A DNA stretch of 63,599 nt, counting the filler, from Octopus bimaculoides (taxonomy: Eukaryota): assembly GCF_001194135.2 (NCBI RefSeq). It is 5 parts of 4 records of this genome, joined end to end, with 100 filler letters (N's around TTAATTAATTAA, not from the genome) between each part and the next. Parts side by side here need not be neighbours in the genome. Positions count along the whole stretch, not along the records: positions 27,548 to 41,350 come from NC_069009.1; 4 more parts are not named here. One strand, given 5' to 3'. The stretch's first letter is position 1; each line of letters begins with the position of its first letter. Under the pieces are notes generated by a model. The model did no database searches and was not told where the DNA came from. It was given only the letters and a program-made list of their open reading frames with translations. The position numbers were made by a program, and so were the translations under genes. This document shows positions 1 through 63,599 of this stretch, piece by piece.

Positions 1-45
1 TATGTATGTATGTATGTATGTATGTATGTATGTATGTATGTATAT

Positions 46-344
46 AAGAAATTTAAAAAAGGAAAATACACACACTTTACATAGTTTTAATATAATTTTT
101 GATATATCGACCGGTTTCGCTTTCGCTATTCATGATATTATGGTTTACTTATTTGAATATGTATTTTCTTAAGAAGAAATTTTTGTTCATGTTGTGTGTG
201 AGATATTTACGAGTTAATGGCTTCACAAGTAGAAGAATAAGGGGAGGTAATTGGTTATCGTTATAATTGTTGTTGTTGTTGTTGTTGTTGGCAAGGGAGA
301 TAGCTGTTCAGTTTTCGGTAAAAGGAGGGTAATATATATTGTGT

Positions 345-397
<53 letters not shown>

Positions 398-913
398 AAA
401 GGTGATATAATCGTGAATTGAAATATGTAAAAAGATAAAAGTATTTATGCGTGCATATTAAAACGTGTTCTGCATTTTTCAATGAAAAAAGTTTTTTTTA
501 TTTAAACGTTCTTGTGGAGAGATTGTGTCTTTGCACTGGTAGAAGGGGAAGACTGTGAAATTTGGTCTGATGTTATCTGCACATTTGTCTATATGTTCAC
601 TGAGAGGAATTTGCCTGTACTGCGAGAAACGGATTTCCTCTTTATGTAGAGTGGTTCTCCTTCTCAAGGTCATACTCGTCTGTCCAATATAGTTATGTCT
701 GCAACCCGAGCAGACTATTACATAATTTAGGTTTTCAGAGGGACAAGTGAAGCTAGTTTTAATTGTGAACTTCTGTCCTTGTTTGAAAAGGAAATCCGAG
801 CCTTCAAGTAAGTTGGGGCAGGTTCCACAATTTGAGCGTCCACATTTTTTAACTGTTGGTTTCGTGGTTTTTTTGTAGAGCTTTGCATTTGTTAGTAGTC
901 TCTTTAGCGATTT
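46..913 (-). mobile_element. Penelope-like element 3' part (Neptune-type linker plus GIY-YIG endonuclease) with 3' pLTR region
   Basis: Minus frame 913 to 479 reads KSLKRLLTNAK...KKCGRSNCGTCP...FTCPSENLNYVIVCSGCRHNYIGQTSMTLRRRTTLH...EHIDKC, frameshifted near the end. The Cx4CxxC linker is Neptune-like. Confidence 0.9.
104..138 (-). ncRNA. Minimal hammerhead ribozyme motif with A3-U8 core variant
   Basis: AUAUC-AUGAAUA-GC(GAAA)GC-GAA-ACCGGU-C-GAUAU: 5-bp stem I, GNRA-capped stem II and palindromic stem III, downstream of the PLE endonuclease. Confidence 0.75.
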
Positions 914-975
914 GTGTTGCGGGAACCGGATTTGCTCTTTATGTAGAGTGGTTCTCCGTCTCTATGTCATACATA
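914..975 (-). mobile_element. Short second Neptune-type PLE fragment in tandem
   Basis: Reads MT*RRRTTLHKEQIRFPQH; near-identical to the 31-nt segment around 630-660. Confidence 0.7.
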
Positions 976-984
976 AGGACGCTA

Positions 985-1405
985 AACTGAAAAGAATTCT
1001 ACGTTACCTTAAAATAGTCAAAAGCAACAAACAACCCAAGTCACTAAAGAAAATACTAACAAATGCAAAATTACTCCTAACTACAACCAACGCAAAAATG
1101 AAAAAACGTAATCGCCCCAACTGTGAAACATGCACCAACCTTTTGGAAGGGTCAGAATACCATTTCAAACAAGGGTAACATTTTACAATCAAATCATATT
1201 TCACTTGTGCGTCCGAAAATCTAATTTATGTGATCAGATGCTCGGGCTGCCAGAAAGATTATGTCGGAATTACGGGAAATTCTATCCGTCGCCGCTGTAC
1301 AGTGCACTGTCAACAAATAGCTTCACCACAATATCGCTAGATATATCTCGGCGAACATATTGACGTATGTGCTGAATAATTGCAACCACAATTCTATATA
1401 TTCTA
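985..1405 (+). mobile_element. Decayed Neptune-type PLE GIY-YIG fragment in the opposite orientation
   Basis: KQPKSLKKILTNAK...NCETC...FTCASENLIYVIRCSGCQKDYVGITG...EHIDVC with in-frame stops. Confidence 0.85.
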
Positions 1406-1917
1406 TGTATTAGAATATCTGAGTTCAAATTCTGCCGAGGTAGACTATACTTTTCATCCTTTCGCGGTCGACAAAATAAGTACCAGTTGATTACTGGTGT
1501 CGATATAATCGACTTACCTCCTAATCCAAAATTTAATCTTGTGTAAAAATTTTAAACCATTATTAGAATATTTGTCAGCTTGATTTATTATTCTCCAGTA
1601 TACATAATGTTTTAAATAACGTGATTAATTTCTGAGGCTATTTCGCCAGAAAAATGATATTACTGATATTCTTTTAGGTTTATATATGAGTTCGAACTCA
1701 TTTATATAAACCTAAAAGAATATTCTTCATTTAGCCACATGCGCAGCAGCATGTTTCAAGTATATAGTCAACTGTTCATAAAAGAGCAACTATTGAATTT
1801 GTAAAAGAATAACTACATGATTTAATTTATATTCTTTTGCATTTTTATAAACTATTCCATTTGTATACAGCCTTAGTTATGACCTGCCTGAAAAAAGTCC
1901 ATTTCTTTTTCACGTAG

Positions 1918-1979
1918 ATCTCACGATTCTGGAGTCAGTGAAGACAACAACAGAAGCTCCTGAGCCTGACCTTTCGAAG
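1918..1979 (+). CDS. Candidate aGPCR ectodomain exon a (phase 1 to 0): xLTILESVKTTTEAPEPDLSK
   Basis: tttctttttcacgtag acceptor and AAG|gtaagt donor; only one of three frames is open; Thr/Pro-rich stalk-like peptide. Confidence 0.6.
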
Positions 1980-2009
1980 GTAAGTCGTTTTTTTAGTATC
2001 TCTCACTAG

Positions 2010-3000
2010 CCCGCTCTTTCTAGATTTCCTTTTTAATTTCGAACATCTATAAGAAGTTTATGGATATCTTACAAAAAAATTTCGACCCTAACCATAGATA
2101 TTATAAAATCTTTTCTCAACACACAATCCGTATCTCATACTCTACTCTCCACAATATAGGATCTATCATCAATAAGTTGAATAAAAAGAACATAGAATTG
2201 GCTAGGACCCTTGAAAATAAAAATTGTCTTATTATTGATAGCAATACAAATAACTACCAGACAATTAATAATACCAATGCAACCAATAATCATGTACATG
2301 TTAATGAACATAATAATACTGCAACTGTTAACATAGTTGATGAGATAAATCTTCCTAGCTCAAACAATATCAATTGCATATCCAGTAATACAACCAACAA
2401 TTTTGATATAATCAATTTAGATAATTGTATTAACAATCAACATAATAATATATATATATAGCTAACAATCCCCTTGATTGCAATTGTAGAATTAAGGCCC
2501 GCTGCCCGGTATCTGGCCGTTGTTTAGCCCGTAGCGTGGTCTATAAATGTACAGTAACTACTCCAACTAATAATTACATTTATGTTGGTTGTACAATCAA
2601 TCTTAAACAGCGATTATACAATCATTTTTCCTCGTTTAGACTTAAACATAAGGCCAATAGCACATCATTATCTAATAAAATTTGGGAATTGAAGGAAAAT
2701 GGTATCGATTTTAACCTTAAATGGGAAATCATTAGGAGGGCTCAACCCTATAGAAATAGTAGATACGGCTGTGGACTGTGCTCTATGGAAATTTATGAAA
2801 TTTTTAAACTTAAGGATAATCCTAATCTAATTAAGAATAGATCTGACCTTAGGGTTCTATGTGTACATTGTTACTCTCGCACCTTTAAATATTTTAAAAA
2901 GTAAATCTTGCTAATAATATATTATTTTAATCCCTTTCGTTTCCCAGACTATTAACTACTTTATTTAAGTTATAGCTTTAAAGTATAATTTTGGAATACA
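2010..3000 (+). mobile_element. 5'-truncated Naiad-type Penelope-like element (RT thumb, linker, GIY-YIG)
   Basis: KIFSQHTIRISYS, then CNCRIKARCPVSGRC (CxCx5Cx5C), VVYKC...YVGCT...H.SSF and CGLC..E...CVH. The ORF is broken only at the (TA)n at 2449-2460. Confidence 0.9.
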
Positions 3001-4436
3001 TTTTAACCTTTCCCAACCCACTGATAATATTCCTATATTTCTCTAGCTAATTCTAAGTCTCTTCTACTATATTATCAATTCTGAAACCATAGCTTTAATA
3101 CTCTTAGTTTAGTTCTGATTTTCTAACTTTATTCCTCCCCTTTTTTCCTTCTCCTTCTTCTTCTCCCCCCCCCCTTTCACTTTGATTTGTTTTGGTCATT
3201 GATATCTTCTCTTCTTATGATTTTCTTATAAATAATATCTCTCTTCTACTACCCCACATAAATGTATATCTTATTTTAACTATAAATGTTTGTCTTATTC
3301 TAATTTAACTACTAATGTTCTCTAATGTTTTAAATTTAGTACTTTAGTTTGTTGTATTATTCTAGATATACAGACGAATAGATATATTCTTAATAATTCT
3401 CCAATATCTTGACCTAAATTCTCTTACCTTAAATTTCCTATAGCCACTCCTTAGGGTATTGTCCTTCCATTTTCATTTTTATTTCTATATATATTTTTTT
3501 CCTTTTTTCTTCTCTCTTTTTTTTCTCTTGCTTGATCCACCCCTAACCTGCTTCCCTTACTACCTAAATTGAAATTACTGCTATCTTACCCCTCCTTCTA
3601 GAAAGAAGAACAAATAGAATATATAGAAATTAAATTCCTGTTTGATTCACTAGACTGTTGATTAACAGCCCAGTCAAGATGGTATTTTCTTCATCTCCTA
3701 CTCTTGTATTTGCACACATTTACAAAATGACTTTCTGAAATGAACTTCCATTATGCAGCTGAGGAGTACATTTTCATTGCACANNNNNNNNNNNNNNNNN
3801 NNNNNNNNNNNNNNNNNNNNNNNNNTTGCATTTCTAAATCTCTTAGAGAGACTTAGCAGCACGATAAAATGATGGTTTGTGGCAGTCCCAGGAAAGGGAA
3901 GAATGCTACTGTTATTTAGCCCCAGGAAACATCGTTTCTAGTTGGTTATGTGATACAAGCGTTCTGCGCTCTTAAGTTTTCAAACAGGGGAGATAAGCAC
4001 TGTCACTCAACAAAGCCAGTACCCAGAGATTACTTTCAGAGTCATTGCTCTTCATCAATCTGGAGTAGCTTGGCTTGCTAGCAGTCGATGCTTATTCGCC
4101 TTTGAAAACCTATAGAATTTCAAGTGAAATAAATTCACTGATCAACAAAATTAGAAATATTGCATTTCTAAATCTCTTAGAGAGACTTAGCAGCACGATA
4201 AAATGATGGTTTGTGGCAGTCCCAGGAAAGGAAAGAATGCTACTGCTATTTAGCCCCAGGAAATGTTAATAATCGCGTACACACACAACTATGCATCCAG
4301 ACATGCTCATACATACATACATACATACATACATACACATGCATACACACACAGACACTCATACACACGCTGCTTCTCCTGCTTACACACACACGCGGGC
4401 ACGCATGCACACACATAAACAGTTACACATACATGC

Positions 4437-4468
<32 letters not shown>

Positions 4469-5811
4469 ATACATGCAGATATACATATATACTTGTATAT
4501 GTGTGGGCGTATATATATATATATATATATNNNNNNNNNNNNNNNNNNNNNNNNNNNNNNNNNNNNNNNNNNNNNNNNNNNNNNNNNNNNNNNNNNNNNN
4601 NNNNNNNNNNNNNNNNNNNNNNNNNNNNNNNNNNNNNNNNNNNNNNNNNNNNNNNNNNNNNNNNNNNNNNNNNNNNNNNNNNNNNNNNNNNNNNNNNNNN
4701 NNNNNNNNNNNNNNNNNNNNNNNNNNNNNNNNNNNNNNNNNNNNNNNNNNNNNNNNNNNNNNNNNNNNNNNNNNNNNNNNNNNNNNNNNNNNNNNNNNNN
4801 NNNNNNNNNNNNNNNNNNNNNNNNNNNNNNNNNNNNNNNNNNNNNNNNNNNNNNNNNNNNNNNNNNNNNNNNNNNNNNNNNNNNNNNNNNNNNNNNNNNN
4901 NNNNNNNNNNNNNNNNNNNNNNNNNNNNNNNNNNNNNNNNNNNNNNNNNNNNNNNNNNNNNNNNNNNNNNNNNNNNNNNNNNNNNNNNNNNNNNNNNNNN
5001 NNNNNNNNNNNNNNNNNNNNNNNNNNNNNNNNNNNNNNNNNNNNNNNNNNNNNNNNNNNNNNNNNNNNNNNNNNNNNNNNNNNNNNNNNNNNNNNNNNNN
5101 NNNNNNNNNNNNNNNNNNNNNNNNNNNNNNNNNNNNNNNNNNNNNNNNNNNNNNNNNNNNNNNNNNNNCAAGCTCGATGAGGAGTGTGTTGTGGGCGCTC
5201 TACAGGACATTGTATTTTAACAACACTTATACTCAATGTTTACAAAGTAAGCCGTACTTTCTCATTTACCACGAGACGCAGTGAGCCCCACAGAATGCTT
5301 TCTCTCCTGACACTGCAGATGAAAATAAAACAATAAAAACTGAGACTCCCCAGTGGTATCTTGTCCACTAGGCCAGATGCAATCCTTTACTGTCCCAGTA
5401 GCCTATAAAAATGTCTCTAGACAACTTGTGGATTAAGTGAAAATCGTTTAAATAAGTTTTCTGTTCTTTGGTTGAACAAATCATTGTAATAAGTCAATCA
5501 ACAAGATTCATATTAACCACTTTTTGCATGATTTGTACTTGATTTTAATGTCATTGTTAGAAGCGTCGGATGGGAGCTCGAAGAAGTACTGTTCAAGTTA
5601 GGATAAATGCGCTGAAAATTAGAGAATGGGGATTGTAGAATAATTGTACGGGATGATAATAGCTAATCCCATTAAAATAACTGGAGTGTATTTATTTAAA
5701 TGGGTTAAATAAATAGCTGCTGAAGTCCGACTAAGAATCGTATGATTTAATAGATAGCAGTCAGTTTAAGAATAGTTAGAAAATAATGTTCTTATCATCA
5801 ATTAGTTTCAG

Positions 5812-5897
5812 GCCAGTTTTGATAGAATAGACCAAGGGTCAGGGACATTCTATGAACATGCAGCCTTTTCTGTAAACTTACCTTGTTCTGCAGTTTG
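5812..5897 (+). CDS. Candidate aGPCR ectodomain exon b (phase 0 to 2): ASFDRIDQGSGTFYEHAAFSVNLPCSAV
   Basis: tagtttcag acceptor and TTG|gtaggc donor. Its phases bridge exon a (phase 0) and the 27819 exon (phase 2), giving ...LPCSAVCLENNIE... Confidence 0.5.
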
Positions 5898-6869
5898 GTA
5901 GGCATGATAAGTGGAAAGAGAAACAGAGTTTACAAGTTTTAGCATAATTTTGTAAACGCTCTTCCCAAAGATAGAGTACTATAGAGGCAACGATCTCATG
6001 TTAGTGCGCATTCTACCGGAGGCAGAGATAGCAGGAATTGATTGATTGATTGATTGATTTACCTTTTCAACATCATCTACTGTGTGCTTCATTTTTCAAG
6101 AGCCTAAGGGTGTAGTTTAAGTGAAATTTAGCTACTGTTTGTGGCAGGCCATGTGATCCCATAGAACTTATCTTGGCACTTCAAATTTTTAGCTAAGGAC
6201 ATAATCGATTGAATCGAACTTAGATATGACTGTTACTTGTTTTACTCAACCCGAAAGATGACAGGAAGCATCAATACCTGAGTTTTAAACCCATAATTAA
6301 ATATATAATGTAGATGGGTATATAATATTTGATAATATACTAAGAAATTAAATGAAATACAATTAGATTTAGTTTAACAAATATTGTAAGTTTGCCATGA
6401 GTAGGCTAAATGGGAAATACGTGAATTATTCAAGGCTGACTTAAATAGAGAAACTAATATATAATTGATCCAGAAACAGACATATTTTATGCAGTTGTTT
6501 AAGACATGGAATTATTTCAGAAAATAACCGAAAGATAATTTTTTTACCTCCTTTATTATTATTTTTTTTTTCGAATGAAGAGGACTAGTACATATAATTT
6601 GCATTGGAAATTGGTTGTTCTCAATAAAACAATATTTTTCCACTCAGCATCTTAATGATAGTCATTTCTAACATTGTACAAGCCCAAAATTTAGAAAATG
6701 GTTCAGTTAATTAAACTGACACTAGTGCGTGACTGGTATTTTATTTCATCGAGCCATGGAAAGATGAAAAGTGAAGTTGACTGCGGCTAGATTTCAAGTA
6801 AGAAAGTAAAGAACCGCAACAGATATCGCATGTCATTTAATGATAATAAAAGTGATTTCTAGCATACAT

Positions 6870-7120
6870 CAGTGATTCTCAACCATATTTCGTCTAAGGA
6901 CCCCTTTGATTTCTATTTTACTCTTCTGGAACCTCGTAACCATTCGATGTTTAAAAAAAATCCTGTTACGTTCTTATAATTAAATGTTAATAGGAATTGT
7001 ATAGAACAGTAAATATTTTGTGTATTGTAGCAATATGACCAATTTATTGCGCATAAATTTTCACGACAAAATCTTATATGGATCCCCAAGGGTCATATGG
7101 ACCCCGGTTGAGAACCATTG
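6870..7120. mobile_element. hAT-type MITE (family B)
   Basis: TIRs cagtgattctcaacc / ggttgagaaccattg; imperfect 8-bp flanks gcatacat / acatatat. Confidence 0.7.
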
Positions 7121-7930
7121 ACATATATGATCATAATTTGGCAGGAAGAAAACAGTCGATGAAATCGAACTAGTACTTGATTAGTAATTTATTCTATTGT
7201 TGCCACAAGGATGAAACTTGATATCTCTCTATCCTATCATGTCTACATATATGCACATATATACTCACATACATACACACATACATACATACATACATGC
7301 ATGCATGCATACATACATACATACATACATACATACATCAAATTCAGTTACATACAATTTGTCAGTGTGAGAGTATGTGTATCTTTCAAACCTTTGAGCA
7401 TATCTACACATGGGATTGTATAATATATAGAACAGGATTTAATTATTAGTTGAAAAATTTATGTTGACGTCTTCACTGGAATGTATTTGACATGATTTGA
7501 AAAACAGACTGGGCTTGATTTTGATTGAAGTTGCAGAGCCTGCTTATCATCTTTCATCTATTTCCGGAGCAAAAGATAACCACTCCAACTTCTGGGGTTT
7601 ACCCAACCAGACCTAGGTCGGTAGGTGTGTACTCTGACTGATGTCAGAATGTAACCGCTGATTTTATTGTATAGAGTCAGGTCAGCCTTGATTGAACAGA
7701 CTTACGGGAAAAGATTTCAAGACTTGATCATTCTCATAGTTTTGTTTTAAATATAACTATGTGGTAAACAACCTCGCTTTGCAGCAACGTGAATTAGGAT
7801 CCAACCCAGATGTGTAGACCTTGGGCAAGTATCTTTGCTATAGCTCCGGGGCAACCAATGGCTTGTGAGTGAATTTGGTCGATAGAATGCGTAAAGAAGC
7901 CCGTCACATTTATATATATATATATATATA

Positions 7931-8338
7931 CGAATGTGAGTCAAAAGTAATGCCATTTTGTTTAGGACAGGTATAATTACCAACACAGGAACATGTATCA
8001 TACATCTAAATGAAGCTGGTCCTCTGACCCGTAAAATTCTGTTGACTGTTCTTTGAGCCACTTCTTCACTACCTCCACACTCACCAGATTTAGTGCCTTC
8101 AGACTATCATCTCTTCGGCGCCATGAAAGAGGGTTTGAGAGGCAAACATTATTCCAGTGAAAACTGTAGTAAAAAAGTGGCTCAAAGAACAGTCAACAGA
8201 ATTTTACGGGGCAGGGATACATTCTCTCATTCGAAGGTGGAACATTGCTATTGAAAGAAACGGTGACTATGTTGAGAAGTAGGGATGTGATCCACAGAGG
8301 ACCATCTTCATTTTGATGTATGATACATGTTCTTGTGA
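7931..8338. mobile_element. Non-autonomous mariner derivative with an internal inversion
   Basis: Starts after (TA)n with a mariner-like TIR. Carries PHSPDLVPSDYHLFGAMKEGLRGK...KKWLKEQSTEFY...RWNIAIERNGDYVEK*. The left arm is the inverse of the right-end sequence. Confidence 0.85.
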
Positions 8339-11049
8339 GGAGCCTATTCACCCAATTTGCTAACTTTTCCGATAGCACGCAGGTGTCGATGAATGGTTGA
8401 ATGATCAAATCCGAGCTTCTCTTCTAGTCCTCAACAGTTACGATGGGATTTTGTTACACCAGGGTTTACAGTACGTCCTCACCGAGCTCTATAGATCTTC
8501 CAGGACGAAGCTCGTCTTCTAGGCTGTAGTTTCTGCCTCAGGATCACCATGCTCATCCCTCACATTGATGTTGTTACTTTCAATAAAAGATGTTCCAGTA
8601 ATATAATGTTTTTCACATTTTCTAACTGAGAAAAGTAATTTCAAAAAATTGAAAGTTTAATACTGTATACTCGTACACAGTTTCAAATGTAAAAAGTGTG
8701 TCGTCTTCAATAGAATTTCCTAATTTGTCGTACATGTATATTTTAGCTAACATTTTAATTGTCAGCATCAGTAGCCAGTACGCATTTAAGATATGGTACG
8801 GAAGGGTAGGGTATTAAGATATTTTAAATGAGGAGGGTGGTCGATGCGGAAGGAGAAGGGGGTCAGTAGTCGAAAAAGTTTGGTGAACCCAGATTTAAAC
8901 TGTAATAAACATACATTTAATTTCTTTTGGAAGTTGTTGATGCCTCTATCAAATCTTACTTTATTATGAGCTGATTTTTTCTCGATCTTATCTTGTGGGT
9001 TGGCTTTTAGTTGGCTTTGAAGTCGAACCTCTTGTCTGGGACACGTTACTAGAGCCTTTGTCGAAGAACTATGCATGCCATTTCATATTTCGCTCGTTTT
9101 CGGATTTCTTATGAGTGCTTAATACGGAGTTTTGTTTTGTTTTGTTTTTTAGAATAGTGTGATGTTTTGGGCCAATTAATAAGATTTCTTTCGCATTTTC
9201 GGTTATGGCATGTCATTCATTTATAGTGCTTTACCAGTTGGGGCATTGCATACGTTATTTATAGCGAACAGGGAAATAGCTATTCTATAGAATGTGTAGA
9301 GCATAAATATCTTTCTTAGACGGTACATTATGCAGCTGTACAAAGCTTCTTGATAGCTCGATATAGGCTTCTTGATTGCTCGGCATCGTTCATAAGAAAC
9401 TAAGAGATGCTTCAATCCAAAAAGGTGGCAAGTCTTTATTATTTCATTGTCTAAACGAATTACCCTCGAACACTAGTGGTAACAAGTAACCCAGTACAAC
9501 CTGTCACATGGTCGGATTATCGGTGACTAAACCGTTCACTTCACGAAGCTTGCTTGTGAGGAGCGTGATTTATTGAACATCCTGCAGGATGAAAAACAAA
9601 ACTCATCAAAGGGCGGAAGAATTCTAGAAATTCAATGTGTGAAGGCACATGGCCCAGTAGTTTGAGGCATTGCACTCACGATCGCAAGATCATGGTTTCG
9701 GTTTCAAGTCCGACTGTGATCTTGAACAAAACATTTCATTTCACGTTGCTGCAGTCCACTCAGATATAAATGGGTAACTGTGTGATGGTTTACTCAGGAA
9801 AAATCAGCCGAACGGAGGATTCGCGAGCCATGATTTGTATTCAGCGATAGAAAGGATGACTAGTAAAATCCACACTGGGAATTCCGGCTGGTTGGAACTG
9901 GTTGTTCTACCAAGTCAAAGAATGATTATATGGCAATTTTTCAAAAATTCAAAACTGAGTTATGTCAAAGCATATTTTTCAAGGGAGACAACTATACTTC
10001 ACTTAATAGAGAACATCATAATTTGGATTAAATTTTAACTTAAATTGTGAGTCGATTTACCACCGCACCGCATATATCGACAGTAGATTCAACCAGTCTA
10101 CAGTTAGAACTTGATTTTTAAGTGCAGATTAGTTCAGTCTACAACCGCTATATGGGTGATCGAAAAAATCGACATGCAGAAGTTAACCAAAATTCTAGCT
10201 AAATTATGATTTTCTCTAGTAAGTGAAGAAAGTTATCTCCCTTCAAAAAATCTAAATTATGGACATTTTTTCTAAAATAAATTTTCATATTTGTGAGAGA
10301 GGTAATGATGCACTGACGCCATTTTGGATTTGAACATAGTTTTCATTTCAGAATCAACAAGGTTCGCCGCATAAAGCAAGTTATCTTGAAACAGCAGCCA
10401 GTGTGTGGGGGTGGGGGTGCGTACGTGCGTGTATGTCTTTCCTATCACTATCAGCATGTCTAAGAGACAGTCATTTAGTGTTGCCGAAGTTAAATAAACA
10501 AGTTGATGCTTCTCTCTTGTTCTGCTCCATGTCACACACTCACGTGATGTGCAAAGAAAAGATCTGTTCATCAGAGCAAAAATAAGAAATGCTTTTTTTT
10601 TTTTTTGCCCAGAGCTCTCACTAAACAAAGAACATTTCTCTAAAAATTGCCTGTATTCTATATAATATACAGAAATTGAGAATTACAAGAAAATGTATAA
10701 ACTGAAACGTTAAGATATTTTCTGAAGTCATACTGATAAATTATCAATAAATGCTACTCAGAAGTTTCACATATCATATTACTTATAAAAACTTATCTTT
10801 ATACATGTATCTGTATTGCAGTACAAAAAATATATAAGCTATGATTCCATTTTTTAAAAATACATAGAAACTTGTTACATGAGTTATCATTTCAGTTTAA
10901 TAAAATATGTTTCTACATATAGGAAGCCCGGACAACCCAAAACACTTCTGCTAGTGTGTGGTGGGGTACACACGCAAACACACGTAAACACACTCATACA
11001 TACATACATACGTACATATATACATACATACATACATACATACATACAT

Positions 11050-11957
11050 ACACTAATATCGACATGAATTGGAGCTTTCCTTGGACTTGTGAGAGCTGCA
11101 TTACATCACACTCGAAGGCTAAGCATTTGCAACCCCAAAGTAAGAAATTGCTAAAAAATACTTTATAAACAAAAGAAAGAGTGAACTCCTACAAGCCTCA
11201 ACAGAAAATGTCAATTATGTCACATTTCTGTGGAAGACAGCACACGTAATATGCAGTTGCCCCAAAATGTCATCAATGTACAACCTCCGAATGCGACACG
11301 ACGCTGTCGCTAAAACAATACTCTGTACCATCAGAAAAAATGACTTTTCCAGGATGAATATAGAAAATCTCTGTTATTGAATAGATGCGTAAACATCAAC
11401 ACAAGGAATATTGGTGGAATATTTCTATCAAGACTTCAACAAAATCCAAACATGACAGGCTGGATATCGTTGTTTTGAACAAACAATAAAAAGCATGTAC
11501 TGTCATAGAGGGGTATGTTGCCTTTCTAATGAAAATATATGTTCGAAAATCAAAGAGAGAGAGGATAACTATGGATAACTGCTTCGAAACCTTCAACTTC
11601 TATAGCCAGATTATAAATTCAAATTCATACGAATAACAATTGTTGTTTTGTGAGTAAATAGCTTGGTGGCAATCTGAAAAGCGATGGGCTTCAGAAAAAG
11701 AAATAAGCCAGCTAATTGGCACATTACAAATTCAATATGTAAGCGAAAAATAGATGGAATTGTATTACCAATAAGGAGGGGAAATATCCTGATTAAAAAT
11801 ATCTACTAACACAACTAAGACTGTGTTTCTTTCCTATCTTGAAATGCGACATGACTTCTTTCCAAACTTATAGTAAGGAATTTGACTGATACTAGTCAAA
11901 TATGAAATTAGTATTTGGTATAAAAATAACGAGAAAGAAATATCCACATATTTAGCT
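11050..11957 (+). mobile_element. Decayed R4/Dong-clade (restriction-like endonuclease) LINE 3' part
   Basis: EIAKKYFINKR, HVICSCPKMSSMY...RHDAVAK (zinc-knuckle region) and EYWWNISIKT...HDRLDIVV...CTVIE (PD-D/E nuclease region), with stops and frameshifts. Confidence 0.8.
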
Positions 11958-12125
11958 ACATACATACATACAGACAGACAGATAGATAGATTTATTTATG
12001 TACGTATGTATGCATGCATGTATGTATGTATATCAAACAGATTTATACAAGGAAATCGAACTTATTGATATAATAGACTAAAATTGTGAGTTCAATAATC
12101 TCTTTATTGCCCACAAGGGGTTAAA

Positions 12126-12329
12126 CATAGAGAGGACAAACAAGGATAAACAAAGGGATTAAGTCGATTACATCAACCCCAGTGCGTAACTAGTACTTAT
12201 TTAATCGACCAGAAAGGATGAAGGGCAAAGTCGACCTCGGCTGAATTTGAACTCAGAACGTCGAAGCAGACGAAATACCGTTAAACATTTCGCCCAGCGT
12301 GCTAACGATTCTCCCAGCTCGTCGCCTTT
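12126..12329 (-). mobile_element. tRNA-derived SINE family S1, full-length copy
   Basis: ggcgagctgg...gagttcaaattc (B-box-like)...taagtaccagtt body. Other copies near 1418-1535, 24688-24905, 28032-28210, 28725-28925, 37935-38025, 43868-43990, 50560-50682 and 55255-55465. Confidence 0.85.
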
Positions 12330-12974
12330 AACATAGTACATTGTACTTGGAAGTAATGTTAGCATACCTATATCTATTATGGTTGTACATCCGAATCGTG
12401 AAACTGATGTAAGTTTAGAAATACCACTAATTGTTCTTTTGATGGGGAACTGTCTTCGCAAAAATGGTTTACAAATGTACTGTGAAGACCTTTATCCAGA
12501 GCAGATATTACATACATTCCATTGCAAATCTTTTTGAAAACAAAGATTTTATGCCCACTGCTCTTCGATTCCAAAACGTAGATACTCTACCTCGTTAGCT
12601 TAGTACAACAGTGATTAAAATTCTAATGACATTGCTTTCAAGTTTCAATGGAGTATTGTTAATTTCGCTAGACTATATCAGGAAGATAGGCAAGATTGTC
12701 GTTTTTATGTACATGAGAGACTATCGAAATTCTGCTGGCAAAGGATGTATTCGATTTAAAAAATGAAGTGATAATTAGCTGCAATCCCAAAATACTCAGA
12801 ACGTTCAACTATTACAGAACTATTACTAAGGTCGATGATTAATGATTAAATCTATAAACTCTCTGACTTAAATCTTATAAAAATAACTCTAACTCAACTC
12901 TCCTTAGCAACTAAAATTCACCTAGAGCTACATCTTGTAGTGCACCTTCCCTTCACCGTTCTAGATTTCAGCCA

Positions 12975-13172
12975 GTAGGCTGCGGCCATGCTGGAGCACC
13001 ACCTTGAAGAGTTTAGTCGAGCAAATCGACCCAAGTATTTATATTTTTAAGTCTCTTAGATATTCTGTCACAATCTTTTGTCGAGCCGCTAGCTTACCGT
13101 GATGTAAACAAACTAACATCGATTGTCAAGCAGTAGCAGGGACAGACACAAAGACAAACACACATACACACA

Positions 13173-13208
<36 letters not shown>

Positions 13209-13308
13209 GGGCTTCTTTGAGTGTCCGTCTACCAAATCCACTCACAAGGCTTTGGTCGGGTCGAGGCTATATTAAGTGATTAGGAAGCAAACTTCTTACC
13301 ACACAGCC
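12975..13308 (-). mobile_element. SINE family S3 (tRNA-like head, internal (TG)n, gactgaaacaagtaaaag tail)
   Basis: The same head-microsatellite-tail order recurs at 46042-46395, 50300-50530 and 62310-62905. Partial copies at 7780-7910, 23515-23968, 58153-58310, 61405-61515 and 61900-62107. Confidence 0.8.
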
Positions 13309-13700
13309 NNNNNNNNNNNNNNNNNNNNNNNNNNNNNNNNNNNNNNNNNNNNNNNNNNNNNNNNNNNNNNNNNNNNNNNNNNNNNNNNNNNNNNNNNNNN
13401 NNNNNNNNNNNNNNNNNNNNNNNNNNNNNNNNNNNNNNNNNNNNNNNNNNNNNNNNNNNNNNNNNNNNNNNNNNNNNNNNNNNNNNNNNNNNNNNNNNNN
13501 NNNNNNNNNNNNNNNNNNNNNNNNNNNNNNNNNNNNNNNNNNNNNNNNNNNNNNNNNNNNNNNNNNNNNNNNNNNNNNNNNNNNNNNNNNNNNNNNNNNN
13601 NNNNNNNNNNNNNNNNNNNNNNNNNNNNNNNNNNNNNNNNNNNNNNNNNNNNNNNNNNNNNNNNNNNNNNNNNNNNNNNNNNTTTTAAATTTGCTGTTTT

Positions 13701-13730
13701 ACCCTAACCCTAACCCTAACCCTAACCCTA
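13701..13730 (+). repeat. Interstitial telomere-type repeat (TAACCC)n
   Basis: About 5 units seen directly. Confidence 0.9.
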
Positions 13731-13790
13731 TCACCGATAGAATTGTTTCAGAATCGTTTGTTTATGTAGTCGGCACTTAATGTATATCGG

Positions 13791-14265
13791 CTGAATGGAC
13801 GTCAGTGATTGGTTGAAATTACAGAAATACGACAACTTTAACATGGAATAACTTATGGATTTCTTTTTTTTTTAAGAAGACTAAGAGAAAAAGATGTTTT
13901 ATATGACACATTCTACCAGTGTTCCAAGTTTCAAAGTGTTTCATTAATGAAAAATGTGGCCCCCGTTTTAAAAAAGATCCGCTTTTTATTCTTTCTGTCT
14001 TCCTCTCATCAATTAAACCAAGATTCGGGGGAATATATAGGGAGAAAAATGAAGTCACAAAATATATTTCGGATCTATTTTAAAATGGGGGCCACATTTT
14101 TCATTAATGTTTTACGTAGTGTTTTTGGTACGGAAAGACTTTCAAACTTCGTATACTTATCTATTTTGTGTTATAGAACAGAAAAATATTTTTGTATTCG
14201 AATTTATTTCATGTAAAAAATTGTCTTATTTCGATAATTTCAACCAATCACTGACAAGTATTCAG
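13791..14265. mobile_element. Non-autonomous element with two nested inverted repeats
   Basis: Outer IR 13791-13821 / 14235-14265 (21-bp perfect core); inner IR 13943-13981 / 14070-14108 (39 bp, 2 mismatches). Confidence 0.7.
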
Positions 14266-14444
14266 TTGTTTACATTTACTCCTTTGGCTGTATATTCTAT
14301 TATGCATATGATTATACAATGAATATACAATGCTAAAACTTTAGCGTTGTATATTGTACTTGGAAGTTGTTGTTTTACACCTGTATTTTTTACATGTAGA
14401 TGATTTGACGTACTGATTTGACATCTTTACAATTACGATTACAG

Positions 14445-14905
14445 GAAATGCCGTTGTAAACATTTTTGCCGTACGAAAATTCGCCGTAAGAAATTTTGCT
14501 GTTGAAAAATTTATCGTATAGGAAAAATCGCCGTAAAAAAAAATATTAAATTGCAAAAAGAAATTGGCTGTTTTCTTACAATAGCAACTTCATCAACAAA
14601 CCTACAAATCAGAGAAAGATAATTTCTTTAAAATGAGTTATCTAATTTACATTCTGCTTGTGTCTCTTTTGATACATATTTCTGTGCAAGTAAGAGACGA
14701 AATGCTTCGATACAATCGGCAGCAAAAAGTACATTATTTGCGCAGTATTGCTTGGAAATTTCGAGACATTTTAAATGACCTCATCAAGTTTTTTTTAGTG
14801 TTTCACGTTGAATAAAAACTTGCCTATTTAATGCTCTTATATCATTGTTGATATAATACACCATACGGCGAATTTGTCCCGCAGCGAATTTGTTCTACGG
14901 TGGTT
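14445..14905 (+). mobile_element. Internally deleted MULE-like DNA transposon
   Basis: Ends built from repeated aaattcgccgta motifs in inverted orientation; internal ORF ends ...KVHYLRSIAWKF, resembling MULE transposase C-termini. Confidence 0.45.
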
Positions 14906-15229
14906 ACAGAAAACACATTTTACTCTCGTGTTGCAACAGAAGCCGGCCATTTGATCTTGAACCCAAAAATTCTGTTTGCTTCTTAGATAAATTCAAACTA
15001 TGAAATAGGTCATTTAGATTTCTTTGTGATGGTAAATGTGATTTATTAGAAGAACAAGTAGCCTGGAATGTTGAATCAGAGGAGACTTTTCTATCATTAT
15101 AAGCTCCAGCTTCGTTTGATTGCTCATAACTTAAAGTAAAATACTCAAAATGTTTTAGTACCGGAAGTTTAGCGTTGCTGGGGAATTTGGTAGATTAGGG
15201 TATTTAATTAAACTCTTTATTTTTGAAGT

Positions 15230-15740
15230 GATCCTTTTTGTACTTACAAGGCAGAGACAACTTAGTTGCGTGACCTTAGCTTTACTTCAAAGAGGAGTAA
15301 ATAAAAATATTGACACCAACTGTTTAGCTACACTATTGCTAGATATTGACATAGCAGAGAAAAAGTGGGAGAGGCCTAACTATTATTGTTATTACCGTCA
15401 TTACATGCGAAATAAAGTCTTTATCAATTTTTTAACTGATGGTGTAGCTACGGTAAGGAGCAGAAAGAAGGATGATTCTGCAGTATGTTAAATCATTTAC
15501 ATGTACAGGATTCGGGCGCAAAACAACAAAGGGCAATACACAAGCTGATAGCACTGTTCCATTTACACACAAACTGACTTATGGTTGCTCAAAATACAAA
15601 CCACTAAATAAGCTCATGTCTGAACAGGTCTAAACATGTTTCAATCTCCACAGTCTACCGTCCAGACCAAATTTATCTTGCCAACAATATCAGAACTTTC
15701 TCGATAATGGATTGAATTAACTTAATATATAAAATCAATG
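15230..15740 (+). mobile_element. Decayed LINE apurinic-endonuclease remnant
   Basis: PNYYCYYR...DGVATV and STVYRP resemble APE-domain motifs. Confidence 0.4.
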
Positions 15741-15760
15741 CCGCACACACAAACACAAAG

Positions 15761-15793
<33 letters not shown>

Positions 15794-15899
15794 CGCACGC
15801 ACGCACACACATACACACATCTACTAATATATATATATATATATAACTTTTACAAGACGCGTGGTGACAGTGACTTGCTAGTCTTTGTCGGACTACCCG

Positions 15900-16255
15900 A
15901 CGAAGGATACGAAGGATAAACTTAGATATGTTTCGACCAAAGATTGGTCCAGGCCATGTTTAACTTAATAGCACCACCTGATAGGATTATTTAAATCCTT
16001 TTTAAGTCAAGTTTTGTTTATGGTCTATTCAAGTAGTGAGTTCTTGTTGAGTGAGTTGTATCCAAGTATGGGTGGCTTATCTGGTATTCCTTGAAGAAAT
16101 CTATCCAGACTCCGTTTAAAGCTGATAGGATCCTTTTCCTCTTTTATCTGTTTTGGGACAATGTTAAACAGGGCAGGGCCTGTTGAGGAAAAGAAATTAT
16201 GCCGCAGTGTACCTATATGTTGTGATCCTGAATTGGGCAGGGGACGTATGGCCCC
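15900..16255 (-). mobile_element. CR1/L2-group LINE 3' end
   Basis: 16252 to 16025 reads TLRHNFFSSTGPALFNIVPKQIK...FKRSLDRFLQGIPDKP..GY...NSLLE*, followed by a 3' UTR. Confidence 0.8.
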
Positions 16256-16713
16256 GAAACTTTATAGTTATTATCAGTACTATTCTTGTAAGAGTATATG
16301 TACTTTAAAGAAAGTATTGAATAATACTTCAGTTTAGTATAAAATTGTTTTTATTATAACTCGATATAAAAACAAATGTTAAAATTTGTTTGAGAGTGAA
16401 AAAAATTATTATTGTAATCTTAATATGAAATATGTTTTAAATGTTTTTTTATCCAGTGATTCTGCTAAAAGAGGGGGAAAATAAACATCGTGTAAGCAGC
16501 ATAAGAATGAGTTGAAGTTATATTTAAATTCAGCGAACGAGAATGAACAACGCTTTCGTCACGACACTTATGCTAAAATTGGTGCTATCCGCTATGGTTA
16601 CCCTAAACGTGACACATCTCATTTATATTGTGATATTTCATTCTCTTTTTAATCGTCCTTGCACAAGAATTTTCGATATAACTGCGAAACGTTTATCCAT
16701 ATAACACGCACTC

Positions 16714-16762
<49 letters not shown>

Positions 16763-16785
16763 TACACATATATATGATACATAGA

Positions 16786-16847
<62 letters not shown>

Positions 16848-17229
16848 CATACATACATACATGCATACATATGTTGTAGTGCAGCTGAGCACTGTATACA
16901 ATAATTTCATTATTATTATTGTTATTTCATATGTACATATATGTACATATATATATATATACGAGTGGACAAATGGAAAAAACTAAGGAGAAAGTTACTC
17001 AGCACATTTAGTAAAAGTTGTAAGAGTTACATGTATCGTTATTTAAAACAGTTTGATTCGGCTTAAAATAGACACTGGGATCGTTTCATTCGACTAAAAA
17101 TTTTCAAGGAGATGCTTCAGTTTAATGACTGAAACAAGTAAAAGATAAAAGATAAAAGATACATACACACATGATGTAATCGACTGTCGCCTACCCTAAA
17201 GTTTCATGCTTTGTGCCTATAGTAGAAAG

Positions 17230-17487
<258 letters not shown>

Positions 17488-17994
17488 TCCAAAATTACTT
17501 GCATCTCACTTTTATGATGGCATTTAGGCGGGTTTACTATTGGATTCAAGTTACCACCTGTGACCTCACCCCTCAAAGAACTTTTGAATGATCTTCGCCG
17601 CTCCTAACAAAGACGCCAGTTCTATATGTACTTCATGTGCTTTTGCAAGCTAATCTCTGTTCACTCCTTGAGCTAATCTTCTCTGTTCACTTCTTCCGTC
17701 GTACCTAAAGTCCCAATGGAAAATGGTACACCCTCACTTTTTCTGTAACCCACTATCTTCTTACCTCTATGTTCAGGATCTGGTATATATCTACCTTGTT
17801 GATTTCTTTTTCTGTTATTCTTGTATCATTATTCTTTCAATGGCCAGATCACATCAATTATGTTGTAAGTCCGTTCCCGCTTCTCAAATACTAAGATATC
17901 TGGTTTATTATGCTCTACGAAATGATACGTTTGAGTAAGAAAGTCCCAAAGAAATGTAAACTCATCATTCTCATTCTATTATTATTATTATTAT

Positions 17995-18550
17995 TATTAT
18001 TGAGTGAGAGAGCAGAGCATGCCATCAAAGTGACACTGGGGTAAAATATACGAAGCCCAATATATCCATCATGACAACCCGTCTGATAAGGGTACATCAG
18101 GCACATGCATCACAACCATATGTGCGCGACATGGTGACCTCATATCAAGATAAACAGCGCTTGACCTCGCAGGTGGGGCCCAGTCAGAATTTCTTCAGGT
18201 CGAGTAGCCCATNNNNNNNNNNNNNNNNNNNNNNNNNNNNNNNNNNNNNNNNNNNNNNNNNNNNNNNNNNNNNNNNNNNNNNNNNNNNNNNNNNNNNNNN
18301 NNNNNNNNNNNNNNNNNNNNNNNNNNNNNNNNNNNNNNNNNNNNNNNNNNNNNNNNNNNCATATCGTCAGCCACCAAGGGACATGCTCAACTGGTTAAGG
18401 TCAAACAACTGACAAGCAAATCTGTGGTATTAAGCAGAATATTTGTTGTAGCTCATCTTTTATAACAAGACAAATCAATGTACATGATAACACTTCCAAT
18501 CAATTAAAATCAGAAGCCATGAGAGTCACTGCCTGGTACTGCATCCGGGC

Positions 18551-18560
<10 letters not shown>
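17995..18560. mobile_element. Unclassified ~560-bp interspersed repeat embedded in (AAT)n, interrupted by a gap
   Basis: Reverse complement of 51010-51550; both copies are flanked by (AAT/ATT)n. Confidence 0.75.
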
Positions 18561-18610
<50 letters not shown>

Positions 18611-18614
<4 letters not shown>

Positions 18615-18740
18615 TAAAACCGTTTGATTCGGGCCAATGCAACTTAAAGTTTCCTAGACTCCTCACAGAAATCTAGCTTGTCGGACACAGACGTCCGAAT
18701 GGAGAGATGTAGAACTCTCGAATCAAACCGTTTTAAATAA
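18611..18740. mobile_element. MITE with ~22-bp TIRs
   Basis: tatttaaaaccgtttgattcg ... cgaatcaaaccgttttaaata; solo left ends at about 17040 and 62958. The target duplication is ambiguous (TA or TTAA). Confidence 0.7.
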
Positions 18741-19369
18741 TAATATTCGTAACTCCTACAAGATTTGATGAGTGCCTCTTTCCTTCATTTATCCACTTAC
18801 CCGTATTTGCAGGAACAAGCAGATAATGGCGGAATGGACATACTGTCCTGTTTCGCTCTTGCAGATTGCAATTAATTCTCCGGCAGCGTTTAGATTCGTA
18901 ACGTTGTTGAGATCGCTGAATTAAATGGTAATACTCAGGTGTCGAAACCATAATGATATCCATTTGGCAGCTGATGATGGAAATACATATTCTATGTGCT
19001 TCTTTGTGGATTTTCATATCTTAGTATCATTATTCTGAATCCTCCATTCTCGTAAAGTGGAAAGTGCTTATGGATTCATAACATATGGAGATTACTTACC
19101 TTGATATTTCAACATATCAAAAGTTAAGAAGAAATGTGCTTACGTTCTTATATTTCTCTCACACATAGATATTTTAATATTTAAATTCATTTAGGTCCTT
19201 CTCTTGTAACAAGCAGATAGTGATGTAATGGATATGCTATGTTAACATTTCACTCCTGCTGATTACTATTGATTCCCAGGCAACGTTTATGTTTGTGTGT
19301 GTGAATGTGTGCGTGTGTATGTGTGTGTACATACATACATACATACATACATACATACATACATACATT

Positions 19370-19622
19370 ATGCTGAAGAAGTCTGAAGGGTATCTAATTG
19401 GAACGCAGGCAAACAGAAACTCCAAAATTACGCACTGCTTCTTTGTCGATGATTTGAAATTGTATGCCAAGAACATGGATGATATGAAAAAAAGCCTCGA
19501 CCTGGTCACAACATTTTCTGGTGATGTAGGACTAGAGTTTGGTCAAGATAAATGTTCATATATGGTTGTGGAACGAGGAAAGGCTAAAAACCACCCTAAC
19601 AATATCTCCATCAATGGCCTAT
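19370..19622 (+). mobile_element. R4/Dong-clade LINE reverse transcriptase fragment
   Basis: ITHCFFVDDLKLYAK...FSGDVGLEFGQDKC; the RT catalytic DD and LKLYA motifs are typical of this clade. Confidence 0.85.
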
Positions 19623-20269
19623 NNNNNNNNNNNNNNNNNNNNNNNNNNNNNNNNNNNNNNNNNNNNTTAATTAATTAANNNNNNNNNNNNNNNNNNNNNN
19701 NNNNNNNNNNNNNNNNNNNNNNCTCCACCACCACCACAACCATCACAACCACTACCACAATCGGCACCACCACAACCACCACCAAAACCACCACCACTAC
19801 CACAACAACACTACTGTAACCACCTCCTCTACAATCATCTCAATCACCACCACCACCACCACTACCACCTCCACCACCACCACAACCATCACAACCACTA
19901 CCACAATCGGCACCACCACAACCACCACCAAAACCACCACCACTACCACAACAACACCACTGTAACCACCTCCTCTACAACCATCTCAATCACCACTACC
20001 ACCACCCACCCCCATCATCACCACCGCCACCACCACCACCGCCACCACTACCATTAACTCTGCTAGAGTGTTGGAATAAACACATTTGAGAGCAATGCTT
20101 GTATATGTAAAACATACATTAATCTACGACCAGGTTCTCAATTCAAAAGAAACCATTTCTGAGATCGTTCCTATGTCAGTGTTGTTGATCATTGTGGTTG
20201 CTTTTTATTGTTGTTCATCTTGTTGTCGTTGTTGTTCTTTGTGGTGAGATCTTTCATAATCATTCTGTC

Positions 20270-20332
<63 letters not shown>

Positions 20333-21668
20333 TTATTATTATTATTATGTTGTTATCTTTAAAACCATTTCTCTGTGTGTATGTATGTGTATATATATAT
20401 ATATNNNNNNNNNNNNNNNNNNNNNNNNNNNNNNNNNNNNNNNNNNNNNNNNNNNNNNNNNNNNNNNNNNNNNNNNNNNNNNNNNNNNNNNNNNNNNNNN
20501 NNNNNNNNNNNNNNNNNNNNNNNNNNNNNNNNNNNNNNNNNNNNNNNNNNNNNNNNNNNNNNNNNNNNNNNNNNNNNNNNNNNNNNNNNNNNNNNNNNNN
20601 NNNNNNNNNNNNNNNNNNNNNNNNNNNNNNNNNNNNNNNNNNNNNNNNNNNNNNNNNNNNNNNNNNNNNNNNNNNNNNNNNNNNNNNNNNNNNNNNNNNN
20701 NNNNNNNNNNNNNNNNNNNNNNNNNNNNNNNNNNNNNNNNNNNNNNNNNNNNNNNNNNNNNNNNNNNNNNNNNNNNNNNNNNNNNNNNNNNNNNNNNNNN
20801 NNNNNNNNNNNNNNNNNNNNNNNNNNNNNNNNNNNNNNNNNNNNNNNNNNNNNNNNNNNNNNNNNNNNNNNNNNNNNNNNNNNNNNNNNNNNNNNNNNNN
20901 NNNNNNNNNNNNNNNNNNNNNNNNNNNNNNNNNNNNNNNNNNNNNNNNNNNNNNNNNNNNNNNNNNNNNNNNNNNNNNNNNNNNNNNNNNNNNNNNNNNN
21001 NNNNNNNNNNNNNNNNNNNNNNNNNNNNNNNNNNNNNNNNNNNNNNNNNNNNNNNNNNNNNNNNNNNNNNNNNNNNNNNNNNNNNNNNNNNNNNNNNNNN
21101 NNNNNNNNNNNNNNNNNNNNNNNNNNNNNNNNNNNNNNNNNNNNNNNNNNNNNNNNNNNNNNNNNNNNNNNNNNNNNNNNNNNNNNNNNNNNNNNNNNNN
21201 NNNNNNNNNNNNNNNNNNNNNNNNNNNNNNNNNNNNNNNNNNNNNNNNNNNNCACACACACACTTGCCTGCCAATTTTGCCTTTTTCGACTCTCTAATTA
21301 CAAAACATGCTATTTTACCATACACTGGCAACTAAATGCCACAGTCTGCTGCATAACCCTTCCCCTCGAACTTCCCCCACTCCACCCCCGAAACAACCAA
21401 ACAACCACCACCTCCGACACACCGCTACCACCAGTAACAAATGCATCAACACTAACACCACCGCCAACACTTCTGCTGTCATACCTCTGCTCTCAGAACG
21501 GAGCCTCACCCTCTCCTATCCCATCCAACCCACCTGCACCCCAGCTCATGTACACACATACACACACATGCACACGCATGCACACATGTCCACATACAAA
21601 TGTATATACATATATATATATATATGTATATATATGTATATATATATGTATATGTATGTATATATGTA

Positions 21669-21739
<71 letters not shown>

Positions 21740-22227
21740 ATACACACACACATATATAAATATATGTACATACACGCATACAGACCCATGTACACAAACA
21801 CGAAATTTTGTCTGGTGACTTTTCCATTAAGTTAATTCTGAAAATCAATATGACTTTCATTTAAAAATTCCAAACATGTATTAAGAACGAAAGAAAGAAT
21901 GAATGAAAGATAAAATAAAGCGAGGGTACCATGAGGAGGAAGAGAGGGGGAGGAGGAAGAGAGGAGGAGGAGGAAGAGGAAGAGACAGGGCAAATGTAAT
22001 TGATAATGATGATGACGACGACGATGAGGTTGAGGCAAATGATGATGATGGTGATCTAGATGAAGGTGGTGGTGGTGATGTTGGTGGTGGTGGTGGCAGA
22101 GGTGGTGATGATGATGACCGTGACGACATTGATGACGATGATGATAATGATTATGATGGTGCTGCTGATGCTCATGATGATGATGACGACGACAACGATG
22201 ATGATGGCGATGATGATGATGATGATC

Positions 22228-22690
22228 ATCATCATCATCATCGTTTAACGTCCGCTTTCCATGCTAGCATGGGTTGGACGATTTGACTGAGGACTGGTGA
22301 AACCGGATGGCAACACCAGGCTCCAGTCTAATTTGGCAGAGTTTCTACAGCTGGATGCCCTTCCTAACGCCAACCACTCAGAGTGTGTAGTGGGTGCTTT
22401 TACGTGTCACCCGCACGAAAACGGCCACGCTCGAAATGGTGTCTTTTATGTGCCACCCGCACAAGCCAGTCCAGGGGCACTGGCAACGATCTCGCTCGAA
22501 AATCCTACGGGAGCCAGTCAGGCGGTACTGGCAACGGCCACGCTCAAAATGGTGCATCTCATGTGCCACCCGCACAAGAACCAGTCCAGGGGCACTGGCA
22601 ACGATCTTACTTGGCTTGCCGGGTCTTCTCACGCACAGCACATTTCCAAAGGTCTCGGTCAGTAGTCATTGCCTCGGTGAGGCCCAATGT
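22228..22690 (-). mobile_element. SINE family S5 with RTE-like (GAT)n tail and an internal ~110-bp duplication
   Basis: gcatggaaagcggacgttaaacgatgatg tail on the minus strand; related copies at 23755-23888, 24480-24675, 25650-25705 and 41755-41838. Confidence 0.75.
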
Positions 22691-23049
22691 ACGAAGGTCT
22701 TGATGATGACGACGACAATGATGGTGGTGGTGTTGGTGTTGGTAAGGGTGTAAACAATGACAATGAGAATTATGATGGTGATGATGATGATGATGGTGGT
22801 GGTTGTGATGATGATGATGATGATATGATGGTGATGATGAAACTGAGTGTGATATTTACAATGTTGATGATAATAATCATGATGATGACAATGATGATGA
22901 GGACAAGGAAGAGGATGACAATGATGACAACGATAATGATAATGATGNNNNNNNNNNAATGATGACAACGATAATGATAATGATGACGAAGGTGACAGTG
23001 ATAACAACATGAAGGGTGACAATAATGATGATGATGATGATGATGACAT

Positions 23050-23465
23050 ACAAGGTGCATTCAAAAAGTATCCAATTTTATTTTTACCTACAAAAACTAA
23101 TGCCACATGGGCAAAATCCTTTGGGTGGGATGTGGCACCACCCTTGCTGTACATTTTCGCACCAGCAGGTTATGTCAATTCCCAGCTGTTATGCCAAGAG
23201 TACCGATGTGTAGTGCACACTCATCAGATTAATTTTTGTTTCAGCATGGTTTTCAGAAAGTGGGCACATTGTCAAGGTAAAGTTGCCAATTGTTTCCCAC
23301 TTACATGTCTGGCCGCTTTCGACAGTCAGCATCTCAAAGGTGGCATATAACCTCCAGGTAATATTCCTTATTGATTGTTTGGTCTTCTGGGGCATATTCA
23401 CAATGCACAATACCACAAGAGACAAATAAACAGGTGAATATTACCTTCACATCACCATTGTAGAT
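23050..23465 (-). pseudogene. Decayed mariner transposase fragment with TIR
   Basis: KVIFTCLFVSCGIVHCEYAPEDQTINKEYYLEV...RKRPDM*..NWQLYLDNVP; TIR-like tacaaggtgcattcaaaaagtatcc at 23050. Confidence 0.85.
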
Positions 23466-24379
23466 GATGATGATGATCATGAAGATTTTAGACCAGTGGT
23501 TCTTAACCATTTTTTACCAACTCTCTCTTTTACTCTTTTACTTGTTTCAGTCATTTGACTGCCGCTATGCTGAAGCACCACCTTTAGTCGAGAAAATCGA
23601 CCCCAGGACTTATTCATTGTAAGCCTAGTACTTATTCTATCGGTCTCTTTTTGCCGAACCGCTAGGTTACGGGGATGTAAACACACCAGCATCGGTTGTC
23701 AAGCGATGGTGGTGGGGACAAACACAGACACACAAACACACATACATATATATCATCATTGTTTAACGTCCGCTTTCCATGCTAGCATGGGTTGGACGAT
23801 TTGACTGAGGACTGGTGAAACCGGATGGCAACACCAGGCTCCAATCTAATTTGGCAGAGTTTCTACAGCTGGATGCCCTTCCTAACGCNNNNNNNNNNGC
23901 CACGCAGTGGGACTGAACCTGCAACCATGTGGTTGGTAAGCAAGCTACTTACCACACAGCCACTCCTGCACCTTGGACTCCATTGATTACTATTTTATTC
24001 TGGTGAACTCCCATAGCCATTCAATGTTTAAAACCTAATTTTATAGAAATTTCTTTCAAAATTCCCATTTTGTTTGACATACATTAACTTGTGTAGGTCG
24101 AACTATGTAAAATGTTTGAGAAAAGAAACCTACCTGTTTTTTTTTTAAATCCATACCACTACATACATCTAAAGCAAAATATTCTCGGGGATCCTTAAAA
24201 TACTATTGTGGCTCCCCAATTTACTATTTTGTTGCATAGATCCCCAAAATTCTTATATGAACTCCACAGGGTCCATATAGACCTCTGAAGGTCCATATAG
24301 AACCACTATTTTAGACAGTAAATAGCTATAGCAATAATAAAAAAATTTTAGACACATACACATTCTCAAAGAATAGATC

Positions 24380-25050
24380 AGTGTTTCTTGACTATTTTAT
24401 TTTTCTTATAACCCCTTTGATTCTTATTTCACTCAGATAGACCTTCTTAACCATTTGATCTTTAAAAAAATCTTATTATCATCATCTTCATCATCGTTTA
24501 ACGTTTGCTTTCTATGCTGGCATGGGTTGGACAGTTTGACTGAGGACTGGCAAGCCAGAAGGCTGCAACAGGCTCCAATCTAAATCTGGCAAGGTTTCTA
24601 CAGCTGGATGCCCTTCCTAAAGCCAAAATACTCTGAAAGTGTAGTGGGTACGTTTTACGTCCACTGGCACAGGAGCCTCGGAATTATTAAGGTGGCGAGC
24701 TGGCAAAATCATTAACACACTAGGCAGAATTGCTTGGCAGCATTTCACCTGTTTTTACGTTCTGAGTTCAAATTCTGCCAAGGTCAAATTTACCTTTCAT
24801 CCTTTTGGGCTCAATAAAATAAGTACCAGTTGAACACTGGGGTCAACACTATTGATTTATACCCTTCCAGTGACATTGCTGGCCTTGTACCAAAATTTGA
24901 AATGAATATTACTGGGAATAGTCTAGACAAAATTGTTAAGATATTTTCTGTATAGTAAGAAGCATAACCAATTTATTGCAGATAAATTTTAACAACAAAA
25001 TCTTATATGGCCCCCACAAGGGCCATATGGACCCTCGTTGAGAACTAGTG
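24380..25050. mobile_element. hAT MITE family B split by nested S5 and S1 SINE insertions
   Basis: Left and right parts match 6870-7120 and bracket two SINEs. A similarly interrupted copy spans about 23493-24310. Confidence 0.6.
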
Positions 25051-25223
25051 GTAAGAATAGATTGGCCTTGAGGCTATAGAAAGTCACAGGTATGGGATGT
25101 TTTGGTGTTGCTGTTTTGTCATTGCCAATTAGATGTCACTGATTTGAGATTGACATATTTGATGTTAGACATTTGAAAGTTTCTCTTGTTTCAATGTTTG
25201 TCTCATTGTCTCACTCTTTCTCC

Positions 25224-25260
<37 letters not shown>

Positions 25261-25844
25261 ACCCCCTTGCCTCTGCCCATCTCCCAGGCTTTATCCCTTT
25301 CTCCCCCTCTTTTTCCCCCTATCTATACCCTTCTCTATCCCCTCCCCCTCCCTTCCCTTCTCCCCCTCTCCCTCTCCATCCTCTTCTCATCTTCTCTCTC
25401 TCCCCCTCTCATCTCCCCATTTCTCTCCCCCACTCATCTCCTCTCTCTCTCTCCCTTCTTTTTCCTCTCTTTTCCCTTCTCTTCTCCCCTCTTTCTTCTC
25501 TCTCACCCCTTTGTTTATGTGTCAGTATCTTGTTATGTTTGTATGTATGTGTAATTTCTCTTTCTTCCTCTCTCTCTCTCTCTCTCTCTCTCACTCTATC
25601 TATCTATATATCTATCTATCTGTGTAGGCATGTGAGCATTTAGCCATCATCATCATCATCATCATTTAACGTCAGCTTTCTATGCTGGCATGGGTTGGAC
25701 ATTTTGATAGGAAACTACCAAATTGCAGAGTTGCATTGAACTGAAGTGTCATCGTTGGGATGTTTTCCTGATGATGATGAAAAAGAAGAGGAGCTTGGAG
25801 TGAAAAAGGGGTGAAAACATGAAGAGAAAGAAAGAAAATGTTTT

Positions 25845-26540
25845 GTATTATGTAGATCATTAACAGGAGCCTTTACGTATTCATACAACCTACTAGAAAC
25901 AGCAGCCACACGTCTCTCAAATCAAACTCCATTATCTATGCTAACCACTCACCTTCTTTCCAACTCATGGATTAAAATAACGCCACCTAGTTGACTAGCC
26001 ACATATTAGGTCTGAGGACCAATTCCATGCCACATACAATGAAGTGGAAAATCATAGAAAAGCTCATGCCATATGTTAATGGATCAAAAAAAATACAAGT
26101 ATTGCATACCTCAAAGATCACATATCCATTTTAGATCTATGAATTCCACCACACTGCTGAATTTCAGATCAGAAATTTTCAACAAATGTAAACATATAGG
26201 CAAATTTCTTTGCCAAATTTTAGAACAACCCTCTCTGGATTGAGCACAAACTTCCATTGATTCTATGTCATCTAGCCTAATGACTTTACAGTCAAAGGGG
26301 GCATAATGCTAATTCTTTGTTTTTGTTTTTTTCTTTTCTTTGTTCAAATTTTGTATCATATCATTTTTTGAATCAACTTTTATTTTGATTTTTCTTCTAC
26401 ATTCTCTTGTTCCATTGTCCTGAGTTGTAACTTGCATAGGCCATGTGCCCAGAGCCTGAAGATTACTTGATGACACTAGGTATGCTTTAAAACCTGCCTA
26501 GATAAGATCTTCAATGTATGAAACTGTTAGTAGCTCATAA
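25845..26540 (+). mobile_element. Decayed Naiad-type PLE 3' end (GIY-YIG C-terminus plus 3' region with hammerhead)
   Basis: NAT*LTSHI...MKWKIIEK..PYVNGSKK and LLNFRSEIFNKCKHIGKF match the end of the 2536-2904 protein type. Confidence 0.75.
26452..26536 (+). ncRNA. Type I hammerhead ribozyme with canonical core and long stem II
   Basis: GAGC-CUGAAGA-U-[UAC/UUGA...CUAGG...CCUAG...UCAA/GUA]-U-GAA-ACU(GUU)AGU-A-GCUC; predicted cleavage after 26532. Confidence 0.8.
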
Positions 26541-26622
26541 CTATATACTATGTACATTAAATAATATCACTCAATAGATGGAGTATTTTTTTGTTGATTT
26601 CACCTGAATGGAAAAGTAAAGT

Positions 26623-26669
<47 letters not shown>

Positions 26670-26992
26670 GGGCAAGGAATTGCCAATTAGTTAATAAAAT
26701 TAATAATTAGCAATTTTGCCGAGTAGTTCAGTATGCAAAAAAACCTTTATTGGTAAAACATTTATAATTATAATCATATAGGGATCCGCATGAGTTGCTT
26801 CACCAGCATACTTAAAATTTAGAAATAGCAGTCAAAGAACTACTAATTCTAATTACAATTTTTTTTTTCTCTAAGCAACTCATGCTGATCCCTATATGTT
26901 TATAATTATATATATTTATTTATTTATTTATTTATGTGTTTCAGCCAAGTGGCTGCGGTCATGCTGGTGCACCACATATATATATATATATG

Positions 26993-27039
<47 letters not shown>

Positions 27040-27040
<1 letters not shown>

Positions 27041-27410
27041 GAGGTGCAATGGCCCAGTGACTAGGGCACCAGACTCGTGGTCATAGGATTGTGGCTTCGA
27101 TTCCAAGACCAGGTGTTGTGAGTGTTTATTGAGCAAAAACACCTAAAGCTCCATGAGGCTCTGGAAGAGGGTAGTGGTGAACCCTGCTGTACTCTTTTAC
27201 CACAACTTTCTCTCACTCTTTCTTCCTGTTTCTGCTGTACTTGTATTTCAAAGGTCCAGCCTTGTCACACACTGTGTCATGCTGAATCTCCCTGAGAACT
27301 ACATTAAGGGTACACATGTCTGTGGAGTGCTCAGCCACTTGCATGTTAATTTCACAAGCACGCTGTTCTGTTGATTGGATCAACTGGAACCCTCCGACGG
27401 AGTGCGACCA
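27040..27410 (+). mobile_element. tRNA-derived SINE family S2
   Basis: Head with A box (tggcccagtg) and B box (gttcgattcc-like). Copies at 32946-33326, 39856-40224, 42865-43148, 43587-43830 and 59708-59935; head only at 29812-29853. Confidence 0.85.
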
Positions 27411-27447
<37 letters not shown>

Positions 27448-27544
27448 NNNNNNNNNNNNNNNNNNNNNNNNNNNNNNNNNNNNNNNNNNNNTTAATTAAT
27501 TAANNNNNNNNNNNNNNNNNNNNNNNNNNNNNNNNNNNNNNNNN

Positions 27545-27735
27545 NNNTATATAGGGAGAATTCACGAAAAAACAACAGACGAAGACAGTTGATGTAAACA
27601 ACAAATGGATGTATTAGTATAACGCTCGGGAATTGGGAAAGTCTTTAACGTTTCGAGCCTGCGCTCTTCAACAGAAAGGAACACAGAAAAAAACAAGGAG
27701 AGAAAAAAATATGTGTAGTGGTCAGCGATCTATCA
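27545..27735 (-). mobile_element. PLE-type terminal repeat with a variant hammerhead-like motif at 27643-27678
   Basis: CUUU-CUGUUGA-A-GAGC(GCAG)GCUC-GAAACGUU-AAAG. Confidence 0.55.
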
Positions 27736-27818
27736 TGATATATATAGGTATATGTATGTATGTATGTATGTATGTATTTATGTCTGCATCTATACATATG
27801 TATTTAATCCTGTTTCAG

Positions 27819-27976
27819 TTTAGAAAACAACATAGAAATATTTGCAATTTACTGCGCTGTACCTAGTGAAATTAGGAAAGATGAAGCTATGCAGAATATT
27901 AACAATGTTCTGAATACATCACTGACTTTGCGTAACTTAAGAATTCCGCACCGTAACATAGAATTAATTGGAGAAA
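27819..27976 (+). CDS. aGPCR exon c (phase 2 to 1): LENNIEIFAIYCAVPSEIRKDEAMQNINNVLNTSLTLRNLRIPHRNIELIGE
   Basis: taatcctgtttcag acceptor and GAAA|gtaagt donor; open frame is in phase with the next exon. Confidence 0.85.
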
Positions 27977-28250
27977 GTAAGTAGTGCGTTTCTTATTATT
28001 TTTATACCAATCAAAATCTTCATATCATCATCGCGAAATATTCAGCGGCATTTCGTTCGTATTCACGTTCTGATTTCAAATTCCGCCGAGGTTGACTTTG
28101 CCTTTTGGCCTTCTGGGCTTGATAAAATAAGTACCAGTTGAGTACCGGGGACGATGTAATGGACTCACCCTCTCCCCTGAAATTGCCGGCCTTGTTGCAA
28201 AATTTGAAATCGGTGCATATCTCACGCATATGTTTTTTCTTCTTTTTCAG

Positions 28251-28362
28251 TGTTTTGTAATGAAGACTCATCAACTGACAATGGTACTTTTTATTGGCCG
28301 ATGACAAAAATAGGAAAAAACGTGACGATTCCATGCCATGCAAATGTAGCAAGAAGACACTG
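28251..28362 (+). CDS. aGPCR HormR exon 1: MFCNEDSSTDNGTFYWPMTKIGKNVTIPCHANVARRH(C)
   Basis: Long polypyrimidine tract then cag; C..WP.T..G....PC HormR signature; donor TG|gttcgt is atypical. Confidence 0.92.
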
Positions 28363-29608
28363 GTTCGTTTGTATTATTTTGTTTCTTCTCAAATTTCGAA
28401 GTTTTCACTTTCATCTCTTTGTGAGAGAATGTTACACAGTAAACTAAATAAAACACCTACAGAGATTACGATTACAGAATTTATGTTCGTCAATTCAAAA
28501 CATTTAACACTGTTTTACATTCTATACTAAGTGGTATAATTTTGTCTTGATCTACCAAGGATTTGGTTAGCAGCCAATATGATCGAAAGTTTTAAAGATT
28601 TTGTTGTATAGATTCATGTAATTACCTGGATATTCACGTCACAAATTGACCGTAGGAAAGGAAATACATATTTATTTACGCAGCCAACAGAATCTATCAG
28701 CAATTCTACTGATTTCAGAGTAAACTTTGTTTGAAATGTTAGCACAAGGCCAGCAATGTCGGGGTAGGGATGTAAGTCGATTAAATCGACCCTGATGTTC
28801 AACTGGTACTTCTTTTATCGACTCCGGAAGGATGAAAGGCAAAGTCGACCTCAGAACGTTAAGACGGATGAGATACCGCTAAGCATTTCGTCCGGTGCTC
28901 TAACGATTCAGCCAGATCACCACTTTATTTCAGGGTAATATTATTTATTCAATTATATGATTGCCTTAGAAAAACATGCTTTGTTGCTACATGGTGGTGA
29001 GCGAAGAAAGCAGACCGTCCTAGGACTTGACCCATCATTATGAAATGTAACACGGTGATTCTTCTTTCGTTTCCACTACACCATTCCACGTGCTAAATCT
29101 CTAAATCGTTCCTCTCGGGGGCTGAATTTTATAAGGTTTAAAACAAGATCAAAAAGCGAAATTAGTCAAATCTGTGCATGTAAAGGAAAATCTACTTCCG
29201 CCGCTATAGCTACTGATGATCATCGTCATAATCCTCATGTTATGATGATGACGATGACGATGACGAAATATAAATAGGTAAGTCTCCCATTCAGCAGCAT
29301 AGTAAATTAATATTTCACCACCCACACCATTCAAAGCAACCTTGTATTAAATAATCATGACAGCAAATTGTAATAAATAAAAGCAGAAGAAGCAATATCT
29401 GGCTATAAAATATTTTACATTAGTATTGAAGATTGGGAGGTGGAGTAAATAATATATCGCGGACAAAATACATTACAGCATTTGTCCTTGTTCCGTTAGA
29501 TTATGAGTTCAAATCACGACCTGGTCAATGTAATTCTTGCATTCCTCTGAGATGGGTGAAATAAGCGCGATCAAACACGACTGACAATGTATTACATTTA
29601 AATTTCAG

Positions 29609-29778
29609 CTCTTCCAGAAAGGCGGTAGATCTAGAAATACAAACAAACCAAAATATGATATCACGAGAGTGTTCGCCATTTACCGGTATCTGGCAGGAGC
29701 CAGACATGTCTCAGTGTTACAATACAGAGTGGATCACTCGACAACTAAAGAACATCACAAGCCAAGACATCGATGAAG
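29609..29778 (+). CDS. aGPCR HormR exon 2: SSRKAVDLEIQTNQNMISRECSPFTGIWQEPDMSQCYNTEWITRQLKNITSQDIDE
   Basis: tttcag acceptor and GAAG|gtgagt donor; W..PD.S.C motif completes the HormR domain. Confidence 0.93.
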
Positions 29779-30641
29779 GTGAGTAAAAAATGGTTTCGAA
29801 ATATTCTTATAACCGCGAGTCCGCTGCCCTAACCATTGGGCCATTGCGCCTCCGCTGTCTGTTGCTATAACATAGTAAAATCAAGGACATTTTTTGAAAG
29901 TATTCAATGATGTTATGACTTCAATTTCCGTCATGGCCGTGATGATGACTTATCTATATTAAGATTAGATCAGCGAATAGTTTTTGTTGTCTTTTTCTTT
30001 CTTGATTCACCTTGTCATTAGAACAATAACTTTATTCAAATTTACGGCCATTTATGATGGTGTCTCACAGCTACGATACGCCATCGTAAACATAGACTGA
30101 CGTATCACCGCTCATTGGTTGTCATTATTTGCAAAGCATCCATCAACAAGTGTATATCTTACTCAGCTATAAAGGATCCTTGTCCAATTAATGATACAAA
30201 ATAGGAGAAACTAAGGATGTATAACAATGAGTATTGGTCCTAAAGCTGGCACAAAAATCGCCATTAAAGAGAAACTGCATGAACAGTATCACGTCGGCAC
30301 CAGTGTAATGGTGAAAGGAAAGAAAGGGAACAAGGAATAGAATTTTTCTTTCTCTCTCTCTTGTGCAACTGTTACTTCAACACACATAACAAGAACAACA
30401 ACAAGATTATTGTTTCTCAACATCGGCTTTGTTTTTGTGTCCTCGTATCGAGAAAATTTTATTCCTTGTTCCCTTTTTTTCCTTTCACCATTACAAGTAT
30501 ATAACTGATGAATTGAACGCATTAAGCAGTCTTTGTGCTACTATCTCATTAATTGTTCTGTTGTGTTTAATTTGCATCTAGTATTTCGTCTCAGAGCGGT
30601 TGTAAAGTCCCTTAAATTTTATGTTAAATTTCCCATTGCAG

Positions 30642-30873
30642 AAAACGTTGAGCCGGTTTCAACAAAACTCCTGAATATTTCAGAGAAATCAGTGTATTTC
30701 AAAGCAGAAGATATTGACTTGGCTGTAGACACACTTGAGAAAATGGTGCCATTGATATCGAATGTGTCCGTCAATATAACACTGAACAATATACTTCCTA
30801 GCATCAACTATATGATAAACAAACCGGAAGAGGTTTTGGTTGAAGCTGGACAGTCAGAGAGAACTGGGGAAAG
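30642..30873 (+). CDS. aGPCR GAIN subdomain A exon: ENVEPVSTKLLNISEKSVYFKAEDIDLAVDTLEKM...GQSERTGER
   Basis: ttgcag acceptor and AG|gtaaaa donor; amphipathic helical GAIN-A-like sequence; phases 1 to 2. Confidence 0.92.
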
Positions 30874-30904
30874 GTAAAATTCATATCACATTTGTTGTTA
30901 GTGC

Positions 30905-30945
<41 letters not shown>

Positions 30946-31139
30946 AAGAAGAAGAAGAAGAAGAAGAAGAAGAAGAAGAAGAAGAAGAAGAAGAAGAAGA
31001 AGAAGAAGAAATGGCATCGGCAGCAATAGTAGCACATAAATATTTACTAATCAATATAATTAGTGCAATTACATCTATAGTGAATTACGTATTTGAAACA
31101 TGCTATCAGTTGAAAGTTGCTTTTTCGGTTTTCTTACAG

Positions 31140-31311
31140 AATGCTGGACGTCATAGAAATAATCCCAGAAAAGATTCCACTGGAAAAGCAGCAAGTCGCG
31201 GTTTCGTATTCTAATCTTGCTATTGGTGCTGCCAAAGTGGATAAAGACACTTTCAATGGTCTGATCTTTGCTGTTTCATATGGAACCAATGAAACGAAAG
31301 CGAGGAGTGAG
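31140..31311 (+). CDS. aGPCR GAIN exon: MLDVIEIIPEKIPLEKQQVAVSYSNLAIGAAKVDKDTFNGLIFAVSYGTNETKARSE
   Basis: ttcttacag acceptor and GAG|gtacga donor; phases 2 to 0. Confidence 0.92.
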
Positions 31312-31810
31312 GTACGATACTGTCTCTTGATTACTCTCTTATCAAGTGTCTCTTTTAAACCGCCATGAAATACATTAAGTAAGAAATACATTAGAAAGAA
31401 ATACATTAGTAAGAAATGTAATATCTTTATTGTCAGATGTGGTTGTTATAGTACAAAGCTTCATNNNNNNNNNNNNNNNNNNNNNNNNNNNNNNNNNNNN
31501 NNNNNNNNNNNNNNNNNNNNNNNNNNNNNNNNNNNNNNNNNNNNNNNNNNNNNNNNNNNNNNNNNNNNNNNNNNNNNNNNNNNNNNNNNNNNNNNNNNNN
31601 NNNNNNNNNNNNNNNNNNNNNNNNNNNNNNNNNNNNNNNNNNNNNNNNNNNNNNNNNNNNNNNNNNNNNNNNNNNNNNNNNNNNNNNNNNNNNNNNNNNN
31701 NNNNNNNNNNNNNNNNNTTATAAATTCTTATGGCGTCAGCAACATTCAGCAGCAGTAGTATTTTTTTTTTATCCATCAATTTCAATTTTTCTTTCATTTT
31801 TATCCACCAG

Positions 31811-31957
31811 ATATATAACAACTCAAACTCACAAGTAGAAGATGTGATGGACTTCATTTCTTTACCAAAGAGTTTATTAAAACATCTGAATGACGAAGAA
31901 CAGTCAAGTCTTTCAAGGATTTCGTTTTTGTCTATGCATGAAGATAAGCTTTATAAG
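31811..31957 (+). CDS. aGPCR GAIN exon: IYNNSNSQVEDVMDFISLPKSLLKHLNDEEQSSLSRISFLSMHEDKLYK
   Basis: Polypyrimidine tract then ccag, AAG|gtattg donor; ISLP.SL and RI.F....D.LY are GAIN-B motifs. Confidence 0.93.
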
Positions 31958-32642
31958 GTATTGTACAAAAATGGAATTATTTCTTAAGGGGGTTCGCAAA
32001 AGAATGCCTGAATTCATTGCTACTTTTTGATAACGAAAGAAACAATATTAATATAACACAAGAGCTTTGATGAATTGCTTCATCACACCAAGTTATATGT
32101 GCTGTGAGGAGAAGGGAAACGATGTTTTTCCTATCAACCAGGCGGTCATTAACGATGTTTATGTCACACGGCGTCAAACTGTTTCTTGGGGGTGGGAGTC
32201 ATCCTTTTTTCACCCAGTGATCCTTTGTAACCCTACTGTCCCAGTAACACAAGAGACAAGAGTACTTAGAGTAACCTCCTTGCTGGCCCAGTAGAAGGTT
32301 TACCATTTTCAACTATTGTAGAAATCATTTATCTCAAAGTGCCATGCAGTGAGATTGAACGCAGGATACGTTGATTACCAAGAGACCGTCTTAAGTGCAC
32401 AGACATACCAACAGCTCTTAATGCAAACAATTTGTATATAAAAGCAAGTTATCCATTCCTTAGAGCAAGGACAATCCTCTGCTATGAACTCACATGTAAT
32501 ATATATTGTAATATATATTGTATTAAGTTGTGCTGACTAAAGCAATGATGTACAACTCTGGCGTTTGGTTTCATGCTTTAACGATGTATTAATAAACTTT
32601 TCTATGAAACTAAATACTTTATCTAACGGCTTCTCTTTGCAG

Positions 32643-32771
32643 GTAACACAAAAATCTAGTCCCAAAGCAAATGCTAAAATTAACAGCCATATTATTGCTG
32701 CAAATATTCCTAACGTTCAAATAACCAAGCTTGATGAACCAATTAGAATATCCTTCAACGTAATAGATCCG
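32643..32771 (+). CDS. aGPCR GAIN exon: VTQKSSPKANAKINSHIIAANIPNVQITKLDEPIRISFNVIDP
   Basis: ctctttgcag acceptor and CCG|gtaagc donor; INS.II.A and L.EPI.I.F GAIN motifs. Confidence 0.94.
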
Positions 32772-32945
32772 GTAAGCACTATGTAGTTGTTGTTGTTGTT
32801 GTTTCATTGCAAAGGTCATGCTTCACTCCTGACGTAAACGTGGACCACGGCGGTACAAAAAGTATTAGTAATAGTAGCTGTTACTGTGTTGACAGCTATA
32901 ACTTATTGTATGTTGATATTTTATCACCATTATATTGTTTCAATG

Positions 32946-33326
32946 TGGAGGCACAATGGTCCAGTGGTTAGGGCAGCGGACTCGCGGTCATAGGATCACG
33001 GTTTCGATTCCCAGACCGGGCGTTGTGAGTGTTTATTGAGCGAAAACACCTAAAAGCTCCACGAGGCTCCGGCAGGGGATGGTGGCGAACCCTGCTGTAC
33101 TCTTTCACCACAACTTTCTCTCGCTCTTACTTCCTCTTTCTGCTGTGCCTGTAATTCAAAGTGTCAGCCTTGTCCCACTGTGTCACGCGGAATCTCCCCG
33201 AGAACTACGTCAAGGGTACACGTGTCTGTGGAGTGCTCAGCCACTTGCACGTTAATTTCACGAGCAGGCTGTTCCATTGATCGGATCAACTGGAACTCTC
33301 GACGTCGGAAGCGACGGAGTGCCAAC
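32946..33326 (+). mobile_element. SINE S2, full length, in the intron before the GPS exon
   Basis: A and B boxes intact (tggtccagtgg; ggtttcgattccc). Confidence 0.9.
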
Positions 33327-33567
33327 AACTACATAGATTTATAAACGAGATGGAATAATCAGTTAAGCTACATTGCAAACAGTGATGTTGAATTCACAAT
33401 GTCAATACTAACCAAACGTTGATGACCATCGTCTCTTCTGTTATTTTGTTAGTCAATTTAAATTCATTACATGTATTTTAATTGCTTGCATATTAATTTA
33501 GATTCATTTCAAGTATTCCAATTGCAAAGTAATTTGATTAAATTATCAGAACTTAAATTTTTTCCAG

Positions 33568-33720
33568 GATTTAACCAATCCACAATGTGTTTATTGGCAT
33601 GAATCTCCTGAACAGAATAATTCTCATTGGTCAACAGAAGACTGTGATATAGCCACCTCTGGACCTGGAGAGAAAGTGCTTTGTTCCTGTCACCTTCTTA
33701 CAAGTTATGCCCTGTTAATG
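33568..33720 (+). CDS. aGPCR GPS exon: DLTNPQCVYWHESPEQNNSHWSTEDCDIATSGPGEKVLCSCHLLTSYALLM
   Basis: tttttccag acceptor and ATG|gttagt donor; C.YW...WS...C...C.C...T..A.LM GPS pattern. Confidence 0.96.
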
Positions 33721-34034
33721 GTTAGTAACATTTTGACAAGTTAATTGTCTGTAATTTGGAAATTGTGCCTAAGCATTAATAATTTCAACAGCTATTAAAC
33801 CTAGTGTTGGTGGTTATTTTAGTAAACATATGAGGTTGATAAATTGTAAAACGTCACAGTTGTTCTCGCTTCTCTTGTTGTTTATTAGTTTAAACTCAAG
33901 ATGTTGTCCTTTACAGGGACCAAGCTACCATCCTCAATCAAATGCATGCAAATTCTCCCCCAATACGAGAGAAACAGTCACCGCTCTTGGTTTAAAATTT
34001 ATTGTGTTGCAACTATCTGAATGGTAGTCTAAAT

Positions 34035-34315
34035 CAGGGGTTTTCAAACTTTTTGACTTGCGGACCCCTTTATATTTCAGGCTTTACCTTAGGGACCTCC
34101 CTTATAAAGGCTTATGAAATTTATACATAAATATTTGCTTAAAATAACATATATTTTTACATTTGTTTATTTAACAGTATTTAACAAATAGGTTTATTGT
34201 CAATTAAAAGATTTCGATTAAAAAACATATATAAAATCAAATTGCCCATAAAAAGTATTTGCTGTCCACGGACCCCCCTGTCTTGTCCTTGCGGACCACT
34301 GTTTGAAAACCCATG
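34035..34315. mobile_element. hAT (Charlie-like) MITE family A
   Basis: cagggg ttttcaaac TIR; TSD gtctaaat / gtctaagt; inverse of 41015-41311. Confidence 0.9.
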
Positions 34316-35395
34316 GTCTAAGTGACAGAGACATATTTGATATATACTAGATCTCCATACCACAATAAATATGTTTGCGGCTTAGATGTTAAACCCTTGG
34401 TCTCTTGATGATCCTGTTGCAAAGTATAAACTCTCATTCACGAGATTTCTCCACCTGAGACTTTTATGTCAATAATGCACAGGTTTCCAATATCTGTCAG
34501 TTTTACAACACCTCTGCTACCCATAAAAATAAAACATACCCCTATCCATTGTACATATTTTAGCCTAAAGGAATAGTTGAAGTAATGCAATATGATACTT
34601 CACTCTATACCAGTTCTACTATCACCTGACATCACAAGGACAGAGATTAAATGGTTGAGTCACGGATGTCGTGTCTCATTGTCAGTGTTGTCAGGAACAT
34701 TATTGAATCAATTCACCTGTTGTCTCTTTGTTATTGTCTTCATTCCTGTTATCTCTTTTTTCCAAAGCAGTTTTAATTTCACATTTCTTTCTGCATCCAG
34801 ATATTCATTCATCACATATTTCCAAACAAGCTTGTTCCATTTTGTCATGGCTCACAATCTATAGTATCCATGACCAAAACATCTCTGAAGTGGACAAGTC
34901 CTCCTACTTCTTAAAAACAACTGGAACTATAGTATAGTACCAAGGATCTTATAAAGCAATATTATCTTCATTTTTTCCTGATGTTAAGTAAATGAGAAAA
35001 AAATAACTACTTCTTACAAACAATACCAGTCTATCTCAGTTAACAGATAGTTTACGTAAAGCAGCTTGAATTAGTTGTACTGACAACATATACTAAGATA
35101 TACCTTCAGTGGATTTGAGCTCAAGAGCGATGGGTTGGTGGTACGTTCTAACTCGACTTAGAAATCTCATATATATATTATAAAGACAGTGAAACTTCAT
35201 ATTAGAATTAGCTGTCATTTAACGGGTAATAGAAGATGACCCCCGCTAATATATTGTTTTTAATGCAGCTAACTGTAGTTCTCACCTCCAATATCAACAT
35301 TATATGCACACAAATTATTTATATAAGTCTTGACTTAGCATATAAGGAAGGAAGAGGAGGAGGGAATAATTCGTTGTTGTCTGTTTCTATTACAG

Positions 35396-35508
35396 GAATC
35401 CGATGAAAATGAAGGCGATACAAAGAATAATCATCTCTTATCTTTTATTAGCAGTGGAATATCACTTCTCTGTCTCATTCTTACCATGATAGTTCATGTT
35501 TGTTCCAC
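35396..35508 (+). CDS. aGPCR TM1 exon: ESDENEGDTKNNHLLSFISSGISLLCLILTMIVHVCS
   Basis: ttctattacag acceptor and AC|gtaagc donor; hydrophobic helix with GIS..CL motif. Confidence 0.92.
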
Positions 35509-35871
35509 GTAAGCATATCAGTTTCTATTTCCTTTCATAAACTGTTTAAATACAGAAAAACAGCATCCATTAGTTTGTGGATCTCTCACAGATTGGTAAA
35601 ATTGATGTAGTTGATATCTGCAGGAAAAACCATGGATGAGCACAAAAAATAATAAACGTAGTATTTTATGTCTCATACAAGTCATTATACACAGATATTT
35701 TACACCACATCTATATACATTCTATATTTAAATTTGATATATCATGTATATCCCAAGTGACCATCACCCATACACACAGTTGTATCTATTATTCATGGGT
35801 TGAGTGATTTAATGTTTTATGAGATTTAAACTTCGTTAGATGAATTATTACTTCCTTTTTAATTATTTCAG

Positions 35872-35995
35872 AAATCTGTGGAAATTAACGGATTCAAAAA
35901 TGTTGGTAAACATGTGCAGTTCTTTAACTGTCGCTAATCTTGTCTTTGTTGTTGGGTTGCTGGGATATGGTACAGAAATAACAGCTGTTTGTAAG
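35872..35995 (+). CDS. aGPCR TM2 exon: NLWKLTDSKMLVNMCSSLTVANLVFVVGLLGYGTEITAVCK
   Basis: attatttcag acceptor and AAG|gtaagt donor; includes the ECL1/TM3 cysteine. Confidence 0.94.
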
Positions 35996-36079
35996 GTAAG
36001 TGAAACCACATTAAGCCAGTACATGTTTTGGTTTATATCAAAGATTATGAACAATAGATTTTACCGTTAATAGCTTTAA

Positions 36080-36343
36080 TCCAAGAACTTGGGAGGTAAA
36101 ACAGTTGTAGTGATACCAATAATTGTCGGAGCCCTGGGAACAGTGAGTAAAAATGTCGAGAAGTACATGGAACAAATAGGGGCTGCAGTAAGGGTGAAAC
36201 ACTTGCAGAGAACAGCACTGCTTGGAACCGCTCGAATACTCCGGAAGGTGCTCGAAAAATAAGAGGTGTTACCTTAGTTCACTGGTAGTGAACAGCTGAC
36301 ACCGTAGTACATCTCCAGCGTTAGGAGCTGTGCAAAGACAATA

Positions 36344-36410
<67 letters not shown>
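36080..36410 (+). mobile_element. Dong/R4-clade LINE 3' end with (AAT)n tail
   Basis: 36098-36262 reads KTVVVIPIIVGALGTVSKNVEKYMEQIG...LQRTALLGTARILRKVLEK*. Confidence 0.88.
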
Positions 36411-36417
<7 letters not shown>

Positions 36418-36598
36418 CATCGAAAACTACCTTAGGAATGAGAACCCAGGGTTCGAAATTTCCCCAAGACACTTGATGAAAGCTGGAGGGTATATGAACC
36501 GAAACGTTGTGTTAACAACAAGCAAGATGAGGAGAAATATCCGTCAAATGTAAATAATGTACATAATTCCTCATCTCTTAAATATAGAACTGTATTAT
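36418..36598 (+). mobile_element. Hammerhead-bearing short repeat module (same family as 61528-61890 and 63198-63420), stem II damaged
   Basis: GACAC-UUGAUGA-A-[mismatched stem II]-GAAACGUU-GUGUU at 36468-36513. Confidence 0.75.
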
Positions 36599-36690
36599 CT
36601 ATACTCCATCCTCGCAAATTAATATATATTCGAGATCATATGTCAATGTCAGATATTATTACTGTTATCGTTTTTTTTCTGTTTGTGTAG

Positions 36691-36829
36691 GCAATGGCTG
36701 TTCTGATACACTACTTCATTTTGACATCTCTTATGTGGAAGGTTGTAGAAGCATTTCATATTTATCTAGATGTCGTTCGTAAAACATATCAGACGTCTTC
36801 TGTGAAGAGGAGTTCAATTTTGGCCTGGG
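36691..36829 (+). CDS. aGPCR TM3 exon: AMAVLIHYFILTSLMWKVVEAFHIYLDVVRKTYQTSSVKRSSILAW
   Basis: gtttgtgtag acceptor and TGGG|gtacgc donor; HYF.L....W...EA.H.Y motif. Confidence 0.95.
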
Positions 36830-37249
36830 GTACGCATAACAGTTTTCTGTCATTCTGTTAATGATTTCATTTCTCTCTCTCCCTCTCTCTCTCTCTCTAA
36901 CATACACATTCTTTCTCTTTCTTCTATTGGTGAGATGTGAAAGTAGCTGAAGCGAGATGTAAATATGGGGATACAAAAGTGGATGAAATATAACGTAATA
37001 TAACATATGATAAACTTAAAGAAAAATATTCTCAGAATTAACCATAACATCAACCTGAAATTATTTTCATTTTTATGCAAATAGTTTCAGCTTGATCACA
37101 TCGCTAGACGAAACCATTTCGCACAAAGTAATACAGCGGATGTGGGCAAATATATGACGATATTTATGTTTCTTTGTTGAAGAACAACTTGATGTATTGG
37201 TGAACAGTCAACAGCGTTGGAGAGCATAAAGTTTAAGTTTGTAGTTGAG

Positions 37250-37735
37250 AAAAAGTTAACTGACATGTCAAACTGGAAACCGTCTGAATATTTGGAAAGA
37301 GTTACCTATTTTGTGATGACTCGCGCCAGGTATCATAATGCAGATGTCATGACTGTTGTTCAATGCCTTTTAACACGATGAAGGCTGTAAGATACGACAT
37401 GGACAGCTGCAACAGAGACTGCGAAGTTGTGGCCAGCAAGAAGGGACACAGTAGGCATTGTGACTGCGTCATGCTGCACCGCATCTTTGAACTGGTTCAA
37501 TTCAGACGGGTATGTGAAGCTGTTTGGAGACTGCGGGCAAACCGTTGCTAGAAGGCCATATGTGTGCCAGGAGGATTCGACTCTTTGCTATACCTCCGGA
37601 ATGAATCAGAAGTGGCTGTCGGGGACTTTCTACACCTTCACCAGCCCCAGTTTCTGATCTCCTAATTTCCCCAAGTCTAACCCCATGGATCACTATGTGT
37701 GGAGTGCGATTGAGAAAGACAACAACCGTTCTACT
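37250..37735 (+). pseudogene. Internally deleted maT (DD37D-like) Tc1/mariner remnant
   Basis: VVASKKGHSRHCDCV; NSDGYVKL...RPYVCQEDS...QKWLS..FYTFTSP; NPMDHYVWSAIEKD. Confidence 0.75.
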
Positions 37736-37800
37736 TATGATTGTAAATTTTCATTGATATCTACATATGTTTTATTCATTTCTGTATATATCGTTGTCAG

Positions 37801-37873
37801 GTCTTCCAGCTGTCATTGTCATAATTACTCTGGCAACTAACGACACAAACAATTACATCAGAATTGGACAATT
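37801..37873 (+). CDS. aGPCR TM4 exon: GLPAVIVIITLATNDTNNYIRIGQ
   Basis: cgttgtcag acceptor and TT|gtaagt donor; completes the WG.P motif. Confidence 0.93.
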
Positions 37874-39113
37874 GTAAGTATTTATGTGTTTTGTTGCCCT
37901 AATTTTATCTAGTCTTCACGACAGAGTAATGGTTTCAAATTTCAGCACAAGCAGAGTAGTTTCGGTGGAGGAAAGTAGTCGCTTACATCGACCTCAATGC
38001 TGAACTGGTACTTATTTTATCGAAACTGGATTATGTGGCAAACTGGATGAGAGTGGCAAGGAATAGTATCTGGGAAATAAAAACTCTAAAAAGGTCTGTG
38101 TTTAGAAGAAAGGACAATAAATAGAATAACAAATTAACAGATTGGACACCATGTTCAGAAAAACAAAAGGCTTTGTTAAATTCTTCAGCACCTGAACATG
38201 GATGAAGAAAATATCTGACCATGGTTGGTGGATCGAACATACTGCGTCATTCGTCCATGTGCAAAGATGATATTATATATATATATATATATATATNNNN
38301 NNNNNNNNNNNNNNNNNNNNNNNNNNNNNNNNNNNNNNNNNNNNNNNNNNNNNNNNNNNNNNNNNNNNNNNNNNNNNNNNNNNNNNNNNNNNNNNNNNNN
38401 NNNNNNNNNNNNNNNNNNNNNNNNNNNNNNNNNNNNNNNNNNNNNNNNNNNNNNNNNNNNNNNNNNNNNNNNNNNNNNNNNNNNNNNNNNNNNNNNNNNN
38501 NNNNNNNNNNNNNNNNNNNNNNNNNNNNNNNNNNNNNNNNNNNNNNNNNNNNNNNNNNNNNNNNNNNNNNNNNNNNNNNNNNNNNNNNNNNNNNNNNNNN
38601 NNNNNNNNNNNNNNNNNNNNNNNNNNNNNNNNNNNNNNNNNNNNNNNNNNNNNNNNNNNNNNNNNNNNNNNNNNNNNNNNNNNNNNNNNNNNNNNNNNNN
38701 NNNNNNNNNNNNNNNNNNNNNNNNNNNNNNNNNNNNNNNNNNNNNNNNNNNNNNNNNNNNNNNNNNNNNNNNNNNNNNNNNNNNNNNNNNNNNNNNNNNN
38801 NNNNNNNNNNNNNNNNNNNNNNNNNNNNNNNNNNNNNNNNNNNNNNNNNNNNNNNNNNNNNNNNNNNNNNNNNNNNNNNNNNNNNNNNNNNNNNNNNNAT
38901 TTTATCTTCCAATATAAAAACACTCGAAAACATGTCCAAAAATGTGTTTTCAAGTGTGTTTATATTGAAATATAGAGTTAGTTAACAATGTAAATCGTCC
39001 ATAACTCACTGCAACTATAAGGATACCATGTCGTTTCCTTCTGGATCAAAAACCCCTGACTGAACATTCAAAGGGCCTTTTTTAATTGAATTTCTTTTTT
39101 TTTTTTTTTGCAG

Positions 39114-39505
39114 CTGCTGGTTACCCAACTCATACTTCTACGGTGCCTTCCTGGGTCCCGTGATGATCATTCTTACCTTCAACATCACCATGTTTTTTCT
39201 CGTTATGTACCGTCTCATCTCAAAGTCAAACGACAAGAAATTTGAACACGCATCAAACAAAGCACGTATTTTTGGCATGGCTGGTTCGTGTCTCCTACTT
39301 GGGGTGCCGTGTATCTTAGCATTCCTCTTATTTGACAAAACAACCAAACTCATTATTACCCTCTTGGCAATTTTCAGTGTCCTTCAAGGACTCTTTATCT
39401 TCATATTCTACTGTATATGCAAAAAGGATGCCAGACATGTCGTCTGCCTGTGTTTATGCAAACGAAACAAAGTACATCTGAGCCAAGCTCCGAAGGATAT
39501 AAGAA
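39114..39505 (+). CDS. aGPCR TM5-TM7 and helix 8 exon: CWLPNSYFYGAFLGPVMIILTFN...LLGVPCILAF...SVLQGLFIFIFYCICKK...APKDIR
   Basis: (t)n-gcag acceptor and AGAA|gtaagt donor; CWL, P......N and LQG.FIF motifs; Cys-rich juxtamembrane tail. Confidence 0.96.
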
Positions 39506-39855
39506 GTAAGTGCAATTTGGTCTCTCTTGTCCTTGCCACCCTCAAAAACAATATTGTCGTGATGGGGGATAAACGCAAACATCGCTTCTGTCAGCACCAC
39601 CACTATCAACATCACCATTCTCAGGACGGACGGACAGACATCGTCACATATACCAATTCAACTGTGGTTGTTGCCGTTATCGTTATCATCATCATCATCA
39701 TCTGTATATGTATGTATAGATATATATATATATATATATGCTTATATGTAATATATATCTGTATATAAAATATGCATATGTATGTATAGATAGATATGCA
39801 TATTTTATATACAGATATATATTACATATAAGCATATATACATATATATACATAA

Positions 39856-40224
39856 GGAGCACTCCATTGGTTACGACGTGGGTTCCAGTTGTTCCGATCA
39901 ACGGAACAGCCTGCTCGGGAAATTAACGTGCAAGTGGCTGAGCACTCCACAGACACGTGTACCCTTAACGTAGTTCTCGGGGATATTCAGCGTGACACAA
40001 GGCTGGCCCTTTGAATTACAAGCACAACAGAAACAGGAAGTAAGAGTGAGAGAAAGCTGTGGTGGAAGAGTACAGCAGGGTTCGCCACCATCCCCTGCCG
40101 GAGCCTCGTGGAGCTTTTAGGTGTTTTCGCTCAATAAACACTCACAACGCCCGGTCTGGGAATCGAAACCGCGATCCTATCACCGCGAGTCCGCTGCCCT
40201 AACCACTGGGCCATTGCGCCTCCA
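39856..40224 (-). mobile_element. SINE S2, full length, in the last aGPCR intron
   Basis: Reverse complement of 32946-33326, including an identical stretch of roughly 95 nt. Confidence 0.9.
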
Positions 40225-40444
40225 CTCTTTACGACATAGTCCCGATAATTAATTCCTCAACCTCTCACAGCTTATGTAACAACTAAATTGTGTTGTTCAA
40301 CCATGCTTCTTCTTCATGTAACATCTTTTCACAAATGGCGAAGCAGCAGACGACAATTGTAGCTACATATATAAAATATAAGGGCCAGGGAATATTGAGT
40401 CAAAGCTTATTATTTTATATATAATTTCCACATTATGTTTCCAG

Positions 40445-40497
40445 GTTCAAGCTCCGGTAATGTAGCAGAAAGAAAAACAGAAGAAGCAAACTTATAA
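40445..40497 (+). CDS. aGPCR last coding exon: SSSSGNVAERKTEEANL*
   Basis: tatgtttccag acceptor; phase 1 matches the previous donor; ends in TAA. Confidence 0.8.
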
Positions 40498-40823
40498 ATG
40501 AAAATCAAAATATTTGCCTTCAAAAGTCACCTTTAACCGATTCATGCCGATCGTCTGTTTAAACTGACGCTTGATTTATAAGAGTATAAAACAAATGCTT
40601 GATACAAATTGTCATTTGTGTATGATCTGTATCAAAGAATGAAACGTGTTCTTAACGAGTATGCAGTCTGTATCAAACGGATTTCAATGAAATTTTTTTT
40701 CAGTTGTTATTTAGGTCAAAATAATAGTATCTGTGAATTTTCAGGCAATTTCATTCACTGAAAAAATTTCAGCACGAATGAGTCAATCATACGTTAAAAG
40801 GCTAAATTTACTTCTTATATCAC

Positions 40824-40910
40824 AATAAAGATCTTTCACTATAACGTAGCTTTATTTTTACCAATCAATACAACACTATTCAACTAAAAGAATACTTAAT
40901 CCACAATAAA
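40824..40910 (+). terminator. Candidate polyadenylation signals of the aGPCR (AATAAA at 40824-40829 and 40905-40910)
   Basis: Two AATAAA hexamers 330-410 nt after the stop codon. The motif is also common by chance in AT-rich DNA. Confidence 0.35.
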
Positions 40911-41014
40911 GAAATTCTAAACAAAGTCAAGTGCATGACTATTGACTGATATTTTCTAGCCGCCAATTTCACCATATATTTTCTCAGTGTAATCTTTAAC
41001 TTTGTTCTATAATG

Positions 41015-41311
41015 CAGGGGTTTTCAAACTGTGGTCCGCGGACCACAGGGGGTCCGCAAGGACAAGACAGGGGGTCCGTGGACAGCAAATACTTTTTATG
41101 GGCAATTTGATTTTATATATGCTTTTTAATCGAAATCTTTTCATTGACAAGAAACCTATTTGTTAAATACTGTTAAATAAATAAATGCAAAAATATATGT
41201 TATTTTAAGCAAATATTTATGTATAAATTTCATAAGCGTTTATAAGGGGGTCCCTAAGGTAAAGCCTGAAATATAAAGGGGTCCGCAAGTCAAAAAGTTT
41301 GAAAACCCCTG
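41015..41311. mobile_element. hAT MITE family A with a perfect 8-bp TSD
   Basis: TIRs caggggttttcaaact / agtttgaaaacccctg; TSD ctataatg at 41007-41014 and 41312-41319. Confidence 0.95.
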
Positions 41312-41934
41312 CTATAATGGACTAAATTGCTTTGATACTACAATCTATTCNNNNNNNNNNNNNNNNNNNNNNNNNNNNNNNNNNNNNNNNNNNNTTAATT
41401 AATTAANNNNNNNNNNNNNNNNNNNNNNNNNNNNNNNNNNNNNNNNNNNNTTATACATATCATACATATATGTGTGCGTGTACACATACACACACACACA
41501 AATACAAACACACACACACACACACACGACTGTATTTGTTGTACAGCATTCCTGATGTGAAATCGTGTGTTGAAACAGATATTGTTATACTTAGGGATGG
41601 TCGTATTTTGCCAATTAAACACACGCACTATGTATTTGCTATTCACTTCAGCTTTATTATCATTATTGTAGTTTCTTAAAGCTCTTCCGTCACACACTCC
41701 GTGACCTCGTATATATATATATATATATATATATATACGGTGCCTAGTGCAGCCACTGGTTCTCCAGACCCCAGTCACACCGTCCAACCCATGCCAGCAT
41801 AGAAAACGGAGGTTAATCGATGATGATGATGATGATGATATACACGTTCCCTTCCGGTTATTTTAAAATGTAACCACATGTGAATCGTTGGCGATGTTTT
41901 TTCCTCCGTCTTCCTTTTCTATTGGATTCTCCTT

Positions 41935-41967
41935 TTTCTGAAGAAGAGCTTTGCTCGAAACGTAAAA
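41935..41967 (+). ncRNA. Minimal hammerhead motif with canonical core
   Basis: UUU-CUGAAGA-A-GAGC(UUU)GCUC-GAA-ACGU-A-AAA; stem I is only 3 A-U pairs and the motif is next to a gap. Confidence 0.65.
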
Positions 41968-44900
41968 CCACCTTTNNNNNNNNNNNNNNNNNNNNNNNNN
42001 NNNNNNNNNNNNNNNNNNNNNNNNNNNNNNNNNNNNNNNNNNNNNNNNNNNNNNNNNNNNNNNNNNNNNNNNNNNNNNNNNNNNNNNNNNNNNNNNNNNN
42101 NNNNNNNNNNNNNNNNNNNNNNNNNNNNNNNNNNNNNNNNNNNNNNNNNNNNNNNNNNNNNNNNNNNNNNNNNNNNNNNNNNNNNNNNNNNNNNNNNNNN
42201 NNNNNNNNNNNNNNNNNNNNNNNNNNNNNNNNNNNNNNNNNNNNNNNNNNNNNNNNNNNNNNNNNNNNNNNNNNNNNNNNNNNNNNNNNNNNNNNNNNNN
42301 NNNNNNNNNNNNNNNNNNNNNNNNNNNNNNNNNNNNNNNNNNNNNNNNNNNNNNNNNNNNNNNNNNNNNNNNNNNNNNNNNNNNNNNNNNNNNNNNNNNN
42401 NNNNNNNNNNNNNNNNNNNNNNNNNNNNNNNNNNNNNNNNNNNNNNNNNNNNNNNNNNNNNNNNNNNNNNNNNNNNNNNNNNNNNNNNNNNNNNNNNNNN
42501 NNNNNNNNNNNNNNNNNNNNNNNNNNNNNNNNNNNNNNNNNNNNNNNNNNNNNNNNNNNNNNNNNNNNNNNNNNNNNNNNNNNNNNNNNNNNNNNNNNNN
42601 NNNNNNNNNNNNNNNNNNNNNNNNNNNNNNNNNNNNNNNNNNNNNNNNNNNNNNNNNNNNNNNNNNNNNNATTGCTTGTTAACTGATAGGCCAGACAATC
42701 GAATTAGTCTTTTTTTTAATAATACAAATCGTATTAGACTGGTTTGAATCTCTCTACATAATTCTCTGTCTCATTTGGCTTGCGGAGAGGATCGTCTGAA
42801 AATGATTAAAAACCGAACGTAACGCCAAGAAAGAGTACAGCTACTTACCAACACAATAAAATATGATAAACACCTAAAGCTCCACGAGGCTCAAACATGG
42901 GGTGGTGGAGAACCCTGCTGTACTCTTTCACCACAACTTTCTCTCATTCTTTCTTCCTGTTTCTGTTGTGCCTGTATTTCAAAGGGGCCAGCCTTGTCAT
43001 ACAGTGTCACGCTGAAACTCCCTGAGAACTACGTTAAGGGTACACGTGTCTCAAGAGTGGTCAACCACTTACACGTTAATTTCACGAGCAGGCTGTTCCG
43101 TTGATTGGATCAATTGGAACCCTCGCAATCGTAACCGACGGATTGCCATTGTCTATCTCTCTTTTCACTCCAGCCACTATGAAGGCGAGACGAACTGTTT
43201 TTTCTTCGTCCAGCTTCGAATTTTCACAGGCGTTCAATATCAGATTCGCGTTTGGCCGTACGGCTTTTTAATGTTCTTTTCACAATCCATTTTTTCCTGT
43301 CTTGGTTTGTGTTTGCTACCTTGGAATTCTCTGTTTAGTGGGTTGATCCACTACTCAGGAAGAAACTATTCTAAGAGTGCGTCCTGCCTTATCTTCGAAA
43401 CTCCTAGTTTAGAATAGAGGCAGCTGATGAAGAATTAATCCAAGTGGCTATTTGTTTTTCTATGTGTTCGTTCCGTTGTCTGTGGATTCATTTTTCTAAC
43501 GTCCAGAACCCGAATATGCATCTATATACACATGTAGATGTAAGTATGTACATTCTTATATATCCATTGTATTATATATATATATATCGCGGTTTCGATT
43601 CCCAGACCGGGCGTTGTGAGTGTTTATTGAGCGAAAACACCTAAGCTCCACGAGGCTCCGGCAGGGGGTGGTGGCGACCTCTGTTGTACTCTTTCGCCTC
43701 AACTTTCTCTCATTCTTTCTTCCTATTTCTTGAGTAACGCTGCGATGGACTGGCGTCCCGTCCAGCGGGGGGAACACATACGCCATAGAAACCGGGCCCA
43801 TGAGCCTGGCTAGGCTTTGAAAGGGCGACGTTATACGTTACGTTGGCAAACAGATTTTACTGTATATATATAGCGGTATTTCGTCTGTCGCTACGTTCTG
43901 AGTTCAAATTCCGCCAGTTGCGTACTGGGGGTCGATCTAATCGACTGGCCCCCTCCCCAGAAATTTCGAGCCTTGTGCCTAGAGTAGAAAATGATATTGT
44001 TTTAATCTTAGGTGAATATTGATTCACTATATTTATGATTCAAATGTTTTGGGGCATACACACCCCATCGTTTATTCCGACATATTTCTATCTCGGACTA
44101 CATTATTCATTGTATCTTCTTTAAACAGTAAAAGAAAGAAAAAAGAAAAACTGTATGAGGGTGGTTTGTCTATTATTTCTTAGACGTTGCAGGCGACCAC
44201 CCAGGGCTGGGTGGTGATATTCCTTGATGGTAGTTTGGGTGGATTAAATTCTTCTAGTTGAAACTTCGCTCCTTCGTGGGAGACCAATTGTTTCATTTTA
44301 TTGGAGAGATTTAAGACAGAATATGTTATACATACATAAGCACACACACACTTATATATCTGTGTATGTATGTATGTATGTATGTATACATGTATGTGTA
44401 TTGAATAAATTATTGGGATTGTATAAACAGGACAGACATTTACGACTTTTTGATGTGTCTAATAAATTGAAATCATTTATAAGAGTAGAGACGACCAAAA
44501 AGTAAGGAATTACCCCCAGGATTAAGTTTAGTTTGAAAAACATGCATTGCTGACACGTTAATTATTTATTTACCAAAATTAACAACCAACAAACAATGTG
44601 TCACATATAAAGATCACTCCATCTGATTTTATTATATTCTGAAAACAATGGTTTTATATAATTTCACAGTGGTCAGTGAAGCACAATTAATTATGAAAAT
44701 GTAATAGCATTTGAATCTTTCCCTGTTCACAGTAAGATTGCATGAATACGACAGCTGTTTATGACTAAATTTAATTAATTGATAATTACAGTGACGACTG
44801 GAATCTATAGCTCTACTTTATTGTAAAGTTTAGTGAACTCATGCACCTATCTACATGCACACATACATACATCCTTACCTACCTATCTACCTACCTACCT

Positions 44901-45007
44901 ACCTACCTACCTACCTACCTACCTACCTACCTATCTACCTACCTACCTACCTACATACATACATATATACATGTATGCAAGCATGTATATACACACAAGG
45001 TGCTATA

Positions 45008-45040
<33 letters not shown>

Positions 45041-45339
45041 GTATGTGTGTGTGTTGTGTGTATGTGTGTGTGTGTGTGTTGACCCTCCGCAAAATCCCAA
45101 ATTTTATTTAATTTGCTTTATAGGAGCAACTGTTTTATCGAAAGCGTCTATTGTTGTTAAATGCTCGAAATACGAGAGTAGAAAAACAGCCAACAACTGA
45201 TGAAGGGTCGTTTCTTATGTTGTTTGTCTTGTTTGTTTTCCATTTGTGTCTTTCGTTGTTCGAAAAAATAGTTCATATTCCATGTACTCGTGCTTCGTAT
45301 TTTCTTGTTGTACACGTTTCGTGACGTCCTGTGCCCACA

Positions 45340-45397
<58 letters not shown>

Positions 45398-45443
45398 AAT
45401 ATATATCTGTCTATATGTATTTGTGTGTGTGTATGCATACATA

Positions 45444-45588
<145 letters not shown>

Positions 45589-46939
45589 GTATGTATATAT
45601 ATGTATGTATATATGTATGTGTGTGGGTATAGTTGCCAATTGTGGAACACGATTGCCACTGCATAAACCTGATGATTGCGTAACACATGAAAGCACTAGT
45701 TTATTTCAATATTGTAAAATTGTAAAGTTGTAAAAACTGCAAATAATAAAACGTGAAAATCAGACCAAGTTGGAACGTCATTGATTAATATATATATATA
45801 TATANNNNNNNNNNNNNNNNNNNNNNNNNNNNNNNNNNNNNNNNNNNNNNNNNNNNNNNNNNNNNNNNNNNNNNNNNNNNNNNNNNNNNNNNNNNNNNNN
45901 NNNNNNNNNNNNNNNNNNNNNNNNNNNNNNNNNNNNNNNNNNNNNNNNNNNNNNNNNNNNNNNNNNNNNNNNNNNNNNNNNNNNNNNNNNNNNNNNNNNN
46001 NNNNNNNNNNNNNNNNNNNNNNNNNNNNNNNNNNNNNNNNNGCTTGCTTCCCAACCACATGGTTCCGGGTTCAGTCCCACTGCGTGCCACCTTGGGCAAG
46101 TGTCTTCTACTATAACTTCGGGCCGACCAATGCCTTGTGAGTGGATTTGGTAGACGGAAACTGAAAGAAGCCCGTCGTATAGATATATGCATGCATGCAT
46201 GCATGTATGTATGTATGTATGTATGTATGTGTTTGTGTGTTTACGTTCCCGTAACTTGGCAGTTCGGCAAAAATTGACCGATAAAATAACTACTGGGCTT
46301 ACAAAGAATAAGTCCTGGGGTCGATTTGTTCGACTAGAAGGCGGTGCTCCAGCATGGCCGCAGTTAAATGACTGAAACAAGTAAAAGAATAAAAGAATAT
46401 ATATGTGTGTGTGTGAGAGAGAGAGGACATCCCAGTGTTGTCCGCATTTTGCGTGACAGTTGGTGTGCAGCTTCCTGATCGCTTCGTAATGCTAGAAATA
46501 GCAGCTAAATCTGCACCGAATCACCCTACTCGTCTTACATGAATTCAAGACACATCGGTCTAGATCATCACGATATGAATACATTTATTTATCGATCTGA
46601 TCGATGACGGTTGACCTGCATCTAAAAAACAATATAATCGATAATTAGGAAGCGTCTACGTTGTCACTCGACTTGCTATAAACAGCAGCAAAAATCTTGC
46701 CAGTCGCTTGACTTGCTAAAAATAATAGCCAAATTATGCCTAAAATCACTTCCCTCCTTATGTTTTAAAATGGAAGAAAATGTAGGGCGCAATACTAGGG
46801 TAAAGATGCAAGGTACTGCTGTACACTAGTTGTGGTAAGCTATGTCGAACCATTTTGGCCGCGGCTTGACCTACTTGACCACACACACACACAGACACAC
46901 ACACACACACAGACACACACACAGACACACACACACACA

Positions 46940-46975
<36 letters not shown>

Positions 46976-47418
46976 NNNNNNNNNNNNNNNNNNNNNNNNN
47001 NNNNNNNNNNNNNNNNNNNNNNNNNNNNNNNNNNNNNNNNNNNNNNNNNNNNNNNNNNNNNNNNNNNNNNNNNNNNNNNNNNNNNNNNNNNNNNNNNNNN
47101 NNNNNNNNNNNNNNNNNNNNNNNNNNNNNNNNNNNNNNNNNNNNNNNNNNNNNNNNNNNNNNNNNNNNNNNNNNNNNNNNNNNNNNNNNNNNNNNNNNNN
47201 NNNNNNNNNNNNNNNNNNNNNNNNNNNNNNNNNNNNNNNNNNNNNNNNNNNNNNNNNNNNNNNNNNNNNNNNNNNNNNNNNNNNNNNNNNNNNNNNNNNN
47301 NNNNNNNNNNNNNNNNNNNNNNNNNNNNNNNNNNNNNNNNNNNNNNNNNNNNNNNNNNNNNNNNNNNNNNNNNNNNNNNNNNNNNNNNNNNNNNNNNNNN
47401 NNNNNNNNNNNNNNNNNN

Positions 47419-47463
<45 letters not shown>

Positions 47464-47954
47464 AGAGTAAGAGTTAGAGTGATACAATTATTATGAAGAC
47501 GGATGATAAATCAAATATGAGAAATCAACAGCCGAGACATTTTGTGGCACACAGCGATCGTTGTGGAAGAATTATTTTTAGCCGATAACATCGACAATAA
47601 TTAATAAGACTTGTTTCCCATCGATGTTCTGTTTATCGTCACGGCATTGATAATACTAATAAGTCAGTTGAGACGTTGACATCTTTCACAGTGTTTTCTT
47701 TATATTGCGCTACATGAACAATAAAGGATTTATTTACCCCCGCGAGACCCAACTGCAGTTAAATGAAGAGGTTTTGCAGAATCTAATTAATGGCTGTTAC
47801 TGCAACAAGCAAATACTAACGGCTCAGTTTTCGGCGACGTGATATATACTCATAATAATAGTAAAAACGGGTGCAGGTGTATATGGCCGGAAGCAGGGCC
47901 CCTTTGAAAAAAAAGGTTATCTGAGAGTATTAGGTTTCTTTCAAGCGTCCTTCT

Positions 47955-48095
47955 TTCAAGCATCCTTCAAAATTACAGAACCAGGCGCGATATACTTTTG
48001 CAACGCTTCTCATAGTTTCTGACCGTGTCGATTGGCAATCTCGAAGTTCCAAATTCCTTGGGTGTCTTCTACCATAATTTCGGTAAGACTTCACG
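47955..48095 (-). pseudogene. Merlin/ISXO2-like transposase remnant
   Basis: IANRHGQKL*EALQKYIAPGSVILKDA*K resembles the DR....L...I..GS.I.SD.W motif. Confidence 0.4.
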
Positions 48096-48299
48096 TGTTG
48101 TAATTGAAATTGAATAAACGGAAACTATGTGGAATCCTATCAAATTGCCTGTACTTATTCCTAATTTGTAGACTTAGTCTGTTACTCAGTTTAACATCAC
48201 ATACCCTTCATGTGTCTTCGGTGGAGCCCATTGTTCCACCAAGTGACCCTTGCGTGCTTAAAAGCCCTTGACTCACTTTTATGGAGTTCACATTGTTCC

Positions 48300-49460
48300 G
48301 AGTATTATAACATGTACGCAGTCTGAGGATAAATTAATCCATTAGCCCTTACCACGGTAATCCTTGTGTCGTTGTGTCTTTAGTCCTTTCTGCCCGGTTC
48401 AAAAACCCAACAAGATTGTTATGATCATGGAGCAAGTCTCTTCTTTTCACTAAGCCATAAAGGAAAATAGATAAAAAAGGCCGTTACATGATCGCCACTC
48501 ATATCGCTTGAAGGGGTTTCTGTATGTACTAGAATATCTGTTCGTCCATAGTGATACACTTTTCTTTAACTTATTTTCCATTCTTGTTTCAATGTAAGCA
48601 AGCGCGATAAAAATAAACAAGGACCCAAAAGTATGGCTATAAAGACTGGAGGTCACTAGCAACTCTATAAAAACTTGTGGTCAAGGAAATCTGATAAGAA
48701 TGAATACAAGGATCGGTCTTTCTACCGACCGCTTTGTTAAGCGGTCAGTAGTATACATTCAGGGCTTAGTCTGTTAGCCACATTTCAGGTACCAGACGTT
48801 CAATTTTAGTTTCCGCTTGACCTAGTATTACAGCACAGCCAAAGAGATGAGCGGCGGAAGGACATGTCGTATGAACATATGTCCAAGAATTCCTGCTGTT
48901 TCAGATTTAGTGCGTGTTTGTGTATCATCAACCATAGTATCCCGTGATTCTTTTGGATTAGGCGTTGGAAGCAGATGGACCGCCTAATTAAAGGAACCTG
49001 TCTCTTTTACTAGAAACGAAAAAGTGTAACTCCTATTCCAATCTGGTGAGTTATTTAAAGCAAAATCAGGCGGTAGTCCCTTATCGAAGCGAGGGAGATG
49101 TTAACCACTAACACTTCTCCTTTAGGAACATCCCCATCTCAGCCCAATTCTGTATGAGATTGGTCATCCTGGTTGTCATTTCTCAGTTTTATCCTCCTGA
49201 AAGTCTAATTCGAACTAGACACCTTAACTTCGGTCTGGTGAGAAAAGTCACTATCCCGCACGGTGCCGTGTTGTATTCCCATTGATTCGTGGTTATTTCC
49301 TCTCCTGATATCTCCTGATACTCCTCTAGAACACTACTGACCATATCGATTTCCGATGGTTCCAACACTATTATAGCGACGTCGTCTGCACAAGCAGACA
49401 CGACTTTCTGTGTTTCAGGAGACAAAATTCTTCTGACATAATTATGTCTCATTGATGGAT
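48300..49460 (-). mobile_element. Decayed Tx1/L1-group LINE (RT and C-terminal remnants)
   Basis: VSACADDVAIIV...EID.VSSVLEEYQEISGE (YADD region), plus IALAYIETRME further downstream. Confidence 0.65.
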
Positions 49461-50706
49461 TATGTGTAATATTGATGTCTGAAAATTTAGGTTAGTAGAT
49501 TCAAAACAGTAAACAGTCTCTAAAATATTAGGCATCTTAGAAATGCAGACAAATAATTACCCAAACGCCAAGATTTAGCATTACATATATAGCACATACG
49601 GAGGATAAGTATGGCTACGTTCAACATACATAGACTGCTTTCAGTACAATAAAGATACGGACAAAAGCAGGAGAGCAAAGCATTGTTTGTAAGCGAAGAC
49701 ATTTATGTACTGCACTCGGTGTGCTGTGAAAGTTTGTAATAAAAAACTAAAACCACAGAAAGGAAATTAAGTCTGATCTTGAGATTGAAATCAGCGAATT
49801 AGACCAGAACCACTCACGCAAATAATGAGTAATAGAGTAAATTTGATAAGAGATAACAGACAGAACTGAAAGAGAATGTTGGGGCAGGAAACTATAGAAG
49901 CGTCACAATGATTTTAAAAACTGAAGTCGTTTCATTGCCAGTAATAAGGTAATAGGTATGAAGATAAGTGTAAATAATACAGGAAACTACTAGTAAGCTG
50001 ATATAGATAGAATATATGTCCACCGCTCGAGGTCCGATACAAATAGAAAACTACTACAAAATCACAACTGTAGAACTAGAAAAATACGTAGAAGCAAGCG
50101 AACAGAGAATAAAAACGAATGTTGAAGAAAACTTTTCTCTCCAAAAAAGAAACGGTAAAATGGAAACTGGAAACTAGCAATATTGAAGGAAAAGATTTAA
50201 GTATAAAACAGCAGAAATATTTTTAGCAAAATTAAAATCAAAAAGGACTCTAAAAATATGTTAAAGAAAAGTGGGGAGGAAAACGAATTCTCTGTATTTA
50301 GTCTATCGGTATCTTTTGCCGAACTGCTAAGTTACGGGGACGTAAACACATCAATGTCGGTTATCAAGCGGTAGTGTGACACACACACATACACACACAC
50401 ACTCTGACATACACGACAGGCTTCTTTCAGTTTCGGTCTACAAAATCCACTCTCAAGGCTTTAGTCGGCGCAAGGCTGTAGTAGAAGACACCTGCCGAAG
50501 GTGCCACAGGGTCGGACTGAACCCGGCACTCCTGCGCTATGGTACGCTATTCTATTGATCAAGAAAGGATGAAAGGCAAAGTTTATCTTGGCCGAATTTG
50601 AACTTAGAGTACAAAATACCATAGAAATGCCGCTAAGCATTTTGTCCAGTGCTGTAACGATTCTGCCAGCTCGCCACCTTAACAACAACAATAATAATAA
50701 TAATAA

Positions 50707-50960
50707 TGGCCGATGAAAAAGGTAGCAGTAGTACCAATAATTGTCGGAGCCCTGGGAACAGTGAGCAGAAATCTCGAGAAGTACGTGGAAGAAATAGGGG
50801 CTGCAATAAGAGTGGAGCACTTGCAGAAAACAGCACTGCTTGGAACCACTCGAATACTCCGGAAGGTGCTCGATAAATAAGGAGTGTTACCTTAATTCAC
50901 TGTTAGTAAATAGCTGACACTGTAATACATCTCCAGCGTTAAAAGCTGTGCAAAGGCAAT
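50707..50960 (+). mobile_element. Dong/R4-clade LINE 3' end within (AAT)n
   Basis: WPMKKVAVVPIIVGALGTVSRNLEKY...LQKTALLGTTRILRKVLDK* (50707-50880); same subfamily as 36080. Confidence 0.9.
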
Positions 50961-50984
50961 AATAATAATAATAATAATAATAAT

Positions 50985-51018
<34 letters not shown>

Positions 51019-51544
51019 GCTCTGATGCAGTACCAAGAGGTGGCTTTCATGGCTTCTCATCTTAACTGGCTGGAAGTGTTGTCATGTGCATTGTTTTGTC
51101 TTGGTATAAAAGATGGGCTACAGTAAATATTCTGCTCAATACCACAGATTTGCTTGTCAGTTGTTTGACCTTATCCAGTTGAGCATGTCCCTTGGTGGCT
51201 GACGATATGTTCATCTCTGACCATGAGCAGAAGTAGTGGGGGAGCATCATAGCCATGTGTTGAGAGGAATTCTTTGGCCTTTGAATAATTCACCTCTGAA
51301 AACATGGGTGTTTTGTTCATCGTCCTTAAACAAACCTCATTCAGGGACCTTTTGAGCAGGATAGGCTACTCGACCTGTGAGGTCATGCGCTGTTTATCTT
51401 AATATGAGATCACCATGTCGCACACATATGGTTGTGATGCATGTGCCTGGTGTACCCTTATCAGATGGGTAGTCATGATGAGTATAATGGGCTTGTATAT
51501 TTTACCCCAGTGTCACTTTGATGGCATTCACTGCTCTCTCACTC

Positions 51545-51581
<37 letters not shown>

Positions 51582-52169
51582 GTCAAAATTAAAAGAAGAG
51601 TGCCATTTGCTATCTCGTGAACAATATTTCGACATCTTGCGTGTCTTCCACTGNNNNNNNNNNNNNNNNNNNNNNNNNNNNNNNNNNNNNNNNNNNNNNN
51701 NNNNNNNNNNNNNNNNNNNNNNNNNNNNNNNNNNNNNNNNNNNNNNNNNNNNNNNNNNNNNNNNNNNNNNNNNNNNNNNNNNNNNNNNNNNNNNNNNNNN
51801 NNNNNNNNNNNNNNNNNNNNNNNNNNNNNNNNNNNNNNNNNNNNNNNNNNNNNNNNNNNNNNNNNNNNNNNNNNNNNNNNNNNNNNNNNNNNNNNNNNNN
51901 NNNNNNNNNNNNNNNNNNNNNNNNNNNNNNNNNNNNNNNNNNNNNNNNNNNNNNNNNNNNNNNNNNNNNNNNNNNNNNNNNNNNNNNAGGAGGAGTTACC
52001 TCAATCCTTTCTATATAAACGAAAATGAAGTAGATTGACAAATTTATTTTTTGAACCAGTGGAAGACACGCAAGATGTCGAAATATTGTTCACGAGATAG
52101 CAAATGGCACTCTTCTTTTAATTTTGACTATATATCTTCAGGAGGAGTTACCTCAATCCTTTCTATATA

Positions 52170-52221
<52 letters not shown>

Positions 52222-52225
52222 GAAT

Positions 52226-52515
52226 GAGATAAGAAAGTTATGGGGCATGAGGAAAGTAATGGTGATACCGGTGGTAATTGGAGCATTAGAAGCAGTTTCC
52301 AAGGGCTTTGAAAAACATAACAAGAATATTGGAGCTGCTGCGAGGCTCGAAGTGATCTAGAAGACAGAATTGTTGGACACAGCTCGCATTCTAAGGAGAG
52401 TATTGCCTCTTTGAGTCACAGGAAAAGGCACTACTTGAGGTCTTTTGTGATTTGCTATTGTCTGCTTTTGAGTAAAGAATAACTGGTAATTGAGAACTAT
52501 CGGAGAGTCTTTCAG
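52226..52515 (+). mobile_element. Second Dong/R4 subfamily 3' end within (AAT)n
   Basis: EIRKLWGMRKVMVIPVVIGALEAVSK...TARILRRVLPL* with one internal stop; different 3' UTR. Confidence 0.85.
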
Positions 52516-52524
52516 AATAACAGA

Positions 52525-52565
<41 letters not shown>

Positions 52566-52873
52566 GAAGAAGAAGAAGACGAAGAAGAAATATGAACTCA
52601 CTGGACACCAGTCTATTACTTCACTACTTCTTTGGAGAACGTAGTCCTAAATATATTACGTTTGAACATTAGATGGAATGGTCAAGGTCGGAACACTTTT
52701 GATGGTAGTTCTGCTGTATCAGAATTGAGCTGGGTGCTAAACAACAACAACAACAACAGCAGCAGCAATAGTTGCTACACAGTTCCACATACGCCTTGTC
52801 CATTGATGCAATATTAATTCCCAAAAGTCTGTCCTTTGAAAACACTTGTCATAATGTAAATTTTATAACCAAA

Positions 52874-52928
52874 TTTCGCGTCACACCGGACTATAGCATT
52901 GTTCACTCTCAAACCGGAAGTCACGTGA
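52874..52928. promoter_or_regulatory. Candidate promoter motif cluster (TTTCGCG; overlapping ETS CCGGAAGT and E-box GTCACGTGA)
   Basis: Motifs seen directly in non-repetitive, CpG-richer sequence; no linked exon identified. Confidence 0.3.
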
Positions 52929-53335
52929 TATATTTGTTGGCTGGCTACCGTCCCTATCATGGCAATCTCTACAATTCGTGACAACATTTGCCGTTAATCT
53001 CAATATCATAAGCTTATTATATACGTTTATGTACACACACGCACAGGTACGTGCGAATGTCCTCTTCGAGACAAACTCACTTTCCATTTGTCTCTGTGTG
53101 TATATGCATATTTGTAAATGTATGTATGTATGTATGTATTATGTATCCATGTATGTATATGCGTATGCATAAATATGTGAGCGTGAGGGAAAATACATAT
53201 ACACATACTTATTTATACATACATACATACATACATATATACATACAAGCATACACACACATACACACACATACACACACATACATATATATTTATATCA
53301 TTCTATCTGGACTTATTAATTGATAGATAAATAAG

Positions 53336-53376
<41 letters not shown>

Positions 53377-53404
53377 TCGTATTTATTTATAGGAATTCCA
53401 GTCT

Positions 53405-53680
53405 CCCATATCTCTTCAGAAAGAATTATCTTTGACAGAGTTGCACCCACTATAACGAGACGTCAGTAAGGAGTAGTGCTAGCGAGTAGTTGTGTACATC
53501 TTAAATACCCTACTCACAGTCTCGAAGAGAGTTAGAAAGCGGAAAGTAAGCTAGTTCAATCCTCCGCTCAACCTAGACGTCTGCACAATCGTCACCAGGA
53601 ACTTTTTATCCTTAATTAGGCAGCACTTTCCAAGTACGCACGGTTAACATAAGATGTTTAAATGTGCTGAATCGGAAGGA
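53405..53680 (+). mobile_element. Decayed Naiad-type PLE RT C-terminal fragment
   Basis: SSERIIFDRVAP; RKRKVS*FNPPLNLDVCTIVTRNFLSLIRQHFPSTHG*HKMF (WFNPP...HFP motif). Confidence 0.75.
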
Positions 53681-54464
53681 ACTTTGTCACGATTGTCAAG
53701 AATAGACCCTCTTGCTTTCGATTGTAATTGCAGTGAAATTAAACATTTCATTAAAATTTTGGAATGGTATTTAAAACGAATAGTTTGAAATGATTTGAAA
53801 ACAGAGAGTTCCGTTGATAGCAGTAAAATGACAGTTCAGTATTATTAAAGAATACAGTGAGCTACTGCAATATGTGCACTTTCTTGTGGAAAGTTACACG
53901 CCCCTGGTGAATAGGAGGGGGGCCTTGTCGAGGATGTTCTCTTTTACAGAAGGTGGGGCATTTTTTGCTGTTCCATTTTAAGTCTCCCGAAAGGATTATT
54001 AATTACGAAATATAAACAAACAAATCAGGACATAGGTGCAAAATATGTGAAATGTTTGTTAGACAGGTGAAATAATTGTTAGACAGGTGAAGATGATGAT
54101 TTTATCAAATACAGCGTTTTAATGATCTATTCTTGCTTAATGCAAAACCTGGTAAAACGTACTATTATCATTATTGCATTCTGAAGATGAGGCCGTGAAT
54201 ATCTTGTTCAGAAATGTTGATGGAATTTACGAAAAAGTCTTCTATAAAAATAATATTAAGTTGTAACGTGTTCATATTTTCAGAATAACGTATGAAAGAA
54301 AAGCTGTTCATTATATGCACACACACACATAAAGAGAACGAGGCTATTTTCTTTCGAAAGTGCTCAATATATAAGTCAAATAAATTAAATCAGTTGGGGC
54401 TACGACAGCGTCTGCTTGATAAATGAAACGGAAATCGTAGAATCTCGAATACACAGTATACAGA

Positions 54465-54495
<31 letters not shown>

Positions 54496-55077
54496 TGTAT
54501 GTGTATGTGTGTGTTGGTGTGTGTGTGTGTATGTATGTATGCATGTGTGTTTCTCTTCTGTTTATAATTATTTAAATTCTTCCTATAAGGAAGGAGCTGG
54601 TTTCTAACAAGGAGTATGTATGTATGTATGTATGTATGTATGTATGTATGTGTGTGTGTATGTGTGTGTGTGTGTGTGTGTAAATTAGTCTATCACTACG
54701 TATCTAAATACATGCAAAGTCCGATAGGACAATGTGACACAGCCTTGAAATGCGCAAATTTGCGACTAAGCGTTCGCTAATTTCCACACATAATTTGCTC
54801 ATCACCACCACCACCACCACCACCACCACCATCACGAGCATCATCATCATCATCACCATCACCCCACCTCTCAAGAGCAGCTGTAGCAGCAGCAACTACT
54901 ACTACTACTACTACTATAGTTTCATCATTGCATATTAGATATTGGGTAGAGTGTTGCTCTCTTGTTGAGGTCGGCCTCACTGTTTTGACCTTTCAAATGT
55001 CACTCAACAAAATGAATCGGGTTTAACAAAACTCATCCGTAAAATAACAAAACAAAATAACTTACATAACATAAATG

Positions 55078-55119
<42 letters not shown>

Positions 55120-55208
55120 GCAACAACAACAACACTACGAGCAGCATCAGCAACAACAGCAGCAGTAGTAGCAGCATCACCACCACCACCACCAACATCA
55201 CCACCACT

Positions 55209-55240
<32 letters not shown>

Positions 55241-55493
55241 CAACAATCATTTCAACTATAGGCACAAGGCCTGAAATTTGGGGGTGGGGGTGGGGGTAGA
55301 CGATCACATCGACCCCCGTGAGTAGCTGATACTTATTTAATCAACCCCGGAAGGATGAAGGACAAAGTCGACCTCGGCGCAATTTGAAGTCAGAACGGAA
55401 AGACAGACGAAATGCCGCTAAGCATTTCGCCCTATGTGCTAGCGATTCTGCCAGCTCGCCGTCTTAACAGCAACAACAACAATAATGATGATT

Positions 55494-55525
<32 letters not shown>

Positions 55526-57634
55526 AATAATGAAAATCAGGAAATCAAAACGGAATTGCAACAACGACGATAACGAAAACAACGAGAACATCACCTACAA
55601 CACCACCAACAAAACAACAGCATCATCGTCATCATTATCATCATCAACGACAGCAAAATAAATAATAACAAAAGAAAAATTACCACAGCATCAATGACAT
55701 CAGGAAAGACTTAAATAATCGCAATAGCAACACCAACATTAGCAACATCTTCAAAAATCGCAATAACATCAATATGGACAGCAACGGTGTCAAAAGTAGC
55801 ACCTTCAACAGCAATAAACACTAACGATAGCAAAACCAAATAGCAACAGCATCATTAGCAACAACTTCATCAACAGCAACAATAGCAACAGTAACAACTT
55901 CAACAAGTATAACAGCAACAACAACATGACAAAAACCTCAGTAGTAACAACATCCGCAACTAACGAGGGAGAACGTCTATGTCGTCATCACCCGACCTGC
56001 TAGAAATAACAATCCAACTTCTCTCAAATCATGCTCTGTGTCTTAAATAACAAGTGAACACATTTGTTAATGTAGTCCTAGCTGTCATGGCAGTCATGTT
56101 AATGTAGTCAAGGCAGTCATGGCTGGAATGCTTTTGTTAATTCCAAATTTGGCATCAATTTTTGTCTTTAAGCCAGGAATATAAAATTACCAACTTTTCG
56201 GCAATTTAGGAACATTTCCAATGGGGTTAATTCTTCGATTAATAGCATTCTATTAATCTAAAATGGAAGTAGTTTCTACAAAACATTTTCAAATGTTAAA
56301 TTAATTTCTTACAAAGCCAACACGCCACATCGGCCGAATAATTATATTATATTTGCCATGAGTCAAACTTTAAACTGCATCCGGTACCAGGGACCTTGGT
56401 ACGAGAGTTCCAAGGTCTTGAGGAGCGTGGAACCACCTCTTAGCTACTTTCGTTCCCAGGCCTACTCTGACCTAGAGTAGTGGCATCTGTTAGGGTCCCA
56501 GCTATGGATTAATTAGCAAGGACACCACTCGCTTCAAACTCAGACTGCGTCTATTCTAATAATCGGCGGTGACTTGGTCAGCGAATCCTCTGCCACGATC
56601 GACAACCAGCGGCAAGATGAGCTGCTACAGATCACACTATCCCAAAGTGTGTATGCATGTGAATAAGGACCACATGTGAATATGTATTCCTAATGAAACT
56701 CCGAACATGAACTTTACACCTCAACAGCGAATGACGAATATGGTTACGGCATACGCGTTGTCCGATGTGCTTGCTCTCCCGCTGGGACATTTGTCAAACT
56801 TTGAAGCTGGATTTTGGGCTCCATGCAGAAGCATTACTTCGCTTGCTGGGACGTTAGAGCCGACCGTCAGATGTGATTAGCATTCATGAGAAACGTGGTG
56901 AATTCATTGGTCGGAGCTGGCTCAACCCAGCCTGAGTGAATACCGCCGCAGGTACACGTAAGTAATCTTATTACAGAAGGACAATCGGGGAACAAGATTG
57001 CCATGTAACACGCTGCTAATAAAGAGAGACACAATAAAGCGTGCATGCAGATGTGCAAGGAAAAGTTTACCGGATTAACTTTCTACATGAAAGAGATTAT
57101 TCGGCATTGATTCTTTGGTTCGAGAAAATTCAGCTGCCAATGGTTGTTACTTGGAAAAGGTTGTGAAGTAGATAAACTCAGTCGGAAGTGCTTCTTCCTA
57201 TGTTCACTGAGAAACGTGACCTAGCCAATTGGGACACAGCCAGTAGGGAAGCAAGGGGAGTGACCGCTCCCCACGAACACGTTATTCAAAATTGTCCCCT
57301 TTTCTACAGTTAAAAAAAACAAAAAAACTCTAGTTCACTTCTGCGATAAAAGTCAAATCTCTTTTCTTTGTTAATCGCATGACCTTGGAAAAACTTTCTG
57401 GGGTATTACTTTATTTGATCAACATCCCATATTTTTGAATTGTCTGCTCAATTTCCCGTGATGTGTTGGTGGCTGCTGAAGAACCGAAACAAACCCTGAC
57501 GTCATAACCTCTCAACACTGGACCATCCTGTGGACTTTCATCTTTTTCACGTTACACCTATATCAGTAGTTTTAAAGTTTCATGCATAATGACATTGTTA
57601 CCGAAACATGAAATTAATGAATATAGAATACAAT

Positions 57635-57666
57635 TACCCTAACCCTAACCCTAACCCTAACCCTAA
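57635..57666 (+). repeat. Interstitial telomere-type repeat (TAACCC)n
   Basis: About 5 units seen directly. Confidence 0.9.
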
Positions 57667-58344
57667 TGAAATATTTCGCAGAATATAAGAGAAATGAATT
57701 AAAAAATTGCTTGGTATGCGTCACGTCACCATTTTTTATGTAGTCGCTTCTAACTTTTGAACCTGGTTATGCCTCCGGTTAAAAGGCAAATAAACTAATT
57801 TTTATGAAGAATAACCTGTACACTTTGAAAGTTCATATGGGTGGGAAAAGAATTTGAAGTTACCTAAACTTGCCCCCAGTTCTAAGTCCTGCGCCTCATA
57901 GCGCCAAAATACCAGCTCCTTTTAGATGTAATCGTTGCACTTGAGTATTACACATCGGAAGGAAATACTAAGAATGGAATTTACAGTCAACCTATTAGTG
58001 CAAGCGTACCTAAACCCTTCACCCAGGGTGGATCAAATGGCTTTTGTACATGAATCAGATCTATTCAAAGACATCAGCAGGATTAACGGGATTCAGGGTG
58101 AATCAAAACAACCAGTTAGCTCTCGGAAAATCAGTTAGTTTTGATCGACATAGGCGCAGGCGTGGCTGCGTGGTAAGAAATTCGCTTCTTAACCACATGG
58201 TTCCAGGTTCAGTCCCATTGCGTGGCACCTTGGGCAAGTATCTTCTATAGTCTCAGGCGTTGTGAGTTGATTTGGTTGATGGTAACTGAAAAGAAGCCCG
58301 CCGTGTATGTATGTATGCCAAACGAACTTCCACCAACTATTCTG

Positions 58345-58376
<32 letters not shown>

Positions 58377-58377
<1 letters not shown>

Positions 58378-58680
58378 GAGGGTGAGTCAAAAAGTAATGC
58401 CATTTTGTTTAGGACGAGTATAATTAGCAACACAGGAACATGTATCATACATCAAAATGAAGCTGGTCCTCTGTGGATCACATCCCTACTTCTCAACATA
58501 GTCACCGTTTCTCTCAATAGCAATGTTCCACCTTCGAATGAGAGCATGTATCCCTGCCCCGTAAAATTCTGTTGACTGTTCGTTGAGCCACTTCTTCACA
58601 ACAGTTTTCACTTCCTCGTCACTGGAATAATTTTTGCCTCTCAAACCCTCTTTCATAGGGCTGAAGAGATGATAGTCCAG
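58377..58680 (-). mobile_element. Mariner right end with transposase C-terminus
   Basis: 58680 to 58486 reads LDYHLFSPMKEGLRGKNYSSDEEVKTVVKKWLNEQSTEFYGAGIHALIRRWNIAIERNGDYVEK*; TIR abuts (TA)n; same family as 7931. Confidence 0.9.
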
Positions 58681-59177
58681 TAATGATTATAAGATACACA
58701 CACACAGACATACATTAACGCACACCTCAACCCTATCTCTGTCCTTGTGTGTGTGTGTCTGTCTGTCTTTAGATGTTTGCGTGCGTGTGTGTGTGTCAGT
58801 CGTTACAAAAATGTATGTATACTGACAGATACATACACCATCACACACATATGCATGCCTGTCATCTGCCTAACGTACATAACGAACGTGCGAACACACT
58901 CATATTAAAAAAATGTGACGTCATCGTGGTTGTGGTGGTGGTGGTGGTAAAAGATGTCGTTTACGATAGGTGACTATAAAAGAAAATTGATAATGTTCAA
59001 TTTTTGTAATGCAAATATGTGAATGAAAATATAGTTTAGTTGGTAGCCAAAATCTTACTGAATCTTTTGACACCTCAGATGTCGAAATCAGCAACTCACT
59101 TCTGGAATGCATAAGGAACATACACACACGCACACACACACACATACAAACTCTCTTTTGTAGATATAGATATATAC

Positions 59178-59545
59178 ACAACTGGTACTTAATTTATTGA
59201 CCCCAATAGAATGAAAGGCAAAATCAACCTCGTCGGAATTTGAACTCAGAGCACAAAGAAAGACGAAATACCGCTAAGCATTTCGCCCGGCGTGCTAACT
59301 TTTTGCCAGCTCCCCGCCTTAAAATATATACTTTTCTATTCTAGATACAAGGCCTGAAATTAGAGGGGTGGGGGGCAGTGGATTAGATCGAACCAGTACG
59401 CAACTGGTACTTAATTTATCGACCCCAATAGGATGAAAGGCAAAGTCGACCTCAGCGGAATTTGAACTCAAAACGTTACGGCAGACGAAATACCGCTAAA
59501 CATTCCGCCCGGCGTGCTAACGTCTCTACCAGCTCACCGCCTTCA
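59178..59545 (-). mobile_element. Tandem pair of SINE S1 copies
   Basis: Two adjacent S1 units at about 59178-59320 and 59345-59545. Confidence 0.85.
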
Positions 59546-59954
59546 TAATATCCAATCTTACAAGAAGTGAAAGTTGCTTTCTTTAACGCAGCTCTTCCAG
59601 ATCTAACCTCGTTCATTCAGATATTCTCCATCTTTAGATGTTGAATTTACAACAAGCAAATGAAATTTCTTGGCTGAATGTTCGCTCTTTACTTGTTATA
59701 TATGTTATTTCCACCACAACTTTCTCTCATTCTTTCTTCCTGTTTCTGTTGTACCTGTATTTAAAAGGACCAGCCTTGTCACACTCTGTGTCACGCTGAA
59801 TCTCCCCGAGAACTACGTTAAAGGTACACGTGTCTGTGGAGTGCTCAGCCACTTACACGTTAATTTCACGAGCAGGCTGTTCCGTTGATCGGATCAACGG
59901 GTACCCTCGTTGTAGTAACCGACGGAGTGCCACGATATATATATATATATATAC

Positions 59955-59988
<34 letters not shown>

Positions 59989-61527
59989 TTCTTTCGTTGC
60001 TCGAAAAAAAGTTTGTTTTCCATGTTTTTGTTTTTTATGTTCTCATTTTTCATTTTGTTCACGTTTATTTTGACGTCCTGTACCCATATATGCATGTATA
60101 TATACATACATATATAGGTATGTACATATATGTATGTATATATGCATATATATATATTATTTATATTAATATATANNNNNNNNNNNNNNNNNNNNNNNNN
60201 NNNNNNNNNNNNNNNNNNNNNNNNNNNNNNNNNNNNNNNNNNNNNNNNNNNNNNNNNNNNNNNNNNNNNNNNNNNNNNNNNNNNNNNNNNNNNNNNNNNN
60301 NNNNNNNNNNNNNNNNNNNNNNNNNNNNNNNNNNNNNNNNNNNNNNNNNNNNNNNNNNNNNNNNNNNNNNNNNNNNNNNNNNNNNNNNNNNNNNNNNNNN
60401 NNNNNNNNNNNNNNNNNNNNNNNNNNNNNNNNNNNNNNNNNNNNNNNNNNNNNNNNNNNNNNNNNNNNNNNNNNNNNNNNNNNNNNNNNNNNNNNNNNNN
60501 NNNNNNNNNNNNNNNNNNNNNNNNNNNNNNNNNNNNNNNNNNNNNNNNNNNNNNNNNNNNNNNNNNNNNNNNNNNNNNNNNNNNNNNNNNNNNNNNNNNN
60601 NNNNNNNNNNNNNNNNNNNNNNNNNNNNNNNNNNNNNNNNNNNNNNNNNNNNNNNNNNNNNNNNNNNNNNNNNNNNNNNNNNNNNNNNNNNNNNNNNNNN
60701 NNNNNNNNNNNNNNNNNNNNNNNNNNNNNNNNNNNNNNNNNNNNNNNNNNNNNNNNNNNNNNNNNNNNNNNNNNNNNNNNNNNNNNNNNNNNNNNNNNNN
60801 NNNNNNNNNNNNNNNNNNNNNNNNNCCACCACCACCACCACCACCTACCCCATAATTACCCGGCCTAATGTCTGTAGAATCGTGTCATTCACAATTCCAC
60901 GTTTCACATAAGACCACATCTCTTGCATAATCTTGTCTATTTACGAGACAATGTCTACCCTGCCTTCCCTAAAGCTCTGTTTATTAAGAAGATCGAGTCT
61001 AAGACCTTCAACACGTGTACCGAAAGGACCATGTCTATCATAGGACAAGTTCCGTCTAAATATTCTACAGATTAGTCTGTGTCTATCACACTATTGACTC
61101 TTACAAGATTGTCTTTAAGACCGTATTATATAACAAGACCTTGTGCTTAACAAGAGTGTGTCTTTATGACATCAAAGTACTCTGTCTTTCAGAAGATCAG
61201 TTACAACATAATATCATGTCTAACATAAGACCATGTCTGAAATAAGACCACGTCTAAGAAAGAAAGAATAAATATTATGAAATGGTACGTTAAATAGCAA
61301 AAGGGGGAATTAATTTTATTAGGACCCCCCACCCTAAACCGTCAAGACACGATCGAAAATAGCGATATGTTACGTACAATACATTGGCTATGCTTCTACA
61401 ATCGTGGCTTGCTTCTCAACCACATGGTTCCAGGGTCAGTCCCACTACGTGACACCTTGTGCAACTGTCTTCTACTATAGCCCCAGGCAGAGCAAAGCCT
61501 TGTGAGTGGATTTGGTGGGTCGATTTG

Positions 61528-61615
61528 GTTTCGGCTGATATACCGCCCAGCCTTCATCAAGTGTCTTGGAGAAATTTCGAACCTGGGTTCTAATTCCTAA
61601 GGTATTTTTCGATAT

Positions 61616-61686
<71 letters not shown>

Positions 61687-61890
61687 TCACTGCTTGGAAT
61701 CGAACTCGGAATCTTGGTGCTTGTAGCCCACACTTTTAACCACTACACCATATGCCCGTGATGAAGGCTGGAGGGTATATCAGCCGAAACGTTGTGTTAA
61801 CAACAAACAAGATGAGGACAAATATCCGTCAAATGTAAACAATGTAAACAATGTAAATAATTCCCCATCTCTTAAATATAGAACTTAATA
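61528..61890. mobile_element. tRNA-headed, hammerhead-bearing SINE-like element with an inverted segment
   Basis: Minus strand: tRNA-like head 61757-61684 (A box TGGTGTAGTGG, B box AGTTCGATTCC), (AAT/AGT)n, then hammerhead 61565-61528. Plus strand: hammerhead and tail 61758-61890. Confidence 0.75.
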
Positions 61891-62513
61891 ATATTTTAAT
61901 TACTCTTTTACTTGTTTCAATCATTTGACTGCAGCCATGCTGGAGCACCGCCTTTAGTCGAGCAAATCGACCCTAGGACTTATTCTTTGTAAGCCTAGTA
62001 TTTATTCTATCGGTCTCTTTTGCCGAACCGCTAAGTTACGGGGACGTAAATACACCAGCATCGGTTGTCAAGCGATGGTGGTGGGGGACAAACACAGACA
62101 CACAAACNNNNNNNNNNNNNNNNNNNNNNNNNNNNNNNNNNNNNNNNNNNNTTAATTAATTAANNNNNNNNNNNNNNNNNNNNNNNNNNNNNNNNNNNNN
62201 NNNNNNNCGCCTGCGCCTATATATGTGTGAGTGTGTGCGTGTATGCCTCTGTGTGTGTCTATGTGTGTGCGTTTGTGAGTGTGTGTGTGTGTCTGTCTGT
62301 GCATGTGTATAGCTTCCCAGCTGCATAATTCCAGATTCAGTCCCACAGTTGCTTTCTGCAGTAATCTCGTGCCGACCAAAATCTTGTGAGTGCATTTGGT
62401 AGACAGAAACGGAAAGAAGCTTGTCGTATATGTGTGTGTGTGTGTGTGTGTGTGTCTGTCTGTCTGTCTGTCTGTGCGTGCGCTCGTGCGCGCGCATGCG
62501 TGTGTGTGTGTAC

Positions 62514-62552
<39 letters not shown>

Positions 62553-62656
62553 TTTCTGTTTGTGTANNNNNNNNNNNNNNNNNNNNNNNNNNNNNNNNNN
62601 NNNNNNNNNNNNNNNNNNNNNNNNNNNNNNNNNNNNNNNNNNNNNNNNNNNNNNNC

Positions 62657-62697
<41 letters not shown>

Positions 62698-63197
62698 TTT
62701 CTGTTTGTGTATGTCCCCGCACCACTGCTTGACTACCGGTATTGGTGTGTTGGTATTCCTGTAACTTAGTGATTCGGCAAAAGAGACCGATAGAATAAGT
62801 ATGAGTCTTAAAAACGAAGTACTGGGGTCAATTCTTTCGACCAAAATTCAAGGCGTTCCCCAGCATGGCCGCAGTCTAATGACTGAAACAAGTAAAAGAT
62901 AAAAGACAACACACACACACACATTCGAACGAGTGGACACATAAGAGTCATACATATTATTTAAAACTGCTTGATTCGGGTCTATGCAACTTAAAGTTTC
63001 ACAGGCTTCTAACAGAAGTCCGTCTCTTTCTGGCTTTAAATTACCGATTGAAGACATACAAGAAGCCTACTGAAAGGTAGGCTGCCATTCGTCAAGGTGG
63101 GGTGCGAAATTCTTTTCCCACGAGAGTTGCGGACCCCAGTTATGAACTAATTTGCATACAGCCAATCATAGCTCAACTATCAAACTAATGTAACAAG

Positions 63198-63373
63198 TAC
63201 ATTATTTACATTTGACGGATATTTGTCCTCATCTTGTTTGTTGTTAACACAACATTTCGGCTGATATACCCGCCAGCATTTCATCTGATGTAAGCTGGTG
63301 GGTATATTAGCCGAAACCTTGTGTTAACAACAAACAAGATGAGGACAAATATCCGTCAAATGTAAATAATGTA
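63198..63373. repeat. ~88-bp-arm imperfect palindrome of two back-to-back hammerhead modules
   Basis: Arms 63198-63285 and 63287-63373, centred on t63286. Confidence 0.9.
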
Positions 63374-63599
63374 AATAATGTACATAATTCCTCATCTCTT
63401 AAATATAGAACTGTATAACTTAACAAGTGATGGGCGATAAGATAAGGCCACTTGGGTAAGGAATGACCATGCTTCTTTTCTCTTTTAATAATGCTTGTTG
63501 TTCTTGTTAGGCATAATCTAAGAGCTGAACGGCACCTTTCCGTTCACAATTTTCAAACAATCCTTCAACGGTCTGCCAGCACCAATGCGGTTTCTGCCA

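Follow-up and report, generated by a model that had tools for sequence, protein, structure and literature searches.

What becomes of an adhesion G protein-coupled receptor (aGPCR) when its reading frame stays open while the residues needed for its activation change? The question is raised by a gene of Octopus bimaculoides that lies in a window of 63,599 nucleotides, the whole stretch of DNA analysed here. An initial annotation offered three readings, namely a non-signalling anchor or decoy, a receptor rewired for another mode of activation, and an early pseudogene.

Gene model and predicted fold

The relevant piece of the window is 100% identical to O. bimaculoides chromosome CM046629.1 (GCA_001194135.2), and the annotated gene at 27889-40497 encodes XP_014782543.1 (A0A0L8GB41, here P0020), a protein of 698 aa from 14 exons. 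Exons assembled by hand match exactly those of the annotated P0020 threaded onto the same DNA. The initial annotation described intact splice sites and frame, and rightly so: all 13 introns are GT..AG (26/26 splice dinucleotides intact), the frame is open from start to stop with zero stops and zero frameshifts, and both deletions are in frame. Its range of 33568-39505 is incomplete, covering only exons 8 to 13 of the 14. The features are as follows, in window coordinates.

27889-27976, +: exon 1 as annotated, starting at an internal Met; open frame and paralog homology reach back as far as an acceptor near 27818/27819
28251-28362, +: exon 2, first half of the HormR-like domain (FCNEDSS...PCHANVARRH); Pfam HRM E = 2.8e-4, sub-cutoff
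29609-29778, +: exon 3, end of the HormR-like domain (gene model)
30642-30873, +: exon 4, GAIN subdomain A helices (gene model and AlphaFold2)
31140-31311, +: exon 5, GAIN; shares 91.5% protein identity with a paralog's exon at a distance of 60-150 kb
31465-31717, no strand: assembly gap of 253 N in intron 5 (sequence)
31811-31957, +: exon 6, GAIN subdomain B (gene model)
32643-32771, +: exon 7, GAIN subdomain B (gene model)
33568-33720, +: exon 8, GPS motif and Stachel core, residues 351-401 (Pfam GPS 4e-9)
33691-33702, +: cleavage-site codons CAC CTT CTT ACA, H392 L393 L394 / T395; family consensus N-H-L/T (slash, cleavage point)
33706-33708, +: Stachel +3 codon TAT, Y397; family TTT/TTC (Phe)
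35396-35508, +: exon 9, Stachel linker (ESDE vs D/N-V-Y-Q) and TM1 (gene model)
between 35458 and 35459, +: 9-nt in-frame deletion at the TM1 start, N/Y-I/V-G lost (paralog alignment)
35872-35995, +: exon 10, TM2 (gene model)
36691-36829, +: exon 11, TM3 and ICL2 (gene model)
36730-36732, +: L494 (3.44), exon 11
36739-36741, +: K497 (3.47), exon 11
36769-36771, +: D507, exon 11
between 36780 and 36781, +: 6-nt in-frame deletion after R510, conserved V-F lost, exon 11
37801-37873, +: exon 12, TM4 (gene model)
38297-38898, no strand: assembly gap of 602 N in intron 12, unfilled in GCA_001194135.2 (sequence)
39114-39505, +: exon 13, end of ECL2, TM5, TM6, TM7 and helix 8 (gene model)
39310-39312, +: C617 (6.53), exon 13
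39376-39378, +: S639 (7.46), exon 13
within exon 13, +: Q642/G643 (7.49/7.50), retained (paralog alignment)
40445-40494, +: exon 14, C-terminal tail SSSGNVAERKTEEANL (gene model)
40495-40497, +: stop codon TAA (gene model)

Both N gaps of the locus are intronic. The gap at 38297-38898 separates the TM4 exon from the TM5-7 exon, with the TM4 donor (GTAAGT at 37874) 423 nt upstream and the TM5-7 acceptor, ending at 39113, 215 nt downstream. Codon F551 is restored across this exon junction and the TM4-ECL2-TM5 stretch aligns to about 30 homologs without a missing residue; by both measures there is no hidden exon in this gap and no frame running across it. At the 5' end, the start Met of the annotation is probably not genuine but the product of an assembly gap lying upstream. 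The annotated model has neither signal peptide nor LRRs, and its truncated N-terminus is attributed to assembly gaps because LRR and Cys-rich exons are found upstream of the gene and collinear with it. These gaps divide the N-terminal (LRR, signal peptide) exons from the gene, and the open frame is that of the 698-aa model.

The predicted fold is that of a HormR-GAIN-7TM receptor. Pfam identifies 7tm_2 (3.9e-28), GPS (4e-9) and, under the curated cutoff, HRM (E = 2.8e-4), while the AlphaFold2 model contains GAIN helices and strands, seven TM helices and helix 8. Foldseek matches the ectodomain to HormR-GAIN structures and the 7TM to ADGRG2 (target-normalised TM-score 0.77-0.83), and the best PDB sequence matches are ADGRG2 (8e-40) and ADGRG6 (9e-37). 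The 7TM is nearest to vertebrate ADGRG2 (GPR64), ADGRG4 and ADGRG6 (GPR126), the best sequence and fold matches to the GPS and 7TM, with which it shares HYFxL...W-x-x-x-E in TM3, CWL in ECL2, N5.50, G6.50 and Q7.49-G7.50. However, identity is only about 30%, the octopus ectodomain carries LRR, Cys-rich, HormR-like and GAIN regions rather than CUB/PTX/SEA, and the HL/T triad, Phe+3, M3.47, W6.53 and N7.46 are changed. RefSeq calls the protein 'ADGRG6', a name based on similarity and not on orthology.

Altered and retained residues within the family

The stalk acts chiefly through F(S3), L(S6) and M(S7), and is touched by W6.53b from a core built with F3.44b, M3.47b and I/V5.47b (PMC9046087); the HL/T triad of the cleavage site has also been described (PMC13197933). 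Comparison with about 30 octopus paralogs confirms that the GPS His, Stachel Phe, TM1 start, TM3 Met, TM6 Trp and TM7 Asn all depart from the family consensus. The cleavage site reads CSC-H-L-L/T against CSC-N-H-L/T in paralogs, where AAC>CAC and CAT>CTT have placed His at -3 and Leu at -2. The Stachel is TSYALLM, with Phe+3 turned to Tyr by TTT>TAT, a conservative change. Three codons are deleted at the TM1 start, TM3 carries M3.47K (ATG>AAG) and F3.44L, TM6 carries W6.53C (TGG>TGT) and TM7 carries N7.46S (AAT>AGT). Each point change took one nucleotide except F3.44L, which took two. At the C-terminus, paralogs read A-E-T-x-[FLTA], whereas this protein has no Thr at -2. To say that the gene has 'lost its activation machinery' captures these changes but overstates them, as one in two canonical activation positions is kept and aGPCRs commonly lack the GPS His. 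Retained residues include T+1, L+6, M+7, L5.47, G6.50, Q7.49 and G7.50.

XP_014782543.1 deviates at 15/89 positions conserved at ≥90% in the family (other members, at most 8/90) and has 17 private changes at 96 sites invariant among 8 paralogs. The GPS His, W6.53 or N7.46 has been lost independently in other paralogs. W6.53L occurs in P0022 and in P0025, which also has GPS DYLT and no Met+7; N7.46S occurs in P0024 and P0029, and N7.46T in P0003, P0017 and P0019. The P0007/P0021/P0035 clade has GPS DRLK, with neither His nor Thr, and in P0007 and P0035 the TM3 Trp (W3.46) is Cys. Paralogs thus share single changes, and the full combination is found in no other family member. Some of these partial-loss paralogs (for example P0021 and P0035) have near-identical relatives in O. 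sinensis or O. vulgaris, the sister species, whereas no ortholog of XP_014782543.1 above 72% identity was found among the annotated proteins of either species.

The gene is a member of an octopus-specific LRR/HormR/GAIN adhesion-GPCR expansion. In Table S2 of Ritschard et al. 2019 (PMC6408891), A0A0L8GB41 (Ocbimv22036511m, Scaffold81134) is listed in class B, group 3, with a Tau of 0.908 and expression, given as between-tissue proportions and not absolute levels, of 0.50 in axial nerve cord, 0.29 in subesophageal brain and 0.10 in supraesophageal brain. The gene has the traits reported there for group 3: a GPS with an adhesion 7TM, tandem clustering, expression beside the brain or outside it that favours the axial nerve cord, LRRs in part of the membership, and acceleration across the whole group. 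Neither single genes nor activation residues are taken up in that study.

Selection on the ectodomain and the 7TM

Rates were estimated with a home-made GY94-type branch model (not PAML/HyPhy), run over 5-9 taxa on an NJ topology. The family evolves fast throughout, with a background omega of 0.5-0.7. On the XP_014782543.1 branch, 7TM omega is 1.1-1.3; the value of 1.28, compared with 0.52 for the background (LRT p = 0.0006), is indistinguishable from 1 (p = 0.34), and the estimates are not significantly above it (p = 0.24-0.69). For GPS, 7TM and C-terminus together the lower 95% limit is about 0.83, and other terminal branches stay at or below 0.69. Ectodomain omega on the same branch is 0.43, which is below 1 (p = 0.024) and open to distortion by gene conversion in ectodomain exons; exon 5 is a likely conversion tract because of its 91.5% protein identity with the paralog's exon.

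The ectodomain of this lineage is under purifying selection. Its 7TM changes at a pace close to neutral, with all seven hydrophobic helices kept, invariant sites spared and no stops. Were the whole branch neutral at a dS of 0.17, the probability of no stop would be 7e-4 from GPS to C-terminus and 2e-7 for all 698 codons. Family-invariant sites were replaced at 17.7% and variable sites at 42.7% (p = 3e-5), replacements are conservative (mean BLOSUM62 0.02 vs -0.41 expected, p = 0.008), and TM hydropathy is kept (p = 0.017). The TM helices gained 2 charges and no prolines, and in TM4 1/19 residues was replaced on this branch. The grounds on which the initial proposal might have fallen give a mixed picture: paralogs share individual substitutions and none shares all, the gene is expressed, and dN/dS is near 1 in the 7TM only.

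Receptor, anchor or dying duplicate

XP_014782543.1 appears to be a diverged working paralog and not a dead gene, because the cleavage site and the core of the agonist pocket are mutated while the outer domain is under selection. To judge from its sequence, the chances are about even that it works mainly through its ectodomain, as a neuronal, uncleaved surface recognition or adhesion molecule. Leu at -2 of the HL/T triad would most likely abolish GAIN self-cleavage, in which case the N-terminal fragment would not be shed and the Stachel would not be exposed. The Stachel-sensing hydrophobic core (F3.44, M3.47, W6.53) and N7.46 appear remodelled, with Lys at 3.47, and ICL2 and the C-terminal PDZ-type motif are changed too, so that canonical tethered-agonist G-protein coupling is probably weak or absent. 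The 7TM would then be a membrane anchor with at most residual or modified signalling, which may persist because T+1, L+6, M+7, L5.47, G6.50, Q7.49 and G7.50 are kept and Phe>Tyr is conservative.

There are precedents for such a molecule. Among 13,611 vertebrate aGPCR sequences, 30.6% lack H and/or S/T at the GPS (PMC13470171). ADGRB2/B3 GAIN domains are seen uncleaved, signalling by ADGRB1, ADGRC1 and ADGRC3 is insensitive to Stachel deletion, and C. elegans LAT-1 has a 7TM-independent function (PMC13197933, PMC13470171). Like XP_014782543.1, such receptors lack a competent H-x-S/T triad or tethered-agonist dependence, and the ectodomain carries most of the function. Unlike it, they generally keep W6.53, which here is gone along with its TM3 packing partners, and they are old conserved subfamilies rather than one recent paralog branch. 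Against an anchor, GPS His loss does not preclude tethered agonism, which cleavage-deficient aGPCRs can still use (PMC9046087, PMC13197933), the omega point estimate above 1 suits adaptive re-tuning as well as relaxation, and a pure anchor has no obvious need for seven intact helices.

Both anchor or decoy and rewired receptor fit a 7TM omega of 1.1-1.3. It is possible, though unlikely, that adaptation drove the 7TM changes. The pocket residues K3.47, C6.53, S7.46 and L3.44 would then have co-evolved with a Stachel altered by Tyr+3, the acidic ESDE linker and the shorter TM1 start, giving an uncleaved receptor with another mode of activation; its agonist could be a re-tuned tethered one or a new ligand, diffusible or lipid, and it would still engage G proteins or another effector. 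The omega estimate lies above 1, variable sites were replaced at 43% against about 31% estimated under neutrality (dS 0.17), and His at -3 was gained as the -2 His was lost; the open frame, helix hydrophobicity and retained T+1, L+6, M+7, G6.50, Q7.49 and G7.50 also agree, as do the acceleration or positive selection published for group 3 (PMC6408891) and the steroid and small-molecule ligands that touch W6.53 in ADGRG receptors (PMC13197933). But the excess of omega over 1 falls short of significance, replacements are scattered over all loops, including ICL1, ICL2 and ICL3, with no extracellular pocket focus, and no ortholog shows the new states conserved. The Lys in the TM3 core and the disappearance of the ICL2 V-F and of the PDZ-type tail are more suggestive of loss than of tuning. 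A further reading is a recently dying duplicate, still transcribed and not yet disabled by mutation, as in the proposed 'early pseudogene under relaxed selection'. A neutral 7TM omega, the heaviest load at family-conserved sites, the missing ortholog, the model without signal peptide and LRRs and the vanished PDZ-type tail would suit it, and if 10-25% of the branch, or less, had been neutral, the probability of no stop would still be 0.22-0.02. Yet neutrality over at most a quarter of the branch cannot lift a branch-wide omega of about 0.5 to ≥0.83. The intact frame and splice sites, in-frame deletions, spared invariant sites, conservative replacements, ectodomain omega and nervous-system-specific expression (Tau 0.91) disfavour it further, and the truncation is owed to assembly gaps; we consider it improbable. 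That the receptor is ordinary, its substitutions tolerated in a fast-evolving family and its cleavage or Stachel signalling much like that of paralogs, is very doubtful. The whole family is fast-evolving, the same kinds of change (W6.53L, N7.46S/T, GPS DRLK/DYLT) occur singly elsewhere, and Phe>Tyr is mild, but no other member combines them, the -2 His is the catalytic base of the triad, alanine mutants of the W6.53/F3.44/M3.47 core lower basal activity by >50% in ADGRD1 and ADGRF1 (PMC9046087), and the omega shift is confined to this branch.

The octopus family and its accelerated evolution are already in print (PMC6408891). Within group 3, XP_014782543.1 stands out for the longest terminal branch, the top conserved-site load and a domain-specific omega shift, and it is best read as an uncleaved recognition or adhesion receptor in which tethered-agonist signalling may have been relaxed or re-tuned.

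Gene model, surroundings and family

The adhesion GPCR (aGPCR) gene lies on the plus strand of the part at 27548-41350, which has 36% G+C, N runs at both ends and two gaps inside, and is 100% identical to Octopus bimaculoides chromosome CM046629.1 at ~899-912 kb (GCA_001194135.2). Both internal gaps are still unfilled in that assembly, and the two assemblies were built from the same contigs, so this confirmation of the sequence is not independent at the read level. The gene is annotated as P0020 (XP_014782543.1; UniProt A0A0L8GB41; Ocbimv22036511m), a 698-aa protein named "adhesion G-protein coupled receptor G6". A first exon model came from visual inspection of stop-free frames and splice signals; P0020 was then threaded by exact matching, and the two models agree completely.

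Exons of the gene, all on the plus strand, as placed by threading of P0020
Exon 1: 27889-27976
Exon 2: 28251-28362
Exon 3: 29609-29778
Exon 4: 30642-30873
Exon 5: 31140-31311
Exon 6: 31811-31957
Exon 7: 32643-32771
Exon 8: 33568-33720
Exon 9: 35396-35508
Exon 10: 35872-35995
Exon 11: 36691-36829
Exon 12: 37801-37873
Exon 13: 39114-39505
Exon 14: 40445-40494, then stop TAA

The intact splice sites and frame described in the initial annotation were borne out: all 13 introns are GT..AG, the frame is open in all 14 exons, and no premature stop, frameshift or lost splice site occurs in either. The range given there, 33568-39505, is real coding region but takes in exons 8-13 only. The gap at 38297-38898 lies within intron 12, 423 nt past the donor of the TM4 exon and 215 nt before the acceptor of the TM5-7 exon. 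These two exons join in phase (TT/C, F551), and the junction NNYIRIGQFCWLPN matches the paralogs' NNYIRIEQVCWLS residue by residue; therefore, no coding sequence spans or hides in the gap. A hidden exon is ruled out by this contiguous alignment and by equivalent paralog introns of 0.7-3.8 kb, and the gap at 31465-31717 also falls within an intron. Two trivial sources of the odd residues can also be set aside: mis-splicing, as phases and boundaries equal those of eight threaded paralogs, and sequencing error, as the 93 amino-acid changes on the branch are too many for errors.

At the N-terminus, the annotated start Met lies inside its exon, and the open frame and paralog homology reach upstream to ~27819 (exon span 27819-27976). 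Leucine-rich repeat (LRR) and Cys-rich exons continue collinearly past two more gaps (positions 1-7318 of L001, the genomic record around the gene, where adding 17888 gives the window coordinate) and are annotated as a separate gene, a 251-aa LRR protein. Because frame and homology run upstream and collinear exons lie beyond the gaps, the truncation of P0020 is most likely an artefact of assembly and annotation, and a single gene has probably been split in two by assembly gaps.

The introns carry inverted repeat pairs, with the partners in different introns, at 32945-33322 / 39859-40225 (91% identical) and 34035-34297 / 41051-41311 (97% identical), and another copy of an interspersed repeat lies upstream (L001 6445-6754). 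Rfam gave no match in the piece, intron repeats included, and three stop-free intronic stretches had no Pfam match. The long low-complexity runs within introns at 30880-31040 and 36330-36440 are ordinary microsatellite-like sequence, with poly-purine/pyrimidine and (AAT/ATT)n-type tracts whose translation gives poly-E, poly-V, poly-S and poly-I/N.

The protein has a class B2 seven-transmembrane (7TM) region (Pfam 7tm_2, 3.9e-28, residues 415-646) preceded by a GAIN/GPS region (Pfam GPS, 4e-9, residues 355-400) in which the C-x-C plus Trp pattern is conserved; an HRM match is below threshold. The closest solved structures by sequence are ADGRG2 (8e-40) and ADGRG6 (9e-37). In an AlphaFold2 model from 30 homologs (mean pLDDT 73.5), the GAIN domain has its subdomain A helices and subdomain B strands, the last of these strands being the tethered-agonist stalk (Stachel), and seven TM helices are followed by helix 8. 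Foldseek matched this model to inactive CD97, the zebrafish Gpr126 ectodomain, HormR-GAIN crystal structures and ADGRG2 7TM structures, with target-normalised TM-scores of 0.7-0.83 to aGPCR 7TM structures and 0.77-0.83 to those of ADGRG2.

A profile search found ~60 relatives, nearly all of which belong to O. bimaculoides, O. sinensis or O. vulgaris; overall identity to the nearest one is 62-66%, and three paralog copies lie ~60-160 kb off on the same chromosome. The gene is a listed member of group 3, the octopus-specific aGPCR expansion (row A0A0L8GB41, Table S2 of Ritschard et al. 2019, PMC6408891). In a neighbour-joining (NJ) tree with fish ADGRG6 and guinea-pig ADGRG4 as outgroups, it falls inside an octopus-only clade, sister to the family proteins P0005, P0018, P0001, P0027, P0017, P0019 and P0003, and has the longest terminal branch (0.41). 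The RefSeq name does not denote orthology to vertebrate ADGRG6/GPR126, since the protein is nested in that clade and Pfam finds no CUB or PTX domain in it. The ectodomain of ADGRG6/GPR126 is CUB-PTX-SEA-HormR-GAIN, whereas the upstream exons and the paralogs of this family carry LRR and Cys-rich modules in place of CUB/PTX. The annotated proteins of the tree include no orthologue from either O. sinensis or O. vulgaris; P0069, P0070, P0006 and P0063 were rejected as the O. sinensis orthologue, since their 65-72% identity is confined to the ectodomain, and P0069 and P0070 are more like P0006/P0017 sequences than like this gene. Several RefSeq models in the family are themselves faulty. P0018 is chimeric (10001-91698 of L002, the same-chromosome region with paralog copies), taking its two first exons from paralog copy 1 and the remainder from copy 2, ~39 kb apart, and skipping an LRR gene between them; P0006, P0039, P0049 and P0057 also look truncated or mis-joined.

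Substitutions in the activation apparatus

Every substitution listed in the initial annotation, from the GPS and Stachel to TM1, TM3, TM6 and TM7, is real in both alignment and codons.

Changed activation residues (site; family; this gene; nucleotide change)
GPS; TGT AAY CAT CTT ACA (C-N-H-L/T); TGT CAC CTT CTT ACA (C-H-L-L/T); two point changes
Stachel +3; Phe (TTT); Tyr (TAT), TSYALLM; one nucleotide
Stachel linker; D/N-V-Y-Q; E-S-D-E; several nucleotides
TM1 start; N/Y-I/V-G; deleted; 9-nt in-frame deletion
3.44 (TM3); Phe (TTC); Leu (CTT); two nucleotides
3.47 (TM3); Met (ATG); Lys (AAG); one nucleotide
6.53 (TM6); Trp (TGG); Cys (TGT); one nucleotide
7.46 (TM7); Asn (AAT); Ser (AGT); one nucleotide

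Further changes are G507D where TM3 reaches the cytoplasm, loss of the conserved ICL2 V-F through an in-frame deletion of 6 nt, accompanied by F510R, and a C-terminus ending EEANL (exon 14, 40445-40497) vs A-E-T-x-[FLTA] in paralogs. Most paralogs' ending, A-E-T-x-[F/L/T/A], is a class-I PDZ-type motif whose Thr at -2 is gone here, and a regular-expression search for an A-E-T-x-F C-terminal exon found no match in the gene because its tail reads EEANL. Neither deletion shifts the frame, and every splice dinucleotide is intact.

With Leu at -2 and His at -3, the GPS sequence lacks the autoproteolysis triad H(-2)-L(-1)-T/S(+1). Compared with the consensus T-x-F-A-V-L-M, the stalk TSYALLM changes Phe+3 to Tyr and retains T+1, A+4, L+6 and M+7. 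In the work of Qu et al. 2022 (PMC9046087), the stalk enters the pocket with its residues F(S3), L(S6) and M(S7); W6.53b touches the stalk directly and packs with F3.44b, M3.47b and I/V5.47b into a hydrophobic core, in which alanine mutations cost over half of the basal activity. Three of the four residues of this toggle-switch core are changed (C6.53, L3.44, K3.47) and L5.47 is kept. N5.50, G6.50, Q7.49 and G7.50 are retained as well; with T+1, L+6, M+7 and L5.47 also in place, it was an overstatement that the receptor had lost its activation machinery.

The gene departs from its family more than any other member. Among positions at least 90% conserved in 27 octopus members it deviates at 15/89 (next worst, 8/90), and of 96 sites that do not vary among eight threaded paralogs, 17 carry private changes here (17.7%; others, 0-9%). 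At 12 activation positions chosen a priori (H-2, T+1, F+3, L+6, M+7, 3.44, 3.47, 5.47, 6.50, 6.53, 7.49 and 7.50), five are changed, which is about the rate at unconstrained sites (binomial ~0.05 vs the 17.7% rate at other invariant sites).

The family as a whole is fast-evolving, and accelerated evolution or positive selection in group 3 has already been published (Ritschard et al. 2019). Repeated, independent losses of canonical residues mark other members as well: W6.53L in P0022 and P0025, N7.46S in P0024 and P0029, N7.46T in P0003, P0017 and P0019, a GPS reading DRLK in P0007, P0021 and P0035, and DYLT in P0025, with GPS His and Thr both gone in one clade. This pattern suggests a family-wide drift from canonical tethered agonism. 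The H and/or S/T of the triad is missing in 30.6% of 13,611 vertebrate aGPCR sequences, and the triad is conserved in only 17/33 vertebrate members; it is therefore not a membership criterion (PMC13470171). Cleavage-independent and Stachel-independent signalling, as well as 7TM-independent functions, are established (PMC9046087, PMC13197933).

Selection and expression

Nine genes were threaded onto their genomic loci to give exact coding sequences, among which synonymous divergence is unsaturated (pairwise dS 0.27-0.46). Branch omegas come from a home-made GY94-type model on the NJ topology with few taxa. In the 7TM, omega on the gene's branch is 1.28 vs a background of 0.52 with nine taxa (242 codons; likelihood-ratio test against background, p = 0.0006; against 1, p = 0.34), and 1.12 vs 0.53 with five taxa (243 codons; p = 0.017 and p = 0.69). 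For GPS, 7TM and C-terminus together, the lower 95% profile limit is ~0.83, only the lower bound of the profile being used as the optimiser is unreliable at omega of at least 2. When the other terminal branches are each taken as foreground in turn, omega is 0.28-0.69. The ectodomain (HormR end plus GAIN, 260 codons, five taxa) has a branch omega of 0.43 (grid interval ~0.25-0.8; background 0.71; against background, p = 0.21; against 1, p = 0.024), an estimate subject to the caveat of gene conversion in ectodomain exons. The usual order, in which the 7TM is more constrained than the ectodomain, is therefore inverted in this gene; in keeping with this, 7TM minus ectodomain protein identity is -0.08 for this gene vs +0.07 for other pairs. 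Exon 5 (31140-31311) has 91.5% and 86% protein identity to two same-chromosome paralog copies (L002 10521-10697 and 83409-83519), the exons next to it only 45-65%, and it looks like a gene-conversion tract.

A young pseudogene is one arm of the three-way interpretation offered in the initial annotation, and a 7TM omega not different from 1 would suit it. However, a neutral branch of this length (dS 0.17, dN 0.22) should have gained 7.2 stops between GPS and C-terminus (348 codons) and 15.3 over the full 698 codons; the chance of escaping them all is 7e-4 and 2e-7, respectively, 0.002 by forward simulation of 274 codons, and 4.7e-4 for the whole gene if only half of the branch was neutral. A neutral phase can occupy at most the last 10-25% of the branch, which is too short to raise the branch-wide omega from ~0.5 to at least 0.83. 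Replacements also spare family-invariant sites (17.7% vs 42.7% at variable sites; Fisher p = 3e-5) and are more conservative than random non-synonymous changes would be (mean BLOSUM62 0.02 vs -0.41; p = 0.008). In the TM helices hydropathy is preserved (p = 0.017), and replacements added two charges vs ~six expected and no prolines vs three expected. Published expression is tissue-specific (tissue-specificity index Tau 0.908): axial nerve cord accounts for 0.50 of it, subesophageal brain for 0.29, supraesophageal brain for 0.10, optic lobe for 0.04 and sucker for 0.03 (Ritschard et al. 2019); nerve cord and brain thus hold ~93%, as shares between tissues in a single paper. Disabling lesions, whole-gene neutrality and a lack of regulated expression, the marks by which a pseudogene was sought, are each contradicted, the last by the literature. 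The other arms of that interpretation retain partial support, while decay is disfavoured by the lack of stops, the spared invariant sites, the ectodomain omega and the tissue-specific expression, and we consider it unlikely.

Receptor role and meaning for the family

This aGPCR paralog is intact, expressed in neurons and kept by selection. Its ectodomain remains under constraint, and its 7TM keeps a helical membrane fold while being released from the residue-level constraints of the family; substitutions alter both the cleavage triad and the W6.53 core. The GAIN domain probably does not cleave itself and hence would not expose its Stachel by shedding, canonical tethered-agonist coupling is probably weak or absent, and the main role would then be recognition or adhesion through the ectodomain. 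We give this combined reading about an even chance of being correct. Adaptive rewiring of activation could equally be read from a 7TM omega that exceeds 1 in both data sets, although neither value differs significantly from 1, and it stands as a tentative second choice. An ordinary canonical receptor would fit the retained stalk and TM residues; set against the changed triad and core, it is the least probable of the explanations, behind even recent decay.

A bolder proposal is that positive selection drove the loss of self-cleavage and of the Trp6.53 Stachel sensor and put a new activation chemistry in place (a Lys3.47/Cys6.53 pocket and a Tyr+3/acidic-linker stalk), serving neuronal recognition in the arm nerve cord. 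It would be one of several parallel re-inventions of aGPCR activation, because W6.53 and the GPS His are repeatedly lost in the octopus family. We regard this as speculative and unlikely. If the ectodomain-based role given above is right, the gene and the paralogs that independently lost GPS His or W6.53 would form a natural mutagenesis series, showing which parts of the aGPCR activation apparatus are dispensable in proteins that selection has kept.

The advance is modest, as the family, its tandem expansion, expression and accelerated evolution are published and non-cleaving or Stachel-independent aGPCRs are well known. A constrained ectodomain and a free 7TM within one gene give direct evolutionary evidence for ectodomain-driven, signalling-light aGPCR roles, which in model organisms have so far been argued mainly from genetics. 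The finding also bears on the diversity of surface recognition among octopus neurons, beside the protocadherin expansion.

Follow-up and report, generated by a model that had tools for sequence, protein, structure and literature searches.

An octopus adhesion GPCR paralogue with leucine in place of the catalytic histidine of the GPS, a probable single-chain receptor

INTRODUCTION

Adhesion GPCRs (aGPCRs) that cleave themselves at the GPS use the His of an H-x-S/T triad to take the proton of the Ser/Thr(+1) hydroxyl, which attacks the preceding peptide bond and leads to an N-to-O acyl shift and ester hydrolysis (PMC13062082). An aromatic residue at S10.49, where Phe-to-Tyr is fully tolerated in L1, holds the catalytic His in place through a T-shaped pi-pi contact, and the His also forms a hydrogen bond next to Gly-Cys(S12.50), the Gly of which is strictly conserved in the cleaving human receptors (PMC13062082). 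When the His was restored in BAI3, cleavage reached only 6.5%, and it reached 24.5% when the aromatic partner was added (PMC13062082). Downstream of the scissile bond, Phe+3 of the Stachel is among the most conserved positions (PMC9046087; in vertebrates, PMC13470171), and the roles of the toggle switch Trp6.53 and its hydrophobic core partner Met3.47 have been described (PMC9046087).

The GPS consensus "is frequently lost in evolution" (Prömel et al., PMC3776922). The H-x-S/T triad is lacking in 10 of 32 human aGPCRs (PMC13062082); in vertebrates it is conserved in only 17 of 33 receptor types, and 30.6% of 13,611 sequences are predicted to be non-cleaving (PMC13470171). Function without cleavage has been reported for LAT-1 (PMC3776922) and for Cirl H>A, G5 and D1 (PMC13197933). 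The closest described systems are receptors of this kind such as ADGRB1/B3 (R-L-S) and CELSR1, in which the GAIN/GPS fold with its Cys and Trp residues is complete and the 7TM domain is intact, a residue unable to take up a proton stands at -2 instead of the base, and function does not require cleavage. BAI1 and BAI3 still give CTF-sized fragments in the brain, so that loss of the motif is no strict proof that processing is absent in vivo, and slow cleavage that needs no classical base is found in SEA domains and in some GAIN variants (PMC13062082).

In octopus, Ritschard et al. (2019; PMC6408891) described an octopus-specific expansion of aGPCRs, 'group 3', with LRR domains, tandem clusters, signs of positive selection and axial-nerve-cord expression. 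The gene analyzed here is listed in that work (A0A0L8GB41 / Ocbimv22036511m, class B, group 3), and GPS variation is not discussed there. In this study we compared the cleavage site of this gene with those of its octopus paralogues and of other aGPCRs.

RESULTS

Gene structure and domains

The window is the whole stretch of DNA that was analyzed, 63,599 nucleotides including filler, and positions are counted from its first letter. The piece that carries the gene is intron-bearing eukaryotic DNA of about 36% G+C and showed 0 mismatches to chromosome CM046629.1 of GCA_001194135.2. Paralogous proteins were mapped onto the piece to build a spliced model, which has canonical splice sites and reads through in a single open frame. 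The independently built model is 100% identical to P0009 (= XP_014782543.1, 698 aa), which is already annotated as 'adhesion G-protein coupled receptor G6 [Octopus bimaculoides]' (A0A0L8GB41 / Ocbimv22036511m). All 13 introns are GT-AG and the 699-codon reading frame is open. A partial query covering exons 7-13 matched eight paralogues at about 50-55% identity. The last coding exon, taken from P0009, ends with '...EEANL' and the stop codon; a C-terminal exon ending in '...ETN' and a stop, for which a pattern search of the piece gave no match, was rejected. The gene and its domains are arranged as follows.

27889..40497, + strand: coding span of 14 coding exons; splicing reproduces the 698-aa P0009 exactly
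27889-27976, 28251-28362, 29609-29778, 30642-30873, 31140-31311, + strand: coding exons 1-5
31811-31957, 32643-32771, 33568-33720, 35396-35508, 35872-35995, + strand: coding exons 6-10
36691-36829, 37801-37873, 39114-39505, 40445-40497, + strand: coding exons 11-14
28251..29778, + strand: HRM-like domain on two exons (weak Pfam HRM match, E=2.8e-4, that does not reach the curated cut-off; Foldseek 4dlo, 8oek)
29609..33720, + strand: GAIN domain exons, helical subdomain A and beta subdomain B (AF2, Foldseek)
33568..33720, + strand: GPS exon, DLTNPQCVYWHESPEQNNSHWSTEDCDIATSGPGEKVLCSCHLLTSYALLM; Pfam GPS (PF01825) E=1.9e-11
35396..39505, + strand: seven-transmembrane domain (7tm_2) on five exons, Pfam 7tm_2 E=3.4e-28

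XP_014782543.1 is an adhesion GPCR (class B2), with a secretin-type 7TM domain and a GAIN domain that includes the GPS, placed directly ahead of TM1. The AF2 model of P0009 (mean pLDDT 73 for the whole model) consists of the helical subdomain A, the beta subdomain B and seven helices; the GAIN helices (106-212) and strands (219-402) have a pLDDT of about 80-95. In Foldseek searches the GAIN domain matched the zebrafish Adgrg6 ECR (E=3e-18), the BAI3 HormR-GAIN (TMt 0.63) and BAI2 (0.61), the HRM region matched the HormR-GAIN crystal structures 4dlo and 8oek, and the 7TM domain matched aGPCR 7TM structures with a TMt of 0.7-0.87. Among solved structures the best matches were vertebrate ADGRG2 (phmmer against chain 7xke_R, E=7.6e-53) and ADGRG6 (E=1.2e-48), and both the GAIN and the 7TM folds agree. 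The likeness to ADGRG6 is limited in other respects. At the sequence level it is only about 26% identical to fish ADGRG6; LRR and Cys-rich regions are found in family members instead, and a Pfam search of XP_014782543.1 found no CUB or PTX domain. Unlike XP_014782543.1, ADGRG6 keeps the canonical H-L/T (H-F-T in the solved chain), Phe+3 and Trp6.53. One-to-one orthology to ADGRG6/GPR126, which has a CUB-PTX-SEA-HormR-GAIN architecture, was rejected because CUB/PTX are missing, identity is about 26% and there are dozens of octopus-only paralogues; the NCBI name 'ADGRG6' reflects similarity and is not evidence of orthology.

The annotated start codon at 27889 is probably not the true N-terminus, since similarity to longer paralogues extends in frame beyond it in the upstream direction (27817-27976 in the window, 'SLENNIEIFAIYCAVPSEIRKDEA'). 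LRR and Cys-rich exons of the type usual in the family lie farther upstream (L004 4689-5100 and 6821-7318), where they are annotated as a separate LRR gene.

Two assembly gaps, 31465-31717 (253 N) and 38297-38898 (602 N), are both intronic, and no coding sequence is missing. The introns also contain a perfect (AGT)n tract of about 14 units followed by (AGA)n of about 22 (30905-31010) and a perfect (AAT)n tract of about 24 units (36344-36414). A degenerate (TA)n run (39705-39854) starts some 200 nt past exon 13. Two inverted pairs of SINE-like repeats, 32945-33305 / 39873-40225 (93-94% complementary) and 34099-34277 / 41070-41248 (97%), flank exons 8-13, which extend from the GPS exon to TM7, on both sides, and the paralogue array L001 contains many copies of these elements. 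Repeats inverted within introns are able to pair into double-stranded RNA, which might bear on editing or back-splicing.

The cleavage site and its register

Positions 33682-33720, at the 3' end of the 153-nt GPS exon, read TGT TCC TGT CAC CTT CTT ACA AGT TAT GCC CTG TTA ATG, which translates to CSCHLLTSYALLM. The exon has AG / GT borders; a polypyrimidine tract and AG precede it and GTTAGT follows it. Its 51 residues alone matched Pfam GPS (E=1.9e-11) over all 45 profile positions, so the site is not a chance motif. No alternative GPS exon was found in the piece, as the GPS peptide of every paralogue matched 33565-33720 only. The initial annotation had read C-S-C-H-L-L-T-S-Y here, with CTT at 33694-33696, and the translation bears this out.

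The spacing from C-x-C to A-L-L-M is identical to that in the solved ADGRG2, ADGRG6 and ADGRL3 sequences in an ungapped alignment, and also to that in 36 other octopus family proteins and 124 broader representatives. This fixes the register, in the numbering of the annotated 698-aa protein, as His392 = -3, Leu393 = -2, Leu394 = -1, Thr395 = +1 and Tyr397 = +3, and the register proposed earlier, with Leu at -2, His at -3 and Tyr at +3, thus holds against the solved sequences and about 160 homologues. A shifted register with H392-L393 as -2/-1 was rejected, because it would put Leu394, which is no nucleophile, at +1. The positions concerned are listed below.

33691..33702, + strand: cleavage-site positions -3 to +1, His392 CAC, Leu393 CTT, Leu394 CTT, Thr395 ACA (canonical x-His-Leu/Thr)
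33694..33696, + strand: Leu393 codon CTT, position -2 (CAT, His, in the family alignment)
33700..33720, + strand: Stachel / tethered-agonist core T-S-Y-A-L-L-M (consensus TxFxxLM; Phe+3 to Tyr)
33706-33708, + strand: Tyr397 codon TAT, position +3 (TTT>TAT against relatives)
33640..33642, + strand: Asp375 (GAC) for Gly (GGC) of the Gly-Cys motif, the second autoproteolysis determinant (codon alignment)
33592..33594, + strand: Tyr359 (TAT) in C-V-Y-W, aromatic S10.49, retained (by its spacing to -2)

The H-x-S/T triad is therefore absent from XP_014782543.1, and so is the Gly of Gly-Cys (Asp375-Cys376). The aromatic S10.49 is present as Tyr359, which lies 34 residues from position -2 against 33 for F803-H836 in rat L1 (hand count); among 37 octopus family members this residue is Tyr in 32 and Phe in 5. 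The GPS residues C357, W371, C376, C389 and C391 are invariant and W360 is nearly so. In the AF2 model, residues 392-395 (H-L-L-T) form the turn between the last two strands of the GAIN domain, 387-391 and 396-402.

Derived substitutions

Codons were compared with five paralogue/sister genes. Coding DNA was recovered for genes of the sister clade and the next clade, and the comparison also took in three further paralogues. At the cleavage site all five relatives read AAC/AAT/TAC-CAT-CTT-ACA-AGT/AGC-TTT, and the differences in XP_014782543.1 there and elsewhere in the protein are the following.

Position -3: relatives AAC/AAT/TAC (Asn/Tyr), XP_014782543.1 CAC (His)
Position -2: relatives CAT (His), XP_014782543.1 CTT (Leu)
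Position +3: relatives TTT (Phe), XP_014782543.1 TAT (Tyr)
Gly of Gly-Cys: relatives GGC (Gly), XP_014782543.1 GAC (Asp)
39310..39312, + strand: Cys617 (TGT) at the toggle switch 6.53b, relatives Trp (TGG), from alignment and codons
36739..36741, + strand: Lys497 (AAG) at 3.47b in TM3, relatives Met (ATG), from alignment and codons

Each of the six changes is a single-base substitution on the own lineage of XP_014782543.1. Since the five sister and outgroup paralogues keep CAT, CAT>CTT is derived, and the earlier statement that the Leu codon is one base from CAT agrees with all five genes. Restoration of His(-2) by RNA editing was considered and rejected on the sequence: A-to-I editing, common in cephalopod neural transcripts, yields A>G only, and CTT to CAT would need T>A.

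The GPS could be read in 37 octopus proteins, of which 32 have His at position -2, 3 have Arg, 1 has Tyr and XP_014782543.1 alone has Leu; in the broader set it is His in 123 of 124 representatives, and Leu occurs only in XP_014782543.1. The residue before Cys in Gly-Cys is Gly in 36 of 37 octopus proteins and 123 of 124 broader ones, Asp being found in XP_014782543.1 only, which also has the single Tyr at +3 (Phe in 36/37 and 124/124). In the Stachel core Thr+1, Leu+6 and Met+7 are kept, and Leu+6 and Met+7 are two of the three deep-binding residues. Of the residues characteristic of Stachel-activated aGPCRs, Trp6.53 and Met3.47 are absent (Cys617, Lys497), and Gln7.49 and Gly7.50 are retained. 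Lys at 3.47 is found only in XP_014782543.1 among 30 aligned proteins; Trp6.53 is also missing in P0012 and P0018, both of which have Leu.

An earlier impression, gained from a smaller alignment, of a strong cluster of changes in the Stachel apparatus was dropped: 3 of 9 key positions for cleavage and the Stachel are changed against 23 of 170 conserved positions overall, which is not significant (P=0.105). A tendency for His(-2) and Trp6.53 to be lost together in the octopus family is only suggestive; two of the four His-less proteins also lack Trp (Fisher P about 0.07, phylogenetically uncorrected).

A further difference was observed at the start of TM1, in exon 9 (35396-35508). Compared with all aligned paralogues XP_014782543.1 has a three-residue deletion, reading '...LLSFIS', the gap and 'SGISLL' against '...LLSIISNVGCGISFV', which removes the conserved I/V-G-C of the (Y/N)-(I/V)-G-C-G-I-S motif.

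The octopus family

The gene is a member of the published octopus-specific aGPCR expansion. The family is octopus-only: O. bimaculoides, O. vulgaris and O. sinensis together contribute over 40 proteins at 45-65% identity, and a tandem group of three paralogues lies on the same chromosome at a distance of about 60 kb. By neighbour-joining, the sisters of XP_014782543.1 are O. vulgaris P0010 and O. sinensis P0011/P0005, and the next clade comprises O. bimaculoides P0001 and P0003. When synteny with O. vulgaris P0010 was compared as a sign of orthology, upstream exons were collinear, a feature common to every paralogue, and downstream only repeats were shared. XP_014782543.1 has in common with 'group 3' tandem clustering, LRR-bearing N-termini, axial-nerve-cord expression and a high dN/dS. 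In contrast to 32 of the 37 members, which keep x-H-L/T-S-F, only XP_014782543.1 has Leu(-2), Asp before Cys and Tyr(+3).

Within the expansion at least three independent losses of the cleavage motif are seen, in XP_014782543.1, in P0018 and in the P0023 group. P0018 reads D-Y-L/T-S-F, lacks Met+7 and has Leu for Trp6.53; P0023, P0043, P0051 and P0098 read D-R-L/K-S-F, with both the base and the Thr nucleophile lost; and P0012 keeps H-L/T with Leu at 6.53 (all six are O. sinensis / O. vulgaris proteins). P0018 and the P0023 group share with XP_014782543.1 the independent loss of His(-2) within the expansion and, in P0018, the absence of Trp6.53; they differ in having Tyr or Arg at -2 and in lying on different branches of the tree.

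Two side observations concern the paralogues. The NCBI model P0003 ('ADGRG6 isoform X1') spans 81 kb of the paralogue array (L001 10001-91698, O. bimaculoides CM046629.1) and joins exons of two tandem paralogues. Since further called genes lie within its span, the model is likely to be a chimera produced by annotation. Exon 5 with its flanking intron (31036-31342) is 90% identical in DNA and 91.5% in protein to the paralogue at L001 10419-10726, about 60 kb away, against 72-80% for the other exons. This excess identity suggests a gene-conversion tract between paralogues.

Constraint and expression

By three-taxon branch estimates the lineage of XP_014782543.1 has a dN of 0.14-0.18, a dS of 0.17-0.26 and a dN/dS of 0.69-0.80. 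The bootstrap interval runs from about 0.5 to 1.00-1.17 and reaches 1 in three of four comparisons, which leaves room for a recent relaxation of constraint. The dN/dS of the family is also high, 0.48-0.77 between paralogues, with which the published positive selection is consistent. Between P0010 (O. vulgaris, L002) and P0011 (O. sinensis, L003), dN is 0.05, dS 0.045 and dN/dS about 1.1, so that even the copies of these sibling species seem to be very weakly constrained or under diversifying selection.

About 4.65% of the single-base changes in the coding sequence create stops, so a fully neutral branch would be expected to carry 16-25 stop-creating substitutions. None was found (P of none < 1e-7), which limits any neutral phase to at most about 13-18% of the branch. 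No frame disruption or broken splice site was found across the 699 codons and 13 introns. At the columns conserved in the family XP_014782543.1 deviates in 13.5%, against 14-16% in the canonical P0020, P0021 and P0027; in a smaller alignment it departs uniquely at 27 columns that do not vary otherwise, compared with 2-13 for eight paralogues. The published proportions of expression (PMC6408891, Table S2) are 0.50 in the axial nerve cord, 0.29 in the subesophageal brain, 0.10 in the supraesophageal brain and 0.04 in the optic lobe, with a tau of 0.91, that is, tissue-specific. These results argue that XP_014782543.1 is no dead pseudogene; it is divergent, but not out of the ordinary for a family that evolves this fast.

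DISCUSSION

A single-chain receptor as the most probable explanation

We suggest that XP_014782543.1 is a live, neurally expressed paralogue that is naturally cleavage-incompetent and remains a single chain, a reading to which we assign a probability of roughly 0.68. Its gene has lost the general base His(-2) by CAT>CTT and the adjacent Gly of Gly-Cys by GGC>GAC, while Thr(+1), Leu(-1) and the Tyr at S10.49 remain. With no base for Thr395, the N-to-O acyl shift would be too slow to matter. In that case the chain would remain undivided, and the extracellular part would not be shed to expose the Stachel. Any signalling by such a receptor would have to be cleavage-independent. A possible route would be the non-dissociative exposure of the still largely intact Stachel T-S-Y-A-L-L-M, and an adhesive role independent of the 7TM domain may be an alternative. 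The accompanying replacements of Phe+3 by Tyr, Trp6.53 by Cys and Met3.47 by Lys point to an agonist-sensing core that has been re-tuned or weakened, and any signalling would probably run through this altered core.

The initial annotation had already called the site uncleavable on the basis of the -2 residue, unless the shifted His takes over, an exception that our comparison does not support. The published His-base mechanism supports this as a prediction from sequence, and the change of Gly375 to Asp beside the lost His, which the initial annotation had missed, strengthens it. XP_014782543.1 shares with ADGRB1/B3 and CELSR1 the complete GAIN/GPS fold, the Cys and Trp residues, the intact 7TM domain and a -2 residue unable to accept a proton. 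It differs from them in having Leu at -2 with a His displaced to -3, a combination absent from about 160 homologues, and in its altered Gly-Cys Gly, Phe+3 and Trp6.53. The loss is also recent and lineage-specific, in a clade that otherwise keeps H-L-T.

Alternative explanations

It could be proposed that constraint on the gene has been relaxed and that it is on the way to becoming a pseudogene, so that the losses of His(-2), Gly375, Phe+3, Trp6.53 and Met3.47 and the TM1 deletion are all signs of decay. The lineage dN/dS, whose bootstrap upper bounds lie at 1.00-1.17, the 27 unique deviations at otherwise invariant columns and the number of mechanistically important residues that are lost are in agreement with this proposal. 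However, the 699 codons are open and the 13 introns canonical where neutrality would have given 16-25 stops, canonical paralogues deviate from the family as often, the high dN/dS is family-wide with positive selection reported, and the published expression is neural and tissue-specific. We therefore consider decay unlikely. An error is far less probable still. It would mean that the CTT at 33694-33696 stems from sequencing or assembly, or is a rare allele, and that the real gene has CAT. The difference is indeed a single base, and XP_014782543.1, A0A0L8GB41 and the assembly all come from one genome project, with no independent contig carrying the protein. Nevertheless, the exon is otherwise in frame and clean, and the gene has three more unique single-base changes within 22 codons (G375D, N392H and F397Y) and two in the 7TM domain; a lone sequencing error cannot explain several unique changes in the same gene.

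The receptor might still be cleaved, if His392(-3), another base or strain activates Thr395, or if another protease cuts nearby in vivo. This is improbable in our view, although Thr(+1), Leu(-1), the aromatic S10.49 and all the GPS cysteines and tryptophans are kept, a His stands only one residue away, and both slow base-free cleavage and the brain fragments of BAI1/BAI3 (PMC13062082) offer precedents. Neighbouring side chains in a beta-strand or turn point to opposite faces, and His392 is adjacent to the catalytic position. Rescue of cleavage by His392 is unlikely, and His(-3)/Leu(-2) occurs in no homologue among about 160; elsewhere His at -3 is found only alongside His at -2 (P0083, P0111). 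Moreover, the supporting Gly is also lost, and the low cleavage of BAI3 with its His restored indicates that further supporting residues are needed (PMC13062082). A different view of the single-chain receptor is that the changes represent coordinated re-wiring and not decay: after H393L and G375D, the agonist (Phe+3 to Tyr) and its pocket (Trp6.53 to Cys, Met3.47 to Lys) would have been remodelled. We regard this as doubtful. If true, it would mean an adhesion GPCR activated outside the canonical Stachel/toggle-switch route. Less likely than such re-wiring is that His(-3)-Leu-Leu/Thr forms a working, register-shifted autoproteolytic site.

Implications for the octopus aGPCR expansion

The gene and its family have already been annotated and published, and XP_014782543.1 most likely joins the naturally cleavage-deficient adhesion GPCRs, a well-known condition. 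Loss of the motif is ordinary, as about a third of aGPCRs lack it and cleavage-independent function is established, and the general picture is unchanged. If our reading holds, nature would have carried out a loss-of-cleavage experiment in this gene, with close relatives that remain competent for cleavage. Considering that sister genes at about 60% identity keep H-L/T, Gly-Cys, Phe+3 and Trp6.53, the revertant swaps L393H, D375G, Y397F, C617W and K497M could reveal which residues are sufficient, and these swaps would be informative on both cleavage and tethered-agonist signalling in an invertebrate receptor. The finding adds detail to the octopus-specific expansion of aGPCRs expressed in the nerve cord of the arm.
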